Shown: positions 1 to 64,000 of the stretch, piece by piece
Position numbering within the stretch: the stretch's first letter is position 1
How the letters are laid out: every line of letters starts with the position of its first letter
DNA from: a phage
Length of the DNA stretch: 64,000 bases
Reading direction: 5' to 3' (one strand)
Sequence record: PZ452594.1
Translations under genes and position numbers: made by a program
Notes under the pieces: generated by a model
Told to the model about the DNA's origin: nothing
The model's database searches: none
What the model saw: only the letters and a program-made list of their open reading frames with translations

Positions 1-758
1 TCTTCGTCTAAAACAATATTAACTAATCTTTCATTAGCTTCTTCTATTTCCGATTTTAGCGTTCTAGCTTCTTTTGCCAAATCATCATACATATTCTGCA
101 AACGAGTAAGATTGTCACCCGTTAATTTTTTCTGGCGTTCAACGTTATCATTATATATTTTAATTTGTTGGATAATACTATCTTTTTTAACATCAAGCAC
201 TTGGTTTTGTGAATTTAATTCACGTATTAGTGCTTTATTAAGCTTATCCATTTCAGCTAATGTTCCTACCTCGAGCAGGTCTTCCACAAGCTTTCTTCGC
301 GCAGGGGTCGACAAACCCATGAAAGGGGTATACCCTGCTGTACCAAGGACAACAATCTGCTTGAAACTGGCATATGACATTCCGATAAGCTGTTCAAATT
401 CTGCTTGGAAATCTTTACTGCTGGCAGATTCATTAAGACGTGTACCGTTAACGGTGATTTCGAAAACGTTTGGTTTTTGTCCTCTTTTGATATAGTACTT
501 TTTCTCATCATATTCCATCCACAGTTCAACTAAAAGTTCTTTCTTATTTGTGCTGTTTATTAATTGACCTTTCTTTACATCACGAAATGGCTTACCAAAA
601 AGCCCAAATGTGATGGCTTCTAACATAGTAGACTTACCACCGCCATTTCGTCCAGTAATAAGAGTTTTTTGAACCTTATCTAATTGAATGTCAACTCCAT
701 TTTGACCAACTGACATTATATTTTTATATTTTACTCTATTAAGTTTAAATGATTTCAT
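1..758 (-). CDS. 46: Recombination endonuclease subunit gp46 (Rad50/SbcC-like ATPase), 5' portion; continues past window start
   Basis: Minus-strand ORF open to window edge; N-terminus MKSFKLNRVKYKN, Walker A GRNGGGKST; position next to gp47 as in T4. Confidence 0.85.
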   Translation of the reverse strand, partial: MKSFKLNRVKYKNIMSVGQNGVDIQLDKVQKTLITGRNGGGKSTMLEAITFGLFGKPFRDVKKGQLINSTNKKELLVELWMEYDEKKYYIKRGQKPNVFEITVNGTRLNESASSKDFQAEFEQLIGMSYASFKQIVVLGTAGYTPFMGLSTPARRKLVEDLLEVGTLAEMDKLNKALIRELNSQNQVLDVKKDSIIQQIKIYNDNVERQKKLTGDNLTRLQNMYDDLAKEARTLKSEIEEANERLVNIVLDE

Positions 759-773
759 TTTGTATCCAATTGT

Positions 774-1628
774 TCACAATGAAGAAAATTCTTTAACTAA
801 AGCCTGTAATGAAGCCTCTATTGGATATCCATTCTTAACTAACATTTTCCTAAACATTACATGTTTAGGACGATTATATGATATCCACAATTCATACAAT
901 TTATCTTTATTATCCCAATGATAGCCTTTTCGTCGAGATGCTATATGAGCTTTTCTAATCTCCGGATTTTTCCAACTAGCAGCTACTGAATTTGATATAG
1001 CTATTTTATATTCAGGTTTTGATAAAGCAGCACGAACAGCCTTTTGGTGTTTAATTTTATTTTCTTCGTTATTAAACCATTCCCTTGAAGCCATTGAAAT
1101 TTTTTGTTTTGTTTTAAAATTATTTAATCTTTCTTTATTATCTTTCCTATTTTTTGCTACTGAAAAATATTTTAATGCCCTTTCTCTAGCAGCATTTCTA
1201 TTTTGCGGATTTGAATAATACTGTTGAAGCCTTTTTGATATTGTGTCACTTACATCTTGTTTTATAAAACTATATTCAGCAGCTATTAAATCAACTTCGG
1301 CTAAAGATAAATTTTTATATGTTTTTCCTGACATCATTCTATTTAAAGCATTTAACATTTTTCCATTTTTACCTTTTGCTAATAAGAAGTGTGCTTTAAA
1401 ATGATTAAAATGACTTAAATTAACTAAATTCCATGTAGATTTTAAATATTCAGGAAATATTGATTTAGGAAGCACGTGGTGTGCTTCCGTTTTACCTGGA
1501 GTTTTAACAGTTGAATTCACAGAAATAAAATTAATGTAAGACTTGGCGTCTTCTTCACTCAACGCTAATTTTTCAACTAATTCCTTTATTAAAAATTCAT
1601 CATTAATGTCAAGTTTAAAATTCTTCAC
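774..1628 (-). CDS. Free-standing HNH homing endonuclease (Mob-like)
   Basis: 284-aa ORF with H-N-H motif EAHHVLPKS...NLVNLSHFNHFKAH; apparent GTG start with AAGGA SD; sits between genes 47 and 46. Confidence 0.65.
   Translation of the reverse strand: MKNFKLDINDEFLIKELVEKLALSEEDAKSYINFISVNSTVKTPGKTEAHHVLPKSIFPEYLKSTWNLVNLSHFNHFKAHFLLAKGKNGKMLNALNRMMSGKTYKNLSLAEVDLIAAEYSFIKQDVSDTISKRLQQYYSNPQNRNAARERALKYFSVAKNRKDNKERLNNFKTKQKISMASREWFNNEENKIKHQKAVRAALSKPEYKIAISNSVAASWKNPEIRKAHIASRRKGYHWDNKDKLYELWISYNRPKHVMFRKMLVKNGYPIEASLQALVKEFSSL
1593..1628 (-). repeat. Direct repeat copy 1 (GTGAAG-N12-GACATTAATGATGAATT), covers HNH start codons
   Basis: Read from sequence; matches copy at 1796-1831 in 23 of 36 positions incl. 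17-nt identical core. Confidence 0.7.
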
Positions 1629-1831
1629 AAAAGATTCCTTTTAATGTATCTTTTAGACCATTCTATCATATCATCATAATCTAAAAAGTATTCATCAAAT
1701 TCAGCCATGCAAACAACACCTTGTGCTGTTTTTGATGTAATATAAATTATTCCAACATATCTAGAATCTTCTTCGGTATAATCAATGTTTGCTATGAATT
1801 CATCATTAATGTCAAATGTCGAAAACTTCAC
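1625..1831 (-). CDS. Hypothetical small protein; N-terminus duplicates HNH N-terminus (KFSTFDINDEF); start uncertain
   Basis: ORF track 1625-1888; in-frame GTG at 1829-1831 mirrors HNH start; stop overlaps HNH GTG (GTGA). Confidence 0.3.
   Translation of the reverse strand: MKFSTFDINDEFIANIDYTEEDSRYVGIIYITSKTAQGVVCMAEFDEYFLDYDDMIEWSKRYIKRNLL
1796..1831 (-). repeat. Direct repeat copy 2
   Basis: See copy 1. Confidence 0.7.
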
Positions 1832-2075
1832 AGTATGCATCCTTAATACAAGATACAGCCATATCTCGTAATGATTTAGGTGTGTCATTATCTAAAATGT
1901 TGAAGTTAAAAGATACAGCCCAGTCAGTGCAGACCGTGACCTTTTTAATACAATTATCTTCAACCTCTAACGGTTCAAACCAATATTCAATAATTTCTTT
2001 ATGCCCAATATCATCTTTTACTTCGCATTCAAAATGCTGACTCATCATAACATTTTTAAATTCATCAAAAGTCAT
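1812..2075 (-). CDS. Hypothetical protein (87 aa)
   Basis: ORF start overlaps gp47 stop in ATGA arrangement (translational coupling). Confidence 0.45.
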   Translation of the reverse strand: MTFDEFKNVMMSQHFECEVKDDIGHKEIIEYWFEPLEVEDNCIKKVTVCTDWAVSFNFNILDNDTPKSLRDMAVSCIKDAYCEVFDI

Positions 2076-3091
2076 TGTGTTGCCTCTACATATAACTGAT
2101 TTGCATATTGAATAAGTGCTTCACGGTCAGAATCAGTGATGTCTGGAATTGCATTAATGTATTCTTCCATCAACGTCTGAAGCGATTGAACTTCAACTTC
2201 TTCACTGTCATCTGACTCGACAGAGTTATCAATCTTTGACACAACTCGTAACGAATGCACAACTTTTTCTAGTTCAGATTCGAACTTCGTCAGATTTTTG
2301 TCTACTTCAGTTACTATAACACGTACTGATAGATTTGTAAAATCTTTATAGTCAATTTTTCCTTTAAATGGATAATGAATTCTACGGTGCCAGGTAGTGT
2401 TGTTTGGAATAAATTCCATTCGTTCTGTTTCTGTATCAAACATCCAGAACCCGCGAGGGTCATTCTCGTCACCTGCTGTTAGTGTCCATGGTGTCCCAAT
2501 ATATCTGACGTTTGCAGCCTCAGAAATAGTATGGAAGTGACCAGACCACACTTCTTTATAAGTCTTAAGGAAATCAGGTTCAAGACCGTGAGATTTCATT
2601 CCTTTATAAAAATAAAATCCATTCAGTTCCCAGTGACCAACACAAAAAGAAGCAGATGAAGTTTTGATGTGTTCAAGAATTTCACCAGTATTTTCTTCGC
2701 ACATCCAAGGAATTAAATCAATCAAACATCCGTCAAAATCTACTGTAGTAGGCTTATCATATACTTTAACATTGGGATATTTAGCCAAAAGCTCAGTAGA
2801 GGCATTTGGAGTTAAAGTATTTTTAAAGTGCATATCATGGTTTCCTACAACAGTATGTAGGGTAATACCAGCATCATCAAGCATTTGAACTATTTCACGA
2901 GCAAACTCCATAGTTTTATGCGTGATTGCTTTTCGCACATCAAAAATATCGCCGTATTGAATCCAGGTAGTAATTCCATTTTTCTTAGAATATTCTATTG
3001 CTTGTTTAATTCCATCCAACTGAATAGATTGAACCCACTCATCATCGGCTTTAACGCCTAAATGCCAATCACCTAAATTTAAAATTTTCAT
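2072..3091 (-). CDS. 47: Recombination endonuclease subunit gp47 (Mre11-like phosphoesterase)
   Basis: 339 aa; phosphoesterase motifs GDWH, GDIFD, GNHD; T4 synteny. Confidence 0.9.
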   Translation of the reverse strand: MKILNLGDWHLGVKADDEWVQSIQLDGIKQAIEYSKKNGITTWIQYGDIFDVRKAITHKTMEFAREIVQMLDDAGITLHTVVGNHDMHFKNTLTPNASTELLAKYPNVKVYDKPTTVDFDGCLIDLIPWMCEENTGEILEHIKTSSASFCVGHWELNGFYFYKGMKSHGLEPDFLKTYKEVWSGHFHTISEAANVRYIGTPWTLTAGDENDPRGFWMFDTETERMEFIPNNTTWHRRIHYPFKGKIDYKDFTNLSVRVIVTEVDKNLTKFESELEKVVHSLRVVSKIDNSVESDDSEEVEVQSLQTLMEEYINAIPDITDSDREALIQYANQLYVEATQ

Positions 3092-3225
3092 ATATCAAGA
3101 ACCGTCATTGAAATGCAAAATAAAATTATTGAAATAAATCCATCTGGAGTGCTAAAGAACCCAATCCAACATGCTCTAGTGAATAGATAAAATGCAAGAA
3201 AAAGTATCACATATCCAAGAAATAT

Positions 3226-3262
3226 CATTATATCAAACTCCGTATAAAGCTAAAGGGCCGAA
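3226..3262 (-). promoter_or_regulatory. Putative MotA-dependent middle promoter upstream of gene 47
   Basis: Minus strand TAGCTTTA (mot-box-like) then 12 nt then TATAAT. Confidence 0.3.
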
Positions 3263-3270
3263 GCCCTTTA
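3251..3270 (-). terminator. C(UUCG)G-type hairpin at end of a-gt (weak terminator or RNA stabiliser)
   Basis: AAAGGGC-TTCG-GCCCTTT on minus strand overlapping a-gt stop; weak T tract. Confidence 0.3.
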
Positions 3271-4470
3271 TTTTGTAATAATGTCAAACTGTTCTTTAAA
3301 GCAGAAGCTTGAATCTTGATGCTGATACAAAAATTCATACGCTTTTTCTCGCTCACGGTCATAAAGAGCTCGGTCAGATGACAGTTCTTTAATACGCTCG
3401 AATGTTGATTCCATATCATTTTCATCAAACCAAATGATACCGCTATCATGCGAGGTCAAAGGAGTATTATCAACACGGAATTTTAAATTTTCGCCAGTAG
3501 ATTTCCAAAATACCGGAATTGTTCCACATGCACCAAGCTCGAGATGAGTATATTCTAAAGAACGTTGTAGATATTTTTTATCCAACTTACTCAACTGATA
3601 ACCAAATCCGGATTTACTCATGCGTTCAAGCATTTCGCTATTTACATAACGGTCAAGAATTTGCGTTGGCAAATTAGGAGCAATTTTAATTTGGTCTACT
3701 TGATGAAGACGATAATATTCATATGGAATTCCCTTTTCTTTAATAGGAATGAACGCTGGAGAACGTTCCAGACCTTCCATAATAGTACTTAGTCCTGCAG
3801 GTTTAAGATGTTTTTCGTGAAAATCAAACATCTGATAAAAACCTTTCCATGTAGTCGTACGACCAATCCAACGGTTAACATTCATGTTAATTTCAGAAAC
3901 ATCTTTCCAGTATGTTGATCGAACCTTCGCAATATCCATAGGAGGCTGAAAGTTGTATACGGTCGGTGCTTCTTCAATATCATCAAACAGAGAAACTGTT
4001 TCTGGATACCATTCTTTCATCAGAACTTTATTAAAATCGCCATTATCAGAATGACTAAAAATAACATCAGCTCGACGAACAGTTTCTTCTAATCCCAAAT
4101 TTCGGCGCAAAGAAAGAGAAGAATGGTCATGTTGATAAACTACAACACGAACCGAAGGTTTAATGTTATCAATAATTTTTTTATAGTTATTAATAGTGTC
4201 TTCTTCAACCGAAGTAGCAGGAACTGAATTGATAATTAGAATATCACAATCATTTACCAGCTTAAGTGTTTTATCGTATTCTTTTGCCAATAAAACCGGA
4301 ATTGAAAATGATTTATAATCATGCGCGCAATTACGAGTAAATGATTTATCTTTAGCATAAACCAAAGTTACTTCATGACCATTTTTAATAAACCAATCAC
4401 GTTGCTCAAGAGAAAATTTAGTTACACCGCAACCTTCAAGACCTCGAGCCATAAAAATACATACTTTCAT
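3268..4470 (-). CDS. a-gt: DNA alpha-glucosyltransferase
   Basis: 400-aa ORF at the T4 a-gt position between 55 and 47; length matches T4 AGT. Confidence 0.75.
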   Translation of the reverse strand: MKVCIFMARGLEGCGVTKFSLEQRDWFIKNGHEVTLVYAKDKSFTRNCAHDYKSFSIPVLLAKEYDKTLKLVNDCDILIINSVPATSVEEDTINNYKKIIDNIKPSVRVVVYQHDHSSLSLRRNLGLEETVRRADVIFSHSDNGDFNKVLMKEWYPETVSLFDDIEEAPTVYNFQPPMDIAKVRSTYWKDVSEINMNVNRWIGRTTTWKGFYQMFDFHEKHLKPAGLSTIMEGLERSPAFIPIKEKGIPYEYYRLHQVDQIKIAPNLPTQILDRYVNSEMLERMSKSGFGYQLSKLDKKYLQRSLEYTHLELGACGTIPVFWKSTGENLKFRVDNTPLTSHDSGIIWFDENDMESTFERIKELSSDRALYDREREKAYEFLYQHQDSSFCFKEQFDIITK

Positions 4471-4504
4471 TTAATATCCTCTTTGTTTTGGTTTATTTTA
4501 CCAA

Positions 4505-4540
4505 AAATTTATAAAGCAATATAGGAGCCGAAGCTCCTAT
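4505..4540 (-). terminator. Rho-independent terminator (UUCG hairpin + T tract)
   Basis: ATAGGAGC-TTCG-GCTCCTAT followed by ATTGCTTTATAAATTTTT on minus strand. Confidence 0.5.
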
Positions 4541-4713
4541 CCGCATAATACGCCATACAGAGGCTCATTAGAACTTTTAAATTTTATGCGCTTATATTTT
4601 ATAGTTCCTTCTGCTTTAGCTTTATCATGAGACTCTTTAAAGAGTCTCATCATTTCCTCTTTAGAGGAACGAATTTTATTATAATCTATTTCAGAAGTCT
4701 GGGTGTTCATCTT

Positions 4714-4920
4714 TCATAACTGCCACCATTTTTTGACTTGATAAGAATCAACCCACACTTTCATATTAGGGTCTGCTCTTACAATAGGAGGATTAACTTC
4801 TTTAATTGAACTATCATGGTATTCTTTTTCAGAAATTTTCACACAAAGATGACCATTCAAAGATTCAGTAAATCCTGCATTAATTTTAAGACGCTTGAAT
4901 TTTACGTGTGTAAGCATCAA
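4714..4920 (-). CDS. Hypothetical protein (68 aa)
   Basis: ORF in early small-gene cluster between 55 and a-gt. Confidence 0.4.
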   Translation of the reverse strand: MMLTHVKFKRLKINAGFTESLNGHLCVKISEKEYHDSSIKEVNPPIVRADPNMKVWVDSYQVKKWWQL

Positions 4921-5203
4921 TCATATCCTCAATTTGCGATCTAGTAGTCTTCCAAAGAATACTAATGAGTTCATCGTTATATGGCTGTTTTAGAATATCC
5001 CGACTTTTCTTGATAGCATATTCGTATTGAGCAAAATTATTATTTTCAGCTGCAATCTGAGCGTGCTTATAAAGACGATTCAGTTCGCGTTTGTTTTTAG
5101 ACAATAACTTATTTGCTTTTCTTTCTGCTTCAAGACGGTTCTTTTCTTCAATAGAAGAAATAAGCTTTTCCACTTCATCATTAATTTCGGGTTTATCAGT
5201 CAT
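4886..5203 (-). CDS. Hypothetical protein (105 aa, charged/coiled-coil)
   Basis: ORF, T4-like compact gene packing. Confidence 0.5.
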   Translation of the reverse strand: MTDKPEINDEVEKLISSIEEKNRLEAERKANKLLSKNKRELNRLYKHAQIAAENNNFAQYEYAIKKSRDILKQPYNDELISILWKTTRSQIEDMIDAYTRKIQAS

Positions 5204-5204
5204 A

Positions 5205-5423
5205 TTATTTCTCTAATATAAAATAAAAATCATCATCTGTTAAATGATACCGATAGTTTAATTCTACACCATTAGATTTAAAAGCGGTATCATACGGATT
5301 TTCTGGATCAATATCAATGTCAAGAGCTAAAACTTCCCTGAGATACATTTTAAGTAAATAGGGAATAGCTTCAACTTCAGGTATTTCTTCCAAGAATCCG
5401 GAGAGGTTAATCGTTAGCCTCAT
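5205..5423 (-). CDS. Hypothetical protein (72 aa)
   Basis: ORF immediately downstream of gene 55. Confidence 0.45.
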
Positions 5424-5964
5424 ATAAAAAATCCAAACTAGGAGAATCGTCTACAACACTTTTCTTTTCAGCCCCCGGTGTTCTATAGGTTGATTCTTCG
5501 TAATGCGTCATTTTATCATAGATGTCTTGAATAAAAGTTTCATCTACTAACGCAACCATATCGTCGTCACGACTGTCATAGACATTGTGAACGAAGTAAC
5601 TGTATTTCTTTGCAACTTCCTTACGTTCTTTTTTAATACGTTGGACGAATGCATTAAAACAAGCTTGAGTTATATATGCATGCGGGTTTTTATATTTCGT
5701 TTCATCAAAATTATGAAGCCCCTTAATAGAAGCTTCTATACCATCTGCAATCATTTCTTGTTTCCAAGATTGGGTGTATCCTGAAAAGTTGAAACGTTTA
5801 GATAAGCCTTCTGCAATAAGCATAATGGCTAATCCGATAGTATCATTCTGACGAACTACTTTATTTGGGTCTTTATTATTTGCTAATTCTGTTTTCCAAT
5901 CAATAATAGCTTGTAAAAGCTCTTTATTGTTTACGTAATTATATTTAGGCTTAGTTTCTGACAT
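5407..5964 (-). CDS. 55: Late-transcription sigma factor gp55
   Basis: 185 aa from ATG at 5962-5964 (track M1 is GTG); [17 protein letters not shown]; T4 synteny. Confidence 0.85.
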
Positions 5965-6042
5965 TTTCACCTCTTAGCTCAATTCATAGATCTATTATAT
6001 CATAATATTTGAAGATCTATCTTAAAGCATAGAGGATATCAG

Positions 6043-6312
6043 TTATCTAAGTAAACAGTATGCTTGGAACACTTTCTCCATCATCTTTTTAAATTCATGA
6101 ATATCTATATAATGACTAGTTAAATCAGCATGATATAAAAAGTCTAAAAACTTTTCATGTGTGCTAACATATTCACTTTCATTTAATTCAGAAACATGAC
6201 TTTCCCAATATCCAACACCAGTCTTATTTGGGAAAAATGAAATTTTCATGTATTGGTCAACATAGAAAATGCCATAATTTTCAATAGTAATAGAAATATT
6301 AATAAATTTCAT
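6043..6312 (-). CDS. Hypothetical protein (89 aa)
   Basis: ORF. Confidence 0.45.
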   Translation of the reverse strand: MKFINISITIENYGIFYVDQYMKISFFPNKTGVGYWESHVSELNESEYVSTHEKFLDFLYHADLTSHYIDIHEFKKMMEKVFQAYCLLR

Positions 6313-6524
6313 ACATTCATCAACTTAGCCGCTTCAAGAGCTGCATCTAGTGAATCAAATTGATCAACATATTCAATCAATTCGCCGTAATTGGCATATA
6401 ACCACCATTGGCTAAATTCATACTCAAGGATGAATCCGTTTCCTTCAATTTGAGTTAAACCAATGCCATTTGTATTTACTTCATATCCAGCAAGACGCAA
6501 ATCGTTAATAAGAGCTTCGTTCAT
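6309..6524 (-). CDS. Hypothetical protein (71 aa)
   Basis: ORF, 4-nt overlap with neighbour. Confidence 0.45.
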   Translation of the reverse strand: MNEALINDLRLAGYEVNTNGIGLTQIEGNGFILEYEFSQWWLYANYGELIEYVDQFDSLDAALEAAKLMNV

Positions 6525-6526
6525 AA

Positions 6527-6853
6527 TTATACCTTAGTAATTTTCAGGTCTGCAAATTTTTTCTTGCGTTGATTTTTCATGCGACGAATAGTTTTATCGG
6601 AAATTTCATGCTTTTGATAAGCTTTAGATTCTACACCAAAAGCTTTAACATCAAATTCTGACAAGATATATTGAACCAACAATTCACGGACAGTATTGCG
6701 TCCAATCTTCTGATCATTCTGTTTCATCGTCTGATGAAGCTCTTTTTCCCATTTATCCAAACTTTGAGGAGTTACAATATCGCCTTTTTCTAGCAAAGAA
6801 ACTACTTTATCATATGCGTAAGAATTAATGACGTTTTTAATTTGAATAGTCAT
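6527..6853 (-). CDS. Hypothetical protein (108 aa)
   Basis: ORF. Confidence 0.5.
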   Translation of the reverse strand: MTIQIKNVINSYAYDKVVSLLEKGDIVTPQSLDKWEKELHQTMKQNDQKIGRNTVRELLVQYILSEFDVKAFGVESKAYQKHEISDKTIRRMKNQRKKKFADLKITKV

Positions 6854-6883
6854 ACATTATCCTCAATTACGTTAAAATTTTAT

Positions 6884-6907
6884 TATCCAAAAAGGGCCGA
6901 AGCCCTT
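6884..6907 (-). terminator. Rho-independent terminator (UUCG hairpin)
   Basis: AAGGGC-TTCG-GCCCTT then TTTTTGG on minus strand. Confidence 0.5.
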
Positions 6908-7106
6908 AGCTAAACTTTTTGGCACCCTTCCAGCCTTCATACATCATTGCGGCTGATATTAATATTGCTCCTGAGCAACTTGAATATTTGTGATTCCAAA
7001 ACCAGTTTAGAAAAACTTCATCATCAATACCTTGAGCTATCATATTTTCAAAGAACTGACGACGAGCTTCGGCAATTCGCTGCGATAATTTAGATTCAGG
7101 ATTCAT
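6906..7106 (-). CDS. Hypothetical protein (66 aa)
   Basis: ORF. Confidence 0.45.
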   Translation of the reverse strand: MNPESKLSQRIAEARRQFFENMIAQGIDDEVFLNWFWNHKYSSCSGAILISAAMMYEGWKGAKKFS

Positions 7107-7322
7107 TTAAATTTCCCAATTACCATTTTCATCAATAAATTTAATCCAATCATTTACTGACCACTTGGTCGTATCGCCTTTTGGAGCAACATTTAAAGTG
7201 TATAATCCTTGCTTAAAAAGCATGCGTTTGATATTCATATTTTCCTCAGCTGTAACGATAGCACTCATTTGATTTACGTTTAGCAACTCGTTGAGAAGTA
7301 TTATAATCAAAATCATCGTCAA
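7107..7322 (-). CDS. Hypothetical protein; start uncertain (overlaps upstream ORF)
   Basis: ORF track; 77-nt overlap with 7246-7584 suggests internal start. Confidence 0.3.
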   Translation of the reverse strand: MTMILIIILLNELLNVNQMSAIVTAEENMNIKRMLFKQGLYTLNVAPKGDTTKWSVNDWIKFIDENGNWEI

Positions 7323-7539
7323 TATAAACTGATTTTTTCAACTTTCTTACTTCACCGCGTAATTGGCGATTTAGCTCATCTTTAACTTCTGAATCAATGC
7401 CTTTCATTCTACGCCATTTATCAGAGCGAAAAATGTTTTCAACCATATCTTTATGACTTACACCATCAGGAGCTTTACGCTTTCCGAAATAGTCATAATC
7501 ACGTACTTTTAAATCTTTACGACGATACGTTTTACCCAT
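7246..7539 (-). CDS. Hypothetical basic protein (about 97 aa)
   Basis: ORF; start moved to internal ATG adjacent to upstream stop. Confidence 0.4.
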   Translation of the reverse strand: MGKTYRRKDLKVRDYDYFGKRKAPDGVSHKDMVENIFRSDKWRRMKGIDSEVKDELNRQLRGEVRKLKKSVYIDDDFDYNTSQRVAKRKSNECYRYS

Positions 7540-7714
7540 GGAGTTTAATTTCCTTAGCAACTGAACTAAATACAGCACGATCACAAATCATGCGTTTATG
7601 TAACTTGAGTATAATATAGCAAACTTCAAAACTATTTACATGAGTAACACGAACAGCATTACCATTCACGAGATAATACTGTCCCTTTTTAATTTCTTTA
7701 TCAACCACAACCAT
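7532..7714 (-). CDS. Hypothetical protein (60 aa)
   Basis: ORF just downstream of early promoter. Confidence 0.35.
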   Translation of the reverse strand: MVVVDKEIKKGQYYLVNGNAVRVTHVNSFEVCYIILKLHKRMICDRAVFSSVAKEIKLHG

Positions 7715-7744
7715 ATCAATTCCTCAAAGGTAATTCATATGTTA

Positions 7745-7774
7745 ATAATATCATGGTTTGAACTTGTTGTAAAC
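7745..7774 (-). promoter_or_regulatory. T4-type early promoter
   Basis: Minus strand GTTTAC-N18-TATTAT. Confidence 0.45.
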
Positions 7775-7844
7775 AACTTTGTGAAAAATATTTTAGGGAA
7801 TGTTAAGAAAGGAACGATAGCTTAGAATGGTAATATACAGAATG

Positions 7845-7869
7845 TGAGAAAGAAAGGCCCAGAGGGCCC
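7845..7869 (-). terminator. Rho-independent terminator after nrdH
   Basis: GGCCC-TCT-GGGCC hairpin then TTTCTTTCT on minus strand. Confidence 0.5.
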
Positions 7870-7872
7870 GTC

Positions 7873-8181
7873 TTAATCTTCTATGATATCTCTATCATAT
7901 CCAAGTGAAATGAGAGTTTCTTTGAAGTGTTTAATGTTCTTTTGTCTAGAATCATTAATGAAAATGACCGGATAACGAATGTTAAGAGATGTGAATCCAG
8001 CGCGTTTAGCAAGAGATACAATCAGTGGACGATCATACTCAATCTTACCGTTATTTGTAAGAACTTTATAGAAAGTAAAAGGAGCATTGAGCTCCTTTAG
8101 AAGTTTTGTAACTGATTGACATCCAGGACAACGACCTACTTCATCTGGAATTCCATAGACTTCAATCTTATTTTGTTTCAC
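7873..8181 (-). CDS. nrdH: Glutaredoxin-like protein NrdH
   Basis: 102 aa with CPGC redox motif; adjacent to nrdG/nrdD. Confidence 0.7.
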   Translation of the reverse strand: MKQNKIEVYGIPDEVGRCPGCQSVTKLLKELNAPFTFYKVLTNNGKIEYDRPLIVSLAKRAGFTSLNIRYPVIFINDSRQKNIKHFKETLISLGYDRDIIED

Positions 8182-8183
8182 AA

Positions 8184-8396
8184 CTATTCCTTACTAAGAG
8201 CAGCATTCAGCTTGTTAGTAATTTTATCTAGACGCTCATTGAATTCGCTAGAAGATAGTCCTTTTTCTGGAGAAATCAAACTAATCACGAAAAATATAGC
8301 AATAAAAGGAATAAGGAAAATAGCTCCAACTGCCATAAACAAAAAGAATGTTACGGTTGTAAGAAAATCAGCTAAACCTTTACGAAATTTATACAT
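8184..8396 (-). CDS. Small membrane protein (about 70 aa)
   Basis: Hydrophobic segment FFLFMAVGAIFLIPFIAIFFVISLI; track M1 is TTG, ATG at 8394-8396. Confidence 0.45.
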   Translation of the reverse strand: MYKFRKGLADFLTTVTFFLFMAVGAIFLIPFIAIFFVISLISPEKGLSSSEFNERLDKITNKLNAALSKE

Positions 8397-8510
8397 ATTT
8401 ACCCTTAATTGATTAACCAAGCATTGATAAGCACTAAACTATACTGCGAATAAAATTCTGGACCAAAATGAAAAATCATATCATTTATAGTATCCATAAT
8501 ATAATTCAAT

Positions 8511-8981
8511 TTAATCATGTTTCCACACCCCATCGGTATTTGACCAAAGTCGCTGATTATCTGATCCTCGCCACAGCTTTTTAGTCGGAAGATTTTTCTC
8601 ATACTTCCCATCAATAATAACATCAACATATTTAAGCATTTCTAGTTGTTTAATATCTTCAAATTTATATCCTGTCCACAACCAAATGCTTTTATTGGGA
8701 TAAAGATTTTTTACTGTTTGAACCACAGAGTGAATCACGTCTCTGTTATCAGGATAAAGAGGGTCACCTCCGGTTATAGTTAATCCTTCTATATAATCAT
8801 TATTCAAACATTCAATCAATTGTTCTAGTGTTTCACCAGTAAATGGAATACCATTTCTAGCATTCCATGTTGATTTATTATAACACCCTTCGCATTTATG
8901 CAAACAACCTGTAACGAAAAGAACGACCCTGCAACCAGGGCCATTAACAAAATCGCAAGGATAAAATCTATCATAATTCAT
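8511..8981 (-). CDS. nrdG: Anaerobic ribonucleotide reductase activating protein (radical SAM)
   Basis: 156 aa; CLHKCEGC radical-SAM cluster motif. Confidence 0.9.
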   Translation of the reverse strand: MNYDRFYPCDFVNGPGCRVVLFVTGCLHKCEGCYNKSTWNARNGIPFTGETLEQLIECLNNDYIEGLTITGGDPLYPDNRDVIHSVVQTVKNLYPNKSIWLWTGYKFEDIKQLEMLKYVDVIIDGKYEKNLPTKKLWRGSDNQRLWSNTDGVWKHD

Positions 8982-10795
8982 TGGTGTTTAACCCTATGCA
9001 TGATTTCTTTATTTTTACCGAGATTAAATCCGCGTTCGTTTGGATTTCCCAAATAACCACATGTTCTTCTTATGGTGTTCATCTTTTTAGGATCAGTTTC
9101 TCCACAAATAGAACAAACAAATCCGTTTTCAGTAGGAGTCATTTCATGGGTACTTCCACATGTAAAACATTTATCTACTGGCATATTAACACCAAAATAA
9201 TCTAAATGTTGTGCAGCATAATCCCATACGGCCTCAAGACCTTTTAAGTTATTTTTCATATCAGGAAGTTCAACATAAGAAATGTGACCACCTGTCGCAA
9301 TGAAATGATATGACGCTTCACGAGAAATCTTTTCAAACGGAGTAATATTTTCTTCTACTGAAACATGGAAACTGTTAGTGTACCAGCCTTTATCGGTAAC
9401 ATCTTTTACACTTCCATATTTTTCTGTATCAAGTTTACAGAAGCGATAACAAAGGTTTTCAGCAGGAGTCGAATATAAACTAAAAGCAAATCCAGTTCTT
9501 TCAGTCCACTGTTTAAGATGAGCATTCATTTTAGTTAAAATTTCTCGTCCAATATCACGACCGACAAGAATATTCAATTCGTGAATACCAATGTATCCTA
9601 AAGACACTGAACTTCTACCGTTTTTAAATAACTCAATTATGTCGTCATCAGGTTTAAGACGAACCCCGAATGCACCTTCTTGGTAAAGAATAGGAGCAAC
9701 AGTAGCTTTAACTCCTTTTAAGGAACTAATTCTACACATCAATGCTTCAAAACATAAATCCATTCGTTCATTAAATAGCTCAACAAATTTTTGTTCATTG
9801 AATTGTGTTCCAATATAAGAATCTAACGCGATGCGAGGAAGATTCAGTGTTACAACACCAAGATTATTACGTCCATCAAGAATTTCATTACCAGTCGAAT
9901 CTTTCCATACGCTCAAGAAACTACGGCAACCCATTGGAGAAACAGGAACAGATGAACCAGTGATAGCTTTATTGTTCTTAGCTGAAATAATATCAGGATA
10001 CATCCTTTTGCTTGCACACTCTAGAGCAAGCTGCTTAATATCATAGTTCGGATCGTCTTTGTAAAGATTAACGCCTTCTTCGACGAACATAACAAGCTTA
10101 GGAAAAATAGGAGTTATCCCATCACGACCGAGACCTTTAATACGATTTTTCAGAATTGCTTTCTGAATCATTCGTTCAGTCCAGTCAGTTCCCGTACCAA
10201 ATGTAATTGTTACAAAAGGTGTTTGCCCGTTTGAACTAAAGAGAGTATTTACTTCATATTCATAAGCTTGGAATGCATCGTATACGTCTTTTTCTGTTTT
10301 AGATTGAGCATAATTCAACGCATCAGCGATTTGCCATTTTTCTGCATCCTCAATATGTTTTGCATAGGTGCGTTTAACATAAGGAGAAAGTACTTTATCT
10401 ACATTAGCAAAAGTCGTTCCGCCATATTGATGGGAAGCAACTTGCGCAGTAATTTGTGCCATAATTGCAGTAGCAACGCCAATTGATTTAGGAGTTTCAA
10501 TCTGTGCATTACCAAGCTTAAATCCGTTCTCAAGCATTCCTTTTAAATCTACTAAACAGCAATTAGTAAATGGAAGAGCAGGGGAATAATCAATATCATG
10601 GAAATGGATAATTCCGCTTTCATGCGCTTTCATAATAAAAGACGGGACCATATTTTTGGCAATGTGTTTAGACACAATACCAGCCATAAGGTCCCGTTGA
10701 GTTGGAAAAACACGAGAATCTTTATTAGCATTCTCGTTTAAAAGGTCTTTATTAGTTTTATGAATCAATCCTTCAATTTCTTTTTCAATTGTCAT
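8978..10795 (-). CDS. nrdD: Anaerobic ribonucleoside-triphosphate reductase (class III), uninterrupted
   Basis: 605 aa; C-terminal Zn ribbon CFTCGS...CSICG and glycyl-radical motif RRTCGY; single continuous ORF. Confidence 0.95.
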   Translation of the reverse strand: MTIEKEIEGLIHKTNKDLLNENANKDSRVFPTQRDLMAGIVSKHIAKNMVPSFIMKAHESGIIHFHDIDYSPALPFTNCCLVDLKGMLENGFKLGNAQIETPKSIGVATAIMAQITAQVASHQYGGTTFANVDKVLSPYVKRTYAKHIEDAEKWQIADALNYAQSKTEKDVYDAFQAYEYEVNTLFSSNGQTPFVTITFGTGTDWTERMIQKAILKNRIKGLGRDGITPIFPKLVMFVEEGVNLYKDDPNYDIKQLALECASKRMYPDIISAKNNKAITGSSVPVSPMGCRSFLSVWKDSTGNEILDGRNNLGVVTLNLPRIALDSYIGTQFNEQKFVELFNERMDLCFEALMCRISSLKGVKATVAPILYQEGAFGVRLKPDDDIIELFKNGRSSVSLGYIGIHELNILVGRDIGREILTKMNAHLKQWTERTGFAFSLYSTPAENLCYRFCKLDTEKYGSVKDVTDKGWYTNSFHVSVEENITPFEKISREASYHFIATGGHISYVELPDMKNNLKGLEAVWDYAAQHLDYFGVNMPVDKCFTCGSTHEMTPTENGFVCSICGETDPKKMNTIRRTCGYLGNPNERGFNLGKNKEIMHRVKHQ

Positions 10796-11265
10796 TTTAA
10801 ACTCTTTCTAAGCTGCTTCTTAAATGAAGCTATTAACTGTGTTTTAGTGTCAGATTCATTATATTCAAATCCTCTTTGAAGCATCTCAGCCATCATTTCC
10901 TCTTTTCCTAAACGAGAAAATTCCTTTGATTTATCTCCAACGAAGTTAGGGTGAATATTATTTTGGGTGTAATCGGATTTTAAATAAGTAAGTAAATTTT
11001 CTAACCATTCAAGATAATCAACACCTTGTCCCTTTAAGCCAGAACGATTAAATTTATGCTTCATTTGACCTTCTGCGGCATTGCAGAGATTACAAAGCAA
11101 TCCACGTACCTTTCCTGCTTTTGGTCCATTTAATTCATGGTCATGATCAAGATGATTAGCTTGAACATCAGGATTTAGTTCTCGTTGGCAAATTAAGCAT
11201 TTACCATTTTGTGCATCATAAAATTTCTGTTTTTCTTCTTTATATAATTTGCCAGTCAATAACAT
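10792..11265 (-). CDS. 49: Endonuclease VII (Holliday junction resolvase) gp49
   Basis: 157 aa; CLICQRE...HLDHDHE...LLCNLCN zinc/H-N-H core; matches T4 endo VII as recalled. Confidence 0.85.
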   Translation of the reverse strand: MLLTGKLYKEEKQKFYDAQNGKCLICQRELNPDVQANHLDHDHELNGPKAGKVRGLLCNLCNAAEGQMKHKFNRSGLKGQGVDYLEWLENLLTYLKSDYTQNNIHPNFVGDKSKEFSRLGKEEMMAEMLQRGFEYNESDTKTQLIASFKKQLRKSLK

Positions 11266-11306
11266 AATAAACCCTTACCTTAAATAGATAAGGGTATTTA
11301 TTATTT

Positions 11307-11792
11307 TCAAGTATTGTAAAACATTTGATTCAATCGCTTATATTGCCGAATCTTTTGGTCAGAAAAAGAAATTTGGGTTTCAAGCCATTCAATATATTCT
11401 GCCGCAGCTTGCATCAAATTTCCTTCATAGCCATCGTTATTTTCTTGTGCAGCTAATTTAGCTAATGCGTATGAAATGCGTTCACCTTGAAAAGCGGCTT
11501 TAGGTTTATGAACAACTTGATTAGTTCGCTCTACAACTTCTTCAATTTCGCCATTTTCAATGGATTCAGTATTCCACAAGCACCAATACGTAATTGGCTT
11601 ATCGTAGATGTTAATAATCTTTCCATCAGAAAGTTCAATTTCAATAATTCCAGTGTCAGGCTCTATATCATCTTCACATTCTTTTGCAAGTTCACGAACT
11701 TTAAAGACAGTACCTGCACTAAGTTCCGGCCAGTAATTACACAGCCCTGTATCAGCACGATTAATTCTAAACCACTTATCTACTGTAATCAT
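11307..11792 (-). CDS. pin: Pin-like protein (candidate Lon protease inhibitor); identity by position/length only
   Basis: 161 aa from second ATG (GGAG SD); neighbour of gene 49 as in T4. Confidence 0.4.
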   Translation of the reverse strand: MITVDKWFRINRADTGLCNYWPELSAGTVFKVRELAKECEDDIEPDTGIIEIELSDGKIINIYDKPITYWCLWNTESIENGEIEEVVERTNQVVHKPKAAFQGERISYALAKLAAQENNDGYEGNLMQAAAEYIEWLETQISFSDQKIRQYKRLNQMFYNT

Positions 11793-11915
11793 GTCCCATC
11801 TCCATATCAATTAAGTCATTTATCGTTGGTTCATTATATACTGTTTCTTCATCAGTGTAAACCGGTTCTTCCGGCTCTGGCTCTACAGTTTCCCATCTAG
11901 CCGCCCACCAAGGTT

Positions 11916-12236
11916 TTATAGCGTAATCCATTCTCGTACTATCTGAGTTACTACACGTTCACGGGGCTCGACTAGTTCAACAGTCGGAACTGCATAATAC
12001 CAGTCAGAATGATAAGAACCTGACCGAGATTCATTTACAGCCACATGTACATTATGTTTTGGACTAAAGTAAACACACTGACGATATTGACATTTACCAT
12101 CTTGCACCCAGTCTTCTATTTCGACAGGTTTAAGATAATCGGAAAAATCGAAATCATAGTTTTCCGAAAATGCATCATGGTCTTCAATGATTTCGCTCAG
12201 AACTGCATCAACATCTAATTTATTTTCAATAGTCAT
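11916..12236 (-). CDS. Hypothetical protein (106 aa)
   Basis: ORF. Confidence 0.5.
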   Translation of the reverse strand: MTIENKLDVDAVLSEIIEDHDAFSENYDFDFSDYLKPVEIEDWVQDGKCQYRQCVYFSPKHNVHVAVNESRSGSYHSDWYYAVPTVELVEPRERVVTQIVREWITL

Positions 12237-12246
12237 TTTTCACCAA

Positions 12247-12417
12247 TTAATTTCGCAATTTATTAAGTTCTTCATCATCAATCCAGGATTCTAGTCCTGA
12301 TGGCAAATCAGATTCAATTTCCCAAAGAAGTTCTTCAATTTTATGAAGACGATCTAGTTCTTCAGCAGGAATAGTAACCATTGACGGAGCTCTTGCTACA
12401 TTAATATCGTAAATCAT
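12247..12417 (-). CDS. Hypothetical small acidic protein
   Basis: ORF; internal ATG chosen next to upstream stop. Confidence 0.35.
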   Translation of the reverse strand: MIYDINVARAPSMVTIPAEELDRLHKIEELLWEIESDLPSGLESWIDDEELNKLRN

Positions 12418-12419
12418 AT

Positions 12420-12635
12420 TTACCCCAGTTTGACCATACAATCGCCGTATTTCCACTTAGAAATAGACTTTTCACCATTAGAATAATAAACTTCAAGTTT
12501 AGCACGATTATTTTTAATTTGAATAACCTTGGCTGTCATCAAAGTTCCATACCCATAATAAACTGCAACTTCATCACCTACATATACCGCGCTTCCGCGG
12601 TAATCATGAATATAGTCAGTTCCTTCGAGCATCAT
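12420..12635 (-). CDS. Hypothetical protein (71 aa)
   Basis: ORF overlapping nrdC stop by 4 nt. Confidence 0.45.
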   Translation of the reverse strand: MMLEGTDYIHDYRGSAVYVGDEVAVYYGYGTLMTAKVIQIKNNRAKLEVYYSNGEKSISKWKYGDCMVKLG

Positions 12636-12895
12636 TTAAAATATTCTCGCAGTTGGTCAAATCCACCAATATGACTTCCATCAGGAGCAAATACCTGGGG
12701 CATTGTCAAGCCGATTTGAGTATCACGACCTAGTTTAGTCAGAAGCTCAGCGATTTTCTCATCATCAAAAACACCTTTTTCCGGCATAATGTTGATAAAT
12801 TCAAACGGCTGTTTCTTCACGGTCAAAAGACGTTTTGCATTATCGCAATACACGCATTTATGAATGTTGCTATCATAACCATATACTTTAAACAT
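12632..12895 (-). CDS. nrdC: Thioredoxin (glutaredoxin-like) NrdC
   Basis: 87 aa with CVYC active site. Confidence 0.8.
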   Translation of the reverse strand: MFKVYGYDSNIHKCVYCDNAKRLLTVKKQPFEFINIMPEKGVFDDEKIAELLTKLGRDTQIGLTMPQVFAPDGSHIGGFDQLREYFK

Positions 12896-12896
12896 A

Positions 12897-13139
12897 TTAT
12901 TCCTTAATTCCTAGTACTTGTTTAAAAGTCTCGTCGTAATCAAGACTTTGGCCCGTTTGTTCTTTATGTTTGTATATAATATCACTTACTTCTGATAGCA
13001 TATTTTTATATGAACGAGTTAAAGCAGATTTAAGCACGCTGTATCTATCAGGAAATTTACCATGTTCATTATAATAAGCTATTGCTAATTCACGGACTGC
13101 CTTTTCAGCAGCCTCCATATATTCTTTACGCTTGGTCAT
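12897..13139 (-). CDS. Hypothetical protein (80 aa)
   Basis: ORF. Confidence 0.5.
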
Positions 13140-13141
13140 TT

Positions 13142-13531
13142 TTAATCCAAAATATTATTAGGCATTGGTTGAACACTCACAAGTTCTTTAAAGAACTCAG
13201 TAGAGTCAGGCAATTTAACCATTTCCGGAGCATGCTTACTGAATTTATGTTTACATTGACGGCATTTATATTCAAGCTCTGGTTTACGCCAGTTAATCAA
13301 CTGAACTTGTTCAGTACCGCATTCAGGGCAATTAGGAACGTTTTTAGAAGCTCTTTCACGTCGTTCAACCATAGCCATAATAGCATCCCATGCTGGAGGT
13401 TTAAAATCTAAATCGTCGCAGCCGTGAATCTTTCCACGCATTTCCATATCATCTTCCTCACCAGCCATAATAATTTTAATTAAACTGGAATTACTTGAAG
13501 CTGCAATGTCTTCTAATAAACGCTTTTTCAT
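13142..13531 (-). CDS. Hypothetical zinc-ribbon protein (129 aa)
   Basis: CPECG...CRQC four-cysteine motif. Confidence 0.5.
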
Positions 13532-14457
13532 TTCAATACCTCAATAGCATTACGTAAACCATTTGCTTTTGCATTAAGAGCTTTTAACAATTTGGTGTGT
13601 TCTGCAATTTGGGCTTCAACTTCAATCAAACGGGCATTGAGATATTCACGTTCTTCACTCAGATTATCAACCTTTTCTACTTTAGGCTCTTTTACAACTG
13701 TCTTATATGTATTAGGGTTCTTCAGTTTAATTAGAATGCGTGAACTGTATAACATTGAACCATTATCTTCGGTTTCGTCATACATTTCCACTACGTCCAT
13801 AATTTTTAACATCATGCGGAGTTTATAAGACAACGAACGAATAGTTTTGTTGTGCTTATTAATTTCTTTAGCTGTCATGGTGCCAAGATTACGTGAGTAA
13901 TAATAAGGAACCTGGATATTAATTAATACTGATGAACCACCTGGCTTGTGTGTTACTTCATCAGCAATAACCCAGTCCTTAACATGAACTGTATTTGTAC
14001 GGTCATCGCCCGCGGTAAATAGTTTGCGAGCATGCTTAAAAAGCATATTCACTTGGTCATTGAATTGACAAGCAAATTTATCAGCAAATTTAGTTTCAGG
14101 AATGGTAGAAAACCAATCAGCCAAATGAGTCTTTTTAACATCATTAACAATAGTAAATTCAACCAAATCGGTTATAGATGTCTCAGATTTAATGAAGCTC
14201 GGCTTCATAAAGTTTTTAATGTTCTCATGAGCTACAGTAGAAGATAACATACGAGAACGTTTAAACCATTCAAGCAAATTGCCTAACGAATGAGAATAAG
14301 CGTTTTGAGTATCTTTACAGATATGATTTTCCTGACCAACATATTGAAGGAAATCACGAAGAATATTATTGATTACTGCTCTGTGTCCTATCTGATAATT
14401 ACGATGTTTAGTAATAAGACTGTCAAAATAATCAATATAATGTTTACGAGTTTTCAT
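13528..14457 (-). CDS. Hypothetical protein (309 aa) with C-terminal coiled coil; nrdC-downstream cluster
   Basis: ORF; C-terminal heptad-like helix. Confidence 0.55.
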   Translation of the reverse strand: MKTRKHYIDYFDSLITKHRNYQIGHRAVINNILRDFLQYVGQENHICKDTQNAYSHSLGNLLEWFKRSRMLSSTVAHENIKNFMKPSFIKSETSITDLVEFTIVNDVKKTHLADWFSTIPETKFADKFACQFNDQVNMLFKHARKLFTAGDDRTNTVHVKDWVIADEVTHKPGGSSVLINIQVPYYYSRNLGTMTAKEINKHNKTIRSLSYKLRMMLKIMDVVEMYDETEDNGSMLYSSRILIKLKNPNTYKTVVKEPKVEKVDNLSEEREYLNARLIEVEAQIAEHTKLLKALNAKANGLRNAIEVLK

Positions 14458-14509
14458 GTTCTTCTCACTTGGTTAATGGTTTATACTCCGAGCCATCCTT
14501 GGCTTTAAA

Positions 14510-15508
14510 TTACTTAATTAACTGTAAAGCTTGTTCAAGACGATCAAGACGATTAACGGATTCTTCCCAAATCTTTTTAGCCTGCTCATATTCTTTCTGC
14601 GCTTTATTAGAAATTTCTAGAACTTCTTTATAAGCTTTTTCTAATGCAATAACTTCTGGACGAATTTCTACCGGTTCAGGTGAATCATCAAGACATTCCA
14701 TTAGTTCCTCAAGGGTAGTTTCTTCTTTAGGAGTATTCACAATTTCATCACATTTTTGTTGGTAAATTTCTTTACTAGTAGGTGAATAAGTACATTTCAC
14801 TTCACGAAGACTAACTACAATTTTATATCCTTCCCAACCGCATATATTCTTAAAAGGATATGTATGAATATTTTCTACTGTTTCCATACAGCCCAAAACC
14901 GCCTCTAATTGATAAGTTATAGTGCTAGCAATTGAGAAAAATTTATTAATATTCTTTTGGTTAGCGTTTGGTGTAAAAAATCCATAATTCACAAAAATAG
15001 CTACTTTATTTTCATCAAGCTCATATTCTTTTACGATAATCATATCAGAAGCCAAAGGATGAATTTGACGATAATCGCCATAACATAATTTAGAAGCTGA
15101 TTTTAGAATTTGTCCTTTGAAAAGTCTGAAATTACTAATCCAACGACGAGTAAAAATATTCTCAGGGTCTTCTTTATTAAGATGATAAGAATTAACATCA
15201 CCGAACCAATTATATCCTACTACATCTTTAGTTCGTTTAATTTCTTTCCCAAATTTACTAAGAATATCTCTGTTGACTAAGTATGAAAGAAGACGAGACC
15301 CTTTAAAGGTTTTCTTAATGTCATCTTTATCTGTACGACTAGAAATTTCACGAACTTCATGAATAAATTTGCCGGAAGAAACAATACTTGCATCAGTATT
15401 ATTGAGCCATTGATTGATAATAGAAATCACACTATTCTGACTAGACATAGGTTTAACTTTATCATCAATAACGCTGTTGAACGATTTAATATATTCGTTG
15501 CGAGTCAT
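14510..15508 (-). CDS. Hypothetical protein (about 332 aa) with C-terminal coiled coil
   Basis: ORF; start at ATG 15506-15508 preceded by GAGGAG SD. Confidence 0.55.
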   Translation of the reverse strand: MTRNEYIKSFNSVIDDKVKPMSSQNSVISIINQWLNNTDASIVSSGKFIHEVREISSRTDKDDIKKTFKGSRLLSYLVNRDILSKFGKEIKRTKDVVGYNWFGDVNSYHLNKEDPENIFTRRWISNFRLFKGQILKSASKLCYGDYRQIHPLASDMIIVKEYELDENKVAIFVNYGFFTPNANQKNINKFFSIASTITYQLEAVLGCMETVENIHTYPFKNICGWEGYKIVVSLREVKCTYSPTSKEIYQQKCDEIVNTPKEETTLEELMECLDDSPEPVEIRPEVIALEKAYKEVLEISNKAQKEYEQAKKIWEESVNRLDRLEQALQLIK

Positions 15509-15565
15509 ATTAATCTCCTCAGTAGAAAGTAAGAACATTATACCACATCCTTGTGGCGAAGTAAA

Positions 15566-16570
15566 CTAGTTTAGTGCATTTAGTGCGTTGTTCAATTTAG
15601 AACGTTGCTTCGTGAGATTTTTTACTTTTTCTTGGGCTTTTTCTAGCATCTTTTCAGCTTCTAACACTTCATTAGTTGCTTTAACGAGTTCATCATCTAC
15701 TGCCTTGATAGACTTCTCAATCGCATCCGCGTGCCATTTTTCAACAGGTTTAAGACTCGGATTTTCAACAGGAAGAAAATTCACTTTATTGAATTTCCAT
15801 GCATCATTATTACCTGAACTATACATCCAAAATTTAGGATCGTTTGATGAGTAATTAGTTTGGGGTTCAGGTTTTTTCTCTTGTGTAACTTCGTCCTTTC
15901 TCAAAAAATCATATTTAAATGAAACGATCATATCAAGTTCATATGTTGTCGTATCTAATTTAAATCGTTCGAAATGCTGCGAAATCTTAGATTGAACAGC
16001 AGCAACAACATCCATATACTTAAATGCTTCTGTCAGCTGTGATTTAAGACATTCACAAATTGAAAGAGAATTTTTTGTATTAGGTTTAAAGCTAATTCGT
16101 GCAGTTCTATTATTTTCTTTAGATGGTCTTACTTCCATCTGAAGAGTATAACCATCAAATTTCAGATTCTTTAAGTTAATATCAGAACCTTTTAATCGAC
16201 TAGCCGTCGACAAAATTTGCTTTAATTGTTTACGGAATAGAGCAATAAATCTCCATTCAATACGATAATGATTTGGATTGAAAAATCCAGATGATAAATC
16301 GACCTTACTCTGACCAACACCTTGAACAAATAGAGGATTTTTATAATCAATAGTTTTACAGAAATCGGTGAGCTGCTCACGAGCAGTCATTTGTGTAATA
16401 TACCCCGCTTTACTAAAATGACGTAACCATTCACTGCTATTCATATATTTAAAGTGAATATCACGATTAACTTTATCAGGGTCTAAATTATTTTGGCACA
16501 AAAATGTCATAACATCGCGAGTATAGCTGGCATTACGAACCATATCTTCAATTTGAGAACGAGTTTTCAT
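15566..16570 (-). CDS. Hypothetical protein (334 aa) with C-terminal coiled coil
   Basis: ORF. Confidence 0.55.
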   Translation of the reverse strand: MKTRSQIEDMVRNASYTRDVMTFLCQNNLDPDKVNRDIHFKYMNSSEWLRHFSKAGYITQMTAREQLTDFCKTIDYKNPLFVQGVGQSKVDLSSGFFNPNHYRIEWRFIALFRKQLKQILSTASRLKGSDINLKNLKFDGYTLQMEVRPSKENNRTARISFKPNTKNSLSICECLKSQLTEAFKYMDVVAAVQSKISQHFERFKLDTTTYELDMIVSFKYDFLRKDEVTQEKKPEPQTNYSSNDPKFWMYSSGNNDAWKFNKVNFLPVENPSLKPVEKWHADAIEKSIKAVDDELVKATNEVLEAEKMLEKAQEKVKNLTKQRSKLNNALNALN

Positions 16571-16578
16571 GGTGTTCC

Positions 16579-17487
16579 TTAAGATTTAAGTAAATCAACA
16601 ATTTTAATTAATTTTTCACGTTCAGATTTAGCTTTACTACTCAGTCCAGATAGTCTGAAAATTTCATCGTCATATTGTTGAATAGAAATATTCAGCTCTT
16701 CAATTTGCTTATTAAAATAATCAATTTGTTCAGAATGTTTTTCGTTACTACGAACTGGTACAGGTTTTGTAGGAAATTTAGTTAAACTGGATTCATCCGG
16801 GCGATAAATTAAAATGCAATTTGAACCAATCGGGCATTTAGCACCAGATGAATATTCTAACGTTCCAGCTTCTTTTAAAACTTCAAAAGCTAAACAGAGA
16901 TGATGCCCCATATTAACATAATCTGTAGAGCGAGCTCTGATATAATAATCATCGCCGCGAATACTAAATTTAAAGCATTTAAGGTCTTCTGTATTATTGG
17001 TCTTAAAAATCATTTGTTTATCTAGACCTTTAGCTAATCGAGCGCCTAATGCTAATAATCGTCGTTGATTTTCCCACAAATCCGCAATCATTTGATCGAA
17101 TGACAATTTCGGCATTAGTCTACCATAAAGGTCATATCCTTTATTATAATTGCGAAGAATTTCACTCGCGTTAATACGAGACAACGCTCCAATTTTATTA
17201 AGGGCTTTCATGATGCGATTAGATAAACCCATTCCAGACCCGTTTGTTCGCTGTAAATGTTTTTCTAATCCAAATCCAATATCAACTTTAAACTTATCTA
17301 AAATTTCTGCATGAACATCTCTGTCAATAACATTCAAATCCAAAGTTGGGTTAAATCTATGAAAAAATTTATCTGGCTCTCCACGACGAAGTACAGTCCA
17401 TTCATTCAATTTTTTATTAACTAAAGATTTAATTACTGCATTGACATTATTAATTACTACTGACATATTTTCCTCACTCAATTTCAA
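16579..17487 (-). CDS. Hypothetical protein (302 aa) with C-terminal coiled coil
   Basis: ORF. Confidence 0.55.
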   Translation of the reverse strand: MKLSEENMSVVINNVNAVIKSLVNKKLNEWTVLRRGEPDKFFHRFNPTLDLNVIDRDVHAEILDKFKVDIGFGLEKHLQRTNGSGMGLSNRIMKALNKIGALSRINASEILRNYNKGYDLYGRLMPKLSFDQMIADLWENQRRLLALGARLAKGLDKQMIFKTNNTEDLKCFKFSIRGDDYYIRARSTDYVNMGHHLCLAFEVLKEAGTLEYSSGAKCPIGSNCILIYRPDESSLTKFPTKPVPVRSNEKHSEQIDYFNKQIEELNISIQQYDDEIFRLSGLSSKAKSEREKLIKIVDLLKS

Positions 17488-17881
17488 TTTTACTAAATAC
17501 GCAGAATATGATGGAAAAGACTATATAAGCACCGCATACAGATTGAACTAATACCATTCCAAAGAACCAAACAATATTATCAAACAATGTCTGTTTTACG
17601 TCGAAAGGACGTAAACTTACAGTAATATTATCGCCTTTTTCTATTGATGAATACATCTCTGGGGAAATATATTCGCTAAATCTATAACCGTCTTTGAGTT
17701 CATATACGGCAATAAACGATAAACTAGACCCCTTTCCTTGAGTTCCTGTAAGGGTATTAACTACAGTAACATCATAATCTTTATAATGCATATAATCATT
17801 AATTGCGTAATAACCATATGCAATTACTATACATAAACAACATATCAATAAATTCAATCTTTTAATTATCAACTGTTTCAT
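17474..17881 (-). CDS. Membrane protein (135 aa, N- and C-terminal TM segments)
   Basis: Hydrophobic stretches LLICCLCIVIAYGYYAI and FFGMVLVQSVCGAYIVFSIIFCVF. Confidence 0.5.
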   Translation of the reverse strand: MKQLIIKRLNLLICCLCIVIAYGYYAINDYMHYKDYDVTVVNTLTGTQGKGSSLSFIAVYELKDGYRFSEYISPEMYSSIEKGDNITVSLRPFDVKQTLFDNIVWFFGMVLVQSVCGAYIVFSIIFCVFSKIEIE

Positions 17882-17936
17882 AATAATCTCAATTAAAAGG
17901 GCTTAGAACCATTATACCATCCTTGGTATAAAGCGG

Positions 17937-18464
17937 TTATGCGAGTACCGTCTTTAACCGTTCTTCAAACTTCCGAAGAGTATTCTGGCGTTCAGCTCTT
18001 TGCTTTTTGTAAGTTTCAATACGCTCTGAAATGAGAGTGTATCGTTCATTTACTGATTCTTTCATAAAATCAGGAATTTCACGAGAAGCTTTAATCTCGT
18101 CAAATTTATCAATAACAGCTTGCTCTTCAGCAATTAAGTTATCATACATCAAAATATCTTTCTTGATGAACTCAATATCTTCTTGAGTTACACGAGATAA
18201 TTTAGATGCTTTATCCTTTTTGTACTGTTCGTTAGTATCACGAGACCAGTGTAATGTACGATTTTTATTCGTATTCTTATAAATTTCTACAATACCAATC
18301 TCATCAATAATAACGATCCAATTCCAACGGGATTTGTAAATTTGTCCTCCATCAACAGTGATTTCACCTCCGATTGAGATGTCATTAAAGAACTTGCTTT
18401 GTGCTTCAGATTTAAATTTACCATCATTGTAGTTTACCAAGTTGAAAATATCTTTAGCATTCAT
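17937..18464 (-). CDS. Hypothetical protein (about 175 aa)
   Basis: Start at MNAKDIF with GGAGGA SD; early promoter just upstream. Confidence 0.5.
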   Translation of the reverse strand: MNAKDIFNLVNYNDGKFKSEAQSKFFNDISIGGEITVDGGQIYKSRWNWIVIIDEIGIVEIYKNTNKNRTLHWSRDTNEQYKKDKASKLSRVTQEDIEFIKKDILMYDNLIAEEQAVIDKFDEIKASREIPDFMKESVNERYTLISERIETYKKQRAERQNTLRKFEERLKTVLA

Positions 18465-18491
18465 TTTTGTTCCTCCGTAGTTGATAGTTGT

Positions 18492-18521
18492 ATAGTACCA
18501 CAGAGGAACAGTCTTGTAAAC
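18492..18521 (-). promoter_or_regulatory. T4-type early promoter
   Basis: GTTTAC-N18-TACTAT on minus strand. Confidence 0.5.
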
Positions 18522-18523
18522 CA

Positions 18524-18838
18524 CTAAAAGAAACTTCTTTCACAATTTTTTCCACTGAACCAAGCGCTCACTGCTTTCTTAGTCTCAGGAGCAGTGTTAT
18601 CCATAAACCATTCAAAGGCAGCCTTTTTATGATTCTGGAGGGCTTCTCGGGCTTTAATCTGCTCACGGTCTATTAACACTAACATATGAGCCTTTCTTGT
18701 CACCAAGGGCTTCTTATGATTCTTGGAGTATTCCCAGTCATTTGTCCAACGCATTGTCGTTGCGAACTGATGAACCGCGTCTTTAATTTTAGTTTCGTAA
18801 ATTTCACGAGCCTTTGAGTATAACATCACTACCTCCAT
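18524..18838 (-). CDS. Hypothetical protein (104 aa)
   Basis: ORF. Confidence 0.5.
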   Translation of the reverse strand: MEVVMLYSKAREIYETKIKDAVHQFATTMRWTNDWEYSKNHKKPLVTRKAHMLVLIDREQIKAREALQNHKKAAFEWFMDNTAPETKKAVSAWFSGKNCERSFF

Positions 18839-18927
18839 TTACCAGTTTAATTCTAATCATCTTTTTGATGGCAGTCCATATAATCTATTTCTGAACTGCC
18901 TTTTTGTCATAGAAGTCCTCTTATGAA

Positions 18928-19896
18928 TTATTTCAGAAGAGTAACCTCAGCGATTTCTTCCCAACCGTTTTTGTCGGTCATAATAAAGTCAGCAAGATAA
19001 AGAGCAGTACGCAGTGAAACATTACGTAAACGATTAACATTGACTTTCATCCATGATAATGCTTTATAAGTTTCTTCATCAGAAAGACCGCGCTTTTGCA
19101 TCATGTCAGTTGAAAGAATAACATCTTCAACCCTGACCATAATTTCTTCATTAGTGTGAACACCCAAATCCAAATAAACTGAGCGGGACACTAATGCTTG
19201 TAAATGTGGAGCAAGTTTAGTACCACGGTCTAATTCGCGGTCAATGTCAACGTTTGTGATAAAAACAATCGTTCCTTTAAATTCAAACTCACGCTCAATG
19301 CCTTTTTCTTCTAAGTAAGAAGATGCGGTGCTCCAGCAGACTTTACGGGTCTCTCCAGTGTCCAGAGCAGCTTTCAGAAGATTAAGAATGTCCATATCAG
19401 AGAAAACATCCACATCATCAATCAAAAGGACAGAATTCTCTTCACGATTATTCCAAAGCTGCTCATAAAGACCAATACCAGAGATTTTACCATTAATGCT
19501 TTTATATTCAATGTATCCAATATCATTTGCTTTATTTAAAGCTTTATCTAAAGAATACGTTTTACCAATACCTGCTGCACCAGAGATAATTAATGAACGA
19601 ATGTTTCCGTTAATAATACCATTCGTCATCATTCCCATAACATTAAATCTTTTATTAATGCGGGTTTTCATATCTTCATACGATTCTTTAACTTCTTCAA
19701 CTTTTACACCATCATATGAAATGTCTGATTTGTAAACCCAAACACCGCGACGTTTACCGTCAATTTCAACAAAAACTTTACCATCTCCTTGTGCATCTAC
19801 CGGAGCATTATCTGGGAACCATTCGCCTAAGAGCTCAAAAGTTCCAGAAATTTCTTTACCGAAGTAGATACCCTTATTGATAGTTACAGTTTTCAT
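18928..19896 (-). CDS. P-loop ATPase (AAA-like), function unknown
   Basis: Walker A GAAGIGKT and Walker B LLIDDVD. Confidence 0.6.
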   Translation of the reverse strand: MKTVTINKGIYFGKEISGTFELLGEWFPDNAPVDAQGDGKVFVEIDGKRRGVWVYKSDISYDGVKVEEVKESYEDMKTRINKRFNVMGMMTNGIINGNIRSLIISGAAGIGKTYSLDKALNKANDIGYIEYKSINGKISGIGLYEQLWNNREENSVLLIDDVDVFSDMDILNLLKAALDTGETRKVCWSTASSYLEEKGIEREFEFKGTIVFITNVDIDRELDRGTKLAPHLQALVSRSVYLDLGVHTNEEIMVRVEDVILSTDMMQKRGLSDEETYKALSWMKVNVNRLRNVSLRTALYLADFIMTDKNGWEEIAEVTLLK

Positions 19897-19953
19897 TTTA
19901 TTCTCCTTTGATTTGATAGGACTACTATAACATAGTCCTATCAGTTTGTATAC

Positions 19954-20154
19954 TTATTTTGACATTTCTTCGATGTCACGACGATACCCGTCACGAACTT
20001 CACGAAGAGCTTCAAGGCCACACATAGGCTCGATACCAGTAATGTGAACTTGATTAATCTGATACTCTACATCTTCTAACTGAGCGAAAACATAACGACG
20101 TTCAGCTGCACAACCAGATTTAGCTTTACCGAAACGTTTATTCAAAGTAGTCAT
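19954..20154 (-). CDS. Hypothetical protein (66 aa)
   Basis: ORF downstream of early promoter. Confidence 0.4.
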   Translation of the reverse strand: MTTLNKRFGKAKSGCAAERRYVFAQLEDVEYQINQVHITGIEPMCGLEALREVRDGYRRDIEEMSK

Positions 20155-20192
20155 TTTGTATCTCCAATTTACTCATTTGTTTTGATAGTTGT

Positions 20193-20222
20193 ATAGTACC
20201 ATAAAGCTTTATGCTTGTAAAC
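20193..20222 (-). promoter_or_regulatory. T4-type early promoter
   Basis: GTTTAC-N18-TACTAT on minus strand. Confidence 0.5.
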
Positions 20223-20242
20223 AGTTTTGTGAAAAAATTTTT

Positions 20243-20271
20243 GAAATAAAAAAGGGAGCCCGAAGGCTCCC
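20243..20271 (-). terminator. Rho-independent terminator (UUCG hairpin + T6)
   Basis: GGGAGCC-TTCG-GGCTCCC then TTTTTT on minus strand. Confidence 0.6.
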
Positions 20272-20273
20272 TA

Positions 20274-21287
20274 TCATTTATAATAACTTCGGTGGTTTTC
20301 AAGATAGACCTTCTCAAGGAAGTCATCCCAGAAACTCATGTCTACTTTTTGCTGCATACCGTTCTTAGAAGCTTCAGTAGATGCTGCTTCTACTTGATCA
20401 ACCACATCTTCCAAAAACTCTTGAACTGTTTTAAATGGATGTTTACCCAACTTCACGTCGAGAATAAATGGAGCATCTTGGAGTGGATAAATCAAGTCGC
20501 CAGTTTTGTAAATTTCCAATAGTTGAAGTCCACCACGACAAGCATGACTTAGTGCTTTCCAATCAATACCTTCATTAGCTTCGGCTTTACGAGCACGTTC
20601 ACCATATTCAGCATCTAATTTGTTCAGTGACTGCTTAAGCTCAATAAGAGAAAGTGTTGTCTGATATTTACGACCCAACACAGTGTAGAACGTTTGCGGG
20701 CCTGTTTTCTCGTGATTATGGAACACCCATTCACAGAATTCGTTTTCTGGAAGACGATGCTTAATATCTTCAACTTTAGTGCGACGCTGCTTAATAGAAC
20801 CATCTTCTTGGTAATCAATCCACTGCTCAGGAATTTGATTAACTACTTTCAATACATCACGTAATGCAGCCAAACGAGAACCCTTGACACCGTATTTAGA
20901 AGCTTGCTTGCGAACATATCCTAAATAGGATTTCATGTTAGTCGTATAAAAACGAGAACGGTTGTCTTGAATAAACTTCCACACGTCAGGCAAATCAGAT
21001 TTAACCACTAGTTCAGGTGGAGTGTGAAGCATATCCAATGCTACAGTTTCACCATCTGCTGCTAATTTAAAGAAATATTTAAGACTGTATAGTTCATGGT
21101 CAATATCATCTTTAGTGTTTTTAGATGATGTGTTGTTGGTATTTTTACTCATATGCTCTTTAACATTTCCGATAAGAATATCGCGAGCAGGAGGAACAAA
21201 GATTTCTTTAAAATCTACATCAGATTCTGGGGTAGAAGTTCCATAAAGATGACTACCAAAATAGCTTTTCATTACTGTTTTCATCAT
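20274..21287 (-). CDS. Predicted nucleotidyltransferase (Pol-beta-like fold), function unknown
   Basis: N-terminal GSHLYGTSTPESDVDF (GS...D.D NTase signature). Confidence 0.5.
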   Translation of the reverse strand: MMKTVMKSYFGSHLYGTSTPESDVDFKEIFVPPARDILIGNVKEHMSKNTNNTSSKNTKDDIDHELYSLKYFFKLAADGETVALDMLHTPPELVVKSDLPDVWKFIQDNRSRFYTTNMKSYLGYVRKQASKYGVKGSRLAALRDVLKVVNQIPEQWIDYQEDGSIKQRRTKVEDIKHRLPENEFCEWVFHNHEKTGPQTFYTVLGRKYQTTLSLIELKQSLNKLDAEYGERARKAEANEGIDWKALSHACRGGLQLLEIYKTGDLIYPLQDAPFILDVKLGKHPFKTVQEFLEDVVDQVEAASTEASKNGMQQKVDMSFWDDFLEKVYLENHRSYYK

Positions 21288-21745
21288 TCAGCCTTATATT
21301 CAATAACAGGACATACTTTAGCTTTACGCGCTTTTAAAAATTCAACGATAACCGATTTCTTGGGTTGAATAGGAGGTAAACCTTTATACGCCCTATCAAT
21401 ATTTTCTACGTGTAAAGCATAATCCTTTTTCCATTTATAATCTTTATATTTTTCACGCAAATGTGCAGGAATAACAAATGAACCGATAATAAGTAAAACA
21501 ACCAAAATCGCAAGTATAAATGCTGATGGAAGCAAAGTCCATAAACTACCAAAAATAATCCAACGCTGTAGGCTTTCTGCACAAATAATTGTTAGCCCTA
21601 CGAGTATAGCACATCCAAAAATAGAAACGAAAAATGTAGGAATGGCAATAGACCAAAAATATGCGCATAGTGTCTTAGGTCGTTGCCATTCATCGTTAAA
21701 CAATTTGAATAATTTATAGTGCCAAGAGTTTTCATTAATAATCAT
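21284..21745 (-). CDS. Integral membrane protein (153 aa)
   Basis: Multiple hydrophobic helices. Confidence 0.5.
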   Translation of the reverse strand: MIINENSWHYKLFKLFNDEWQRPKTLCAYFWSIAIPTFFVSIFGCAILVGLTIICAESLQRWIIFGSLWTLLPSAFILAILVVLLIIGSFVIPAHLREKYKDYKWKKDYALHVENIDRAYKGLPPIQPKKSVIVEFLKARKAKVCPVIEYKAE

Positions 21746-21747
21746 AA

Positions 21748-22269
21748 TTATACTTTCATTGAAGGTGTAACAGTTGTTAAATACTTAATCATAGCTTCAG
21801 CTTCTGATTTTGATAATGAAATTTCTCCACTGTTTTGACGAATAGAAATAAAATCCGGATGACGGTCACCACCAGCTTTTAAAACACACATATAAGTATC
21901 AACTTCGCCTTCAATATTTGAAATGATTGAAGCAGTTCCACATGAATGCGGTTTTTGATAAATCAACACAGCTTTTCTTCCGCCATTTGACTGTTCATAG
22001 GCTTTTAATACATCAAACAAATCAGTTCTTTTATCAATAGCTAAAATGTTATTTTCATCTTCAATGTTAAATCCTTCGGATACTTCATAAAGTGTTACCC
22101 ATAAATCACCAATGTCAATAACAGCATTTACTTTTCCACGGCTTTCAAGAGTATGACAAATTTTCTTGATTTCGTCATAACTCATTTTAATAATATCATC
22201 TCCTTGACTAAGAAAGATGTCATTTTTAAATTCAACACGAATTAAACCGCTTTCACTTGAAATAAACAT
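21748..22269 (-). CDS. Hypothetical protein (173 aa); paralog of 22276-22818
   Basis: Shared C-terminal motif (SKSEAEAMIKYLTTVTPSM vs TKDEAIALKTYLDSVIPTM). Confidence 0.5.
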   Translation of the reverse strand: MFISSESGLIRVEFKNDIFLSQGDDIIKMSYDEIKKICHTLESRGKVNAVIDIGDLWVTLYEVSEGFNIEDENNILAIDKRTDLFDVLKAYEQSNGGRKAVLIYQKPHSCGTASIISNIEGEVDTYMCVLKAGGDRHPDFISIRQNSGEISLSKSEAEAMIKYLTTVTPSMKV

Positions 22270-22275
22270 ATTTCC

Positions 22276-22818
22276 TCACTTTGAAATCATAGTTGGAATA
22301 ACAGAATCAAGATAAGTCTTTAGTGCAATAGCTTCGTCTTTGGTAAATGTGACAATATGTGCTCGAGAATCATCAATTTGGCGAACAAGTACGACATCGC
22401 CATCTTCATAAGAAGTCTTGACATCCAAAGTCGTAGTATAATTTGCAGCTACTGGATTAATAATGCTAGCACCGCGATCTTTAGCCCATTGAAGTTTAGC
22501 CTTTTCGGGTGTTTCGACTGTTTCAGATTCCAAGAATTCTTTCACCTTGGCAACGAATGTTGCCCAATTGTTGATAGAAAGACACATAAATTCAGTTTCA
22601 ATATTACCGCCGTAAAGGCCACGATAAAAACGAACTTGGAGGTCGCCTGTAATATTAGTTACACCGGTAACTCCTGAGGGAGCATAAGATAAAATCGCAG
22701 CCAGTTCCATAGGAAGAATAGTAATACTATCGTCTTCCTGCGTCAGAACGTATACATTATCACGTTTTTCGATAACCAGGTCACCGAACAAATCAGTTGT
22801 TTCAATTACAGCTTTCAT
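22276..22818 (-). CDS. Hypothetical protein (about 180 aa); paralog of 21748-22269
   Basis: ATG at 22816-22818 (track M1 is TTG). Confidence 0.5.
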   Translation of the reverse strand: MKAVIETTDLFGDLVIEKRDNVYVLTQEDDSITILPMELAAILSYAPSGVTGVTNITGDLQVRFYRGLYGGNIETEFMCLSINNWATFVAKVKEFLESETVETPEKAKLQWAKDRGASIINPVAANYTTTLDVKTSYEDGDVVLVRQIDDSRAHIVTFTKDEAIALKTYLDSVIPTMISK

Positions 22819-22819
22819 A

Positions 22820-23005
22820 TTATTTACCAATTAAAGTTTCAATATAAGAATCAAGATTTACTTTAGCTTCTTCCATAAGAGTTTTGTATTTAATCTTGTT
22901 AGCATGTCCGGAGAAAGCTGATTCATCAATAATTGTTGATGTATGAACAGCTCTACTATACGTCTCAATTAATTCTCTTAATTTAAAAGCCTGCTCACTC
23001 GTCAT
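22820..23005 (-). CDS. Small two-helix protein, member of paralogous family (61 aa)
   Basis: M-x-S/T-x-EQ N-terminus and L-x-x-Y-I/L-E-x-L C-terminus shared with 5+ neighbours. Confidence 0.45.
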   Translation of the reverse strand: MTSEQAFKLRELIETYSRAVHTSTIIDESAFSGHANKIKYKTLMEEAKVNLDSYIETLIGK

Positions 23006-23137
23006 TACATACTCCTTTGAATAATATCAATAATGTTATTCACCAAATTATAAGTAAACATTGGGTAATTATATTGAATCATCACATACACAACAAACAA
23101 AACTTTCATTCTCTTCTCCTTGGCAGTTGACAAGATT

Positions 23138-23167
23138 ACTATACCATAACCTTGCCAACTTGTAAAC
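23138..23167 (-). promoter_or_regulatory. T4-type early promoter
   Basis: GTTTAC-N18-TATAGT on minus strand. Confidence 0.5.
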
Positions 23168-23169
23168 CA

Positions 23170-23343
23170 TTAAATGACGTTTTCAATAAAATTCTGAAGC
23201 TTTGTGTGAGCATCAACCATGATTTTCAATTCTTCTTTGGCGAAAGCTATACCTCTTTCCCGAGAAGAACACTCATAGTCAGAAACTGCATTAGCATATT
23301 CTTCAATTAGCTTCATTAAAAACATCTGCTTTTCAGTTTTCAT
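23170..23343 (-). CDS. Small protein (57 aa), probable member of the small paralog family; below ORF-track size cutoff
   Basis: Translated by eye: MKTEKQMFLMKLIEEY...TKLQNFIENVI. Confidence 0.35.
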   Translation of the reverse strand: MKTEKQMFLMKLIEEYANAVSDYECSSRERGIAFAKEELKIMVDAHTKLQNFIENVI

Positions 23344-23527
23344 TATTCCACCTAATCATTTCAAGATATTGAACTAACTTAGCTTTGGATTTATCCAAAT
23401 CCTTTTTAGCTGCTTCTATACCGTCGTATGAATATCCTTCACAATGCTCAACTGCTAATTGGTATGAATCTATTTCAATATCACGTGCTAATTTAATGAT
23501 TTTTTCAAACTGTTCACGTGTTAGCAT
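23333..23527 (-). CDS. Small two-helix protein, paralog family (64 aa)
   Basis: MLTREQFEKIIKL...KLVQYLEMI. Confidence 0.45.
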   Translation of the reverse strand: MLTREQFEKIIKLARDIEIDSYQLAVEHCEGYSYDGIEAAKKDLDKSKAKLVQYLEMIRWNNEN

Positions 23528-23529
23528 AC

Positions 23530-23733
23530 TTAAACTCTCGTATTATGATCGATAATTTCATCAAGAAACATATCTAACGCTTCTAAAGCATTATCAACTT
23601 TAGCTTCAAGTTCATCAATGCCTTTATTTGCAATGCCTGACGAAAACCAAGCAAAGTCACTAAGTTCCTCGTCTGCTTTACGAATTAAAGCTACCAATTC
23701 TTTAATCTTATCCGCTTGTTCGATACTAATCAT
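23530..23733 (-). CDS. Small two-helix protein, paralog family (about 67 aa)
   Basis: Start at [13 protein letters not shown] (TAATG overlap with upstream stop). Confidence 0.4.
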   Translation of the reverse strand: MISIEQADKIKELVALIRKADEELSDFAWFSSGIANKGIDELEAKVDNALEALDMFLDEIIDHNTRV

Positions 23734-23966
23734 TATTCCACCACATATGAAAGAGAGAATATTGCACACGCCATGTGAGTTGCAACTTCATCACACATAT
23801 TATAACGTTTCTTAAGAAGTTCTACAAGTTCTTCACTAGTAACTTCATCCATGTCGACGAAAAAATCACCATTAATGATGACGTAGATATTTCCTTCTTG
23901 ATTGAGTGCTTCAATTTTCATGATGTTCTCCTCTTTATCCGATAGTTGTATAGTATCACAGCTCAA
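23733..23966 (-). CDS. Hypothetical protein (77 aa)
   Basis: ORF downstream of early promoter. Confidence 0.4.
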
Positions 23967-23979
23967 ACGGAAAGTAAAC
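23950..23979 (-). promoter_or_regulatory. T4-type early promoter
   Basis: GTTTAC-N18-TACTAT on minus strand. Confidence 0.5.
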
Positions 23980-23985
23980 CGGTAA

Positions 23986-24012
23986 AATGAAAAAAGTCTC
24001 CCGAAGGAGACT
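23986..24012 (-). terminator. Rho-independent terminator (UUCG hairpin + T tract)
   Basis: AGTCTCC-TTCG-GGAGACT then TTTTTT on minus strand. Confidence 0.6.
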
Positions 24013-24016
24013 AATG

Positions 24017-24403
24017 TTATTCGAGGGAAAGAAGATACTTACTCTGGTAAAACATTCCAGTAATATCATCTATCGTGCTTTGGATGGCTGGAGGCATTTC
24101 TTTATAAATGCTGTTAGATTGGTCTAGTATGCGATCAATCATTTTAATTGTGTCGGTAGGAAGTTTACTGGCATCTGGAATTGAAGGTGTGTATTTTCTA
24201 CCAGAATACCCCAAATATTGCTCACCAAATTTATCAATCAAATCTGGCAACTCGGAGAAAATAAAATCGTATGCTTTATGTCTAGCATAACTTTTAGTTT
24301 CAAAATGTGCAGAATGAAAATAAGCTTGTGCAGCCATTAATAAACCTAAGTATTCATCTGCCTTTGAAGGTTTTCCACTTTGTGAAAAGTCGCTGAATTT
24401 CAT
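24017..24403 (-). CDS. Hypothetical protein (128 aa) downstream of rI
   Basis: ORF; ATGA-type overlap with rI. Confidence 0.5.
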
Positions 24404-24693
24404 TCAGTCTCCAATTTAATGTTCATAATTCTAGCGTATGATTGTGCCATCTCCGCGCCTCGTTCTATACATTCAAAATCAGAAGAGCACGGGTCATTTT
24501 TATAGGTCGTTCTCATAAAACTATAGAATTGTTCAGACGATTCTACGCTTTTATTTTCAAAAAGCATATAAACGTGCCTAATACCAGATTCCATAAATTT
24601 ATCAAAATGAGAATCGACATTCGCTTCAATTGATGGAGATAAAACAAATGACAATCCTAGCATGGCAAAAAGTGCCGTTGCTTTTAAGGCCAT
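24400..24693 (-). CDS. rI: Lysis-inhibition regulator RI (antiholin), signal-anchored periplasmic protein
   Basis: 97 aa, N-terminal signal MALKATALFAMLGLSFVLSPSIEA; matches T4 RI as recalled. Confidence 0.8.
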   Translation of the reverse strand: MALKATALFAMLGLSFVLSPSIEANVDSHFDKFMESGIRHVYMLFENKSVESSEQFYSFMRTTYKNDPCSSDFECIERGAEMAQSYARIMNIKLETE

Positions 24694-24705
24694 AAAGGCC
24701 TCCTA

Positions 24706-24918
24706 TCATTTTTGTCCTGTATTTACTTTATGCCGGTGCACGGCCTTAACTTTATCAAAGTATTTTTCAAAATTTCGCAATCTAGTATAGTCTGCCGGAG
24801 ATTGGTTGAGCGATACTTCTCGACGCAAAGCTGAAATGATATTTCCAACTTCCCTACGAATTTCATCTAATTGAAGAACAGTAAGATTGCGAAGTTGCTT
24901 TTCAGTTAATTGTAGCAT
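24706..24918 (-). CDS. Small protein (70 aa), probable paralog-family member
   Basis: [13 protein letters not shown]-terminus. Confidence 0.45.
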
Positions 24919-24960
24919 ATATACCCCTTTAGTTAGATAAACCTATTTATAACTTTTGCA

Positions 24961-25542
24961 CTAACCAAGCTTTTTAGTTAATTCATTCCAATGTTTTCTA
25001 CACAAAGAAACATAAATTTCATCACCAATACAGATTTGATTACCTTCTTTAACTGGTGTTCCATCTTCCATTAATCGAGCTGTCATAATCGCTTTTTTAC
25101 CGCAATGACAAACTGCTTTTAGTTCAATAAGTTTATCTGCAATCGCTAAAAGTTCTTTAGAACCTTCAAACAATTTTCCAGCGAAATCAGTCCTTAATCC
25201 ATAAGCCATAACAGGAACATTATATGTATCAACAATTCGGCTCAATTGATGCACTTGTTCAGTTTTTAAAAACTGGGCTTCATCTACAAATACGCAATGA
25301 ATATCTTTTTGTGCTTCAGCCCATTTATAGAACTCGAAAATATCCATATCATCTGTGATAATATTCGCTTCCTGTTTAATTCCAATGCGAGAAACGACTT
25401 CACAGACAGAGTCGCGAGTATCAATAGCAGGCTTAAGAACTAATACACTCATTCCACGTTCTTTATAATTATGTGCAGCAGTCAAAAGAGAAGCAGATTT
25501 TCCAGCATTCATTGCTGCATAAGTAAAAATTAAACTCGCCAT
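24961..25542 (-). CDS. tk: Thymidine kinase
   Basis: 193 aa; P-loop AAMNAGKS; zinc-ribbon CHCGKK...C. Confidence 0.95.
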   Translation of the reverse strand: MASLIFTYAAMNAGKSASLLTAAHNYKERGMSVLVLKPAIDTRDSVCEVVSRIGIKQEANIITDDMDIFEFYKWAEAQKDIHCVFVDEAQFLKTEQVHQLSRIVDTYNVPVMAYGLRTDFAGKLFEGSKELLAIADKLIELKAVCHCGKKAIMTARLMEDGTPVKEGNQICIGDEIYVSLCRKHWNELTKKLG

Positions 25543-25543
25543 T

Positions 25544-25732
25544 TTAGTCCTTAGTTAAATTTTCTAAATATGTTTCTAAATCATTTTCAGCTTTATCGAT
25601 AGATTTTACTAATTCGTAATATGTTTCGGCATCTCCATAATCAGAAGATAATTCAAAAGACAAATCCTTTTCTAAACTAATAATTTCACCAACTAAAAAT
25701 AATATTTCGTTCTTTTGTTCGCGAGTAATCAT
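25544..25732 (-). CDS. Small two-helix protein, paralog family (62 aa)
   Basis: MITREQKNEILFL...DLETYLENL. Confidence 0.45.
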   Translation of the reverse strand: MITREQKNEILFLVGEIISLEKDLSFELSSDYGDAETYYELVKSIDKAENDLETYLENLTKD

Positions 25733-25914
25733 AAAGAATTTATATAATCAATGAGTTCTTGTTCTTTATTATCGAATTCTTTAGAAAGTTCTTCGTATTC
25801 ATTTGCATTAAAAGGACCGCATTCATCACAAACTTTTTCCAATTCACTGTTTTTATCCATAACTTCGTGGATAAGAGAAAAGAGTTTGTCTTTTTGTTCT
25901 TTGCTTAAACTCAT
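25729..25914 (-). CDS. Small two-helix protein, paralog family (61 aa)
   Basis: MSLSKEQKDKLFSL...ELIDYINSL. Confidence 0.45.
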   Translation of the reverse strand: MSLSKEQKDKLFSLIHEVMDKNSELEKVCDECGPFNANEYEELSKEFDNKEQELIDYINSL

Positions 25915-26084
25915 ATATTAATTTCCAAAAGTTTTAAAATAATTCGCTTTTGCTTAAATATTTCCACAGTTAAATGATCAGTATCTTTTTGACCAATTCC
26001 AATGGCAAAACCTTTATTAACAGCGAGTTCAATTAAATTATCAAGTTCACGTAACACTTCATATTGTAACTCAGAACTATTCAT
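25911..26084 (-). CDS. Small protein (57 aa), below ORF-track cutoff
   Basis: Translated by eye: MNSSELQYEVLRELDNLIEL...; ATGA coupling at both ends. Confidence 0.35.
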   Translation of the reverse strand: MNSSELQYEVLRELDNLIELAVNKGFAIGIGQKDTDHLTVEIFKQKRIILKLLEINI

Positions 26085-26293
26085 TTCGGTTTACCTTCTT
26101 TAACGAAATCTGGATAAGGATAAAATCCCGAATAAAATCCTTCACCTTTATGATTGATGCATCCTTTATTAGAACAATAGCACCAATAATCGAAATCACA
26201 AGCCATTTCATCGTTGCATAAAGCAAAAACAACCGGCCATTTACACTTTTCACAGTGGGCATTTTTAAGAATACTAGTTTGGCTCATAACCAT
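26081..26293 (-). CDS. Cysteine-rich small protein (70 aa), probable zinc binding
   Basis: Ten cysteines incl. CEKCKW and CYCSNKGC. Confidence 0.45.
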   Translation of the reverse strand: MVMSQTSILKNAHCEKCKWPVVFALCNDEMACDFDYWCYCSNKGCINHKGEGFYSGFYPYPDFVKEGKPK

Positions 26294-26511
26294 GTCACCT
26301 TTAAGCAGTATTCTTCTACATGCTGTTTACGACCTTTCTTATCAATAAAGGTATATTCAACGAATGTTCCAATGTAGTCTTTATCTACATCATGTGGACT
26401 ATTAATTGGACATTTAGTACGGCAAATGCGTTCCCATTGACGAATAATTACTGCCTTATTCTTTGGGTCATACGGATGTGGATAATGTATATTCATAATA
26501 ACGGTTCCCAA
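26284..26511 (-). CDS. Hypothetical protein (75 aa)
   Basis: ORF. Confidence 0.45.
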   Translation of the reverse strand: MGTVIMNIHYPHPYDPKNKAVIIRQWERICRTKCPINSPHDVDKDYIGTFVEYTFIDKKGRKQHVEEYCLKVTWL

Positions 26512-26960
26512 TCAACAATCACAATTTCTAATTTAGAGGAATATGTATCTAAAATCCCCTCAATAATATCCCAGTTCCCTTTACCTATGCCTGCACCAAT
26601 CCTAGGCATATAGATTGTAGGTTTAATCAGTTTATTTTCACCAAACTCATTTAATTCTAACATACAATTCATTAAAGCGGAATACTCAAAATTTGGCCCT
26701 GGTTGAAATTGAGTATAAAGGTTGAAGCAATACGCTTTATGAGTCCTAAAGTATTTTTCATAGACTGAGTAAGAACCGAGTTTAGTTACATCACCCCATT
26801 CAGTCTGTAATTTATCAGCTTCCAAAATTTTAGGGAAAGCTTTGGTTAATTGACCTGCGACTCCAGCTTTCATCGCGTGAAAACAATTACATCCATGCGC
26901 AATATTTTTACCTTCAGCGAAAAGGGCGACAATATCGCCCTTGATATATTTTACAATCAT
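26493..26960 (-). CDS. Macro-domain-like protein (candidate ADP-ribose binding/hydrolase)
   Basis: KGDIVALFAEGKNIAHGCNCFHAMKAGVAGQL and MPRIGAGIGKG resemble macro-domain motifs; by-eye only. Confidence 0.35.
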   Translation of the reverse strand: MIVKYIKGDIVALFAEGKNIAHGCNCFHAMKAGVAGQLTKAFPKILEADKLQTEWGDVTKLGSYSVYEKYFRTHKAYCFNLYTQFQPGPNFEYSALMNCMLELNEFGENKLIKPTIYMPRIGAGIGKGNWDIIEGILDTYSSKLEIVIVDWEPLL

Positions 26961-27304
26961 CTAGTACTCAATCCTCGATTATAAGAATCTACCAAACGGT
27001 CAACCATTGAATGACAAGCGGCTTTATCTTTCTCCTCCGCAACTGAACATTCTAAGGTATTCCACTTTTTAGCATATCGTTTTAATAATGTATCGTTTTT
27101 GTATCTACTTGATTTATCTCTTTCTCCGTCTTTATATGCATATATTAATTTCTGTGCAAATTCAGCTTGACATGCTTTATTTTTCCCACAATAATCTGCC
27201 GCAGTGCGGTTTACATATTCTCTAATTTCAGTATATGATGTATCTGCTGATGCAGAAGCAGAAAATGAAATTAATCCTATACATAAAACCAAAATTTTAG
27301 TCAT
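26957..27304 (-). CDS. Secreted small protein (115 aa); occupies the T4 vs position
   Basis: Signal peptide MTKILVLCIGLISFSASASA. Confidence 0.5.
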   Translation of the reverse strand: MTKILVLCIGLISFSASASADTSYTEIREYVNRTAADYCGKNKACQAEFAQKLIYAYKDGERDKSSRYKNDTLLKRYAKKWNTLECSVAEEKDKAACHSMVDRLVDSYNRGLSTR

Positions 27305-27842
27305 TTACTATTTCCAAAAGTTTATTATTTTTAAGGTAATTAGCCTTTTCTAGGACTTCAGAAGCATATTTAGAACCAGCTTTAACATTCCATCCCGAAT
27401 TATAAGAGGATATTGCTTTTCTTATATCGCCCTTATGTATATTTAACCAATAAGAAAGTTCAATGTACGCCCAGGAAGCTGAATTGGATCGTTTATTCAA
27501 CATTCTTTTTATTTCAGCATCGGTCATATTATAACCAAGTTCCTTAACTCTTGCTCGCATAGTAGGCAAATAATTTTGGAACATTCCGTAGGCGTGATGC
27601 TTTGGTTTAGATTTTAAATTAACTCCGCCAGAGCTTTCTTGCCATAAAATAGCAGCCATTATATGACCTAATCCGCTCTTGTGGATATTTTTGTGTGTTT
27701 TATATTTTCCATCCTTAGAAAATTGTTCCCCGAATTGATACGCGTAACGCATGTTATCGAGTTGGACATTACTGAAAGTATGCTCGGAGCTATGTGCCAT
27801 CATTGAAATGGCCAATAGACCAGCGAGTAGTGCTTTTCTCAT
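27297..27842 (-). CDS. Secreted lytic transglycosylase-like protein (SLT domain)
   Basis: Signal peptide; SLT core ILWQESSGG...AYGMFQ. Confidence 0.6.
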   Translation of the reverse strand: MRKALLAGLLAISMMAHSSEHTFSNVQLDNMRYAYQFGEQFSKDGKYKTHKNIHKSGLGHIMAAILWQESSGGVNLKSKPKHHAYGMFQNYLPTMRARVKELGYNMTDAEIKRMLNKRSNSASWAYIELSYWLNIHKGDIRKAISSYNSGWNVKAGSKYASEVLEKANYLKNNKLLEIVND

Positions 27843-27849
27843 GCTTACC

Positions 27850-28311
27850 TCATTGAGTTTTAATTACTGCTTTAGAAGCCTTTCCTGGTAAACGACGACT
27901 GTTGATAATTGCCATCCTACATTGAAGTGACGGGTTTTTGAACTTCTCATTAGGTTTACAAACCGTAAATCCAAGCCAAAGATTTCCATCTGTAATTTCC
28001 AAACGCCCAGGACGATATTCAACCCCATCAATAAAATCCTCGTCAATGTCAGGACGCGGAGGCATACTCAGGAATTCATTAACTTCTAAAACATGGTCTT
28101 TTATTTTATGGAATAATTCAAAAACGTATGTCTCATCAATCTCCCGTTGAATTGCGCGATCAAGAAGATGCTGAGAATATTTTAGATGAAACGATGAGAC
28201 TCCTGCTGCTTTTGATGCCTCACGAATCTCATTGTTAATTTGACGAAACTCCGACTCAAAGTGACGACGAAGCTTATTTCGACGGATAAAAACTTCTGTA
28301 TTGATAGTCAT
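27850..28311 (-). CDS. regB: RegB-like site-specific endoribonuclease
   Basis: 153 aa at the T4 regB position with own early promoter; identity by synteny/length. Confidence 0.55.
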   Translation of the reverse strand: MTINTEVFIRRNKLRRHFESEFRQINNEIREASKAAGVSSFHLKYSQHLLDRAIQREIDETYVFELFHKIKDHVLEVNEFLSMPPRPDIDEDFIDGVEYRPGRLEITDGNLWLGFTVCKPNEKFKNPSLQCRMAIINSRRLPGKASKAVIKTQ

Positions 28312-28338
28312 GTTATTCTCCTCTTAACTGATAGAAAA

Positions 28339-28368
28339 ATTATACCACAGTCAAGAGGAAAAGTAAAC
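28339..28368 (-). promoter_or_regulatory. T4-type early promoter upstream of regB
   Basis: GTTTAC-N18-TATAAT with TGG extension on minus strand. Confidence 0.6.
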
Positions 28369-28370
28369 AA

Positions 28371-28649
28371 TTATTCTTTAAATCTGATTAATTTATTCAT
28401 AGACTTTGAAACTTCTGCACGAACCTCATGTAAGTTTTTAAGCTGTTCAAGACGCTGTTCATAGTAAGCAATTTCATCTTCTTCGAGACAGTCCTGTGAA
28501 TCTTCTTTAAGATAACGTGCATAGTCCTGGAAAGCTTTACGGACTACTTCCTGGAAGTCATCAAGACTTTGAATTTTCTTAGGAGCGGCAGATACACGAC
28601 GAGGGGCAGTATAATACTCATAACCAAACCCTGCACTTAATTGAGCCAT
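28371..28649 (-). CDS. Hypothetical protein (about 92 aa)
   Basis: ORF; internal ATG coupled to upstream stop. Confidence 0.4.
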
Positions 28650-28915
28650 TAGTATTTTTCCTCTGGTTGGAACACAGCACGGCAAGCCCACATACTTGCT
28701 TCTTTGAGTTTCGTTTTAGCAATAGTTAACTGATCGAGGCTTTCGGCGTAATTCTTCGCGAGTTCATCATCTTCACAGCTATCAAATGCTTCCCAAAATT
28801 CATCGTATAAAGCATCAAAGATAAGTCCTAAACGAACTTCAGCGTCTTTGATAGCATTCACTTTACCGATTTTCTCTTCAGTATGCGGCTTATAACCTTT
28901 AATGTCTTCAATCAT
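28649..28915 (-). CDS. Small protein at the T4 vs.4 position (candidate Acb2-like cyclic-nucleotide sponge)
   Basis: 88 aa; assignment by position in regB-denV interval only. Confidence 0.3.
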
Positions 28916-29129
28916 ATTTGACTTCCTCACCAGTACATAAATCATATTCAACTAAACGAATAGGTTCATGAATGCCATATCCCTGAACAGAAATTTCTGT
29001 CGTAGGATAAATTCCATCAATATCACCCATATTCCACGCTTCGTTAAATTGCTGTTCGCCTGAATTACTAAACCACTCGGCGAAAGCATTTAGCACATCT
29101 TTAGAACCTTCAATAATTATCTTTGCCAT
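28908..29129 (-). CDS. Hypothetical protein (73 aa)
   Basis: ORF. Confidence 0.4.
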   Translation of the reverse strand: MAKIIIEGSKDVLNAFAEWFSNSGEQQFNEAWNMGDIDGIYPTTEISVQGYGIHEPIRLVEYDLCTGEEVKYD

Positions 29130-29491
29130 TATAAGCTCTCAGTAAAGGTACGAGCAATAACGTCGCGCTGCTGTTCCGGAGTCAGAGAGTTAAAGCGAAC
29201 TGCATAACCGGATACACGGATGGTCAGCTGTGGATATTTTTCCGGATGCTTAACTGCATCTTCCAGAGTTTCACGACGCAGAACGTTAACGTTCAGGTGT
29301 TGACCACCTTCAATTTTAACTGTAGGCTGTGGCTCAATTTCAATTTCACGAGCATGCAAACCGTAGAAAATTTCTGGGTCTACAAAAGAGTCCTCTTTAA
29401 AGGTTTTAGAGACAATAATTCGTGCTTGAATACCATCTTCAAAATAAATAGTACCTTTATGTGTGCCTTCAAGAATTTGATATGCTTTCAT
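29129..29491 (-). CDS. Autonomous glycyl-radical cofactor (GrcA/YfiD-like)
   Basis: C-terminus [60 protein letters not shown] with RVSGY glycyl-radical motif. Confidence 0.85.
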
Positions 29492-29498
29492 ATAAACC

Positions 29499-29828
29499 TC
29501 AATTAGAAAATAAATTTATCCAAGATTGTTCTTTAATTAAAAATGGCTCAGAATCATATGCCATTAAACTTTGGGTGATTAGTCCTTTAAAAGGTCCATC
29601 AATAAATTCCATGGTAAAATATGGAATTTTATTCATTAACTGTGCGTTAGGAGCAGTGCACAAAACTCTGCATCCTTTGAATACGCCTTTTTGTAATTTG
29701 TATTGCTTGGGATAAAATTCGCTTAAAATGTTGTTATTTGCCAAAATTTCAAAATGATTCACCAATTTATTTTTAATAGTTTTTGGCGAAAAATAAAGAT
29801 ATTCGAAAAGCTGTGTGTCTGTCATCAT
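29499..29828 (-). CDS. Hypothetical protein (about 109 aa)
   Basis: ORF; start at MMTDTQ coupled (ATGA) to upstream stop. Confidence 0.4.
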
Positions 29829-30364
29829 TGCATTCCGATTACGAAAAACTGCGGACGAGTAATACCACCAATGCAACATTTACTATTACAGCAGTAGTGT
29901 ACAGTGTCAATATGGACGCTATAAATCTTATCCATATCAGGAGATTTGACAGGCTCATCAATTATATACAAAATTCGCGAAAGCGATAAACCTCTGAACT
30001 TACTTCCTTTATTACCAATAAAACTGCGCACAGAATCAGTAAATAAACGAAAACGTATATCATCATTAGAATAACGCAAAAATTCCTTTTTAATGTTATT
30101 TGCAGAAATTTTAGCGTAAGCTGAAGTATTAGAAAGAACAATAACTGTTCCGCCATCATACAGCCAATTAGCAGCAAAGTTAGTCACAGCAATTGATTTA
30201 CCGGATTGACGTCCACCATCTATACGAAGTGTGCAGTACTGTTTAAGTAATTCTTCAAATGGCGGGATATATTCGTTTTTACAAATTTCTTCTACTCTAG
30301 CATCAGAATGGTGTGTAAAAGCATTCATCAGGGATAGATACGGGCCAGTTAAAAATGTTCTCAT
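29825..30364 (-). CDS. Small P-loop ATPase-like protein; start uncertain (30364 or 30421)
   Basis: Walker A GGRQSGKS, Walker B-like LYIIDEP. Confidence 0.45.
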   Translation of the reverse strand: MRTFLTGPYLSLMNAFTHHSDARVEEICKNEYIPPFEELLKQYCTLRIDGGRQSGKSIAVTNFAANWLYDGGTVIVLSNTSAYAKISANNIKKEFLRYSNDDIRFRLFTDSVRSFIGNKGSKFRGLSLSRILYIIDEPVKSPDMDKIYSVHIDTVHYCCNSKCCIGGITRPQFFVIGMQ

Positions 30365-30505
30365 ATTTTCTCTCTTAATTTTTGGGCCATTCCATGGCAC
30401 ATGAGTTGTCCATTCCTGCATTACCCATTACCGCGCTTTGGCTCGACCTTATTACAGGTTGGCGGGAATCCCTCACAGAATCATGAGGTCCAGGTTGTTC
30501 CCATA

Positions 30506-30979
30506 TTATTTGAACGATTTAACGTACTGAATAGAACCTTTACTATTTACGAAAGCGATTTTACCATTTTTATTATACATGGTAGCAGTACGCTGATAGC
30601 CATAAGTTTGTTTACCAGATTGATAACCAACTAATGCGAAATTATCTTCGCCCATTTTATTCTGTTTAGCGCGAATGCGTTCATGACCATGTGCCATAAG
30701 AACCTTAGCATCACCAGTTGCAATGGATCTACGAGTTTTTTCATCTTCAACTGTATTAACAAAGTCGTCAAATGAATCAAATTTAGCATGAGATTTATTA
30801 TACAGTTTTCCATCTACTGCATAATTATATCCCTGTACATCCATCTCAACTTCTGTACCATCATCCAATACAGCAGTGATTTTTTGACCTTTTTTAAATT
30901 TCAAAAGATCAGTAAAAGATTCAGCAATAATTTGAGAATTAATAGCTGCTTCAGTGATAAATTCTTGATATGTTTTCAT
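30506..30979 (-). CDS. Internal (capsid-packaged) protein with capsid-targeting leader
   Basis: N-terminus MKTYQEFITEA matches T4 internal-protein CTS; adjacent to denV. Confidence 0.65.
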   Translation of the reverse strand: MKTYQEFITEAAINSQIIAESFTDLLKFKKGQKITAVLDDGTEVEMDVQGYNYAVDGKLYNKSHAKFDSFDDFVNTVEDEKTRRSIATGDAKVLMAHGHERIRAKQNKMGEDNFALVGYQSGKQTYGYQRTATMYNKNGKIAFVNSKGSIQYVKSFK

Positions 30980-30988
30980 ATGTTTCCT

Positions 30989-31405
30989 TTAAATGTAAAT
31001 ATTTTTACCGTAATACTTATACCAATGTGGTTTCATTAAAATTTTTTCATCAAGTCGTTGTTGACTCAATTTAATAGCTGATTTGCATGGATTATAATCA
31101 TTTTTCCATTCTACTGGAATATCGCTGATGTCAGGAACTTCAGTATCTTTTATACTGAACCCGCGTTTTAAGCATTCCGTTATAATGTCCGATTGACGCT
31201 TTCGCAAAAATTCTAACTTATCGTAAAAGAAAGTAACATGACCAGAACCTAAAATAAATTTAGAAGATATTTTAAAATCTTTAACGCGCTTACCGTTTGC
31301 CACATGCTTACGAACTATACCAAAAACACGCGGCAATTCACGGTATTCTGCGATTAAATGTTGATCAGCAAGTTCAGATACTAAAGTCAAATTAATACGA
31401 GTCAT
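30989..31405 (-). CDS. denV: Endonuclease V (pyrimidine-dimer DNA glycosylase)
   Basis: 138 aa; [17 protein letters not shown]...WYKYYGK as in T4 DenV. Confidence 0.9.
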
Positions 31406-31430
31406 TTTATCCCTCCAAGTAACTGTGAAT

Positions 31431-31460
31431 ATACTATCACAATTCTAGGAAAAAGTAAAC
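31431..31460 (-). promoter_or_regulatory. T4-type early promoter upstream of denV
   Basis: GTTTAC-N18-TAGTAT on minus strand. Confidence 0.5.
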
Positions 31461-31464
31461 AACT

Positions 31465-32433
<969 letters not shown>

Positions 32434-32452
<19 letters not shown>

Positions 32453-32922
32453 TCAGTGATAAAGTTATTTAAATTTTGAGCGTATTTCTTTTCATCAAAA
32501 ATCTTTTGCTGTCTGCGTAAACGCCATGGCATTTCAATGAATATGCACCATATTCCTGATAATATTGCTGCTGTAAAAATATTAACAAGTATGGTTAAAA
32601 GAATCCAATCTCCTATTCTGTCCATTGGATTTTTTATAAAAAAGTAAAATACGAATGATGTCACAGGAAGACTAATAATATACCACAGAATCATAATTTT
32701 ATCTGTGAACCAATCAGCGTTCGTTAACTTAGCACGACCATTATGAATACACACGAATTTATCATCTGTTATAATAGATGGCTTAGCTGCTTGATATCCC
32801 ATTCTAAACTCCCTAATCAACAAATTTTTCATATCTTCGGAACAACCATTCCAGTCAACTCTATCAACTGAAATGCCATCATCCCCATCATCTAAATCAT
32901 ACCAGCGAGTTTTTAAAATCAT
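32434..32922 (-). CDS. Membrane protein (162 aa), tandem paralog 1
   Basis: TM helices; C-terminal motif FITECRKLK. Confidence 0.5.
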
Positions 32923-33281
32923 TTAATTTTCCTACAATCACTCACAAACTCTTCCATTGATTCTTTTTCAATATAAGACATGTAGCTATTATATTCCTTT
33001 AATTGTATTTTGTAATCCTTTTTTCTTTGCCAATTTATTTTAAAATTATCATAATGAAAATATAACACTGTACCAAAGAATGAAAATAATGAAATAATTT
33101 TAGTATAGTGAAGTTCACTCCAAACTTCTATTATATTTACTGTGCCGTCAATGTTTAAAATAAGACAGTCAATTAACAATCCAAAAAGACTACCCGCAAG
33201 AGCTGCAGCCAACGCTACAGCAAAAATTAAAAATGACTCAGGAAGAGAATATTTGACTTTATTTAGTTTTGGCTTTTGCAT
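32919..33281 (-). CDS. Membrane protein (120 aa), tandem paralog 2
   Basis: TM helices; C-terminal FVSDCRKIK. Confidence 0.5.
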   Translation of the reverse strand: MQKPKLNKVKYSLPESFLIFAVALAAALAGSLFGLLIDCLILNIDGTVNIIEVWSELHYTKIISLFSFFGTVLYFHYDNFKINWQRKKDYKIQLKEYNSYMSYIEKESMEEFVSDCRKIK

Positions 33282-33655
33282 CGTGATTCCTTAACAAATT
33301 TCATAATTTCATCAAATTCATGCGCAGCAAGTTTAAGCTGATGTTCCTTTTTAATCTTTTTACACTGAGCTTTCCAATCACGTACACGTTTACGATAGTG
33401 TCTTCCTTGATACCAATATCCTATCCAATTTATAGGTACTAATAAAAGCGGAACTACCAATGGAAGAATTAGTGTTGCTCCAAATATTGCACCAGATTCA
33501 ATATCAGTCATAACGTCTATAACTATTCCAGCAATCAACAGAATCACAAATGATACGGCTACCACAGGACCTATTAACACATCAGTAGAAATTATCTGAC
33601 GCTTTAATTCATACTTTAAGGGTTTACTTGGAAGATACATTGATGGCTTTGACAT
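33263..33655 (-). CDS. Membrane protein (130 aa), tandem paralog 3
   Basis: TM helices; C-terminal FVKESRCKSQN. Confidence 0.5.
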   Translation of the reverse strand: MSKPSMYLPSKPLKYELKRQIISTDVLIGPVVAVSFVILLIAGIVIDVMTDIESGAIFGATLILPLVVPLLLVPINWIGYWYQGRHYRKRVRDWKAQCKKIKKEHQLKLAAHEFDEIMKFVKESRCKSQN

Positions 33656-34229
33656 ATTCTCTGCATTCCTTCACAAATTTTTCTAATAATAAATCGCTTT
33701 CAAAATTGGGATTTTCTACGAATTTATCAAAAAGATCATCGACAATAGTTAAGATATTCTTTTTACTAAGAATACGTTTATTTTCATGCTTCGTTTCAGA
33801 ATCAACTATAAGAGTAAAGAAATATTTCTTGCCCTGAAATTTTACAGTAGTATCAATATAGAATAAATTTGACTTTTGTAAATTACGTTTAAACCATGCA
33901 TCACTTAAACTATAAACGCCAAGATAATCATAATCGTCGTTTAAATAACAGACCGTCCATTCAGGAGAAACAAAATCAGTAAATTCAACATCAAAATCAC
34001 ATGTTAATGAATGAATTGATTCAATACTGTTAATAAGTATTCCAGGACGTATTAAAGACTTTTTACCTTTATAAAATCCAGAAAGACTTTCATCAGTTTC
34101 ATATGAAGAACCCCAATAATAATTACGTCCTTCTGCCATACGTTTAAGAGCATTTAATAATTGGTCTGGAACATCAACCTGTCTTTGGAACTCTTCAAAC
34201 ATTGAATTGAAATCACTTTGCATTTTCAT
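33624..34229 (-). CDS. Hypothetical protein (201 aa)
   Basis: ORF; C-terminal FVKECREYVK resembles neighbours' motif. Confidence 0.5.
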   Translation of the reverse strand: MKMQSDFNSMFEEFQRQVDVPDQLLNALKRMAEGRNYYWGSSYETDESLSGFYKGKKSLIRPGILINSIESIHSLTCDFDVEFTDFVSPEWTVCYLNDDYDYLGVYSLSDAWFKRNLQKSNLFYIDTTVKFQGKKYFFTLIVDSETKHENKRILSKKNILTIVDDLFDKFVENPNFESDLLLEKFVKECREYVKAINVSSK

Positions 34230-34270
34230 TCCTACTTACTCCAAGTAATAGGGGCCGAAGCCCCTTATCA

Positions 34271-34864
34271 TTATTTCAGAGAATTAATGTATTCCTGAAC
34301 ATCGGCAGAGGTAGTTTCAACCCCAGAAATATTGCCATTAAAGGTTTCAACTCGAGCAAGAGTATCTTCAATATCAACCTTAGTCAGTGCTGCAATTTCA
34401 ACTACATCATCAGCAGTACTAATTCCGAGGGCATTCGCGGCGCGAGTTTCACGGATATATTCCAATTTAACTGCAAGTTCTTGGCGAGCATCATCTAACT
34501 CAACTACTTTCTTGGCGATTTCAATTCGCATTTCAGCATAACCATCAGCTTTAGTAGTCAACTGCTCAGCTGTTCGACGATATAGTAAACCGAGTTTAGC
34601 ATGCATTGTTACATCTTGACCTTCAGAAAGAAGCTTGCGAATTTCACGCTCTTTTGATTCGGCCTGCTTATTCTTTTCGACAATAAGTTCACGAATACGC
34701 TTTTCTTCATTAATAGATTTAACAGAAGCAGTTTTTAGATCTTTAATCTTATCAAGTAGTTTTGCTGCTGCAGCAGTATACTGCTCTTCAACAGATAGAT
34801 TTTTAGCCATAGCAGAACCAAGTTTAGTGCGAATAAACTCAACAATTTTCTTCAGCATGTTCAT
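34271..34864 (-). CDS. Hypothetical coiled-coil protein (197 aa)
   Basis: Long helical/charged sequence; weak resemblance to PspA-type proteins by eye only. Confidence 0.5.
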
Positions 34865-34941
34865 AGCATTTCCTTTAGTTAATTAAGGGTTTTATAATCC
34901 GTGGGAGTATTATACTCTACTCCCGAGAGTTTGTAAACATG

Positions 34942-35340
34942 TTATTTCATTTTTGCGAGGCAGATTTCATTGGCTTCCCATTGAGCTTGCTTAATAATAG
35001 CTTTGGATACAGGAACCTTTTGACCATAAGTTTTTGACGTTGAGAGAACAATATATTTGTTTGCCTCATTATGCCAACCCCATGATTCTTCGCCATGAGT
35101 ACCTTTAACTACAGCTGACACCTCAACAGAACATCCATCATCACCAATCTTGGTGTCTACAATCCATTCATTTCTCTCGACAGCTTCATTTTCCGATCTC
35201 ATTTTTTCTTCATACACGGCGACCCAATCAGTTTTTGTCAAGCTTAAACTAAGAGCTTTCTCTAATTCTTTAACAGATTTTTGTTGTTCGGGTGTTAATG
35301 AATTATATAACTCTCGCATTTCTTTATCTTCAATATTCAT
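34942..35340 (-). CDS. Hypothetical protein (132 aa)
   Basis: ORF downstream of early promoter. Confidence 0.5.
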   Translation of the reverse strand: MNIEDKEMRELYNSLTPEQQKSVKELEKALSLSLTKTDWVAVYEEKMRSENEAVERNEWIVDTKIGDDGCSVEVSAVVKGTHGEESWGWHNEANKYIVLSTSKTYGQKVPVSKAIIKQAQWEANEICLAKMK

Positions 35341-35366
35341 TATGTTCTCCTCAAAGTTATAGGCTC

Positions 35367-35396
35367 ATAATATCTCAATCATGAGCCTGTGTAAAC
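35367..35396 (-). promoter_or_regulatory. T4-type early promoter
   Basis: GTTTAC-N18-TATTAT on minus strand. Confidence 0.45.
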
Positions 35397-35672
35397 TTAT
35401 TTCATATTATTGAAATATTCTTCAGCAATTTCATCATTATCATGATAAACTTTAGAAGACAGTTTAACATAACTTTCAGCAGTGAACATGTTAATCACAA
35501 CCTTTACAGTATACCACTGACCGTCTTCATTACCCATTACTGCATAAGTTTCAAACATCGGATGGTCAGGACCGATAACTTTAATATCATTCACTGTACG
35601 ACCGAAATCTTCTGAAACGCATTTCATAAAGAAGTTAAACAGTTCGCCGTAATTATCCATTTCGTTCTCCAA
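35397..35672 (-). CDS. Hypothetical protein (91 aa)
   Basis: ORF. Confidence 0.45.
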   Translation of the reverse strand: MENEMDNYGELFNFFMKCVSEDFGRTVNDIKVIGPDHPMFETYAVMGNEDGQWYTVKVVINMFTAESYVKLSSKVYHDNDEIAEEYFNNMK

Positions 35673-35703
35673 GTTGTTTTCTGTATCAGTAGTTGATAGT
35701 TGT

Positions 35704-35733
35704 ATAGTACCATGGAAGAACAGGGATGTAAAC
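35704..35733 (-). promoter_or_regulatory. T4-type early promoter
   Basis: GTTTAC-N18-TACTAT on minus strand. Confidence 0.5.
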
Positions 35734-35861
35734 AGTTTTGTGAAAAATTTTTAAAAAGTTTTAGGGAATTCTAGGGCCAGGAGGGGCAATTAAAAGGTAG
35801 GATAATATATTATAAAGGGTATAAACTAAATGATGCCTAGAGAGGCCCGGAAAGGCCTAGA

Positions 35862-35893
35862 TACCAAAAAGCTCCAACCGAAAGGTTGGAGCT
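35862..35893 (-). terminator. Rho-independent terminator
   Basis: AGCTCCAACC-TTTC-GGTTGGAGCT then TTTTTGG on minus strand. Confidence 0.6.
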
Positions 35894-35900
35894 AAGAATG

Positions 35901-36362
35901 TTATTTGATTTGTTTAGCAGACCAAATGCGGTCTTTGATGATTTTTTGGAGGTCTTCAACATACTCTAGGTCATGAGCATGTGGATTATCTTTGAAACTA
36001 TGAGCTCGCGCAAGTTTCTGGCCTTCGGTCTTAATTATCAAAAGTTCTTTAAGAATTGCTTCATACCTAGAGATAATTCCTTTAGCAATATTTTTTTCTT
36101 GTGCTGCTTTAGGGTCAGCCTTAGGAGCAGGTTTACCAGAAGGTTTTTCGAAAGCCGCACCAGTAGCAACCAGGCTTTTCCAGGCGGTGGTAACATAGTT
36201 ACCCACAAAGCCTTCAGCTCTCATATCGTCATAGAACTTGTACCGAGATTCGTCAGAAGCATCTTTATAAGAATATTTACCAGCTTTAATAGCAGCAGTT
36301 GCTACAGCGCGAACATCTGAAGCGGATGCTTCGGTCATTAAAAATTGAGCATAAGTTTTCAT
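35901..36362 (-). CDS. Candidate capsid-targeted (internal) protein, 153 aa
   Basis: N-terminus MKTYAQFLMTEA resembles internal-protein CTS MKTYQEFIAE; TATAAATA late promoter 29 nt upstream. Confidence 0.5.
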   Translation of the reverse strand: MKTYAQFLMTEASASDVRAVATAAIKAGKYSYKDASDESRYKFYDDMRAEGFVGNYVTTAWKSLVATGAAFEKPSGKPAPKADPKAAQEKNIAKGIISRYEAILKELLIIKTEGQKLARAHSFKDNPHAHDLEYVEDLQKIIKDRIWSAKQIK

Positions 36363-36390
36363 TGTTATTTCCTGTGTTAATTAACTCATC

Positions 36391-36398
36391 TATTTATA
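36391..36398 (-). promoter_or_regulatory. Late promoter (TATAAATA)
   Basis: Minus-strand TATAAATA upstream of ORF 35901-36362. Confidence 0.5.
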
Positions 36399-36429
36399 CC
36401 AAAAAAGCCCCAACCTTTCGGTCGGGGCT
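36397..36429 (-). terminator. Rho-independent terminator ending the tRNA/stable-RNA transcription unit
   Basis: AGCCCCGACC-GAAA-GGTTGGGGCT then TTTTTT on minus strand. Confidence 0.6.
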
Positions 36430-36439
36430 AAGCCTTGCG

Positions 36440-36740
36440 GCAACCTTGTCGGGGTTCCACCTGCTAAGGCAAGTGTTTGTACGAAACGCCGGGATTCGAA
36501 CCCGGTTATTAAGCAGTTGACGCTACTCAATATTTTTAAAAGGCCATATCTCGACCATATCCGAACGTTCCGTCAAAAACGCTACTCGGCTTACGGCAAA
36601 GATATTTCCTCGAATCGATAATTCGGTGCGCCGTTTCTGCTGTGATATAAGAGGGCATTAACAAAACATAAAGATTTATTAATGCCAGTCCTTAAACAGG
36701 GAACATCAGTCCGACGACTTACCGGTAGCGACCCGGTTTC
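36440..36740 (-). ncRNA. Probable small stable RNAs (T4 RNA C / RNA D-like); boundaries approximate
   Basis: Non-coding 300 nt between tRNA-Arg and terminator; contains tRNA-like T-arm GGGTTCGAATCCCGG. Confidence 0.35.
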
Positions 36741-36745
36741 TTGTT

Positions 36746-36820
36746 TGGTATCCCGCCCTGGGATCGAACCAGGACCGCAAACTTAGAAGGATCGTATGCT
36801 ATCCATTACACCAGCGGGAC
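36746..36820 (-). tRNA. tRNA-Arg (anticodon UCU)
   Basis: Cloverleaf read by eye; acceptor GTCCCGC/GCGGGAT, loop CUUCUAA, encoded CCA. Confidence 0.85.
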
Positions 36821-36825
36821 ATAAT

Positions 36826-37491
36826 TTAAAATTTCATTTTTCGACCTTTAAACCATCCTTCTGGAATTGGGTCAGTTTTCTTAATACGTTTAGAAACTTT
36901 TTCATCTAATGAATGAATCCACATCATACCAAATTGGGAATTCTTTTCACCTTTCTGGTGATTATTTTTAGCGTGAATTTCTTTCATTTTATTAATAGTT
37001 TCAAGAGTATGATGCTTATTTAAAAATCTGCTATTATTTAAAAATTTTTCCTTGTATTCAGGAGTTGACCATAAACGTTTAAATACATTTGAACCATTTT
37101 GACGATATTTTTCTTGAAGTAAAATATCATTTTTAAAACGTGACTTAAACGATTTAGCTCCTTTTAAACTAGCGTCTTTCTTCTGATTTAGCATCTCAGG
37201 AATATTTATATGATCCCATCCGCCTTCACCGCCAAGTTTTAAATTATACACATCTGGTCTATTTAAAAACTCTTCTGTGACAATATTTTTCTCGGCTTCA
37301 AGCATAGATTCTTTATCATCAAAATATTCTAATATTTCTTTAGAAAAATTTTCTATACCATACCTGTCTTGGGCTCTTTTTAATAATTTACCAGAACCCA
37401 TATATCCATCATCTAAATTTTCGGTAGAATGCACACCAATATAAATTTTATTATTAATTTTATTTGTTATTTTATAAAGATAAAAATGCAT
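36826..37491 (-). CDS. segB: GIY-YIG homing endonuclease (SegB-like) within tRNA cluster
   Basis: 221 aa from MHFYLYKITN; GIY-YIG motif YLYKITN...IYIGV...YMGSG; ORF-track N-extension overlaps a tRNA. Confidence 0.8.
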   Translation of the reverse strand: MHFYLYKITNKINNKIYIGVHSTENLDDGYMGSGKLLKRAQDRYGIENFSKEILEYFDDKESMLEAEKNIVTEEFLNRPDVYNLKLGGEGGWDHINIPEMLNQKKDASLKGAKSFKSRFKNDILLQEKYRQNGSNVFKRLWSTPEYKEKFLNNSRFLNKHHTLETINKMKEIHAKNNHQKGEKNSQFGMMWIHSLDEKVSKRIKKTDPIPEGWFKGRKMKF

Positions 37492-37537
37492 ATCAGTCCT
37501 TAATAAAGAACTGAGCGTCTCACGACGAGTCATAAAT

Positions 37538-37624
37538 TGGTGGGGAGTGATGGAGTCGAACCACCCGAGTCGCAATGACAATGAATTTACAGTCCACACC
37601 GCTACCTCTACGGGATAACTCCCC
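37538..37624 (-). tRNA. tRNA-Tyr-like (anticodon GUA), type II, additional to the T4 set
   Basis: Perfect 7-bp acceptor GGGGAGT/ACTCCCC, T-arm GGTGG-TTCGACT-CCATC, loop CUGUAAA, variable hairpin, encoded CCA; D-arm non-canonical. Confidence 0.55.
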
Positions 37625-37633
37625 TAATTAATT

Positions 37634-37710
37634 TGGTGACCCAGACCAGATTTGAACTGGTAACCTTTCCCTTATGAGGGGACTGCTGCTAACCATTGAG
37701 CTACAGGGCC
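37634..37710 (-). tRNA. tRNA-Ile (anticodon CAU; could read as Met)
   Basis: Anticodon loop CUCAUAA, T-arm ACCAG-TTCAAAT-CTGGT, CCA encoded; D-stem irregular (TTAGCAGCAG). Confidence 0.65.
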
Positions 37711-37711
37711 T

Positions 37712-37787
37712 TGGTGCTGATTGACGGAATCGAACCGCCGACCTTCTCATTACAAGTGAGTTGCTCTACCTACTGAGCTAAATCAGC
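37712..37787 (-). tRNA. tRNA-Thr (anticodon UGU)
   Basis: Acceptor GCTGATT/AATCAGC, loop CUUGUAA, CCA encoded. Confidence 0.85.
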
Positions 37788-37789
37788 AA

Positions 37790-37876
37790 CGGAGGCGATA
37801 GGATTCGAACCTATGAATCGCCGGAGCGACTGCCGGTTTTCAAGACCGGTGCATTAAACCACTCTGCCACGCCTCC
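37790..37876 (-). tRNA. tRNA-Ser (anticodon UGA), type II
   Basis: Acceptor GGAGGCG/CGCCTCC, loop CUUGAAA, long variable arm; CCA not encoded. Confidence 0.85.
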
Positions 37877-37878
37877 AG

Positions 37879-37952
37879 TCTCCATACAAGGATTTGAACC
37901 TTGGACCTCCTGATCCCAAATCAGGCGCTCTACCAAACTGAGCTACACGGAG
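37879..37952 (-). tRNA. tRNA-Pro (anticodon UGG)
   Basis: Anticodon stem-loop CCTGA-TTTGGGA-TCAGG; abuts tRNA-Ser (dimeric precursor). Confidence 0.85.
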
Positions 37953-37962
37953 TAAATTAAAT

Positions 37963-38036
<74 letters not shown>

Positions 38037-38041
38037 AAATT

Positions 38042-38128
38042 TGGTGCGAGAAGTGGGACTCGAACCCACAAGGAAATCATTCCGCAGCATTTTAAGTGCT
38101 GTGCCTTTACCAATTTGACCATTCTCGC
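38042..38128 (-). tRNA. tRNA-Leu (anticodon UAA), type II
   Basis: GCGAGAATGGTCAAATTGGTAAAGGCACAGCACTTAAAATGCTG...; CCA encoded. Confidence 0.9.
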
Positions 38129-38129
38129 G

Positions 38130-38202
38130 CTGGGAATAAAGGACTCGAACCTTTGCATCCTGGAATCAAAATCCAGTGCCTTACCAACTTGGCTAATTCC
38201 CA
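38130..38202 (-). tRNA. tRNA-Gln (anticodon UUG)
   Basis: Anticodon stem-loop CTGGA-TTTTGAT-TCCAG; abuts tRNA-Leu. Confidence 0.85.
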
Positions 38203-38299
38203 ATTATTAACAAAGGCTCTCAAACAAGAACCCTTGATGATAGAGGGTATTAATCAGTGCGGTATGAGTTAATAATAACAAATAATTCTTAAAGCATAT

Positions 38300-38593
38300 T
38301 TACCATTTATGATGATACATACTTACGATGCATTCAAGACCCAAAGAATTCTTGAAAATATCATATTCAAGAGGACCTTTTTCTGTTTCGATAAAGAAAT
38401 CAAAATTTACTGTATTAAATTTACGGTCTTCCTTTACTAATTTAACTTGAGAAGATGAACGGTCAATGTAAACCTTTTCAACTTCAAAACATGTTAAAAT
38501 GCCATAATCATCGATCAAGGCTTTAGCTGCTTCTTGATCATATTTATATCCATTTTCAATGGATGATACTTTTGCATAAAGAATCATTATCAC
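38300..38593 (-). CDS. Hypothetical protein (97 aa)
   Basis: ORF in variable region between tRNAs and ipI. Confidence 0.45.
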   Translation of the reverse strand: MIMILYAKVSSIENGYKYDQEAAKALIDDYGILTCFEVEKVYIDRSSSQVKLVKEDRKFNTVNFDFFIETEKGPLEYDIFKNSLGLECIVSMYHHKW

Positions 38594-38970
38594 ACTCCGT
38601 AGTCTATCTTGACCAATCTACCTTTGTAGTAGCCAAAGTTCTTTGGAAAGGCATCATACTCAAAGAAATCACGGTCAAGCGTTCTACATTCATCACCATC
38701 AACATCATTATAGAGCTTTTGCAAATCAGATTTAAAAAGCTCCTTATCCTCAACTGGCTCTGCTTTGTGCATCACAACCATGAGACCAAATCTGTTTGAG
38801 TATGCTATTGGGCATAGGTGCTTGTTATCATACCCCTTCCACTGACCTTCTGTAAGATTGCTGAGCATACCCTGCACGAAGTGTTTCCATGTCTTGGGGA
38901 TAGGGAACTTAATAGCATACTTACGTGTTAGTAGTACCCATCTGGTTCCACCCGATTTAATTAATTTCAT
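38590..38970 (-). CDS. Hypothetical protein (126 aa)
   Basis: ORF, 4-nt overlap with neighbour. Confidence 0.45.
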   Translation of the reverse strand: MKLIKSGGTRWVLLTRKYAIKFPIPKTWKHFVQGMLSNLTEGQWKGYDNKHLCPIAYSNRFGLMVVMHKAEPVEDKELFKSDLQKLYNDVDGDECRTLDRDFFEYDAFPKNFGYYKGRLVKIDYGV

Positions 38971-39044
38971 AGTCTCAGCTACCTCAATATTAATTTAAGC
39001 AATATCATTCCTATAAGGTAATACTTTAGCATAAAGAATCATTG

Positions 39045-39455
39045 TCAGCCTCTATCAACGATAGCATGAGTATGGGCATTTACGATTTGCCACCAGTCGA
39101 AACGATTGGAACCATAATCTGGTTTATTTTCATTTTCTTTAATGATATCACGCAACTTATCTTCTGTTTCAGCATACGCAATTAAATCATCATATCCACC
39201 GCAAGGATAATAATTATCACCTGCGAATAAAAGAAAATTTACCTTAGATGGATTTACGTAATAATGGTCTTTAGGATATTTAGTTCCTCTCCAATCAGTT
39301 ACTTCAACATAACGGTAAGAAAATCCATTTTTACTTTCAATCCAACTCCACGCTTCAAAAGGAGTATTAAAAACTTTATCAGGTATTAAATTACCTTCAA
39401 AATGAGAAGGATTTGCATAATCCCCGGCATAAACATAATATTCGTTAATACTCAT
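39045..39455 (-). CDS. Hypothetical protein (136 aa)
   Basis: ORF. Confidence 0.45.
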   Translation of the reverse strand: MSINEYYVYAGDYANPSHFEGNLIPDKVFNTPFEAWSWIESKNGFSYRYVEVTDWRGTKYPKDHYYVNPSKVNFLLFAGDNYYPCGGYDDLIAYAETEDKLRDIIKENENKPDYGSNRFDWWQIVNAHTHAIVDRG

Positions 39456-39641
39456 TTATTCACCTTTAGAAATTTTATCCATAACGATAGCGATTAAACC
39501 AATTAAAAATGCTACTACAAGCGAAAACACATTTTCTGCTGTAGTTAATAATCCGCATATAAATCCAACAAACATTGAAAAACTAAAAGCGGAAGCAGAA
39601 ATTGCAATAGCAACATTTCGAATTAATTCACAACGTTTCAT
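39456..39641 (-). CDS. Small membrane protein (61 aa)
   Basis: Two hydrophobic helices; early promoter upstream. Confidence 0.4.
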   Translation of the reverse strand: MKRCELIRNVAIAISASAFSFSMFVGFICGLLTTAENVFSLVVAFLIGLIAIVMDKISKGE

Positions 39642-39660
39642 TTTATTCTCCTCGGTAGTT

Positions 39661-39690
39661 GATAGGGTAATAGTATCACTACCCTATCTA
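39661..39690 (-). promoter_or_regulatory. T4-type early promoter
   Basis: GTTTAC-N18-TACTAT; 23-bp block TGATAGGGTAATAGTATCACTAC repeated at 39959-39981. Confidence 0.5.
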
Positions 39691-39699
39691 AAAGTAAAC

Positions 39700-39933
39700 T
39701 TATTTTTTACGAAAAATTGATTTATATTTATCAGCCCATTTCTCAATGACTTTTGCCGGGCCATAGATAACAAAGTAATCGCCAAACTCTTCACCACCGA
39801 GTTGACCGAAATCATCTAATGCATCACGAAGAACTCCATGAGGCATTTCACCCATTTTATCTTTCTTGCCAGTGTAAATAAACTCAACTTTTACATCAGC
39901 AGTTTCAGCAATAAATTCTTGATACGTTTTCAT
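39700..39933 (-). CDS. ipI: Internal protein I-like capsid-packaged protein (variant)
   Basis: N-terminus MKTYQEFIAE (exact T4 CTS) from ATG at 39933; mature part unlike T4 IPI as recalled. Confidence 0.65.
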   Translation of the reverse strand: MKTYQEFIAETADVKVEFIYTGKKDKMGEMPHGVLRDALDDFGQLGGEEFGDYFVIYGPAKVIEKWADKYKSIFRKK

Positions 39934-39969
39934 TTTGTTCTCCAATTTCACATTTGTTTTGATAGGGTA

Positions 39970-39999
39970 ATAGTATCACTACTAAAACCCCATGTAAAC
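39970..39999 (-). promoter_or_regulatory. T4-type early promoter upstream of ipI-like gene
   Basis: GTTTAC-N18-TACTAT on minus strand. Confidence 0.5.
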
Positions 40000-40011
40000 A
40001 ACTTTGTGAAA

Positions 40012-40708
<697 letters not shown>

Positions 40709-40709
<1 letters not shown>

Positions 40710-41434
40710 TATAGTACCTTTAGTGTATTTTTAATTTTAGAAAAAAGTTCTTCAAGAGAACCATCGTTTGTAATTACTAAATCGCCATCACGAATTGGCA
40801 ATCCAGCTTCTGTAATATGTGTATCATTGGATTTTTGACCAGGACGAACTACATGAATTACTGTAGCACCCATCGCCCTAGCCGCATCCATTTCATGATC
40901 TTGACGAGTATCAGGAACGATATAATAATCATAACCTGAGTTAAATTTATCAAGATAATCTAAAGCAAATAATTTTACCCAGTACATGCGGTCGAAGTTA
41001 TTAACAATCAAATCCGTACCTAGGGCTTGCATCAGACGACGGACTGACCATTGATCTTCAATATTATTTATAACGTCAATAATCTTGTTAAATGCTACGG
41101 AATTAACTGATTCTTGTCCTTCGTCATCAAAAACAAACACACCCTTAATTGGGCTTTTACCGTTAAGATAGCAAAATGCTTGTTCCATAATCGTGATTAC
41201 TTCTGATTTAGTCAGATTTAAATTAGTCTCACGATCATAGTCAATTCCTTCAAACTCTTTACGAGTTAAGCAAGGATAGTCAGTGTTTTCTGCAAATACG
41301 CCCCATGCATAAGCCAATGCATCCTTAATAGGACCAGCAAGTTGGTATTTAACTGCAGAATAATTGCTCATGATAAAATCAGCAGTAGTATCTTTTCCAC
41401 TACGCTTTACACCGCTTAAAAAGATTAGTTTCAT
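40709..41434 (-). CDS. 1: Deoxynucleoside monophosphate kinase (gene 1)
   Basis: 241 aa from MKLIFLSG; P-loop GVKRSGKDT. Confidence 0.9.
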
Positions 41435-41483
41435 GTGTTTCTCCTCAAATTTAATTAAGATTATAACACACAAAACTGAAGCA

Positions 41484-42014
41484 TTAAACTTCTGCTATAA
41501 TTTTTCCATCTTTTTCTACTTGAAAATATGTGTAAGGAATCGTTGCAGTACATACTAAAGCCGGGTCTGAATCTTCTGTGTAGCTAAATTCTACTTCAGA
41601 TAGGTCAGAAACCCAAGGCTTATAAAAATTTATTGACATCACGATTTCAGTTTTGCTATTATCTAAGATGTAAAGCGTAATGTACTCAGGACCTGTTTTT
41701 TGGGCAGTATTTTCACCTGTAAGATAGTTGCTAGTTCCTAGCATCCATTCATACATTCCTATCCACGACTTAAGTTCTTCATCAACTATAAATCTCACAA
41801 TGAGTGGATCATACTCAAATGTAACACCTGGACGTTGTGCTCGGCCCAGTCCAAACGGCCCAGTCACGGTATCAGTAACAGGTATTCTAATTCCTGGAAT
41901 AGGAACTGACTGAGCATTTAAAGTAAAAGCAGATGTAGTATTACTATGTGGTATTGATACTACAAAGTTAGTTGTATTTGCTTGGTTAAAAATTTGTTGC
42001 AGAGCTTGCGACAT
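41484..42014 (-). CDS. 3: Tail completion / sheath stabiliser gp3
   Basis: 176 aa from internal ATG; T4 order 1-3-2-4. Confidence 0.7.
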   Translation of the reverse strand: MSQALQQIFNQANTTNFVVSIPHSNTTSAFTLNAQSVPIPGIRIPVTDTVTGPFGLGRAQRPGVTFEYDPLIVRFIVDEELKSWIGMYEWMLGTSNYLTGENTAQKTGPEYITLYILDNSKTEIVMSINFYKPWVSDLSEVEFSYTEDSDPALVCTATIPYTYFQVEKDGKIIAEV

Positions 42015-42120
42015 ATATTCCTCATAATGCTTTATAGTTGTTGGTGGTATAATGGGTCTAAGTCCCTTCCATTCAATTCCAATTAGAACAAACAACAGAA
42101 AAGAATGGAAGATAATAGAA

Positions 42121-42945
42121 TTAGATATTTGACCAGACTTTGTTTGCAGAGAAACGTTTTCCTTTTGAAACGAACTGCTGAAGTGGCATCAACACAACGT
42201 TCGCCCAGTCTTTCGGGGCGATTTCAACAAGGCTACCCATAATATTACCGGGTATATATGCCTTGATCATTTGGTCTGCACCCCTAAATCCTTTCACTTG
42301 ACTCCAATCAATTTTTAATTTCGTTTTATTAGTAATAGTAGGTGTATTTGAATATTGCTTTAAAAGCTCTTCTAGAAATTGCTGACGAGCTTTAGGTGGA
42401 ATATAGTGCAAGTTTAATCCGTACATTAAATTATGCTTACCTAAACCAAGGTAAATTATCAAAGGAAATTTATCCCAGTAAGGAAGAGTTTCCTTGTGTT
42501 TAGCATCATAAGCAAAAGCATATATTCGTCCCGGCTGCGGGCGAACAACTTTATGTCCTTTTACTTGCTTAATAGTTTCAGCAAACCATTTTCTGGTTTT
42601 ATTATTAATTGCTGCACCTTCATTACGAATTTTATCACGCAATGTTTGTCTGAATGAATTTATCATAAGCAGTTGTCTTTCTTGCTTATTGAGTTTATTC
42701 ATTGGTTTTGATTCAAGCTTTTGAATCTTTTCAGCCGTTTTAATTCCCGAAGCATATTTTGACATTGCCGAAGTAAACGTAGAGTATTTGATTCCTCTTT
42801 CTTCAGCAAATTGTTTTCCTGTCATTCCTTTTGCTTTGGCCTTTTTATATTCAAGACCTATTTGAATCCATTTCTTTTCGTTTAATGATTGCTTAACCTT
42901 TGGAACTTGGGGAGTGCTTTCATTAATTATTTGAAAAATAGCCAT
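42121..42945 (-). CDS. 2: DNA end-protector protein gp2
   Basis: 274 aa, T4 synteny and length. Confidence 0.75.
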
Positions 42946-43397
42946 TATGCCCCCTTAAAGCCAAGAGCTCGTAATCCATCTTCTGTTAGAATTCTAAATT
43001 TTATTCCACGCTTTTCAGCTAAAGCTTGCGCTGCTTTCCATTTGTCGGTATTAACGGAATATGTATAAATTTCATTCATAAATCTTTTCTTCGCTGCAGT
43101 TGTTAGATGTGCTGGTTTAACTGGTGGTTGTGTTTCTTTTTTAGGTTTTATTTCAATAAAAAATTCTTGTCCAGAAGAATCTTTCATCCAAATATCCATG
43201 AAGTATCTACGTTTTTTCCCTTCTGCATTACAAAAATAAGGAATTACTGCTGTTTCACTACCCCATGCAATAATTTCTGGATTTTTATCTAACCATTCAA
43301 AAAAGAATTTTTCCCAATTTGATCTATACGTAATTTTTTTAGGGTCACCTCTATACTTTGATATATTTTTAGGAACCCATTTTCCAGAATATGCCAT
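42945..43397 (-). CDS. 4: Head completion protein gp4
   Basis: 150 aa, T4 synteny and length. Confidence 0.75.
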
Positions 43398-43408
43398 TGG
43401 ATTCTCCT

Positions 43409-43416
43409 TATAAATA
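43409..43416 (+). promoter_or_regulatory. Late promoter (TATAAATA) for gene 53
   Basis: Plus-strand TATAAATA 29 nt upstream of 53 start. Confidence 0.55.
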
Positions 43417-43423
43417 GATAATA

Positions 43424-43431
43424 TATTTATA
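43424..43431 (-). promoter_or_regulatory. Late promoter (TATAAATA) for gene 4, divergent from gene 53 promoter
   Basis: Minus-strand TATAAATA 27 nt upstream of gene 4 start. Confidence 0.55.
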
Positions 43432-43444
43432 AACAGGAGGGCCC

Positions 43445-44035
43445 ATGCTCTTTACATTTTTTGATCCGATTGAATATGCGGCCAAAACGGTGAATAAAAA
43501 CGCGCCGACTATTCCTATGACAGATATTTTTAGAAACTATAAAGACTATTTTAAACGCGCTCTTGCGGGATACCGCTTACGTACTTATTATATTAAAGGT
43601 TCACCACGCCCGGAAGAATTAGCAAATACTATATATGGAAATCCACAGTTGTATTGGGTTTTATTGATGTGTAATGATAATTATGACCCGTATTATGGAT
43701 GGATTACTTCGCAAGAAGCTGCTTATCAAGCATCTATACAAAAATACAAAAACGTAGGTGGAGACCAAATAGTATATCATGTAAATGAGAACGGTGAAAA
43801 ATTTTATAATTTAATATCATACGATGATAATCCATATGTTTGGTATGACAAAGGTGATAAAGCTAGAAAATATCCTCAATATGAAGGAGCACTTGCTGCG
43901 GTCGATACGTATGAAGCTGCTGTTCTTGAAAATGAAAAACTTCGTCAAATAAAAATAATAGCAAAATCAGACATTAATTCATTTATGAACGACCTTATAC
44001 GTATAATGGAGAAATCTTATGGAAATGATAAGTAA
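43445..44035 (+). CDS. 53: Baseplate wedge protein gp53
   Basis: 196 aa, T4 synteny and length. Confidence 0.85.
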   Translation: MLFTFFDPIEYAAKTVNKNAPTIPMTDIFRNYKDYFKRALAGYRLRTYYIKGSPRPEELANTIYGNPQLYWVLLMCNDNYDPYYGWITSQEAAYQASIQKYKNVGGDQIVYHVNENGEKFYNLISYDDNPYVWYDKGDKARKYPQYEGALAAVDTYEAAVLENEKLRQIKIIAKSDINSFMNDLIRIMEKSYGNDK

Positions 44036-45746
44036 TAACCTTAATTGGTTTGTTGGTGTTGTTGAAGATAGAATGGACCCATTAAAATTAGGTCGTGTTC
44101 GTGTTCGTGTTGTTGGTCTGCATCCACCTCAAAGAGCACAAGGTGATGTAATGGGTATTCCAACTGAAAAATTACCATGGATGTCAGTTATTCAACCTAT
44201 AACTTCTGCAGCAATGTCAGGAATTGGAGGTTCTGTTACTGGACCAGTAGAAGGAACTAGAGTTTATGGTCATTTTTTAGACAAATGGAAAACTAACGGA
44301 ATTGTCCTTGGCACGTATGGTGGAATAGTTCGCGAAAAACCGAATAGACTTGAAGGATTTTCTGATCCAACTGGACAATATCCTAGACGTTTAGGAAATG
44401 ATACTAACGTACTAAACCAAGGCGGTGATGTAGGATATGATTCCTCTTCTAATGTTATTCAAGATAGTAACTTAGACACTGCAATAAATCCTGATGATAG
44501 ACCACTATCAGAGATTCCAACTGATGATAATCCAAACATGTCAATGGCTGAAATGCTTCGCCGTGATGAAGGATTAAGACTAAAAGTTTATTGGGATACC
44601 GAAGGATATCCGACAATTGGTATTGGTCATCTTATCATGAAGCAGCCAGTTCGTGATATGGCTCAAATTAATAAAGTTTTATCAAAACAAGTTGGTCGTG
44701 AAATTACAGGAAATCCAGGTTCTATTACAATGGAAGAAGCGACGACTTTATTTGAGCGTGATTTGGCTGATATGCAACGTGATATTAAATCACATTCTAA
44801 AGTAGGACCAGTCTGGCAAGCTGTCAACCGTTCTCGCCAAATGGCATTAGAAAATATGGCATTTCAGATGGGTGTTGGCGGTGTAGCTAAATTTAACACA
44901 ATGTTAACTGCTATGTTAGCAGGAGATTGGGAAAAAGCATATAAAGCCGGTCGTGATTCATTGTGGTATCAACAAACAAAAGGCCGTGCATCCCGTGTTA
45001 CCATGATTATTCTTACGGGGAATTTGGAATCATATGGTGTTGAAGTGAAAACTCCAGCTAGGTCTTTATCGGCAATGGCTGCGACTGTAGCTAAATCTTC
45101 TGACCCTGCTGACCCTCCTATTCCGAATGATTCAAGAATTTTATTTAAAGAACCTGTTTCTTCATATAAAGGCGAATATCCTTATGTGCATACAATGGAA
45201 ACTGAAAGTGGACATATTCAGGAATTTGATGATACCCCTGGGCAAGAACGATATAGATTAGTTCATCCAACTGGAACTTATGAAGAAGTATCACCGTCAG
45301 GGAGAAGAACAAGAAAAACTGTTGATAATTTGTATGATATAACCAACGCTGATGGTAATTTTTTGGTAGCCGGTGATAAAAAGACTAACGTCGGTGGATC
45401 AGAAATTTATTACAACATGGATAATCGTCTTCACCAAATAGATGGAAGCAATACAATATTTGTACGTGGCGATGAAACTAAGACGGTTGAAGGTAATGGA
45501 ACTATCCTAGTCAAAGGTAATGTTACTATTGTAGTTGAAGGCAATGCTGACATTACAGTTAAAGGAGATGCTACCACTTTAGTTGAAGGTAATCAAACTA
45601 ATACAGTAAATGGAAATCTTTCTTGGAAAGTTGCTGGGACAGTTGATTGGGACGTTGGTGGTGATTGGACAGAAAAAATGGCATCTATGAGTTCTATTTC
45701 ATCTGGTCAATACACAATTGACGGATCGAGGATTGACATTGGCTAA
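44019..45746 (+). CDS. 5: Baseplate hub / cell-puncturing protein gp5 with lysozyme domain
   Basis: 575 aa; internal T4-lysozyme-like domain (MAEMLRRDEGLRLKVYWDTEGYPTIGIGHL); C-terminal VxGxxxxx beta-helix repeats. Confidence 0.95.
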   Translation: MEMISNNLNWFVGVVEDRMDPLKLGRVRVRVVGLHPPQRAQGDVMGIPTEKLPWMSVIQPITSAAMSGIGGSVTGPVEGTRVYGHFLDKWKTNGIVLGTYGGIVREKPNRLEGFSDPTGQYPRRLGNDTNVLNQGGDVGYDSSSNVIQDSNLDTAINPDDRPLSEIPTDDNPNMSMAEMLRRDEGLRLKVYWDTEGYPTIGIGHLIMKQPVRDMAQINKVLSKQVGREITGNPGSITMEEATTLFERDLADMQRDIKSHSKVGPVWQAVNRSRQMALENMAFQMGVGGVAKFNTMLTAMLAGDWEKAYKAGRDSLWYQQTKGRASRVTMIILTGNLESYGVEVKTPARSLSAMAATVAKSSDPADPPIPNDSRILFKEPVSSYKGEYPYVHTMETESGHIQEFDDTPGQERYRLVHPTGTYEEVSPSGRRTRKTVDNLYDITNADGNFLVAGDKKTNVGGSEIYYNMDNRLHQIDGSNTIFVRGDETKTVEGNGTILVKGNVTIVVEGNADITVKGDATTLVEGNQTNTVNGNLSWKVAGTVDWDVGGDWTEKMASMSSISSGQYTIDGSRIDIG

Positions 45747-45780
45747 TATACTTCCAATGAGCGCTGATTTAGGAGAATCC

Positions 45781-46275
45781 ATGGAAGGTTCTTCTATCGA
45801 CGTCACCTTTACCGCTCAATTAGAAACAGGTGAAACGTTAGTATCTATAAATATAACTAGTTACGAAGAAACTCCTGGGGTTTTAGTAGAAGAAAATCGC
45901 TTATATGGAACATATGAATCTGTGTTTGGATTTGGAAATGACGCGTTGAAATATCGTTTAGGTGATGAATTTAAAACTGCTGCTTCATGGGAAGAACTTC
46001 CTACTGATTCTGACACTCAGTTGTATTTGTGGAAAGCTCCTCAGAATCTCCAGAAGACATTCACTTACGAAGTAACATTAATATATGACTACCAAGAACA
46101 AAGTGAATCTGGAGGTTCTGGCAGTAATTCTAGGTCATCTTCTGATACTACCGAACCAACGGATCCTCCTGCTCCAATAAGAAAAACTCTCGTTAAAAAT
46201 TATACTAAAACTATAGTTGGAAATTGGAGTCGTTGGGCTAATAAACTGAGAAGCTACGTGTATGAGAGGCCATAA
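45781..46275 (+). CDS. Hypothetical protein downstream of gene 5 (5.1-like); start uncertain
   Basis: ORF; ATG at 45781 preceded by AGGAG. Confidence 0.5.
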
Positions 46276-46569
46276 ATGTCAGGATTAAGTTATGATAAGT
46301 GTGTTACTGCTGGCCATGAAGCGTGGCCTCCAACAGTTGTGAATGCTACACAAAGTAAAGTATTCACTGGAGGAATTGCTGTTCTCGTAGCAGGCGATCC
46401 AATTACAGAACATACAGAAATTAAAAAGCCATATGAAACACATGGCGGAGTGACACAACCCAGAACTTCTAAGGTATATGTCACTGGAAAGAAAGCTGTT
46501 CAAATGGCTGATCCAATATCATGCGGTGATACTGTGGCTCAGGCATCATCTAAAGTATTCATTAAATAG
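46276..46569 (+). CDS. 5.4: PAAR-repeat spike-tip protein gp5.4
   Basis: 97 aa, glycine-rich PAAR-like; position before gene 6. Confidence 0.8.
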
Positions 46570-46577
46570 GATTTAAA

Positions 46578-48560
46578 ATGGCAAATACCCCTGTAAATTA
46601 TCAATTAACAAGAACAGCAAATGCTATTCCCGAGATATTCGTCGGGGGTACGTTTGCTGAAATAAAACAAAACCTCATTGAATGGCTTAATGGCCAAAAT
46701 GAATTTTTGGATTATGATTTTGAAGGCTCAAGATTAAACGTTCTGTGTGACCTTTTGGCTTATAATACATTATACATTCAGCAGTTTGGTAATGCTGCTG
46801 TGTATGAAAGCTTTATGCGTACTGCTAACTTACGAAGTTCAGTTGTTCAAGCTGCACAAGATAACGGATATTTACCTACTTCAAAATCCGCTGCACAGAC
46901 CGAAATTATGTTAACATGCACCGACGCATTGAATAGGAATTACATTACTATTCCTCGCGGAACTCGCTTTTTAGCATATGCAAAAGATACTTCTGTTAAT
47001 CCATATAACTTCGTTTCTACCGAAGACGTTATTGCTATTCGTGATAAAAATAACCAATATTTTCCACGTTTAAAATTGGCCCAGGGACGTATAGTAAGAA
47101 CTGAAATCATTTATGATAAATTAACACCTATTATCATTTATGATAAAAATATTGATAGAAACCAGGTTAAATTATATGTTGATGGAGCGGAATGGATTAA
47201 CTGGACGAGAAAGTCAATGGTTCATGCTGGTTCAACATCAACGATTTACTATATGCGTGAAACTATTGATGGAAACACTGAATTCTATTTTGGCGAAGGT
47301 GAAATTTCTGTTAATGCTTCTGAAGGAGCTTTGACCGCTAATTATATCGGAGGTCTTAAACCTACCCAGAACTCTACGATTGTTATTGAGTACATCAGTA
47401 CTAACGGTGCAGATGCGAATGGTGCAGTCGGATTTTCATATGCAGATACATTAACAAATATAACTGTCATCAATATTAATGAAAATCCAAACGACGACCC
47501 AGATTTTGTCGGAGCAGATGGCGGCGGTGATCCAGAAGATATTGAGCGTATTCGCGAATTGGGTACTATTAAACGCGAAACCCAGCAGCGCTGCGTAACT
47601 GCGACTGATTATGATACATTCGTTTCAGAGAGATTTGGTTCTATTATTCAAGCTGTTCAGACTTTCACTGATTCTACTAAACCTGGTTATGCATTTATTG
47701 CTGCTAAACCTAAATCAGGATTGTATTTAACTACTGTGCAGCGTGAAGATATTAAAAATTATCTCAAAGATTATAATTTAGCACCTATTACACCATCAAT
47801 TATTTCTCCTAATTATCTTTTCATTAAGACTAATTTAAAAGTCACATATGCTTTAAATAAGCTGCAAGAATCTGAACAGTGGCTTGAAGGTCAAATAATT
47901 GATAAAATTGACCGCTATTATACTGAAGATGTAGAAATTTTTAACTCATCTTTCGCTAAGTCTAAGATGTTAACTTATGTAGATGATGCAGATCATTCTA
48001 TCATTGGTTCATCAGCGACTATTCAAATGGTTCGTGAAGTACAAAACTTCTATAAAACGCCTGAAGCTGGTATTAAATACAATAATCAAATAAAAGACCG
48101 TTCTATGGAATCTAATACGTTTTCATTTAATTCTGGACGAAAAGTTGTAAATCCTGATACTGGTTTAGAAGAAGATGTATTATACGATGTTCGTATAGTA
48201 TCAACAGACCGAGATTCTAAAGGAATTGGTAAAGTTATTATCGGTCCATTTGCTTCTGGCGATGTTACAGAAAATGAAAATATTCAGCCATACGCAGGAA
48301 ATGATTTTAACAAATTAGCAAACTCCGCAGGACGTGACAAATACTATGTTATCGGTGAAATAAACTATCCAGCTGACACAATTTACTGGAATATCGCTAA
48401 AATTAATTTAACATCTGAAAAATTTGAAGTTCAGACTATTGAATTATATTCTGACCCAACAGATGATGTTATCTTTACTCGCGATGGTTCACTGATTGTA
48501 TTTGAAAATGACTTACGTCCACAATACTTAACTATCGATTTGGAGCCTATATCACAATGA
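46578..48560 (+). CDS. 6: Baseplate wedge protein gp6
   Basis: 660 aa, T4 synteny and length. Confidence 0.9.
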   Translation: MANTPVNYQLTRTANAIPEIFVGGTFAEIKQNLIEWLNGQNEFLDYDFEGSRLNVLCDLLAYNTLYIQQFGNAAVYESFMRTANLRSSVVQAAQDNGYLPTSKSAAQTEIMLTCTDALNRNYITIPRGTRFLAYAKDTSVNPYNFVSTEDVIAIRDKNNQYFPRLKLAQGRIVRTEIIYDKLTPIIIYDKNIDRNQVKLYVDGAEWINWTRKSMVHAGSTSTIYYMRETIDGNTEFYFGEGEISVNASEGALTANYIGGLKPTQNSTIVIEYISTNGADANGAVGFSYADTLTNITVININENPNDDPDFVGADGGGDPEDIERIRELGTIKRETQQRCVTATDYDTFVSERFGSIIQAVQTFTDSTKPGYAFIAAKPKSGLYLTTVQREDIKNYLKDYNLAPITPSIISPNYLFIKTNLKVTYALNKLQESEQWLEGQIIDKIDRYYTEDVEIFNSSFAKSKMLTYVDDADHSIIGSSATIQMVREVQNFYKTPEAGIKYNNQIKDRSMESNTFSFNSGRKVVNPDTGLEEDVLYDVRIVSTDRDSKGIGKVIIGPFASGDVTENENIQPYAGNDFNKLANSAGRDKYYVIGEINYPADTIYWNIAKINLTSEKFEVQTIELYSDPTDDVIFTRDGSLIVFENDLRPQYLTIDLEPISQ

Positions 48561-51500
48561 CAGTAAAAGCACCTTCAGTCACTAGTCTCAGAATTTCCAA
48601 GTTATCCGCAAATCAGGTGCAAGTACGCTGGGATGACGTTGGTGCTAATTTCTACTATTTTGTAGAAATCGCTGAGACAAAAACAGACTCGGGGGAAAAT
48701 CTCCCGAGTGATCAATATCGTTGGATTAATTTAGGGTATACAGCAAATAATAGTTTCTTTTTTGATGATGCTGATCCACTGACATCATATGTTATTAGAG
48801 TAGCTACGGCGGCTCAAGATTTTGAGCAGTCTGACTGGATTTATACCGAAGAGTTTGAAACTTTTGCTACGAATGCTTACACATTTCAAAATATGATTGA
48901 AATGCAATTAGCTAATAAATTCATTCAGGAAAAGTTCACTCTTAATAATTCTGATTATGTTAATTTTAATAATGACACCATAATGGCTGCATTGATGAAT
49001 GAATCATTTCAATTCAGCCCATCGTATGTTGATGTTTCATCAATAAGTAATTTTATTATTGGTGAAAATGAGTATCATGAAATACAAGGTTCTATTCAAC
49101 AAGTATGCAAGGATATTAACCGAGTTTATTTGATGGAATCAGAAGGGATTCTATATCTTTTTGAGCGTTATCAACCTGTAGTTAAAGTATCCAATGATAA
49201 AGGACAAACTTGGAAAGCTGTAAAGCTCTTCAATGACCGCGTAGGATATCCTTTATCTAAGACTGTATATTACCAATCTGCAAACACAACATACGTTCTA
49301 GGATACGACAAGATTTTCTATGGCCGTAAATCGACTGACGTTAGATGGTCAGCAGATGATGTCAGATTCAGTTCACAGGATATAACATTTGCTAAATTAG
49401 GAGACCAACTTCATTTAGGATTCGATGTTGAAATCTTCGCTACTTATGCTACTTTACCAGCGAATGTATACCGTATAGCTGAGGCTATTACTTGCACGGA
49501 TGATTATATCTATGTTGTTGCCAGAGATAAAGTTAGATACATAAAAACGAGTAATGCACCTATAGATTCTGATCCATTATCTCCAACATATTCGGAAAGA
49601 CTTTTTGAACCTGACACAATGACTATAACCGGAAATCCTAAAGCAGTATGCTATAAAATGGATTCTGTTGGTGATAAAGTTTTTGCTCTTATTATTGGTG
49701 AAGTTGAAACATTAAATGCTAATCCTAGAACATCAAAAATAATTGATTCCGCTGATAAAGGAATATATGTTTTAAATCATGACGAAAAAACATGGAAAAG
49801 AGTTTTCGGTAATACCGAAGAAGAAAGAAGACGTATTCAACCCGGATATGCGAATATGTCAACTGATGGTAAATTAGTTTCTCTGTCTTCGAGTAATTTT
49901 AAATTTTTAAGTGATAACGTTGTTAATGACCCTGAAACTGCAGCAAAATATCAGTTAATTGGTGCTGTCAAATATGAATTTCCTCGTGAATGGTTAGCTG
50001 ATAAGCATTATCATATGATGGCATTTATAGCGGATGAAAAATCTGATTGGGAGACTTTTACTCCTCAACCAATGAAATACTACGCAGAACCATTCTTTAA
50101 CTGGTCTAAAAAATCTAACACGCGTTGTTGGATAAACAACTCCGATAGAGCTGTAGTAGTTTATGCTGATTTAAAATACACTAAAGTTATAGAAAATATT
50201 CCGGAAACATCACCAGATAGATTAGTTCATGAATACTGGGATGATGGCGATTGTACTATAGTAATGCCAAATGTTAAATTCACTGGATTTAAAAAATATG
50301 CATCTGGGATGCTTTTCTACAAAGCCTCTGGCGAAATAATTTCTTATTATGATTTTAACTATCGTGTGAGAGATACAGTAGAAATTATTTGGAAGCCAAC
50401 TGAAGTATTTTTAAAAGCATTTTTACAAAACCAAGAGCATGAGACTCCTTGGTCACCAGAAGAAGAGCGTGGATTAGCTGACCCTGATTTAAGACCATTG
50501 ATTGGTACAATGATGCCTGATTCTTATTTGTTACAGGATTCGAATTTTGAAGCATTTTGCGAAGCATATATTCAGTATCTTTCCGATGGATATGGAACTC
50601 AATACAATAATTTACGGAATCTTATTCGTAATCAGTATCCACGAGAAGAGCATGCATGGGAATATTTGTGGTCAGAGATATATAAAAGAAACATCTATTT
50701 AAATGCTGACAAACGTGATGCTGTTGCGAGATTCTTTGAATCACGTAGCTATGATTTTTATTCTACTAAAGGAATTGAAGCATCATACAAATTTCTTTTT
50801 AAAGTTCTTTATAATGAAGAAGTTGAAATTGAAATTGAATCTGGGGCTGGTACTGAATATGATATAATCGTTCAATCTGATTCTTTGACTGAAGACTTAG
50901 TAGGACAAACGATTTATACGGCAACAGGAAGATGTAATGTTACTTATATAGAAAGAAGCTATTCTAATGGTAAATTGCAATGGACCGTAACTATTCATAA
51001 TCTTTTAGGACGATTAATTGCTGGTCAAGAAGTTAAAGCAGAAAGACTCCCTAGTTTTGAAGGAGAAATTATTCGTGGGGTTAAAGGAAAGGATTTGCTT
51101 CAAAATAATATAGACTATATTAATAGAAGTCGATCATATTATGTAATGAAAATTAAATCCAATTTACCTTCTTCTCGTTGGAAATCTGACGTTATTCGTT
51201 TTGTTCACCCAGTAGGATTTGGATTTATAGCAATTACCCTTTTAACAATGTTTATTAATGTTGGTTTAACTCTTAAACACACAGAGACTATAATTAATAA
51301 ATACAAAAACTATAAATGGGATTCTGGATTGCCTACTGAATATGCTGATAGAGTAGCTAAATTGACTCCAACTGGTGAAATTGAGCATGATTCAGTAACA
51401 GGCGAAGCAATTTATGAGCCTGGCCCAATGGCTGGCGTAAAATATCCTCTTCCTGATGACTATAATGCTGAAAATAATAATTCAATATTTCAAGGTCAAT

Positions 51501-51655
51501 TGCCGTCTGAACGACGTAAATTAATGAGTCCTTTATTTGATGCATCTGGAACAACATTTGCACAATTTAGAGATTTAGTTAATAAACGTCTAAAAGACAA
51601 TATAGGAAATCCAAGAGACCCTGAAAATCCAACACAGGTTAAAATAGATGAATGA
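48557..51655 (+). CDS. 7: Baseplate wedge protein gp7
   Basis: 1032 aa, T4 synteny and length. Confidence 0.9.
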   Translation: MTVKAPSVTSLRISKLSANQVQVRWDDVGANFYYFVEIAETKTDSGENLPSDQYRWINLGYTANNSFFFDDADPLTSYVIRVATAAQDFEQSDWIYTEEFETFATNAYTFQNMIEMQLANKFIQEKFTLNNSDYVNFNNDTIMAALMNESFQFSPSYVDVSSISNFIIGENEYHEIQGSIQQVCKDINRVYLMESEGILYLFERYQPVVKVSNDKGQTWKAVKLFNDRVGYPLSKTVYYQSANTTYVLGYDKIFYGRKSTDVRWSADDVRFSSQDITFAKLGDQLHLGFDVEIFATYATLPANVYRIAEAITCTDDYIYVVARDKVRYIKTSNAPIDSDPLSPTYSERLFEPDTMTITGNPKAVCYKMDSVGDKVFALIIGEVETLNANPRTSKIIDSADKGIYVLNHDEKTWKRVFGNTEEERRRIQPGYANMSTDGKLVSLSSSNFKFLSDNVVNDPETAAKYQLIGAVKYEFPREWLADKHYHMMAFIADEKSDWETFTPQPMKYYAEPFFNWSKKSNTRCWINNSDRAVVVYADLKYTKVIENIPETSPDRLVHEYWDDGDCTIVMPNVKFTGFKKYASGMLFYKASGEIISYYDFNYRVRDTVEIIWKPTEVFLKAFLQNQEHETPWSPEEERGLADPDLRPLIGTMMPDSYLLQDSNFEAFCEAYIQYLSDGYGTQYNNLRNLIRNQYPREEHAWEYLWSEIYKRNIYLNADKRDAVARFFESRSYDFYSTKGIEASYKFLFKVLYNEEVEIEIESGAGTEYDIIVQSDSLTEDLVGQTIYTATGRCNVTYIERSYSNGKLQWTVTIHNLLGRLIAGQEVKAERLPSFEGEIIRGVKGKDLLQNNIDYINRSRSYYVMKIKSNLPSSRWKSDVIRFVHPVGFGFIAITLLTMFINVGLTLKHTETIINKYKNYKWDSGLPTEYADRVAKLTPTGEIEHDSVTGEAIYEPGPMAGVKYPLPDDYNAENNNSIFQGQLPSERRKLMSPLFDASGTTFAQFRDLVNKRLKDNIGNPRDPENPTQVKIDE

Positions 51656-52652
51656 TTCAAGTGTTATCTATCGTGCGATAGTTACTTCAAAATTTAGAAC
51701 AGAAAAAATGTTGAATTTTTATAATTCAATTGGAAGTGGTCCGGATAAAAACACTATCTTTATCACATTTGGAAGATCAGAACCGTGGTCATCAAATGAA
51801 AATGAGGTGGGCTTTGCCCCACCTTATCCAACCGATTCTGTATTAGGCGTAACTGACATGTGGACGCATATGATGGGAACAGTAAAAGTTCTTCCATCAA
51901 TGCTTGATGCTGTTATTCCTCGCAGAGATTGGGGAGATACTAGATATCCGGATCCATACACATTTAGAATTAATGATATTGTAGTGTGTAACTCAGCTCC
52001 TTACAACGCTACTGAATCAGGCGCAGGCTGGTTAGTATATCGTTGTTTAGATGTTCCTGATACCGGAATGTGTTCAATCGCATCTTTAACTGATAAGGAT
52101 GAATGCCTTAAGTTAGGTGGAAAATGGACTCCTTCTGCTAGGTCAATGACTCCTCCTGAAGGTCGAGGAGATGCTGAAGGAACAATTGAACCTGGGGACG
52201 GATATGTTTGGGAATATCTATTTGAGATTCCGCCTGATGTATCTATAAATAGATGCACGAATGAATATATCGTGGTTCCTTGGCCTGAGGAATTAAAAGA
52301 AAATCCGACTAGATGGGGATATGAAGATAATCTCACTTGGCAACAAGATGATTTTGGATTAATTTACCGTGTTAAGGCAAATACTATCCGTTTTAAAGCA
52401 TATTTAGATTCAGTTTATTTTCCTGAAGCTGCATTGCCGGGAAATAAAGGATTTAGACAAATATCAATAATCACGAATCCTCTTGAAGCTAAAGCTCATC
52501 CAAATGACCCAAACGTTAAAGCTGAAAAGGATTATTATGATCCGGAAGATTTAATGAGGCATTCGGGCGAAATGATTTATATGGAAAATAGGCCACCTAT
52601 TATTATGGCAATGGATCAGACAGAAGAAATCAATATTCTGTTTACATTTTAA
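51648..52652 (+). CDS. 8: Baseplate wedge protein gp8
   Basis: 334 aa, T4 synteny and length. Confidence 0.9.
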   Translation: MNDSSVIYRAIVTSKFRTEKMLNFYNSIGSGPDKNTIFITFGRSEPWSSNENEVGFAPPYPTDSVLGVTDMWTHMMGTVKVLPSMLDAVIPRRDWGDTRYPDPYTFRINDIVVCNSAPYNATESGAGWLVYRCLDVPDTGMCSIASLTDKDECLKLGGKWTPSARSMTPPEGRGDAEGTIEPGDGYVWEYLFEIPPDVSINRCTNEYIVVPWPEELKENPTRWGYEDNLTWQQDDFGLIYRVKANTIRFKAYLDSVYFPEAALPGNKGFRQISIITNPLEAKAHPNDPNVKAEKDYYDPEDLMRHSGEMIYMENRPPIIMAMDQTEEINILFTF

Positions 52653-52657
52653 ATTAA

Positions 52658-52684
52658 GGGAGCCCATGGGCTCCCTTTTTCTTT
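52658..52684 (+). terminator. Rho-independent terminator after gene 8
   Basis: GGGAGCCC-ATG-GGCTCCC then TTTTTCTTT. Confidence 0.6.
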
Positions 52685-52691
52685 ATAAATA
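52684..52691 (+). promoter_or_regulatory. Late promoter (TATAAATA) for gene 9
   Basis: Plus-strand TATAAATA 25 nt upstream of gene 9. Confidence 0.55.
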
Positions 52692-52715
52692 CTATAAACT
52701 CATAAGGAAACCGCT

Positions 52716-53582
52716 ATGTTCATTCAAGAACCAAAGAAATTGATTGATACCGGCGAAATTGGTAACGCTTCTACTGGTGATATCTTATTCGACGGTGGTA
52801 ATAAAATTAATAGTGATTTTAACGCAATTTATAATGCGTTTGGCGATCAGCGTAAAATGGCAGTAGCAAATGGCACTGGAGCAGATGGTCAAATTATCCA
52901 TGCTACTGGATATTATCAAAAACACTCTATTACAGAGTACGCAACTCCTGTAAAAGTTGGTACTAGGCATGATATTGATACCTCTACTGTAGGTGTTAAA
53001 GTTATCATTGAAAGAGGCGAACTCGGCGACTGCGTTGAATTTATTAACTCAAATGGATCAATATCAGTTACTAATCCTTTAACAATTCAAGCTATTGATT
53101 CAATTAAAGGTGTTTCAGGTAATTTAGTAGTAACTAGCCCATATAGTAAAGTAACTTTACGCTGTATTTCATCTGATAATTCTACATCGGTTTGGAATTA
53201 TTCTATTGAAAGTATGTTTGGGCAAAAGGAATCACCAGCTGAAGGTACATGGAATATTTCTACGTCCGGATCAGTTGACATTCCATTATTTCATCGCACT
53301 GAATACAATATGGCTAAATTGCTAGTTACGTGCCAATCGGTAGATGGAAGAAAAATTAAAACAGCAGAAATAAATATTCTTGTGGATACTGTTAATTCAG
53401 AGGTCATTTCTTCTGAATATGCTGTCATGCGAGTTGGGAATGAAACCGAAGAAGACGAAATCGCTAATATTGCATTTAGTATTAAAGAAAACTATGTAAC
53501 GGCGACTATAAGTTCTTCAACTGTCGGTATGAGAGCAGCAGTTAAAGTTATCGCTACGCAGAAAATCGGGGTGGCTCAATAA
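52716..53582 (+). CDS. 9: Baseplate wedge / long-tail-fibre socket protein gp9
   Basis: 288 aa, T4 synteny and length. Confidence 0.9.
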   Translation: MFIQEPKKLIDTGEIGNASTGDILFDGGNKINSDFNAIYNAFGDQRKMAVANGTGADGQIIHATGYYQKHSITEYATPVKVGTRHDIDTSTVGVKVIIERGELGDCVEFINSNGSISVTNPLTIQAIDSIKGVSGNLVVTSPYSKVTLRCISSDNSTSVWNYSIESMFGQKESPAEGTWNISTSGSVDIPLFHRTEYNMAKLLVTCQSVDGRKIKTAEINILVDTVNSEVISSEYAVMRVGNETEEDEIANIAFSIKENYVTATISSSTVGMRAAVKVIATQKIGVAQ

Positions 53583-55390
53583 TGAAACAAAATATTAATA
53601 TCGGTAATGTTGTAGATGATGGTACCGGTGACTACCTGCGTAAAGGTGGTATAAAAATAAATGAAAACTTTGATGAGCTTTATTATGAACTCGGTGATGG
53701 AGACGTTCCATATTCAGCCGGTGCCTGGAAAACTTATGATGCTTCATCTGGGCAAACACTAAAAGCTGAATGGGGAAAATCATACGCTATTAATACCTCT
53801 TCTGGAAGAGTGACTATAAATCTTCCAAAAGGAACAGTTAATGATTACAACAAGGTAATTAGAGCTAGAGACGTATTTGCTACATGGAACGTCAACCCAG
53901 TTACTTTAGTAGCTGCTTCCGGCGATACGATTAAAGGGTCTGCAGTACCAGTTGAAATTAATGTTCAATTCAGCGATTTAGAACTAGTGTATTGTGCCCC
54001 AGGACGTTGGGAATATGTCAAAAATAAACAAATTGACAAAATTACCAGTTCAGACATTAGTAATGTAGCTCGTAAAGAATTTTTAGTCGAAGTCCAAGGA
54101 CAAACAGACTTTTTAGATGTTTTCCGTGGAACCAGTTATAATGTAAATAACATCAGAGTAAAACATCGTGGTAACGAATTGTATTATGGCGATGTGTTTA
54201 GCGAAAACAGTGATTTTGGCTCTCCGGGCGAAAATGAAGGAGAACTAGTTCCTCTTGATGGATTTAATATTCGATTAAGACAGCCTTGTAATATTGGTGA
54301 CACTGTTCAAATTGAAACATTTATGGATGGTGTATCGCAGTGGAGAAGTTCATATACAAGACGTCAAATTAGATTGTTAGATTCAAAATTAACGTCAAAA
54401 ACTTCTTTAGAAGGAAGCATTTACGTTACTGATTTATCAACAATGAAATCAATTCCATTTTCTGCTTTTGGATTAATTCCAGGAGAACCTATTAATCCTA
54501 ACTCTCTTGAGGTTCGTTTTAATGGAATTTTGCAGGAATTAGCTGGCACAGTTGGAATGCCATTATTTCATTGTGTTGGTGCCGATTCAGACGATGAAGT
54601 AGAATGCTCTGTTTTAGGTGGAACTTGGGAACAATCTCATACCGATTATTCAGTTGAAACTGATGAAAACGGCATACCGGAAATTTTACATTTCGATAGA
54701 GTATTTGAGCATGGTGACATTATCAATATCACCTGGTTTAATAATGATTTGGGTACATTATTAACGAAAGATGAGATTATTGATGAAACTGATAATCTCT
54801 ATGTATCGCAAGGACCAGGGGTAGATATTTCCGGTGATGTAAATTTAACAGACTTCGATAAAATTGGTTGGCCAAATGTAGAAGCAGTTCAATCTTATCA
54901 ACGCGAATTTAATGCTGTTTCAAATATCTTTGATACGATTTATCCTATTGGAACTATATATGAAAACGCTGTTAATCCAAACAACCCTGTTACATATATG
55001 GGATTTGGCTCATGGAAATTATTTGGGCAAGGAAAAGTTTTAGTTGGATGGAATGAAGATATTTCGGATCCGAATTTTGCTCTAAATAACAACGATTTAG
55101 ATTCTGGCGGAAATCCTTCGCATACTGCAGGTGGAACAGGTGGTTCTACTTCTGTTACATTGGAAAATGCTAATCTTCCTGCAACTGAAACAGATGAAGA
55201 AGTTCTAATAGTTGATGAAAATGGATCAGTCATTGTTGGTGGGTGTCAATACGATCCAGATGAATCCGGTCCAATTTACACTAAATACCGTGAAGCTAAA
55301 GCATCTACTAACTCTACTCACACTCCGCCAACATCAATAACTAACATTCAACCGTATATTACAGTTTATCGTTGGATAAGGATTGCATAA
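53582..55390 (+). CDS. 10: Baseplate wedge / short-tail-fibre attachment protein gp10
   Basis: 602 aa, T4 synteny and length. Confidence 0.9.
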
Positions 55391-56049
55391 TGAGTTTACT
55401 TAATAATAAAGCGGGAGTTATTTCCCGCTTAGCCGATTTTCTTGGTTTTAGACCTAAAGCTGGTAATATAGATGTAATGAATCGTCAATCAGTTGGGTCA
55501 GTGACAATTTCTCAATTAGCGAAAGGTTTTTATGAACCAAACGTAGAATCAGCTATTAATGATGTTCATAATTTTTCTATAAAAGACATTGGTACAATTA
55601 TTACTAATAAAACTGGTGTTTCTCCTGAGGGTGTTTCTCAAACTGATTATTGGGCATTTTCTGGAACTGTAACAGACGATTCTCTTCCTCCGGGTTCTCC
55701 TGTTACGGTATTAGTATTTGGTCTTCCAGTTTCAGCAACTACTGGAATGACGGCAATTGAGTTTGTTGCAAAAGTTCGTGTTGCCCTTCAAGAAGCTATT
55801 GCGTCATTTACTGCTATCAACTCATATAAAGACCATCCGACAGATGGTAGTAAATTAGAAGTTACTTATTTAGATAATCAAAAACATGTATTAAGCACAT
55901 ATTCTACATATGGAATAACTATTTCACAGGAAATTATTTCTGAGTCTAAACCTGGCTACGGTACATGGAATTTATTAGGCGCACAAACTGTAACTTTAGA
56001 TAATCAGCAGACTCCTACAGTACTTTATCATTTTGAGAGAACAGCATGA
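55390..56049 (+). CDS. 11: Baseplate wedge protein gp11
   Basis: 219 aa from [10 protein letters not shown] (TAATG overlap with gene 10 stop). Confidence 0.9.
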
Positions 56050-57629
56050 GTAATAATACATATCAACACGTTTCTAATGAATCTCGTTATGTAAAATTTG
56101 ATCCAACTGGTACAAATTTTCCGGAAGAGATTACTGATGTTCAGGCTGCTATAGCAGCCATTTCTCCTGCTGGCGTAAATGGAGTTCCTGATGCATCGTC
56201 AACAACAAAGGGAATTTTATTTCTTGCCACTGAACAGGAAGTTATAGATGGAACTAATAATACCAAAGCAGTTACACCGGCAACGTTGGCAACAAGATTA
56301 TCATATCCAAATGCTACCGAAGAAGTTTATGGACTTACACGTTATTCAACAGACGATGAAGCTGTAGCTGGTGTTAATAATGAATCATCTATAACTCCGG
56401 CTAAATTTACTACAGCAATTAATCACATTTTTGATACACGAATTTCTTCTGAAAGTTCACTTGGCGTTATTAAGTTATCATCTCTACCGCAAGCATTAGC
56501 TGGTGCAGATGATACTACTGCAATGACTCCATTAAAAACGCAGCAGTTAGCTATTAAATTAATTGCGCAAATTGCTCCTTCTGAAACCACAGCTACCGAA
56601 TCGGACCAAGGTGTTGTTCAATTAGCAACAGTAGCGCAGGTTCGTCAGGGAACTTTAAGAGAAGGCTATGCAATTTCTCCTTATACGTTTATGAATTCAT
56701 CTGCTACTGAAGAATATAAAGGCGTAATTAAATTAGGAACACAGTCAGAAGTTAACTCGAATAATGCTTCTGTTGCTGTTACTGGTGCAACTCTTAATGG
56801 TCGTGGTTCTACAACGTCAATGAGAGGCGTAGTTAAATTAACTACAACTGCCGGCTCACAGAGTGGAGGTGATGCTTCATCAGCACTAGCTTGGAATGCT
56901 GACGTTATCCATCAAAGAGGCGGTCAAACTATTAATGGAACACTCCGCATTAATAACACGCTTACAATAGCTTCAGGTGGAGCAAATATTACCGGAACAG
57001 TTAACATGACCGGTGGTTATATTCAAGGTAAGCGTGTCGTAACACAAAATGAAATTGATAGAACTATTCCTGTCGGAGCTATTATGATGTGGGCCGCTGA
57101 TAGTCTTCCTAGTGATGCTTGGCGTTTTTGCCACGGTGGAACTGTTTCAGCATCAGATTGTCCATTATATGCTTCTAGAATTGGAACAAGATACGGCGGA
57201 AGTTCATCAAATCCTGGATTACCTGATATGCGTGGTCTTTTTGTTCGCGGCTCTGGTCGTGGCTCTCACTTAACAAATCCAAATGTTAATGGTAATGACC
57301 AGTTTGGTAAGCCTAGATTAGGTGTAGGTTGTACTGGTGGATATGTTGGTGAAGTACAGAAACAACAGATGTCTTATCATAAACATGCTGGCGGATTTGG
57401 TGAGCATGATGATTCTGGAGCATTCGGTAATACCCGTAGATCAAATTTTGTTGGTACACGTAAAGGACTTGACTGGGATAACCGTTCATACTTCACCAAT
57501 GACGGATATGAAATTGACCCGGCATCACAACGAAATTCCAAATATACATTAAATCGTCCTGAATTAATTGGAAATGAAACACGTCCATGGAACATTTCTT
57601 TAAACTACATAATTAAGGTAAAAGAATGA
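56046..57629 (+). CDS. 12: Short tail fibre protein gp12
   Basis: 527 aa, T4 synteny and length. Confidence 0.9.
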
Positions 57630-59089
57630 CAGATATTGTACTGAATGACTTACCATTCGTTGACGGCCCTCCGCAGGAGGGCCAGAGCCGCATTTCCTGG
57701 ATTAAAAACGGCGAAGAAATATTAGGAGCTGACACACAGTATGGAAGCGAAGGTTCAATGAATAGACCTACAGTTTCTGTACTAAGAAATGTTGAAGTTC
57801 TTGATAAAAACATTGGAATACTTAAAACATCTTTAGAAACCGCAAATAGTGATATTAAAACCATCCAGGGCATCTTAGATGTATCTGGTGATATAGAAGC
57901 TTTAGCACAAATAAGTATCAATAAAAAGGATATTTCTGACCTCAAAACGCTAACCAGTGAACATACAGAAATATTAAATGGAACTAATAGTACAGTTGAC
58001 AACATTCTTGCTGATATTGGTCCATTTAACTCTGAGGCCAACTCTGTATATAGAACGATCAGAAATGATTTACTGTGGATTAAACGTGAATTAGGTCAAT
58101 ATACAGGTCAAGATATTAATGGTCTTCCTGTTGTAGGAAATCCTAGCACTGGAATGAAGCATCGTATTATTAATAATACTGATGTCATTACTTCACAGGG
58201 AATACGTTTAAGTGAGTTAGAAACAAAATTTATTGAATCTGATGTAGGTTCTTTGACCATTGAAGTTGGTAATCTTCGCGAAGAGCTTGGACCGAAACCG
58301 CCGTCTTTTTCACAGACTGTTTATAGTCGTTTAAATGAAATTGACACTAAACAGACAACAGTTGAGTCTGATATTAGTGCTATTAAGACCTCAATAGGAT
58401 ATCCAGGAAATAATTCGATTATCACGAGTGTTAATACAAACACTGATAATATTGCATCTATTAATTTAGAGCTAAATCAAAGTGGAGGTATTAAACAGCG
58501 TTTAACCGTTATTGAAACTTCTATTGGTTCAGACGATATTCCTTCGAGTATTAAAGGCCAAATCAAAGATAATACAACTTCAATCGAATCTCTAAATGGA
58601 ATCGTCGGTGAAAACACTTCATCTGGTTTAAGAGCGAATGTTTCGTGGTTAAACCAAATTGTTGGAACTGATTCTAGCGGTGGACAACCTTCTCCTCCTG
58701 GGTCTCTTTTAAACCGAGTTTCTACAATTGAAACTTCTGTTTCAAGCTTGAATAACGATGTTCAAAACCTACAAGTAGAGATTGGTAATAACAGCACAGG
58801 AATTAAAGGGCAAGTTGTAGCGTTAAATACTTTAGTAAACGGAACTAATCCAAACGGTTCAACTGTTGAAGAGCGCGGATTAACCAATTCAATAAAAGCT
58901 AACGAAACCAACATTGCATCAGTTACACAAGAAGTGAATACAGCTAAAGGCAATATATCTTCTTTACAAGGCGATGTTCAAGCTCTCCAAGAAGCCGGTT
59001 ATATTCCTGAAGCGCCAAGAGATGGGCAAGCTTACGTTCGTAAAGACGGCGAATGGGTATTGCTTTCTACCTTTTTATCACCAGCATAA
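57626..59089 (+). CDS. wac: Fibritin (whisker antigen control, Wac)
   Basis: 487 aa coiled coil ending in foldon [27 protein letters not shown]. Confidence 0.95.
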
Positions 59090-59092
59090 CAT

Positions 59093-59115
59093 GGGGCCGC
59101 AAGGCCCCAAAGGAT
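59093..59115 (+). terminator. Weak hairpin after wac (possible terminator/attenuator)
   Basis: GGGGCC-GCAA-GGCCCC; poor T tract. Confidence 0.3.
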
Positions 59116-59120
59116 TTTAA

Positions 59121-60822
<1,702 letters not shown>

Positions 60823-60863
60823 TAAATATTATAAACTAATTAAAGCCCAGATTAGGAGAAATC

Positions 60864-64000
<3,137 letters not shown>

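Follow-up and report, generated by a model that had tools for sequence, protein, structure and literature searches.

A common C-terminal motif in the e.2 to e.5 gene products of a T4-like phage and its overlap with the start regions of the following genes

Four consecutive open reading frames next to the Nudix hydrolase gene nudE of a T4-like phage end, or nearly end, in similar peptides, which raises the question of whether they are tandem copies of a single membrane protein gene or carry a common tip for another reason. To our knowledge, most T4 early genes have no known function yet. A motif present in four or five proteins otherwise without detectable shared sequence, and in at least five genera, provides a concrete handle on them. 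Our literature search found no paper treating the function of e.2-e.5 or the motif, and none of the searchable annotations and papers notes the shared motif, its presence in e.5 and ORF133c or its overlap with the start regions.

Gene identity and predicted membrane topology

The window, by which we refer to the whole 64-kb stretch of DNA analyzed, represents a Tequatrovirus (T4-like) genome that is 99% identical in nucleotide sequence to Shigella phage ESh31 and matches 505 Tequatrovirus records. The preliminary description had placed the four ORFs correctly, and all were confirmed on the minus strand together with the adjoining nudE:

e.5, 33624..34229, minus strand: 201 aa, soluble, C-terminus EKFVKECREYVKAINVSSK followed by the stop, C-terminal helix ending in LLLEKFVKECREYVKAINVSSK before the stop
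e.4, 33263..33655, minus strand: 130 aa, long basic tail, C-terminus MKFVKESRCKSQN (FVKESRCKSQN) followed by the stop
e.3, 32919..33281, minus strand: 120 aa, K/R-rich tail, C-terminus EEFVSDCRKIK followed by the stop
e.2, 32434..32922, minus strand: 162 aa, C-terminus FITECRKLK, on a helical tail, followed by the stop
nudE, 31997..32437, minus strand: Nudix hydrolase (Pfam NUDIX, E = 4e-13), last gene of the block e.5-e.4-e.3-e.2-nudE

The gene order is denV, e, nudE, e.2, e.3, e.4, e.5, e.6, e.7, e.8 and the tRNA cluster, and the position of e.2-e.5 between e.6 and nudE/e is as expected of the T4 orthologue groups. Their earlier placement downstream of nudE applies solely to plus-strand coordinates, as the genes lie upstream of it in the direction of transcription. 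The true start of nudE is probably the ATG at 32437 (MKTLSAG...), since AGGAAA is found 7 nt upstream, no Shine-Dalgarno sequence precedes 32452, and T2 as well as other orthologues begin at the equivalent Met.

All four ORFs matched a PHROG over their full length, i.e. PHROG 2203 for e.2 (E = 4e-79), 2330 for e.3 (E = 3e-60), 2604 for e.4 (E = 2e-69) and 2607 for e.5 (E = 1e-107). They are the same genes as T4 e.2-e.5, to which they are 84-92% identical. T4 annotation lists them as "conserved hypothetical, predicted membrane protein" or "conserved hypothetical protein", and the membrane prediction was thus already known, while databases hold them as four separate function-unassigned families (the above PHROGs and Pfam PF26896, PF26876 and probably PF26873). 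In precomputed assignments PF26896 is found on proteins 98-99% identical to e.2 and PF26876 on the corresponding relatives of e.5. Function by homology yielded nothing above noise in Pfam, NCBIfam, PADLOC and PDB sequence searches. The labels "sulfurtransferase", "DNA primase" and "major capsid protein" that are spreading for e.2-e.5 genes are unsupported.

Transmembrane (TM) helices were called by Kyte-Doolittle hydropathy with a 19-residue window. Two helices each were predicted for e.2 (residues 78-96 and 111-133, peaks 1.99 and 2.33) and e.4 (residues 31-49 and 57-75, peaks 2.86 and 2.51). For e.3, TM1 is predicted at residues 19-37 (peak 2.47), while a weaker but probable TM2 at about residues 57-78, with its hydropathy segment at about 57-75, scored 1.19 here, which is below threshold, and 2.13 in the Gaprivervirus orthologue. 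No TM helix was detected by this measure in e.5. The initial designation of e.2, e.3 and e.4 as TM-helix ORFs holds for e.2 and e.4, and for e.3 with one clear and one weaker helix. In e.2, the two TM helices and the helical tail follow a soluble domain that takes up roughly the first 75 aa. A long hydrophobic stretch is present in Kanagawavirus e.2. The layout common to e.2, e.3 and e.4 consists of a short basic N-terminus or an N-terminal domain, a TM hairpin, a juxtamembrane K/R-rich stretch and a polar helical tail that carries the motif. In agreement with the positive-inside rule, all three proteins show K/R enrichment at the N-terminus and in the tail. We predict a hairpin in the inner membrane for each of these small proteins, with the N- and C-terminus both cytoplasmic.

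The AF2 model of e.2 (pLDDT 80) likewise takes the form of a helical hairpin, in which a helix at residues 74-95 is followed by a single continuous helix at 103-161 comprising TM2 and the tail; its best Foldseek match in the PDB had an E-value of 3. The e.5 model was poor (pLDDT 56) and includes a helix at residues 180-195 covering the motif. Coiled-coil or amphipathic tails were considered but found no support. For 11 of 13 tails, the hydrophobic moment equaled that of shuffles, and assembly through classical coiled coils is therefore unsupported.

The C-terminal motif and the question of common descent

The C-termini of e.2, e.3, e.4 and e.5 have the pattern Φ-x-x-F-[IV]-x-[EDG]-C-R in common, with the Cys position occupied by S in e.4 here and by S, I or V across the e.4 family. 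The individual copies are as follows:

e.5 motif, 33657..33677, minus strand: F-V-K-E-C-R-E
e.4 motif variant, 33275..33298, minus strand: F-V-K-E-S-R-C-K
e.3 motif, 32928..32948, minus strand: F-V-S-D-C-R-K
e.2 motif, 32437..32463, minus strand: F-I-T-E-C-R-K-L-K

The similarity of the C-termini that first drew attention to this locus is therefore real in e.2, e.3 and e.5 and exists as an S variant in e.4. Two details of the preliminary description required correction. A CRK ending or close variant had been ascribed to three ORFs; it is present in e.2 and e.3, while e.4 has S in place of C. The e.5 protein, described as ending with FVKECREYVK, carries its motif 10 residues ahead of the stop and not at the extreme C-terminus.

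In six-frame translations of the whole window, F[IV].[ED]CRK was confined to the ends of e.2 and e.3, and [ED]CR[KE] to the ends of e.2, e.3 and e.5. F[IVL].[EDG]C[RK] was not found in any of the six frames of a further 74 kb of T4, and altogether about 138 kb of T4-type sequence, a scan outside of which the late-gene region at about 99-145 kb lies, contained no other motif-bearing T4 proteins in six frames. The clustering of the motif at these gene ends far exceeds chance. The same C-terminal module is present in ORF133c of RB69-type phages, an unrelated-looking protein with two TM helices.

Loss of the motif in orthologues, which the preliminary description had regarded as speaking against its reading, was not what we found. 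Orthologues from Mosigvirus, Gaprivervirus, Dhakavirus-type phages and Kanagawavirus retain it at 25-50% identity, so that its conservation spans at least five genera. Searches with single protein sequences returned only Tequatrovirus relatives (word index), while alignment queries and tblastn reached further. Invariance beyond the N-terminal domain (the C-terminal half) is limited in the e.2 family to F154, C158 and R159, and all full-length remote relatives of e.2 in a library of 1.84 billion proteins end in [FW]-[IV]-x-x-C-R. No bacterial homologue of e.2 was detected in 185,579 species genomes. Orthologues of e.3 at 39% and 28% identity terminate in FIKECRK and FIKECKS, respectively, with K replacing the motif R in Gaprivervirus, while e.4 orthologues terminate in FVKEIRCKSLNS (Mosigvirus) and FIKEVRNGTA (Gaprivervirus). 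In every family the motif window is among the three most conserved non-overlapping windows. It ranks first in e.5, where no other stretch of nine residues is as conserved as ECREYVKAI (identity 0.85, mean of the protein 0.28).

The description of the locus as a duplicated family implies that e.2, e.3 and e.4 arose as tandem duplicates of one small membrane protein gene, inherited the motif from it and act in a manner similar to Imm or Sp. The three proteins do share their architecture and are adjacent in the window. In addition, e.3 and e.4, the only pair with a hint of wider similarity, have a common M-x-K-P-x-L N-terminus as well as similar junction DNA, align by hhalign over 87 columns with Prob 79% in one run (42 columns in another), and are connected by a weak match of e.3 to the e.4 PHROG (E = 0.046). 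A natural in-frame e.4::e.2 chimera is viable, and members are singly dispensable, as expected of redundant paralogues. However, all pairs of families, which align by hhalign with P = 1e-5 to 1e-6 in the presence of the motif, drop to Prob <10% and P 0.004-0.13 once the motif and the three preceding residues are removed, a level equal to that of control comparisons with the unrelated T4 membrane proteins Imm, Sp and Ac. While e.5, e.4 and e.3 are adjacent in Tequatrovirus, Mosigvirus and Gaprivervirus, e.2 adjoins nudE far from e.3 in Kanagawavirus and in the Dhakavirus-type phage 212 (sequence-identical to JS10-type e.2), and Gaprivervirus-type genomes possessing both genes have them about 5 kb apart with other genes between. 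The adjacency of e.2 and e.3 in the window is therefore secondary. Furthermore, the same motif is present on soluble e.5. Of the duplicated family, the shared layout and motif remain, and we consider descent from one duplicated membrane protein gene unlikely. Since e.5 and ORF133c carry the motif in addition to the membrane proteins e.2-e.4, and hhalign similarity between the families is confined to it, the motif appears to be independent of the rest of the protein.

The proposed connection to superinfection-exclusion and immunity proteins proved to be an analogy only. T4 Imm, Sp, Ac, 52.1, 55.8 and Ndd.3 are also small, early-expressed, non-essential and located in the inner membrane or periplasm. 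Comparison to Imm, Imm.1, Sp and Ac gave best blastp E-values of at least 0.2 and an hhalign Prob of at most 3.7%, and no match was found in PADLOC, NCBIfam or Pfam (in a version without PF26896 and PF26876). Imm and Sp act via their TM or periplasmic parts, Sp being periplasmic, in contrast to the conserved part of e.2-e.4, which is predicted to be cytoplasmic. Both also lack a C-terminal tail comparable to the conserved tail of e.2-e.4, and none of the listed T4 proteins exhibits sequence or profile similarity to e.2-e.4.

Overlapping starts, junction DNA and cassette loss

The reading frames along e.5-e.4-e.3-e.2-nudE overlap by 32, 19, 4 and 4 nt without intergenic gaps, and translation of these co-directional genes is therefore probably coupled. 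Owing to the purine-rich nature of its codons (AAG GAA, AGG AAA), the DNA encoding the motif doubles as the ribosome-binding site for the gene that follows. The R-K codons AGG AAA of e.2 form the Shine-Dalgarno sequence of nudE, and the e.2 stop overlaps the nudE ATG (ATGA). Similarly, the e.3 codons TGT AGG AAA contain the e.2 Shine-Dalgarno sequence, with an ATGA stop/start overlap at 32919-32922. The K-E codons AAG GAA of e.4 provide a Shine-Dalgarno sequence 6 nt upstream of the e.3 ATG (33281), and the e.4 tail RCKSQN and the e.3 N-terminus MQKPKL are read from the same bases in two frames, while the e.4 start codon (33655-33653) lies within the E-Y-V codons after the e.5 motif. At most junctions examined, AAGGAA, GAGGAA, AAAGGA or AGGAAA is located within the motif, 5-10 nt upstream of the following ATG, with either the K-E or the R-K codons being used depending on spacing. 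The ATG in GAATGY (E-C codons) was considered as a general start codon and judged coincidental, because it is in frame for nudE only and has no Shine-Dalgarno sequence.

The overlaps of 4-32 nt, the gapless arrangement and the location of the Shine-Dalgarno sequences in the upstream ORF make this locus resemble gene blocks with ATGA-type coupling. In those blocks the genes encode subunits of one complex, whereas here members are singly lost in natural phages and a complex is only proposed.

The junctions on either side of e.2 are nearly identical at the nucleotide level:

Junction repeat copy A, 32919..32936, minus strand: 18 nt, e.3/e.2 boundary, tgtaggaaaattaaATGa
Junction repeat copy B, 32434..32451, minus strand: 18 nt, e.2/nudE boundary, tgcaggaaattaaaATGa, matching copy A at 15 of 18 positions

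The junction DNA of e.3 and that of e.4 are alike as well, with a 16-nt repeat of 94% identity and ATGTCAAAGCC versus ATGCAAAAGCC. Several natural genomes lack e.2, e.3 or e.4, the loss having occurred precisely at such junctions. T2 is without e.2, and the T2-type e.3/nudE junction (L004) is e.3-like up to GAT and identical to copy B thereafter, while alignments to genomes lacking e.2 stop exactly at query position 486, which corresponds to window position 32919. In UFV10, e.4 and e.2 are fused in frame and e.3 is absent; a Gaprivervirus-like metagenomic contig is devoid of e.4; and e.2 is truncated in T4. In UFV10 and L030, the junctions are preserved despite the cassette losses. The e.5 gene is kept in T2, UFV10 and the Gaprivervirus-like contig. 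This pattern suggests that near-identical junctions served as crossover points for losing or fusing single cassettes.

In T4-type genomes, modules are shuffled by way of promoter-early stem-loop cassettes, or PeSLs (Arbiol et al. 2010, PMC2839356; Comeau et al. 2014, PMC4122927). As with the repeats described here, these conserved sequences are short and mark the boundaries of genes within a variable region, and their flanking ORFs are gained, lost or swapped among related phages; conserved junctions flanking an ORF of variable presence are found in the 18-nt repeats around e.2. PeSLs differ in being intergenic and comprising a promoter and terminator, whereas the present repeats are coding (peptide motif, Shine-Dalgarno sequence and ATG) and under selection at the amino acid level. 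Neither a promoter or terminator match nor a hairpin was detected at the e.5-nudE junctions. Conserved RNA structure at the junctions was also rejected, as the folding z-scores (+1.8, +0.5, -0.9 and +0.5) were no better than those of shuffles, and Rfam gave no match beyond the tRNA cluster.

These features allow for the explanation that the peptide is mere read-through of a nucleotide-level junction cassette consisting of ribosome-binding site, spacer, start and recombination site. The placement of the Shine-Dalgarno sequence inside the motif, the repeats at which T2-type genomes are joined, and the unstructured junction RNAs, which resemble open translation start regions, are in line with such a by-product. 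The same applies to the extra [LI]-K-stop/ATGA extension shared by Tequatrovirus e.2 and e.3, which suggests junction homogenization. In contrast, the codons of the motif vary while its residues remain constant. Cys is encoded by TGT or TGC, Arg by AGG, AGA, CGT, CGA or CGC and Phe by TTT or TTC, and F, [IV], C and R survive synonymous as well as multi-position changes (AGG/CGT, GTG/ATT), which indicates that selection acts on the protein. The Shine-Dalgarno sequence moves among the motif codons and is weak or absent at the e.5/e.4 junctions of Mosigvirus and Gaprivervirus, even though ECREY is invariant there. No Shine-Dalgarno requirement extends to F-[IV] or Cys, and the motif is kept ahead of such different genes as nudE, a 78-aa ORF, ORF139c and the gene for a 228-aa protein. 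While overlapping translation signals could explain part of the conservation, an origin of the whole motif as a nucleotide-level by-product seems quite improbable.

Possible roles of the shared tip

Based on the sequence comparisons, we tentatively propose, with somewhat less than even confidence, that the shared tip is a cytoplasmic docking or assembly motif on translationally coupled accessory proteins. In the membrane proteins, the tip would end a long polar, K/R-rich helix that runs from TM2 into the cytoplasm. It may join the four products in one membrane-anchored complex with e.5 as a peripheral subunit, or each protein may use it to contact one common partner, of phage or host origin, at the inner membrane face. 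The same DNA acts as the next ribosome-binding site, and the junctions have been crossover points for single cassettes. The locus is a clean example of a single DNA stretch subject to three constraints, i.e. the peptide motif, the ribosome-binding site and start of the next gene, and a recombination joint. The role in docking or assembly is inferred, as is the nature of whichever partner takes part; the motif predicts that the products meet a common partner or one another. The absence of Cys from the motif position of e.4 counts against docking, and a strictly stoichiometric complex is unlikely given the singly lost members and the truncated e.2 of T4. CRISPRi-ART knockdown of T4 e.2-e.8 had no laboratory fitness effect ("Not Fit"; PMC11879866, supplementary file 15) that could point to a function. 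The genes e.2-e.5 are dispensable in the laboratory. If the motif is a structural cap only, its relevance is that of a minor annotation note.

A chemically active Cys-Arg pair would be a different basis for the conservation, serving as an intersubunit metal or redox ligand or as a modification site (e.g. for ADP-ribosylation by T4 Alt/Mod) with a functional link to NudE. Both residues are invariant throughout the e.2 family, up to its most remote relatives, and kept in e.3, e.5 and ORF133c. Three genera have e.2 linked to nudE, and NudE accepts ADP-ribose, FAD and Ap3A as substrates for hydrolysis (Xu et al. 2002, as cited in PMC1524935). The exchange of Cys for S, I or V in e.4 and of R for K in Gaprivervirus e.3 argues against an active pair, a lone cytoplasmic Cys makes a weak metal site, and no enzyme or metal-binding family turned out to be homologous; HMM searches do not bear out the "sulfurtransferase" label that some GenBank records carry. 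We give this reading only a slim chance.

A broader version of the docking proposal is highly speculative and in our estimation very improbable. The tip would be an "address tag" by which a soluble protein and three or four membrane hairpins, all of them T-even early proteins and otherwise unrelated, connect to a single cytoplasmic target or to one another, the Cys-Arg pair would be a regulated modification or metal site tied to the ADP-ribose/FAD pyrophosphatase NudE, and the coding junctions would be recombination joints for swapping members. If true, e.2-e.5 would represent a new modular membrane-associated phage system.

Identity and order of the e.2-e.5 genes

The genome in the window is that of a Tequatrovirus (T4-like). 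Across the 1.8 kb carrying the four ORFs below, identity to Shigella phage ESh31 was 99%, and 505 phage records matched with identities of 90-99%.

32434-32922, minus strand: e.2
32919-33281, minus strand: e.3
33263-33655, minus strand: e.4
33624-34229, minus strand: e.5

The order on the minus strand is denV, e (lysozyme), nudE, e.2, e.3, e.4, e.5, e.6, e.7, e.8 and the tRNA cluster, and the four ORFs, placed downstream of nudE in the preliminary description, therefore lie upstream of it by direction of transcription. Full-length matches were obtained to PHROGs 2203 (e.2), 2330 (e.3), 2604 (e.4) and 2607 (e.5), and near-identical proteins carry recent Pfam families (PF26896 for e.2, PF26876 for e.5, PF26873 plus PF26896 for an e.4::e.2 chimera); NCBIfam, PADLOC and a Pfam copy without the PF26896 and PF26876 models gave no match for the four proteins. 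All four are already known hypothetical genes, and e.2, e.3 and e.4 are annotated in T4 as 'predicted membrane protein'.

Conservation of the C-terminal motif

The C-termini had been read correctly (e.3 EEFVSDCRKIK, e.4 MKFVKESRCKSQN, e.5 EKFVKECREYVKAINVSSK, each at the stop codon, and likewise the end of e.2), with the Cys of the motif absent from e.4. In a six-frame translation of the 64-kb window, F[IV].[ED]CRK occurred solely at the ends of e.2 and e.3 and [ED]CR[KE] solely at those of e.2, e.3 and e.5, and another 74 kb of T4 held no extra copy of the motif. Orthologues outside Tequatrovirus, retrieved by tblastn and profile searches, keep the motif in Mosigvirus, Gaprivervirus, Dhakavirus-type and Kanagawavirus phages, in line with its having been called conserved.

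Table. C-terminal sequences of orthologues outside Tequatrovirus
Mosigvirus e.5: FIMECREYVK...
Mosigvirus e.4: FVKEIRCKSLNS, stop
Mosigvirus e.3: FIKECRK, stop
Gaprivervirus e.5: FIAECREYAK...
Gaprivervirus e.4: FIKEVRNGTA, stop
Gaprivervirus e.3: FIKECKS, stop
Dhakavirus-type e.2: FIEECRK, stop
Kanagawavirus e.2: FIKGCRDGSN, stop

A further Mosigvirus protein with two transmembrane (TM) segments (101 aa, RB69 ORF133c-like) terminates in FIKECRGK. F154, C158 and R159 were the sole invariant residues beyond the N-terminal domain in an e.2 alignment (n=17), and when 1.84 billion representative proteins were searched exhaustively with an e.2 HMM, only 23 clusters emerged, in which all full-length members end in [FW]-[IV]-x-x-C-R; the bacterial genomes searched encoded no e.2 relatives. 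In every family the motif window was one of the three best-conserved windows, and it ranked first in e.5 (0.85 identity versus a mean of 0.28). Its codons vary (TGT/TGC, AGG/AGA/CGT/CGA/CGC, TTT/TTC, GTG/GTT/ATC/ATT) while the residues are kept, which places the selection at the level of the peptide. The motif is a real, statistically solid and evolutionarily conserved feature.

The metagenomic protein P0162 (223 aa) contains three tandem copies of the e.2 N-terminal domain (L-[DE]-D-x-x-x-G...DW...K..L) without TM region or tail; this domain is therefore an independent module.

Topology, relatedness and candidate role

By hydropathy, e.2 and e.4 have two clear TM segments each, e.3 has one clear segment and a weaker one that is clear in its Gaprivervirus orthologue, and the soluble e.5 has none, so that the term small membrane proteins fits all but e.5. 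Charge distribution predicts that the N-termini and K/R-rich tails are cytoplasmic; amphipathicity of the tails was not significant. In an AlphaFold2 model of e.2 (pLDDT 80), TM1 spans residues 74-95 and TM2 runs as an unbroken helix to residue 161, which would therefore put the motif at the tip of a ~30-residue stalk.

Profile-profile comparison gave P = 1e-5 to 1e-6 among e.3, e.4, the C-terminal half of e.2 and ORF133c. With the motif and three residues removed, all pairs had Prob <10%, the level seen against the unrelated T4 membrane proteins Imm, Sp and Ac. Hints of wider relatedness were confined to e.3 and e.4 (87 aligned columns in one run, a common M-x-K-P-x-L N-terminus and similar junction DNA), for which an ancient duplication is possible. 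These hints favour the tandem duplicated family that had been proposed, while the loss of similarity without the motif, the non-adjacency of e.2 and e.3 in other genera and the solubility of e.5 speak against it, and a shared C-terminal module on similarly built proteins is the safest description of the sequences. The preliminary description was thus partly right, as to membrane proteins and a conserved motif; paralogy is not demonstrated, and the proposed class with immunity proteins was not borne out by the comparison with Imm, Sp and Ac. That the motif was inherited in duplicated exclusion-type proteins is unlikely.

The motif, a small patch of hydrophobic residues (Φ-x-x-F-Φ) and then Cys-Arg, would terminate a polar helix predicted to be cytoplasmic. 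Its carriers, one soluble protein and three or four hairpin proteins of the membrane, all come from one overlapping gene block. The products might assemble together, in which case e.5 would be brought to the membrane, or each might bind the same partner. We tentatively infer a docking or assembly tip, by either route, and give this somewhat less than an even chance. Against it count the one-at-a-time loss of e.2-e.5 members in natural phages, the Cys-less e.4, the non-amphipathic tails and the lack of a fitness effect upon CRISPRi-ART knockdown in T4 (PMC11879866, supplementary file 15). A chemically active Cys-Arg, possibly tied to NudE, is very unlikely. The motif offers a useful, testable handle on T4 genes without assigned function and, on present evidence, is not a surprising new system.

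Gene junctions and neighbouring genes

Successive frames share 32 nt at e.5/e.4, 19 nt at e.4/e.3 and 4 nt at both e.3/e.2 and e.2/nudE. At the majority of junctions, both here and in other phages, the K-E or R-K codons of the motif supply a Shine-Dalgarno-like sequence (AAGGAA, GAGGAA, AAAGGA or AGGAAA) 5-10 nt ahead of the next ATG; e.5/e.4 is the exception, with a weak sequence or none in Mosigvirus and Gaprivervirus. Folding of the junction RNAs gave no structure, and they had no RNA family match. Repeats of 18 nt (15/18 positions matching) flank e.2, and T2-type genomes lack exactly e.2, joined within the repeat. Junctions are likewise intact in the natural phages UFV10 and UFV05, which carry an in-frame fusion of the e.4 N-terminus to the e.2 TM region and tail and lack e.3, and in a Gaprivervirus-like metagenomic contig without e.4, where e.5 leads directly into e.3; in T4 itself e.2 is truncated. 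Such cassette loss resembles PeSL-mediated modular shuffling in function, but the junctions fail the defining PeSL features because they have no promoter or stem-loop (PMC2839356, PMC4122927). A junction cassette of which the motif is a by-product contributes, but would leave the pattern of synonymous changes unexplained, and as an account of the motif is very unlikely. In the searchable literature, neither the shared motif nor its dual coding nor its deletion-joint role was found described.

A frameshift in laboratory T4 splits or truncates e.2 (309 nt, 102 aa; HM137666.1 e.2a/e.2b; PMC11879866 supplementary file 8), and the TM2-tail-motif part and N-terminal domain are not one protein; most wild Tequatroviruses have an intact 162-aa e.2. 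The start of nudE is ambiguous within 31997-32452: the annotated T4 start, which also gives the longest ORF, is the one at 32452 (MQEIKMKTL...), an ATG arising within the e.2 motif from its E-C codons and lacking a Shine-Dalgarno sequence, and the ATG at 32437 (MKTLSAG...) has AGGAAA 7 nt upstream and agrees with the start in T2 and other genera.

In Mosigvirus (L001:3357-4151) and Gaprivervirus (L003:3691-4743), e.3 is followed directly downstream by a second family in tandem, made up of 3-4 acidic, soluble proteins, all small (65-101 aa); this block is absent from Tequatrovirus, the window included. All members end in W-[VF]-x-S-S-x-x-C at the stop codon (WVSSSALC, WVASSHTC, WVSSSYSC, WFNSSMSC, WYPSSC), a further case, within this variable region, of a conserved Cys motif at the C-terminus. 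Dhakavirus-type and Kanagawavirus phages encode, just upstream of e.2 (L005:2722-3408, L006:2743-3429), a 228-aa protein that is highly conserved and carries the motif PGWYPAIPGYHHDDVPRPD; in Mosigvirus it lies downstream of ORF133c (start of ORF at L001:6088), and it too is absent from Tequatrovirus.

The very conserved e.6 (34271-34864, 197 aa) is largely coiled-coil and PspA-like by eye, with no Pfam or PDB sequence match. It is preceded by the region's best early-promoter-like site (TTTACA-17-TATAAT, 11/12; 34909-34937) and followed, just ahead of e.5, by the GC-rich hairpin GGGGCTTCGGCCCC (34250-34265). Several deposited genomes label e.3/e.4 as 'sulfurtransferase', 'DNA primase' or 'major capsid protein' and e.6 as 'host specificity protein' (GenBank records at nucleotide matches H11, H29, H31, H46 and H47; proteins P0002, P0005 and P0017); these look like propagated misannotations, because the HMM libraries support none of them. 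Eight minus-strand tRNA genes cluster at 36749-38202, with a GIY-YIG homing-endonuclease ORF (SegB-like, 36826-37599) between the first and second, an arrangement known from T4.

Follow-up and report, generated by a model that had tools for sequence, protein, structure and literature searches.

A candidate T4-type internal head protein encoded between rnaC and e.8 of an RB27-like Tequatrovirus

We analysed a stretch of phage DNA of 64,000 nucleotides (record PZ452594.1, here called the window) and found that the minus-strand ORF at 35901-36362 fairly likely codes for an internal head protein of T4 type that had gone unlabelled; its family, PHROG 2280, is a probable new family of such proteins. 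An earlier note on this DNA had proposed a third packaged or injected protein at this position. The leader, the late transcription unit, the conservation of the leader throughout the family and the detection of a homolog in a virion proteome support that proposal, while the M-T-E end of the leader, the unspecific nature of the proteome and the failure of searches to find an informative relative of the mature part weaken it. Overall, we consider the protein likely to be packaged.

The gene, its signals and its locus

The earlier note had described the ORF without naming its strand. The ORF proved to be real and to lie on the minus strand, with 153 codons for a protein of 153 aa that starts with MKTYAQFLMTEASASD (first residues MKTYAQFLMTE). 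The antisense ORF at 35973-36320 was rejected as unsupported, because all homology was found on the minus strand. The features of the gene, in the direction of transcription, were the following.

36406..36429, minus strand: upstream terminator hairpin with T-run (terminator scan; alignment with T4 rnaC/rnaD and 3' trailer)
36391..36398, minus strand: T4-type late promoter box TATAAATA (direct reading; 28 nt between box and ATG)
36368..36373, minus strand: Shine-Dalgarno AGGAAA, 5 nt from the ATG (sequence reading)
36330..36362, minus strand: capsid-targeting-like leader, codons 1-11, MKTYAQFLMTE, with a putative prohead-protease cut after Glu11
36156..36329, minus strand: mature N-terminal domain, aa 12-69, three helices (AlphaFold2 and family alignment)
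36093..36155, minus strand: Lys/Pro/Ala-rich linker, aa 70-90, AFEKPSGKPAPKADPKAAQEK, predicted to be disordered (low pLDDT)
35904..36092, minus strand: C-terminal helical hairpin, aa 91-153, strongly diverged in Klebsiella phage lineages
35901..35903, minus strand: stop codon
35870..35893, minus strand: downstream terminator hairpin with T-run, the right repeat copy, followed by GGTATCTAGGCC

The terminators previously placed on both sides of the gene were recovered as hairpins with T-runs, at 36429-36406 upstream and 35893-35870 downstream, and the scan found three sites of this type on the minus strand of the region against 1.0 expected. The upstream hairpin terminates the tRNA/rnaD/rnaC unit and also forms the left one of the two repeats that flank the cassette described below. 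The late promoter was likewise present as the earlier note had it, apart from a difference of one nucleotide in its distance (28 nt to the ATG, 29 nt in the note): the box TATAAATA lies at 36398..36391 on the minus strand, in intergenic DNA and immediately after the terminator. Its count in the AT-rich window was not significant (12 found, 9.85 expected), and enrichment of the motif was therefore dropped as a promoter statistic; the promoter call is instead supported by position and conservation. At related loci, TATAAATA was found 34-48 nt before the start codon in 10 of 13, including Klebsiella phages with diverged flanks, and the other three carried AATAAATA (two loci) or, farther upstream, CATAAATA (one locus). 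Two metagenomic relatives with 30-45 % protein identity had GATAAATA and CATAAATA (xATAAATA) about 35 nt upstream, adjoining tRNA genes. As read from these signals, the gene forms a single-gene late transcription unit, composed of terminator, TATAAATA, Shine-Dalgarno, ORF and terminator, and appears to share the late expression of the head genes.

The minus strand carries, in order, 57B, an ip gene, tRNA.4-tRNA.2, the tRNA cluster with a GIY-YIG segB-like ORF, rnaD, rnaC and ORF 35901-36362, followed by e.8 to e.1, e, denV and Ip4; the e-to-tRNA interval named in the earlier note can thus be narrowed to the site precisely between rnaC and e.8. In T4 the rnaC-e.8 spacer is only 284 bp (L002 ~8625-8908) and contains one terminator hairpin followed by GGTATCTAAGCC, and T6 has the same spacing. 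In the alignment with T4, the window presented a hairpin, GGTATAAATAG, the ORF, a second, near-identical hairpin and then GGTATCTAGGCC, and this last junction is the one that follows the single hairpin of T4, indicating a one-gene cassette of ~536 bp with a copy of the terminator at either end. The two hairpins (35870-35893 and 36406-36429) are each followed by TTTTTGGTAT. The single hairpin and missing gene of T4 and T6 look like the result of recombination between the two repeats, with gain or loss of the gene.

Several other observations were made in this interval. In public assemblies, the chimeric ORFs P0009, P0010, P0015 and P0007 fuse parts of the gene to a tRNA.3-like protein, NudE or the downstream gene, which points to frequent deletions, and ValerieMcCarty03 contains such a deletion scar. 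The GIY-YIG (segB-like) homing-endonuclease ORF (36826-37491, minus strand) lies between tRNA-Arg and tRNA-Tyr; since it is absent from RB27, the window is RB27-like and is not RB27 itself. The window also has denV between e and Ip4, where RB27 has none. Directly upstream of homologs outside Tequatrovirus there is a conserved stretch of ~45 nt (..cctgagcc[ag][ag]aggtgcgcg..gg.cgaatatg; L014 ~2850-2905, L019 ~3195-3238, L020 ~690-738), possibly the 3' portion of a small RNA comparable to rnaC. The e.6 homolog (34271-34864, minus strand) encodes a strongly helical protein of 197 aa that has no Pfam match and whose conservation extends to Klebsiella phages; in Yersinia phage fD1, the counterpart Gp137 is marked as particle-associated.

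The leader and its cleavage site

The likeness to the capsid-targeting sequence MKTYQEFIAE that the earlier note had seen amounts to 5 identical residues of 10 without gaps, with conservative changes at some others. The window has 596 ATG-ORFs with 40 aa or more, and in their ranking by similarity to MKTYQEFIAE, ORF 35901-36362 came third, after the two internal proteins. Of 1478 ORFs taken from eight T4-like loci, 20 fitted a relaxed leader pattern, namely 16 internal proteins (by annotation or by orthology), three members of PHROG 2280 and one other. The last is a 128 aa protein of Klebsiella phage vB_Kpn_P545 (Marfavirus; L013 14387-14773, MKFNEFVTSGKPNEADNY) with the Pfam domain DUF5856, perhaps a further unrecognised capsid-targeted protein or else a false positive.

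Alignment of homologs at 30-98 % identity showed that they retain M-x-x-[YFK]-x-[EQD]-[FI]-[LV]...E immediately ahead of the conserved domain. Leaders ending in (L/I)-x-E were MKSYAQFLNEVVLNE/A, MKTYNEFLNESVLTE/A, MKSYAEFLTE/Q, MKFKEFLAE/A, MITFNDILAE/G, MLKFNEFLAE/G and MISFNEFVDGNLITE/S (the slash marks the junction), with MKTYNEFLMTE/A and MLEYSEFLKELFCE/A as further homolog leaders, and the cleavage junctions of homologs read VLNE/A, VLTE/A, FLTE/Q, FLAE/A, ILAE/G and LITE/S. Residues F7 and L8 were nearly invariant in the family and equalled core residues in conservation. Every variant has a Glu ahead of the conserved domain, and nearly all junctions are of the canonical (L/I)-x-E form; the non-canonical ones were M-T-E, in the window protein and P0004, and F-C-E, in P0013. 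The junction of the window allele, L-M-T-E/A, has Met at P3 instead of Leu or Ile, and its leader is one residue longer.

We found no precedent of a documented gp21 cut at M-x-E. The one candidate examined, ValerieMcCarty04 gp119 (MKTYQEFLNESRLATVGVMTE/S), was rejected: occurrence counts imply a virion peptide spanning LATVGVMTESVGSNLLK, so that gp119 appears to be cleaved at L-N-E instead and gives no M-T-E precedent. The length of the leader is no objection, because the leader of T4 IPI has 19 residues (MKTFKEFTSTTTPVSTITE/A). In Alt, the prohead protease cuts after Glu at ITE-6 and LTE-619, and multiple propeptide cuts are common (PMC5694885).

In the PHROG search, the best match after the protein's own family was phrog_7857, 'internal virion protein', aligned from residue 1 and confined to residues 1-43, with E = 0.0043 for a homolog and a weak E = 0.16 for the window protein. 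The specificity and rank of the pattern match, its persistence in diverged homologs and the position of phrog_7857 as the next PHROG match make a convincing case that the leader is more than a chance match, and that the protein probably carries the N-terminal capsid-targeting sequence of internal proteins.

Family, mature protein and comparison with known internal proteins

RB27_136 of phage RB27 matches the ORF 35901-36362 protein at 100 % identity, as do proteins from four further Tequatroviruses. With tblastn the protein was found in 512 phage records, comprising Tequatroviruses at 72-100 % identity and Klebsiella phages that match over the N-terminal half; the hosts of the Tequatrovirus carriers were Escherichia, Shigella, Yersinia, Salmonella, Citrobacter and Serratia. 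A Klebsiella homolog as query added phages of Kosakonia, Hafnia, Enterobacter and Serratia. Searching 1.84 billion representative proteins with a profile gave 11 matches, including three full-length relatives at 30-45 % identity. The only full-length PHROG match was PHROG 2280, annotated as 'unknown function', and no Pfam or NCBIfam family model matched the protein. Among the entries examined, the source names were 'hypothetical protein' or similar, with the single exception of UniRef A0AAU8BA37, the homolog of Klebsiella phage KPKp, which its depositor named 'Internal head protein'. Phage AR1 and the BASEL Tequatrovirus Bas42 AndreasVesalius also carry the gene. A text search of the literature for RB32ORF133c found no mention.

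The gene was absent from T2, T4, T6, ValerieMcCarty03 and some or many Jiaodaviruses, and a near-identity DNA search with the Mineola gene found it in 24 records, neither ValerieMcCarty phage among them. From this distribution it appears to be an accessory gene, non-essential and variably present in close relatives. The candidate had been called novel in the earlier note; the gene itself is common and already forms PHROG 2280, and what is new is the reading as an internal protein. It was probably missed in classical internal-protein work because T2, T4 and T6 lack it, and for the same reason published plating data are uninformative about it.

Two other genes of the window had been listed as bearing the leader. 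The one at 30506-30979 was borne out: it starts MKTYQEFITE and encodes Ip4 (PHROG 3155, 'internal virion protein'). For the gene at 39700-39933, described as ipI-like, the start MKTYQEFIAE held, but the product belongs to PHROG 8111 and is not a homolog of T4 IPI. This gene, on the minus strand, encodes a protein of 77 aa whose start is identical to that of a 77 aa ORF of T6 (L018 6012-6245).

We then compared the protein with T4 IPI, IPII and IPIII and with Ip4-Ip13 of other T-even phages, the capsid-targeting-sequence proteins of Mullaney & Black (1996) and Repoila et al. (1994), as cited in PMC12373910 and PMC9391042; finding ip genes by their signal sequence is an idea that dates from 1994, as cited in PMC12373910. 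The protein resembles this series in its MKTY..F-type leader ending in Glu and followed by Ala, in small size, late signal, patchy accessory distribution and location in the plastic region from e to 57B; a homolog is listed in a virion proteome. Unlike the named Ip families, it has a mature part without sequence similarity to them, a separate PHROG and no Pfam family, and the leader of the window variant is one residue longer and ends in M-T-E. Unlike the ipI or ipII/ipIII loci, the gene occupies a third site, rnaC-e.8, with its own promoter and terminator, and PHROG 2280 differs from the Ips in being conserved over several genera, including Klebsiella, Kosakonia and Serratia phages. No homology of the mature polypeptide was found to IPI, IPII, IPIII, Ip4/DUF7412 or PHROGs 3155, 8111, 7857, 4363 and 2667, placing the protein, as far as sequence comparison tells, outside every named Ip sequence family.

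The closest comparison within the window is Ip4 (DUF7412, PF24183), with 157 aa and a pI of 8.9 against 153 aa and a pI of 9.3 for the ORF 35901-36362 protein. The two have the same type of leader, homologs of both are marked as particle-associated in fD1, and no homology was detected between them outside the leader. Unlike ORF 35901-36362, Ip4 directly follows denV and, within 70 nt, lacks its own promoter. A second comparison is Bas37_0260, a capsid-targeted McrBC inhibitor (bioRxiv 10.1101/2025.11.20.689424), which is likewise small, was uncharacterised and recognised only by its N-terminal packaging signal, and is absent from T4. Bas37_0260 is a proved anti-restriction factor and a model for what ORF 35901-36362 may encode, although it sits at the ipI locus and its function was shown genetically.

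Without the leader, the mature form would have 142 residues, 15.7 kDa and a pI of 9.4, and resembles Ip4 in size and charge. Two AlphaFold2 runs (pLDDT 73 and 76.5) gave the same layout, with an N-terminal domain of three helices (residues 14-26, 37-49 and 55-67; pLDDT >80), a linker of low pLDDT at about residues 70-83 (<50 at residues 80-82) and a C-terminal hairpin of long helices (residues 84-120 and 127-150), so that the mature protein is predicted to be all-helical and basic. Within the family, conservation is highest in the N-terminal domain (AGKYSYKD..SDESRF.F.RDMKAEGF..AWKS in the alignment), which is ~60 % identical in Klebsiella phage homologs. In the linker, composition is kept and sequence is not, with K/P/A-rich versions in each lineage (KPSGKPAPKADPK, KPKPGAAKPKAAKK, AKPKPAKAEPKK and PAKKAAKAPPAKAAKPEAK), and the hairpin is strongly diverged in the Klebsiella lineages, where a bridging homolog shows that the domain is the same.

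The structure prediction and profile search proposed in the earlier note yielded no relative of known function. Searches of Pfam, NCBIfam and PDB sequence profiles gave no informative relative of the mature part, and Foldseek against viral structures matched only the protein's own family. A match of ~40 residues to the C-terminal tail of streptavidin (AWKS..G..F.K.KP.AA, NAWKSTLVGHDTFTKVKPSAAS; residues ~55-93, window ~36084-36200; E = 0.018 against PDB and 0.0005 against NCBIfam) is probably due to chance, because the region is predicted to be helical and the match is far below the family cut-off. A weak match to an 869 aa repeat protein, P0019 (E = 4e-4), was also judged to be chance.

The basic character of the mature protein raises the question of whether it would be packaged to serve the DNA and not to counter a defence, using its basic linker to neutralise or condense DNA in the head, to aid ejection or to cover the DNA as it enters. 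The pI of 9.4 and a K/P/A-rich segment that is present in every lineage, conserved in composition and predicted to be disordered are consistent with such a role, as is solid-state NMR of T4, in which lysines of the internal proteins touch DNA phosphates (as reviewed in PMC3012670); in addition, PHROG 2280 is more conserved and more widespread across genera than the hypervariable ip genes. However, T2, T4, T6 and many Jiaodaviruses dispense with the gene, Pfam and PDB profile searches detected no DNA-binding domain, and all four small capsid-targeted proteins characterised so far are specific enzyme inhibitors and not DNA packers. We regard a purely DNA-serving role as unlikely. A broader reading, to which we give little credence, would make PHROG 2280 the internal-protein family with the broadest conservation among enterobacterial T4-like phages (Tequatrovirus, Jiaodavirus, Marfavirus and phages of Kosakonia and Serratia), a modular protein that enters with the DNA and shields it or disables a defence other than the type IV restriction enzymes targeted by Ip1, Ip2, Ip3 and Bas37_0260; its modules would be the leader, the three-helix domain, a histone-H1-like K/P/A linker and a lineage-specific helical hairpin.

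Packaging and possible function

The homolog in Yersinia phage fD1 (HE956711), g140, encodes a protein of 157 aa that is ~78 % identical and occupies the same position. LC-MS/MS of purified virions placed its product, Gp140, among the particle-associated proteins at the strict threshold (PMC8309999 Table S3; data in ProteomeXchange PXD026812), together with Gp129, the Ip4 homolog, and Gp146, of ipI type, but not with the products of the neighbours g138 and g139 (PMC8309999). The same list contains 113 of 277 gene products (41 %), including DenV, lysozyme e and NudE, and the particles were purified by ultracentrifugation only (PMC8309999). Because the list is this unspecific, the detection of Gp140 raises the odds of packaging only about two- to threefold, and it concerns the homolog and not the window protein itself. 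Two further sources were set aside: the virion proteome of a Klebsiella Jiaodavirus (PMC13119998) has no bearing, as ValerieMcCarty03 and ValerieMcCarty04 lack the gene, and the paper on fPS-2/-65/-90 contains no proteomics.

It is against these data that a late cytoplasmic protein that stays out of the particle has to be weighed, such as an assembly, lysis-timing or RNA-related factor whose leader-like N-terminus would be a remnant without function or would serve efficient initiation of translation. The window variant agrees with the consensus leader at just 5 of 10 positions and has the non-canonical M-T-E end, the fD1 proteome also 'detected' clearly non-structural proteins, and many late genes are non-structural. 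On the other hand, the leader pattern hardly occurs outside the internal proteins, g138 and g139 went undetected in the same proteome, and the leader is kept at ~30 % identity, mostly as L/I-x-E followed by Ala, Gly or Ser, a persistence not expected of a remnant. Taken together, these points make an unpackaged protein rather improbable. A minor component of the prohead core or scaffold, loaded by the leader, cut up by gp21 and expelled like gp67/gp68 with nothing injected, would account for the leader, the late expression and a long helical hairpin recalling scaffold-like proteins, and further L/I-x-E triplets lie inside the protein (e.g. L-K-E 104-106 and L-E-Y 132-134), but it is very improbable given that homolog peptides were found in mature fD1 particles, that the gene is accessory where core components are conserved, and that internal L-x-E triplets arise by chance in any helical protein.

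If the product is an internal head protein, as we favour, it would be made late in infection and dock through its leader onto the scaffolding core of the prohead, where the gp21 prohead protease would remove the leader after Glu11 (in the 157 aa variants, after Glu10 and/or Glu15). For fD1 Gp140, the expected N-terminal peptide would be ASSTEIQAVAK after a cut at LNE-15 and AVLNEASSTEIQAVAK after a cut at LNE-10, and SYTQFLNEAVLNEASSTEIQAVAK would mark the unprocessed form. The resulting basic (pI 9.4), all-helical protein of 142 residues and 15.7 kDa would be packed with the DNA and enter the next host cell along with it. After delivery it might inhibit type IV restriction, by analogy with Ip1, Ip2, Ip3 and Bas37_0260, all four of the characterised cases; the GmrSD enzyme that is inhibited differs between Ip1, Ip2 and Ip3 (PMC12373910; PMC9391042). 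The anti-defence effector suggested by the earlier note, or an anti-restriction role in particular, is a tentative proposal. Nothing in the mature sequence or fold indicates an inhibitor, and the protein, fairly conserved among Tequatroviruses (72-100 % identity), varies less than might be supposed of an arms-race effector.

Injected internal proteins act before phage genes are expressed and can thereby disarm defences that meet the incoming DNA, and the four characterised cases, all of them specific inhibitors of type IV restriction, help to set host range. PHROG 2280 is common in phages under development as therapeutic or biocontrol agents for E. coli, Shigella, Yersinia and Klebsiella. If the protein is not packaged, the leader motif alone would be insufficient as a predictor of internal proteins. 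If it is packaged, it would provide a second natural variant of the leader with which cargo could be brought into T4 heads, and a ready candidate for a new anti-defence factor.

Follow-up and report, generated by a model that had tools for sequence, protein, structure and literature searches.

A tRNA-Tyr(GUA) gene of the T2/T6/RB3 type beside segB in a phage tRNA cluster

Does the tRNA cluster of this phage hold a working tyrosine tRNA gene that T4 does not have and, if so, what might the phage gain from it? The question goes back to an initial annotation of the window, by which we mean the whole 64-kb stretch of DNA that was analyzed. That annotation placed an 87-nt tRNA-Tyr-like element at 37538–37624, between tRNA-Ile and segB, as an addition to the tRNA set of T4. 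ARAGORN returns identical coordinates, with a tRNA-Tyr(GUA) at exactly 37538–37624 on the minus strand, and the T4 record (AF158101) is without this gene, so the extra tRNA holds up on both counts. The strand is an addition of the present analysis, as none had been given before. Nine tRNAs were called by ARAGORN in the 64 kb, all of them minus-strand genes lying within 36746–38202: Gln(UUG), Leu(UAA), Gly(UCC), Pro(UGG), Ser(UGA), Thr(UGU), Met/Ile(CAU), Tyr(GUA), and Arg(UCU). The same program found no further tRNAs in the window. Apart from Tyr(GUA), these are the eight T4-type tRNAs in T4 order with segB between Ile(CAU) and Arg, just as the initial annotation had recognized them. In RNA sense, the tRNA-Tyr 87-mer reads GGGGAGUUAUCCCGUAGAGGUAGCGGUGUGGACUGUAAAUUCAUUGUCAUUGCGACUCGGGUGGUUCGACUCCAUCACUCCCCACCA. 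Its assignment as a class II tRNA-Tyr(GUA) gene with a long variable arm and an encoded CCA draws on the ARAGORN call, on identity to the copies in T2, T6, and RB3, and on covariation among homologs.

Every structural feature that the initial annotation had listed for this element (acceptor stem, T arm, CCA, CUGUAAA loop, two G-U pairs, variable hairpin, and irregular D arm) can be found in the sequence. The acceptor stem GGGGAGU/ACUCCCC pairs perfectly at 7 of 7 bp and is followed by the discriminator A (A73) and the encoded CCA. A GUGGA/UUCAU stem with two G-U pairs closes the anticodon loop CUGUAAA, in which both ARAGORN and the homolog alignment set the anticodon GUA at RNA positions 35–37 (37588–37590, minus strand), flanked by U on its 5′ side and A on its 3′ side. 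The variable arm forms the hairpin GUC-AUUGC-GAC (RNA 46–56; 37569–37579, minus strand), which has the same sequence in T6 and whose pairs covary among homologs (GC/AU, UA/CG, CG/UG). The T arm GGUGG-UUCGACU-CCAUC is standard. Bacterial tyrosyl-tRNA synthetases use A73, G1-C72, the GUA anticodon, and the long variable arm as identity elements, and all of these are found here. Compared with what is expected of a class II tyrosine tRNA, the element has the 7-bp acceptor stem with A73 and CCA, a 5-bp anticodon stem with a 7-nt loop, U33 and a purine at 37, the T arm, and the variable hairpin. It departs from that expectation in lacking a canonical D arm and in falling short of the gathering score of the Rfam tRNA model RF00005. 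Both departures speak for a pseudo-tRNA, an alternative also raised in the initial annotation, or for a decaying relic that persists solely through linkage or because SegB targets it.

Irregularity of the D arm shows in the ARAGORN drawing, where a CxC mismatch interrupts the UCCC/GCGG stem. This standard register consists of U-G, C-G, CxC, and C-G and leaves G at position 14, which would suit a pseudo-tRNA. A shifted register produces a 3-bp CCG/CGG stem (RNA 12–14 / 24–26; 37599–37613, minus strand) around the loop UAGAGGUAG, with a connector of 4 nt (UAUC) between the acceptor and D stems in place of the usual 2 nt. Over the 13 homologs that were aligned, D-stem pairing reaches 97% in the shifted register and 65% in the standard one, and the standard register was dropped in favor of the shifted CCG/CGG stem. 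The cloverleaf is also 4.4 kcal/mol more stable with the shifted register than with the standard one, and the shifted loop provides equivalents of A14, G18-G19, and A21. The CCG/CGG stem is invariant in all 12 of the phage and plasmid sequences. Because this stem never varies, covariation is unable to prove the register, which homolog pairing and folding energy point to instead.

For the remaining helices, covariation is far more telling. The alignment comprised the window, T6, RB3, rV5-like FV3, an E. coli plasmid, Moonvirus CF1, Schickermooser, Jiaodavirus Mineola, FelixO1-like wV8, T5-like BB1, Acinetobacter phage ABPH49, Enterococcus phage EF1TV, and E. coli tyrU. The last of these was taken by coordinates; a similarity search had given no chromosomal match. 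Standard pairs occupy 99.7% of the cloverleaf cells (13 homologs, 23 pairs). The sole unpaired cell of the 299 belongs to the D stem in the host tyrU row, and the phage homologs pair at 23 of 23 positions. Acceptor, anticodon, variable, and T helices are each 100% paired among the 13 homologs. Compensatory changes on both sides occur in 13 of the 23 pairs (36 cells), namely in 6 of 7 pairs of the acceptor, 2 of the anticodon stem, 3 of the T stem, and 2 of the variable arm. Shuffled alignments reached the observed covariation in 0 of 500 trials on four of five measures and in 2 of 500 on the fifth, and controls with slid partners gave 42–59% pairing. Outside the helices, the anticodon GUA and the four bases after it are invariant (13 of 13), the two bases that precede the anticodon in the loop are kept in at least 12 of 13, and the T-loop core and the G and A residues of the D loop are invariant or nearly so from phages of Enterobacteria to those of Enterococcus. 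That pairing in all four variable helices has survived 36 double changes, and that the anticodon, T-loop core, and D-loop G/A residues barely change across such distant phages, both argue against a decaying relic.

Prediction programs divide over the element. The initial annotation had proposed such predictors as its check, and the result is mixed: ARAGORN calls a tRNA-Tyr(gta) of 87 bases, whereas RF00005, with a gathering score of 29 bits, leaves the tRNA-Tyr at 37538–37624 below threshold and gives the adjoining tRNA-Ile 53.9 bits. Host tyrU scores 53.4 bits with this model, the E. coli plasmid copy 41.6, Schickermooser 39.0, Mineola 33.6, and FV3 29.9, and T6, T5-like BB1, wV8, ABPH49, CF1, and EF1TV each fall below 29 bits. 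Because T6, T5-like BB1, and wV8 fall below as well, the sub-threshold score is a trait of the lineage. The tRNA-Tyr genes of T6 and T5 have been validated experimentally, and the score is therefore no sign of a pseudogene. Two further observations lean toward a pseudo-tRNA: the record of wV8 flags its homolog as pseudo (‘tRNA-OTHER’), and the homologs of CF1, Schickermooser, and EF1TV are missed by ARAGORN at default settings. The best Rfam match in E-value mode was tRNA-Sec (RF01852), which was rejected at 29.9 bits against a cutoff of 47, with an anticodon of GUA rather than UCA and an acceptor of 7 rather than 8 bp. The match arises from the long variable arm and from additional bases in the D region. 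Weak sX4, Plastid-ycf2, and YrlA matches over the neighboring tRNAs were set aside as tRNA look-alikes.

The MFE structure of the single sequence is no cloverleaf. Its acceptor and T arms are kept, its middle is mispaired (z = −0.65), and it is more stable than the cloverleaf by 5 kcal/mol. Taken with the weak anticodon stem, this result could be held in favor of a pseudo-tRNA; uninformative single-sequence folding is common for tRNAs. The authors of the T6 study also remark that the phage tRNA-Tyr looks less stable than that of the host (PMC13096335). In the same study, the T6 copy, which differs from the one described here by 1 nt, was seen to be expressed by northern blot and rescued infection (PMC13096335), and the rescue afforded by a T5-type homolog needs its anticodon (PMC11555353). 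Both results count against a relic. The comparative evidence is what decides, and on that evidence we judge the tRNA-Tyr at 37538–37624 to be a genuine tRNA gene and no pseudogene. A caution for annotation follows for the phage tRNA-Tyr lineage as a whole, which sits at or below the Rfam tRNA threshold, has members that ARAGORN misses, and goes without annotation in many phage records.

A ninth tRNA might suggest novelty, as the initial annotation implied, and here it was mistaken. The gene is 87/87 identical to the copy in phage T2 and in two other Tequatrovirus records and differs by 1 nt from the copies in T6 and RB3 (86/87, 98.9%). It matches 1336 phage records, the majority of them annotated as tRNA-Tyr. 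Annotated copies include those of T2, T6, RB3 (AJ884578, ‘tRNA-Tyr (GUA)’), and PST, alongside hundreds of other records, as well as the T6 RefSeq entry NC_054907. PGAP-annotated RefSeq records of E. coli plasmids also label their homologs tRNA-Tyr. Such homologs are carried by 273 E. coli plasmids, and a blastn search of 5426 E. coli genomes gave matches to plasmids only and none to a chromosome. The lineage that shares the D region extends over Straboviridae, Vequintavirinae, Ounavirinae, Demerecviridae, Stephanstirmvirinae, Enterococcus Herelleviridae, and phage-plasmid-like E. coli plasmids, and the gene is 95% identical between Tequatrovirus and Vequintavirus. Brok-Volchanskaya et al. named tRNA-Tyr and tRNA-Asn among the T2L genes absent from T4 in 2008 (PMC2330249). 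The gene is thus already known as the T2/T6/RB3 ortholog and its annotation goes back at least to the RB3 and T2L sequences in that SegB study. Functional characterization of the T6 ortholog followed in 2026 with the work of Chihara et al. (PMC13096335).

The neighbors of the gene, all on the minus strand, are equally familiar. Upstream lies the T4-type tRNA-Ile (CAU; labeled Met by ARAGORN) at 37634–37710, and downstream, beyond segB, lies the T4-type tRNA-Arg(UCU) at 36746–36820, both placed by ARAGORN and by alignment of the interval. These are followed, as downstream of the cluster in T4, by rnaD (36625–36741) and rnaC (36480–36618). Between tRNA-Tyr and segB is a 46-nt spacer (37492–37537) that T6 has in identical form and that T4, T2, and RB3 lack. 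It contains a 9-bp hairpin (37493–37514) that covers AAGGA, the Shine-Dalgarno sequence of segB. The segB gene itself (36826–37491) encodes a GIY-YIG homing endonuclease of 221 aa that is recognized from its translation and by Pfam GIY-YIG (26.1 bits against a cutoff of 22.6). The protein retains the catalytic residues Y17/G19 and is identical to T6 SegB at 221 of 221 positions and to T4 SegB at 95%. No remnant of tRNA-Tyr was found in T4 and none of tRNA-Asn in the window, where the sole tRNA-Asn similarity is a T-arm match to tRNA-Ser. A promoter scan of the tRNA cluster gave matches no more numerous than in shuffled sequence. The tRNA region is reported to be non-essential in T4 and T2 (PMC2330249).

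The arrangement of tRNA-Tyr and segB matters on account of what has been observed in T6. Chihara et al. found that T6 mutants that escape the Septu defense system carry tandem repeats of a 718-bp unit made up of tRNA-Tyr and a SegB shortened by 28 aa. Formation of these repeats needs SegB catalysis and involves a microhomology that tRNA-Tyr, at its 5′ end, shares with the 3′ part of segB (PMC13096335). In the window, the pentanucleotide ATTAG occurs at the 5′ edge of tRNA-Tyr (37624–37628, minus strand) and again inside segB, about 28 codons before the stop (36906–36910, minus strand), at a spacing of 718 bp. This 5-nt match is the only identity of at least 4 nt at exactly that spacing, in the window and in T6 alike. 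From the spacing and the 28-aa truncation, we infer that ATTAG is the microhomology published for T6. The T arm supplies a further element in the DNA motif GGTTCGACTCC (37552–37562, minus strand; repeat family D2), which matches the GGTTCRANTCC core of SegB sites. That core is the recognition consensus of SegB, for which nine sites were located at the 3′ ends of tRNAs in T2L (PMC2330249). As far as sequence can tell, every component of the T6 tRNA-Tyr/segB module is contained in the window. The intact, adjacent SegB would be expected to make breaks at the 3′ ends of tRNA genes, and recombination between the two ATTAG copies over 718 bp could then yield tandem tRNA-Tyr/segB′ repeats and a higher dose of tRNA-Tyr. 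The window itself shows the identity of the gene, the conservation of its structure, synteny, an intact SegB, and the microhomology.

What a higher dose would accomplish is suggested by recent studies of two defense systems. The PtuAB nuclease of Septu EcB88 is activated by infection and cuts the variable arm of E. coli tRNA-Tyr (C48/A49). Sequencing of tRNA fragments placed a cut at C48 of T6 tRNA-Tyr likewise, and host and phage tRNAs are degraded alike (PMC13096335). In the tRNA-Tyr described here, C48 corresponds to this reported T6 position and lies at 37577. Overexpression of tRNA-Tyr rescues T6, deletion of the tRNA-rich region sensitizes T6 to Septu, and T4, which has segB but is without tRNA-Tyr, is unable to escape (PMC13096335). 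Azam et al. showed in 2024 that tRNA-Tyr of T5 and of SP15 neutralizes retron-Eco7 in a manner that depends on promoter strength, and hence on dose, and on the anticodon. Rescue from retron-Eco7 was likewise obtained with E. coli tRNA-Tyr under a phage promoter (PMC11555353). T2 is fully resistant to Septu and T6 only intermediate (PMC13096335). With its identical tRNA-Tyr and without segB, T2 indicates that the tRNA alone does not set the phenotype.

The papers on T6, T5, and SP15 are the source for expression, cleavage, rescue, and amplification, and we infer that the present phage would behave in the same way. By analogy with T4 and T6, tRNA-Tyr would be transcribed within the tRNA cluster, trimmed to an RNA of about 85–87 nt with its CCA already encoded, aminoacylated by the tyrosyl-tRNA synthetase of the host, and used for translation. 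It would add to the cellular pool of tRNA-Tyr, which should be in high demand because 4.6% of the codons in the window are Tyr. The extra supply would become critical when HNH nucleases of the PtuAB type (Septu, retron-Eco7) cut the variable arm of tRNA-Tyr during infection. Septu cuts T6 tRNA-Tyr, whose variable arm has the same sequence as the one here, and protection is therefore predicted to come from dose rather than from a tRNA that resists cleavage. The gene is thus very probably a functional tRNA-Tyr(GUA), orthologous to those of T2, T6, and RB3, that adds to the Tyr pool against PtuAB cleavage and whose dose can be raised by way of segB.

Of the other explanations, codon supply fares best. 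The initial annotation had suggested that the tRNA could adjust the decoding of UAU/UAC. Tyr makes up 4.6% of codons in the 62 long ORFs of the window (UAU 36.1 and UAC 9.9 per 1000, or 79% UAU), with similar figures on the early and late strands, and such frequent Tyr codons make a supply role possible. In E. coli, about 2.8% of codons are Tyr and about 57% of these are UAU. The main effect of tRNA-Tyr might then be to raise Tyr supply for a Tyr-rich, UAU-biased proteome, independently of defense. The neighboring tRNA-Asn(GUU), lost or gained among relatives, would fit, as it also reads very frequent codons (AAU, 47.9 per 1000 in the window ORFs), and codon compensation is listed as the prevailing view in the Discussion of PMC13096335. 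The anticodon GUA, however, is the same as that of the host, so the phage tRNA brings more quantity and no new decoding capacity. It serves no new codon, and the eight classic T4 tRNAs match host-rare codons instead. T4 shares this codon bias and does well in the absence of tRNA-Tyr, and where loss or gain of tRNA-Tyr has had a published phenotype, it was specifically under Septu (PMC13096335) or retron-Eco7 (PMC11555353). Of the decoding idea, the supply element is therefore plausible and the decoding element is not, and the role supported for T6 and T5-like phages is replacement of nuclease-destroyed tRNA-Tyr (PMC13096335, PMC11555353). Supply as the main function seems to us unlikely, if still worth considering; it is best seen as a secondary role that is compatible with counter-defense.

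A different departure from the dose-dependent reading would make tRNA-Tyr a decoy, with the atypical D arm and the 5-nt variable loop rendering it immune to the nuclease or an inhibitor of it. The variable loop does have 5 nt (AUUGC) where the aligned loop of host tyrU is 2 nt shorter (ACA), and the D region is unlike that of the host throughout the lineage. Earlier work cited in PMC13096335 holds that T5 tRNA-Tyr resists retron-Eco7 cleavage through its variable loop, and the paper also mentions a ‘decoy or supplement’. T2, with the identical tRNA-Tyr, is resistant to Septu (PMC13096335). These points lose much of their force against the cut that Septu EcB88 makes at C48 of T6 tRNA-Tyr, the variable arm of which is identical to the one here (PMC13096335). 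Rescue also tracked dose or promoter strength, and E. coli tRNA-Tyr on a phage promoter rescued too (PMC11555353). We consider a cleavage-resistant decoy improbable. The D region, atypical yet conserved throughout a phage lineage that has spread horizontally, might be an adaptation. No discussion of it was found in PMC2330249, PMC13096335, or PMC11555353. There is perhaps an outside chance that it was selected, for example for altered recognition by a host nuclease, modification enzyme, or processing enzyme, and that the lineage is a specialized counter-defense tRNA that spreads horizontally. If so, the phage tRNA-Tyr would be more than a diverged copy of the host tRNA. As for a pseudo-tRNA, its low RF00005 score, irregular D arm, weak anticodon stem, and missed or flagged homologs notwithstanding, the covariation described above largely rules it out, and we regard it as hardly credible.

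As a discovery the gene carries little weight, since the call is correct but ordinary and the gene is a known one of T-even phages. Compared with tRNA-Tyr of E. coli (tyrU, tyrT, tyrV), it shares the CUGUAAA loop, class II form, A73, G1-C72, and the GUC...GAC variable stem, yet the two are only 60% identical, and the host tRNA has a 2-nt connector and a CCC/GGG D stem. T5-like phages (T5, SP15) have a tRNA-Tyr of the same lineage, and the BB1 copy is 79.5% identical to that of the window, with the same atypical D region, GUCAUUGCGAC variable arm, and T arm. The proposed action, topping up a depleted tRNA-Tyr, is also the same. The differences are compensated changes in the acceptor and anticodon stems, another phage family and genomic context, and a setting without the segB amplification module. 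T4 (AF158101; eight tRNAs plus rnaC and rnaD) has the same eight tRNAs in the same order with segB between Ile and Arg, but there tRNA-Ile is followed directly by segB across an unrelated 41-nt junction, the first SegB codons differ, and tRNA-Tyr, tRNA-Asn, and the 46-nt spacer are all missing. In the T-even set of T2/T2L, RB1/RB3, and T6 (GenBank AJ884578, PV958097, AP018814; PMC2330249, PMC13096335), tRNA-Tyr lies 9 nt downstream of tRNA-Ile(CAU) as it does here, across the common spacer AAATTAATT(A), and the tRNA-Tyr gene itself is without any feature that distinguishes it from their copies. T2 and RB3 differ in what comes next, since they have tRNA-Asn after tRNA-Tyr and no segB, and their homology to the window stops 4 nt past the CCA, exactly at the start of their tRNA-Asn. 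With T6, the window is collinear through Ile, 9 nt, Tyr, the 46-nt spacer, segB, and Arg. The T6 record is without the tRNA-Pro and tRNA-Ser that the window keeps, so the window is not T6 itself. The value for annotation lies in assigning to this phage the T6-type tRNA-Tyr/segB module in place of the T4 arrangement. Such a module predicts partial, dose-dependent resistance to Septu and retron-Eco7 together with escape via 718-bp tandem amplification.

The tRNA-Tyr(GUA) gene at 37538-37624 (minus strand), situated between tRNA-Ile(CAU) and segB, has relatives in phages outside the T-even group. The tRNA-Tyr of the Vequintavirus FV3 is 95.4% identical to the window copy even though rV5-like phages are unrelated to T4-like phages, and the FelixO1-like and T5-like copies in the alignment retain 79-83% identity. 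These identities suggest that a single tRNA-Tyr lineage is moving horizontally between virulent enterobacterial phages. A coliphage-type tRNA-Tyr at 95.4% was also found in a record named 'Campylobacter phage A116', and the top match to the window's T-even region (99.0%) is a record titled 'Pseudomonas phage vB_PSGBLB0006'. The host labels of these two records are probably wrong or a sign of contamination.

The lineage also extends to plasmids. A blastn search of 5426 E. coli genomes returned the phage-type tRNA-Tyr in 273 plasmid records at 88-93% identity (for example, at 16133-16219 of NZ_CP024264.1) and on none of the chromosomes. Plasmid sizes span 72-121 kb for the 13 listed or examined among the 273. 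On one plasmid that was examined, the gene sits in an Asn-Tyr-Thr-Ser tRNA cluster with DNA ligase, integrase, and GrxA nearby, and looks to be on a phage-plasmid. Recognition of the lineage is itself uneven. With default settings, ARAGORN did not call the homologs of Moonvirus CF1, Schickermooser, and Enterococcus phage EF1TV, all of which have 5-nt connectors between the acceptor and D stems or diverged 3' ends. The gene is likewise unannotated in the CF1 and Schickermooser records and in several further phage records. Together, these omissions indicate that the phage-type tRNA-Tyr lineage is systematically under-called.

On the 3' side of tRNA-Tyr, a spacer that T4 lacks holds a 9-bp hairpin, UCAGUUCUU-UAUU-AAGGACUGA (37493-37514, minus strand), which ends 1 nt short of the segB AUG and sequesters the segB Shine-Dalgarno AAGGA. 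Judging from this arrangement, the hairpin may exert translational control over the SegB endonuclease. An alternative in-frame ATG at 37531-37533 (minus strand), 5 nt past the tRNA-Tyr CCA, would give a 235-aa SegB, 14 aa longer. This start is probably not used because it has no Shine-Dalgarno and the 221-aa form is the one annotated in T6.

Elsewhere in the cluster, homologs of rnaC (species 1; 36480-36618) and rnaD (species 2; 36625-36741) lie downstream of tRNA-Arg on the minus strand, with 98.6% and only 89% identity, respectively, to their T4 counterparts, which are stable RNAs of unknown function. The CAU-anticodon tRNA at 37634-37710 (minus strand), labeled Met by ARAGORN, shows no difference from the gene annotated as tRNA-Ile in T4, whereas the CAU tRNA occupying this position in T2 and RB3 is clearly distinct. 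Array make-up differs even among close relatives when T6 and T2 are compared with window 37712-37952: T6 lacks Pro and Ser, and T2 has a 133-aa ORF at the place expected for Thr. Asn is present in T2 and RB3, and T4 is without both Tyr and Asn. Of the arrays compared, that of the window has the fullest T4-type tRNA set, plus Tyr.

What the first reader, a model, noticed from the sequence alone, without database searches (positions are those of the whole stretch)
38300..39641. Variable block of four unknown early ORFs between the tRNA cluster and ipI
Seen: ORFs of 97, 126, 136 and 61 aa with no recognisable motifs, served by their own early promoter; the promoter core TGATAGGGTAATAGTATCACTAC is duplicated at 39651-39673 and 39959-39981. 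Established: the tRNA-ipI interval is a known hot spot of gene replacement among T-even phages. Inference: strain-specific accessory genes, possibly exclusion or anti-defense functions.
Basis: partly seen in the sequence, partly recalled or inferred. Interest (0 to 1): 0.4.

Follow-up and report, generated by a model that had tools for sequence, protein, structure and literature searches.

The report
Conserved T4 genes plus inserted half-kinase
Three of the four "unknown" genes are the ordinary, widely conserved T4 genes trna.2, trna.3 and trna.4; the fourth is a rare, recently imported 455-bp cassette encoding a 126-residue protein that looks like a protein kinase cut off right after its metal-binding motif, and it belongs to a large, uncharacterised phage family.

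Summary
The four ORFs exist as described. The window is a Tequatrovirus. The 97/95-, 136- and 61-aa ORFs are T4 trna.2 (96% identity), trna.3 (100%) and trna.4 (100%). They occur in about 770-800 phage records, so they are not strain-specific. Only the 126-aa ORF is variable. It sits in a 455-bp insertion at the trna.3/trna.2 junction, flanked by a 32-nt direct repeat, and is found in only 8 Tequatroviruses. Its GC3 is 44%, against 14-24% for its neighbours. Close relatives occur in T1-like, N4-like, rV5-like, FelixO1-like, jumbo and lambdoid phages. Its model (pLDDT 89) matches protein kinases almost exclusively. Across 101 diverse relatives the residues aligning with the β3 Lys, αC Glu and DFG Asp are invariant, and the catalytic-loop Asp/Glu and Asn/Ser are 99% conserved. 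Three quarters of these relatives end 2-3 residues after the DFG Asp. It therefore looks like a half-kinase (PHROG 4301, function unknown, about 1000 clusters). The duplicated "promoter core" is real, at 39660-39682 and 39960-39982. It is part of a known PeSL-type promoter/hairpin cassette that flanks the internal-protein gene. That gene is Ip6 here, not ipI. The function of the half-kinase is inferred, not shown.

The parts
38300..38587 (-). trna.2 orthologue (95 aa from the ATG; the mechanical ORF starts at GTG 38593)
   Evidence: 96% identical to T4 Trna.2. phrog_2023 at 2.5e-47. tblastn finds it in 804 phage records.
38566..38597 (.). Direct repeat, copy B (ORF126 stop / trna.2 start junction)
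   Evidence: 32 nt, 88% identical to the copy at 39021-39052, with start-to-start spacing of 455 nt.
38590..38970 (-). ORF126: half-kinase (protein-kinase-like fold ending 3 residues after the DFG-type Asp); the only truly variable gene of the block
38971..39020 (-). Foreign 5' leader of the cassette, including the tail of a 15-codon remnant ORF (38995-39042, MILYAKVLPYRNDIA*)
   Evidence: DNA homology to N4-like phage phi G17 extends 47 nt upstream of the ORF126 ATG. The remnant was read directly from the sequence.
39021..39052 (.). Direct repeat, copy A (trna.3 stop plus a duplicated first 7 codons of trna.2)
   Evidence: T4 and T6 have a single copy of this junction.
39045..39455 (-). trna.3 orthologue (136 aa): variable N-terminal half, conserved C-terminal half
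39456..39641 (-). trna.4 orthologue (61 aa, small hydrophobic, probably membrane protein)
   Evidence: 100% identical to T4 Trna.4. phrog_1692. Found in 791 records, 429 of them at >=99%. Annotated as 'putative membrane protein' in T6.
39661..39698 (-). PeSL-type early promoter upstream of trna.4: -35 TTTACT (39698-39693), 17-nt spacer, TG-extended -10 TACTAT (39675-39670). A 12-bp hairpin at 39661-39688 encloses the -10.
   Evidence: Sequence. Conserved upstream of trna.4, ipI, Ip5 and Ip6 in T4, T6 and the window. Hairpin dG -16.4 kcal/mol, z -3.3. Consensus quoted from PMC4122927.
39700..39933 (-). Ip6-type internal head protein (77 aa, targeting peptide MKTYQEFIAE); outside the finding but flanked by the two promoter copies
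   Evidence: 82% identical to T6 Ip6. Only 16 residues of weak similarity to T4 IPI. phrog_8111.
39952..39998 (-). Second PeSL-type promoter/hairpin, upstream of Ip6 (-35 TTTACA 39998-39993, -10 TACTAT 39975-39970)
   Evidence: Hairpin dG -18.3 kcal/mol, z -4.2.

Best explanation
The block is the protein-coding stretch between the internal-protein locus and the tRNA genes of a T4-type phage. It reads trna.4, trna.3, [insert], trna.2, abutting or separated by a few bases apart from the 74-nt cassette leader upstream of ORF126. A PeSL-type early promoter/hairpin cassette lies upstream of it. The same cassette is repeated 300 bp further upstream, in front of the internal-protein gene, which here is Ip6.

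Three of the genes are conserved T-even genes of unknown function. trna.4 is a small, probably membrane, protein. trna.3 is a two-domain protein with a hypervariable N-terminal half and a conserved C-terminal half. trna.2 is a small soluble protein.

The fourth gene, ORF126, is a recent horizontal acquisition. A 455-bp unit entered exactly at the trna.3/trna.2 junction. It consists of the ORF, about 47 nt of foreign leader, and a duplicated junction. It is now bracketed by a 32-nt direct repeat. That arrangement is what a single crossover of a small circle, or two microhomology joins, would produce. The same repeat would allow precise loss of the unit.

ORF126 folds as the N-lobe plus catalytic-loop/DFG core of a protein kinase and stops there. 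My best guess is that it is an ATP-dependent phosphotransferase made early in infection. It would act on a host or defence component, or on a small molecule, because it has no peptide-binding C-lobe.

Shown: gene identities, the insertion anatomy, the foreign base composition, purifying selection, the predicted fold and the motif conservation. Inferred: promoter use and co-transcription, the integration mechanism, catalytic activity and biological role.

Approximate sub-confidences: identities 0.99; horizontal cassette 0.95; kinase-like fold 0.85; active enzyme 0.5; host-takeover or anti-defence role 0.35.
For: Identity and conservation of trna.2/3/4.

Insertion:
- T4 and T6 lack 455 bp at this point.
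- A 32-nt direct repeat has a spacing of 455 nt.
- The same 459-nt segment, at >=98.7% identity, is present in only 8 distinct Tequatroviruses (10 records) with different tRNA, homing-endonuclease and Ip backgrounds.
- ORF126 has GC3 of 44% against 14-24% for its neighbours.
- DNA homology to phi G17 covers the ORF plus 47 nt of leader, with junction microhomologies AAAG.A and TGAnnATGATT.

Mobility: homologues at 57-85% identity occur in T1-like, N4-like, rV5-like, FelixO1-like and lambdoid phages, and at 28-44% in jumbo phages. No neighbour is conserved across these contexts.

Fold:
- AF2 pLDDT 89 and pTM 0.79.
- The Foldseek top 50 are all protein kinases or antibiotic/sugar kinases of the same fold, with probabilities from 0.82 to 1.0.

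Motifs, across 101 representatives of clusters defined at 50% identity:
- G7, R10, K21, E41 and D123 are 100% conserved.
- D/E106 and N/S111 are 99% conserved.
- 75 of 101 end 2-3 residues after D123.
- Profile alignments place D106/N111/D123 on the DLKPxN...DFG register of TTK and PKA.

Selection: dN/dS is 0.10-0.17.

Family size: 1012 cluster representatives at E<=1e-3, and all 101 scanned members match phrog_4301.

Promoter cassette: and PMC4122927.
Against: - No sequence-level match to any kinase family reaches significance. Pfam gives none for ORF126; among family members the best hits are PIP49_C at 1e-3 and ABC1 at 0.04. PDB profile hits are at E~0.25 and hhalign to PKA is at E 0.22.
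- The protein lacks the whole helical C-lobe (alphaF to alphaI) and the activation segment, which canonical kinases need for stability and substrate binding.
- 43% of family members have Glu instead of Asp at the catalytic-base position.
- A distant 267-aa homologue (Kc263) lacks that acid altogether in a pairwise alignment.
- No experiment, fusion partner, conserved neighbour or literature report points to a substrate.
- The trna.4 promoter copy falls below the generic sigma-70 scan threshold, and no transcript data were available.
- The model coordinates could not be inspected, so the ATP-site geometry was not verified.
Confidence: 0.55

Rival explanations
1. One reading: the whole four-ORF block is a strain-specific replacement cassette of accessory genes in a hypervariable interval.
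For: The interval does vary between phages. Some have extra ORFs between tRNA-Gln and trna.2, and the Ip cassettes differ. Only 10 of 776 matching records cover >=80% of 38200-40020.
Against: That low coverage is explained by ORF126 and by the Ip type alone. trna.2, trna.3 and trna.4 are 96-100% identical to T4 and are present in 768-804 records in the same order.
Confidence: 0.05
2. ORF126 is a non-catalytic nucleotide binder. It would be a pseudokinase, a decoy, or a sponge for ATP-derived immune signals, using the kinase-like pocket only for binding, by analogy with small phage sponge proteins.
For: It is small (126 aa) and stand-alone, and it lacks the C-lobe and the substrate-binding elements. 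It is widely mobile among unrelated phages, as anti-defence genes are. The catalytic-base position tolerates Asp or Glu, and Asn or Ser.
Against: Five positions that in kinases serve ATP/Mg2+ positioning and catalysis are invariant across clusters defined at 50% identity, and the catalytic-loop acid and amide/hydroxyl are 99% conserved. That is tighter than binding alone usually requires. No similarity to known sponge folds appeared in the fold searches.
Confidence: 0.25
3. ORF126 is a phage-versus-phage or host-protecting function, such as superinfection exclusion or a prophage-encoded defence 'moron', rather than a counter-defence or host-takeover enzyme.
For: A 59%-identical homologue sits in a lambdoid prophage of E. 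coli between the Q antiterminator and the lysis genes. By my own knowledge, that is the classic moron position.
Against: Most carriers are virulent phages: T4-like, T1-like, N4-like, rV5-like, FelixO1-like and jumbo. In several, the gene lies among small ORFs of apparently early regions. There is no hit to any PADLOC defence model.
Confidence: 0.12
4. ORF126 is a decaying fragment of a full-length kinase gene and has no function of its own.
For: It ends right after the DFG motif. A few distant homologues are longer, for example Kc263 at 267 aa and others at 205-244 aa.
Against: 75 of 101 diverse cluster representatives end 2-3 residues after the same Asp, and the median length is 125 aa. dN/dS is 0.10-0.17. 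The AF2 model is confident for the whole chain. The extra parts of the longer homologues have no Pfam domain.
Confidence: 0.03

Closest known systems
T4 genes trna.2, trna.3, trna.4 (NP_049746-8; uncharacterised ORFs between tRNA-Gln and ipI)
   Same: Same order, same strand and same gene junctions. 96%, 100% and 100% protein identity.
   Different: In the window the trna.3/trna.2 junction is split by a 455-bp insertion. The only functional data found is enrichment of T4 Trna.2 in a DRT1 pull-down, which the authors did not follow up (PMC13275509).
Minimal protein-kinase-like enzymes: Bud32, Rio1/Rio2, Shigella OspG, archaeal RNA kinase Ark1/ArkI (169-270 aa)
   Different: ORF126 is 40-140 residues shorter and ends 3 residues after the DFG Asp, so by secondary-structure order it has no alphaF or later helices at all. 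There is no significant sequence similarity. It has an invariant Arg in the Gly-rich loop (GxTR) and a DYG motif.
Phage T7 gp0.7 kinase (T7K) / JSS1_004, early promiscuous anti-defence kinases
   Same: A phage kinase-fold protein encoded behind an early-type promoter. This is the functional precedent for phage kinases disarming defence systems (PMC13645617, PMC12345140).
   Different: T7K-type kinases have a DPV motif in place of DFG, carry a C-terminal shut-off/DNA-binding domain and, per PMC12345140, occur almost exclusively in Autographiviridae. ORF126 has DYG, has no second domain, and was not recovered as a relative of them in any search. Activity is unproven.
PeSL (promoter-early stem-loop) cassettes of T4-type phages (Arbiol et al. 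2010; Comeau et al. 2014)
   Same: Matches the TTTACW-N17-TAYWAT promoter consensus. It carries a stable stem-loop, is repeated either side of a swappable ORF (the Ip gene), and lies in a plastic region.
   Different: Here the hairpin encloses the -10 box, whereas the PST figure legend describes the stem-loop as lying just upstream of the promoter. The ORF126 insertion itself is bracketed by a duplicated gene junction, not by PeSLs.
T-even internal protein locus (IPI / Ip5 / Ip6 cassettes; Repoila et al. 1994, as cited in PMC4122927)
   Same: The gene upstream of the block is an Ip6 cassette with the conserved targeting peptide, and each Ip gene is preceded by the same promoter cassette.
   Different: The window has one Ip gene here, whereas T6 has two.

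Membership tests
T4 trna.2 / trna.3 / trna.4 orthologue set | High protein identity to the T4 reference proteins | tested here: met
   96%, 100% and 100% identity.
T4 trna.2 / trna.3 / trna.4 orthologue set | Synteny: tRNA-Gln, trna.2, trna.3, trna.4, Ip gene, 57B, on one strand | tested here: met
   The only break is the 455-bp insertion between trna.3 and trna.2.
Protein-kinase-like (PKL) superfamily | N-lobe: five-stranded sheet plus alphaC, with a beta3 Lys - alphaC Glu pair | tested here: met
   [not shown]
Protein-kinase-like (PKL) superfamily | Catalytic loop D-x-K-x-x-N and Mg-binding DFG Asp, in register | tested here: met
   D/E106 99%, K at +2 75%, N/S111 99%, D123 100%, and DYG. 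The register agrees with TTK and PKA.
Protein-kinase-like (PKL) superfamily | Helical C-lobe core (alphaE-alphaF and beyond) and activation segment | tested here: not met
   The chain ends 3 residues after the DFG Asp, and 75 of 101 family representatives do the same. Only one long helix (76-92) precedes the catalytic loop.
Protein-kinase-like (PKL) superfamily | Significant sequence match to a curated kinase family model | tested here: not met
   No Pfam or NCBIfam kinase hit for ORF126. The best hits among 101 members are PIP49_C at 1e-3 and ABC1 at 0.04, both below cut-off. PDB profile hits are at E~0.25.
Protein-kinase-like (PKL) superfamily | ATP-dependent phosphotransfer activity | not testable with these tools
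   This needs biochemistry.
T7 gp0.7 / JSS1_004 kinase family | DPV motif in place of DFG, C-terminal shut-off domain, and homology to gp0.7 | tested here: not met
   ORF126 has DYG and no C-terminal domain. The family features are taken from PMC13645617 and PMC12345140. No direct sequence comparison with gp0.7 was run.
PeSL promoter/stem-loop cassette | Early promoter TTTACW-N17-TAYWAT followed by a Shine-Dalgarno sequence and a start codon | tested here: met
   Both copies match. The consensus is from PMC4122927.
PeSL promoter/stem-loop cassette | Stable stem-loop associated with the promoter | tested here: met
   dG of -16.4 and -18.3 kcal/mol, with z of -3.3 and -4.2. The arms differ by paired changes between copies: GATAGGGTA/TACCCTATC against T4 PipI GATGAGGTA/TACCTCATC. 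The position differs, because here the hairpin encloses the -10 rather than lying upstream.
PeSL promoter/stem-loop cassette | Mediates excision or integration of the intervening ORF as a mini-circle | not testable with these tools
   This needs PCR or sequencing of circular junctions.
Ip6 internal head protein | N-terminal capsid-targeting peptide and homology to T6 Ip6 | tested here: met
   MKTYQEFIAE is present, and identity to T6 Ip6 is 82%. phrog_8111.

The most novel reading that the evidence does not exclude
PHROG 4301 would be the smallest self-sufficient protein-kinase-like enzyme family known. Its members are about 120 residues long and consist of the N-lobe plus the catalytic loop and DFG, with no alphaF scaffold. 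Phages of at least seven unrelated lineages would have spread it horizontally as an early effector that phosphorylates a host or immune component or a small-molecule signal. The T4-type copy in this window would be a recent capture, kept by selection despite being flanked by repeats that could delete it.
Probability: 0.3. Interest if true: 0.75.

Novelty: new variant of a known kind. Interest (0 to 1): 0.5.

Why it matters
For the block as a whole, the result is corrective. Three of the four genes are ordinary T4 genes, and the duplicated promoter is a known type of cassette.

The inserted gene is the interesting part. It belongs to a family of roughly a thousand sequence clusters, carried by phages of at least seven lineages. 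The family keeps every ATP/Mg2+-binding and catalytic residue of a protein kinase but lacks the half of the fold thought to hold a kinase together and to bind its substrates. If it is active, it would redefine the minimal kinase. It would also add a second, unrelated class of phage kinases to the T7 gp0.7 class recently shown to disarm bacterial defences.

It can be tested directly. The protein is 126 residues long, and natural phages with and without the cassette exist, including the BASEL phage PaulHMueller (locus tags bas45_).

The clean insertion scar is also a well-resolved example of how T-even phages capture a foreign gene at a gene junction. It consists of a 32-nt duplicated junction, microhomologies at both ends, and base composition that has not yet drifted towards that of the host phage.

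Tried and rejected
- Pfam, NCBIfam and PADLOC scans of all four proteins gave nothing above threshold.
- Sequence and profile searches of the PDB for ORF126 and trna.3 gave nothing significant.
- I looked for a partner gene supplying the missing C-lobe. Neighbours of ORF126 homologues in N4-like, T1-like, lambdoid and Dhakavirus contexts share no similarity with each other or with trna.2/3/4.
- I looked for informative fusions in the longer family members. None has a Pfam domain.
- A relation to T7 gp0.7/JSS1_004 was rejected on motif and architecture.
- An Rfam scan of 36000-40600 found only tRNAs and sub-threshold noise, and nothing in the block.
- No intrinsic-terminator-like sites were found.
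- A MotA-box-like TGCTTAA in the cassette leader lacks a correctly spaced -10, so I did not call it a middle promoter (my own reading).
- Literature searches for the gene, its locus tags, PHROG 4301 or small phage kinases found nothing.
- The T4 genome review (PMC150520) is not held.
Full report
**What is at the coordinates**

The window is a T4-type (Tequatrovirus) genome whose genes here run on the minus strand. Reading in the direction of transcription, the order is:
- dNMP kinase (gene 1), 57A, 57B;
- an internal-protein gene, 39700-39933;
- the four ORFs of the finding;
- a cluster of nine tRNA genes interrupted by segB.

The 23-nt "promoter core" is present exactly twice in 64 kb, where none is expected by chance.

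**Three of the four ORFs are ordinary T4 genes**

In the T4 reference record the interval between tRNA-Gln and ipI holds trna.2 (95 aa), trna.3 (136 aa) and trna.4 (61 aa). T6 has the same three genes. The window's proteins are 96%, 100% and 100% identical to T4's.

tblastn against 50,697 phage records finds trna.2 in 804, trna.3 in 768 and trna.4 in 791. Nearly all of these are T-even-like phages of Escherichia, Shigella, Yersinia, Klebsiella and Salmonella. These genes are therefore conserved and not strain-specific, although none has an assigned function.

What can be said about each gene:
- trna.4 is a small hydrophobic protein. T6 annotators call it a putative membrane protein, and 429 records carry it at >=99% identity.
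- For trna.2, the only published functional data I found is enrichment of T4 Trna.2 in a pull-down of the DRT1 defence reverse transcriptase. The authors did not pursue it (PMC13275509).

**The fourth ORF is an insertion**

Aligning the window with T4 and T6 shows that 455 bp are simply absent from both, at the point where trna.3 stops and trna.2 starts. The insertion is bracketed by a 32-nt direct repeat at 38566-38597 and 39021-39052. The copies are 88% identical and their starts are exactly 455 nt apart. Each copy holds a stop codon, two or three bases, and the first seven codons of trna.2. The upstream copy is left as a 15-codon remnant ORF, MILYAKVLPYRNDIA*.

The same 459-nt segment, at 98.7-99.6% identity, is found in only eight distinct Tequatroviruses: ESh17, QOTSP, EL, PaulHMueller, PhiZZ30, G10400, G4507 and ECP52. 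It is always at this site. Those phages differ in tRNA sets, homing endonucleases, extra ORFs and internal-protein cassettes. This pattern suggests one capture event followed by spread through recombination.

The gene's composition is foreign. Its GC is 40.9% and its GC3 is 44%, whereas its neighbours have GC3 of 14-24%.

DNA similarity to the N4-like phage phi G17 (74%) covers the ORF plus 47 nt of its leader, and it stops where the duplicated trna.2 sequence begins. Both joints show short microhomologies: AAAG.A upstream, and TGAnnATGATT at the stop/start overlap.

A single crossover between a small circle carrying one copy of the junction and the resident junction would give exactly this structure. 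Two microhomology-mediated joins would give it too. Recombination between the repeats would delete the cassette precisely. These mechanistic steps are inference.

**What the inserted gene encodes**

ORF126 has no Pfam, NCBIfam or PADLOC match. It belongs to PHROG 4301, which has no assigned function.

The sequence carries a series of motifs that resemble those of a protein kinase:
- GGTR;
- AIK;
- a conserved Glu in the following helix;
- YDAFPKN;
- IDYG, at the very C-terminus.

An AlphaFold2 model built on 21 homologues is confident (pLDDT 89, pTM 0.79). Its secondary-structure order is that of a kinase from beta1 to the DFG motif.

The fold searches gave the following results:
- Foldseek against the PDB returns kinases in all of its top 50 hits: Lpg2603, CK2, WbdD, TTK, APH(2''), PknE and others. 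The best E-value is 5.6e-4 and probabilities run from 0.82 to 1.0.

An exhaustive profile search finds 1012 cluster representatives at E<=1e-3 and 410 at <=1e-10. Almost all are 110-135 residues long. In an alignment of 101 of them:
- G7, R10, K21, E41 and D123 are invariant.
- The catalytic-loop acid is Asp or Glu in 99%.
- The Asn position is Asn or Ser in 99%.
- A Lys sits two residues after the acid in 75%, giving D-x-K-P-x-N as in eukaryotic-type kinases.
- 75 of 101 proteins end two or three residues after the DFG-type Asp.

Sequence-profile matches to solved kinases are not significant (TTK at E~0.25; PKA by hhalign at E 0.22). They do place D106, N111 and D123 on the catalytic Asp, the Asn and the DFG Asp.

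dN/dS against the T1-like and N4-like copies is 0.10 and 0.17.

I conclude that ORF126 is a deliberately short "half-kinase": the N-lobe plus the catalytic loop and metal-binding motif, with no activation segment and no alphaF-alphaI helices. It is not a decaying fragment.

**Where else the gene occurs**

Homologues occur in the following contexts:
- 81-85% identity: T1-like siphoviruses, among small ORFs near the DUF3987 primase/helicase gene.
- 79%: rV5-like phages.
- 74%: N4-like phi G17 and Moonfish.
- 61%: a FelixO1-like phage.
- 59%: a lambdoid prophage of E. coli, between the Q antiterminator and the lysis genes.
- 37%: the T4-like Dhakavirus JS10, at a different locus next to rnlB.
- 28-44%: many jumbo phages. 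In some of these it is the N-terminal half of a longer protein that submitters annotated as a Ser/Thr kinase.

No neighbouring gene is shared between these contexts. The longer versions carry no recognisable extra domain. The gene therefore travels alone, as accessory genes do.

**How it most likely works**

The closest functional precedent is the early T7 gp0.7 kinase and its relative JSS1_004. They phosphorylate many host proteins and inactivate several defence systems (PMC13645617, PMC12345140). ORF126 is not a member of that family, because it has DYG rather than DPV and no shut-off domain.

Three observations make an early phosphotransferase acting on a host or defence target my best guess:
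- it lies behind an early-type promoter;
- its catalytic residues are strictly conserved;
- it is mobile across mostly virulent phages.

Because it has no peptide-binding lobe, the substrate may be a small molecule or a nucleotide. Alternatively, the protein may need to dimerise or to dock onto a partner.

I rate the kinase-like fold at about 0.85, catalytic activity at about 0.5, and an anti-defence or host-takeover role at about 0.35. The rivals are a non-catalytic nucleotide binder or sponge, an exclusion or defence function (suggested by the prophage context), and a functionless remnant. The length and selection data effectively exclude the last.

**The promoter duplication**

On the minus strand both copies read TTTAC(T/A), 17 nt, TG-n-TACTAT. 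This is the early-promoter consensus that Comeau et al. give for T4/PST PeSL elements. The generic sigma-70 scan reports only the copy upstream of the Ip gene.

An alignment of the regions upstream of trna.4, ipI, Ip5 and Ip6 from T4, T6 and the window shows one conserved cassette of about 80 nt in front of each gene. Each copy can form a hairpin that encloses the -10 box. The free energies are -16 to -18 kcal/mol, with z-scores of -3.3 to -4.2 for three of the four copies. Two variants of the stem differ by paired changes on both arms: GATAGGGTA/TACCCTATC against GATGAGGTA/TACCTCATC.

This is the PeSL type of composite element. That literature already links such repeats to the shuffling of internal-protein genes first noted by Repoila et al..

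In the window the two copies bracket a single Ip6 gene (82% identical to T6 Ip6), not ipI. The pattern occurs nowhere else in the window.

From my own recollection of work by Broida and Abelson, which I could not check here, the promoter upstream of trna.4 is also the early promoter of the tRNA operon. If so, the block would be the leader of that operon rather than a separate unit.

**Verdict**

The block is not a replaceable cassette of four orphan genes. It consists of three conserved T4 genes with one recently captured foreign gene wedged between them, and real plasticity is confined to discrete slots.

The captured gene is the part worth following up. It represents a large, unstudied phage family with the catalytic half of a kinase and nothing else.

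Noticed in passing
window 36826-37491 (-), within the tRNA cluster 36746-38202: A GIY-YIG homing endonuclease 100% identical to T6 SegB sits between tRNA-Arg and tRNA-Tyr. The nine-tRNA set (Arg, Tyr, Met, Thr, Ser, Pro, Gly, Leu, Gln) is a mosaic of the T4 and T6 sets. SegB homing co-converts flanking markers (PMC2330249), so it might help nearby cassettes such as ORF126 spread in mixed infections. That last point is speculation.
   Followed up: partly
window 40012-40467 (-): Gene 57B is the anti-CBASS nuclease Acb1 (Pfam PF23474, E 2.6e-60). A proven anti-defence gene therefore lies about 0.4 kb upstream of the block, next to the internal-protein cassette.
   Followed up: partly
window 39661-39688 and 39952-39999; L002 (T4) 5517-5575 and 5880-5940: The hairpin enclosing the -10 box of each promoter cassette is kept by paired changes on both arms between copies (AG/CT against GA/TC). 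In other copies a 7-bp stem with a longer loop takes its place. Its role is unknown: it could stabilise read-through transcripts, terminate them, or serve as a recombination site. No U-tract follows it.
   Followed up: partly
L004 890-1484 (QOTSP); L005 890-1405 (PaulHMueller); L006 890-1405 (ESh17): Other Tequatroviruses carry one or two additional ORFs (93 and 102 aa, or 171 aa) between tRNA-Gln and trna.2. In the window this position is a 97-nt gap at 38203-38299. It is a second insertion slot in the same operon.
   Followed up: no
window 38995-39042 (-): A 15-codon remnant ORF (MILYAKVLPYRNDIA*) was created by duplication of the trna.2 start. It begins 2 nt after the trna.3 stop codon and ends 24 nt before the ORF126 ATG, so it may couple translation into ORF126.
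   Followed up: no
[not shown]
   Followed up: partly
window 39045-39455 (-) and homologues P0046-P0063: All trna.3 homologues carry a precomputed Pfam label, PF26894. That model is absent from the local Pfam copy, which reported no family for this protein. The C-terminal motif NFLLFAGDNYYPxGGYxDL also hits three other PHROGs and a Bacillus phage, so it is a wider phage domain.
   Followed up: no
A6 alignment (ORF126 family), position 10 of ORF126: An Arg in the Gly-rich loop (GxTR) is invariant in all 101 representatives, and Asn38 in the alphaC helix is 97% conserved. By my own knowledge, neither is a canonical kinase feature. They may mark the family's substrate or phosphate-handling chemistry.
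   Followed up: no
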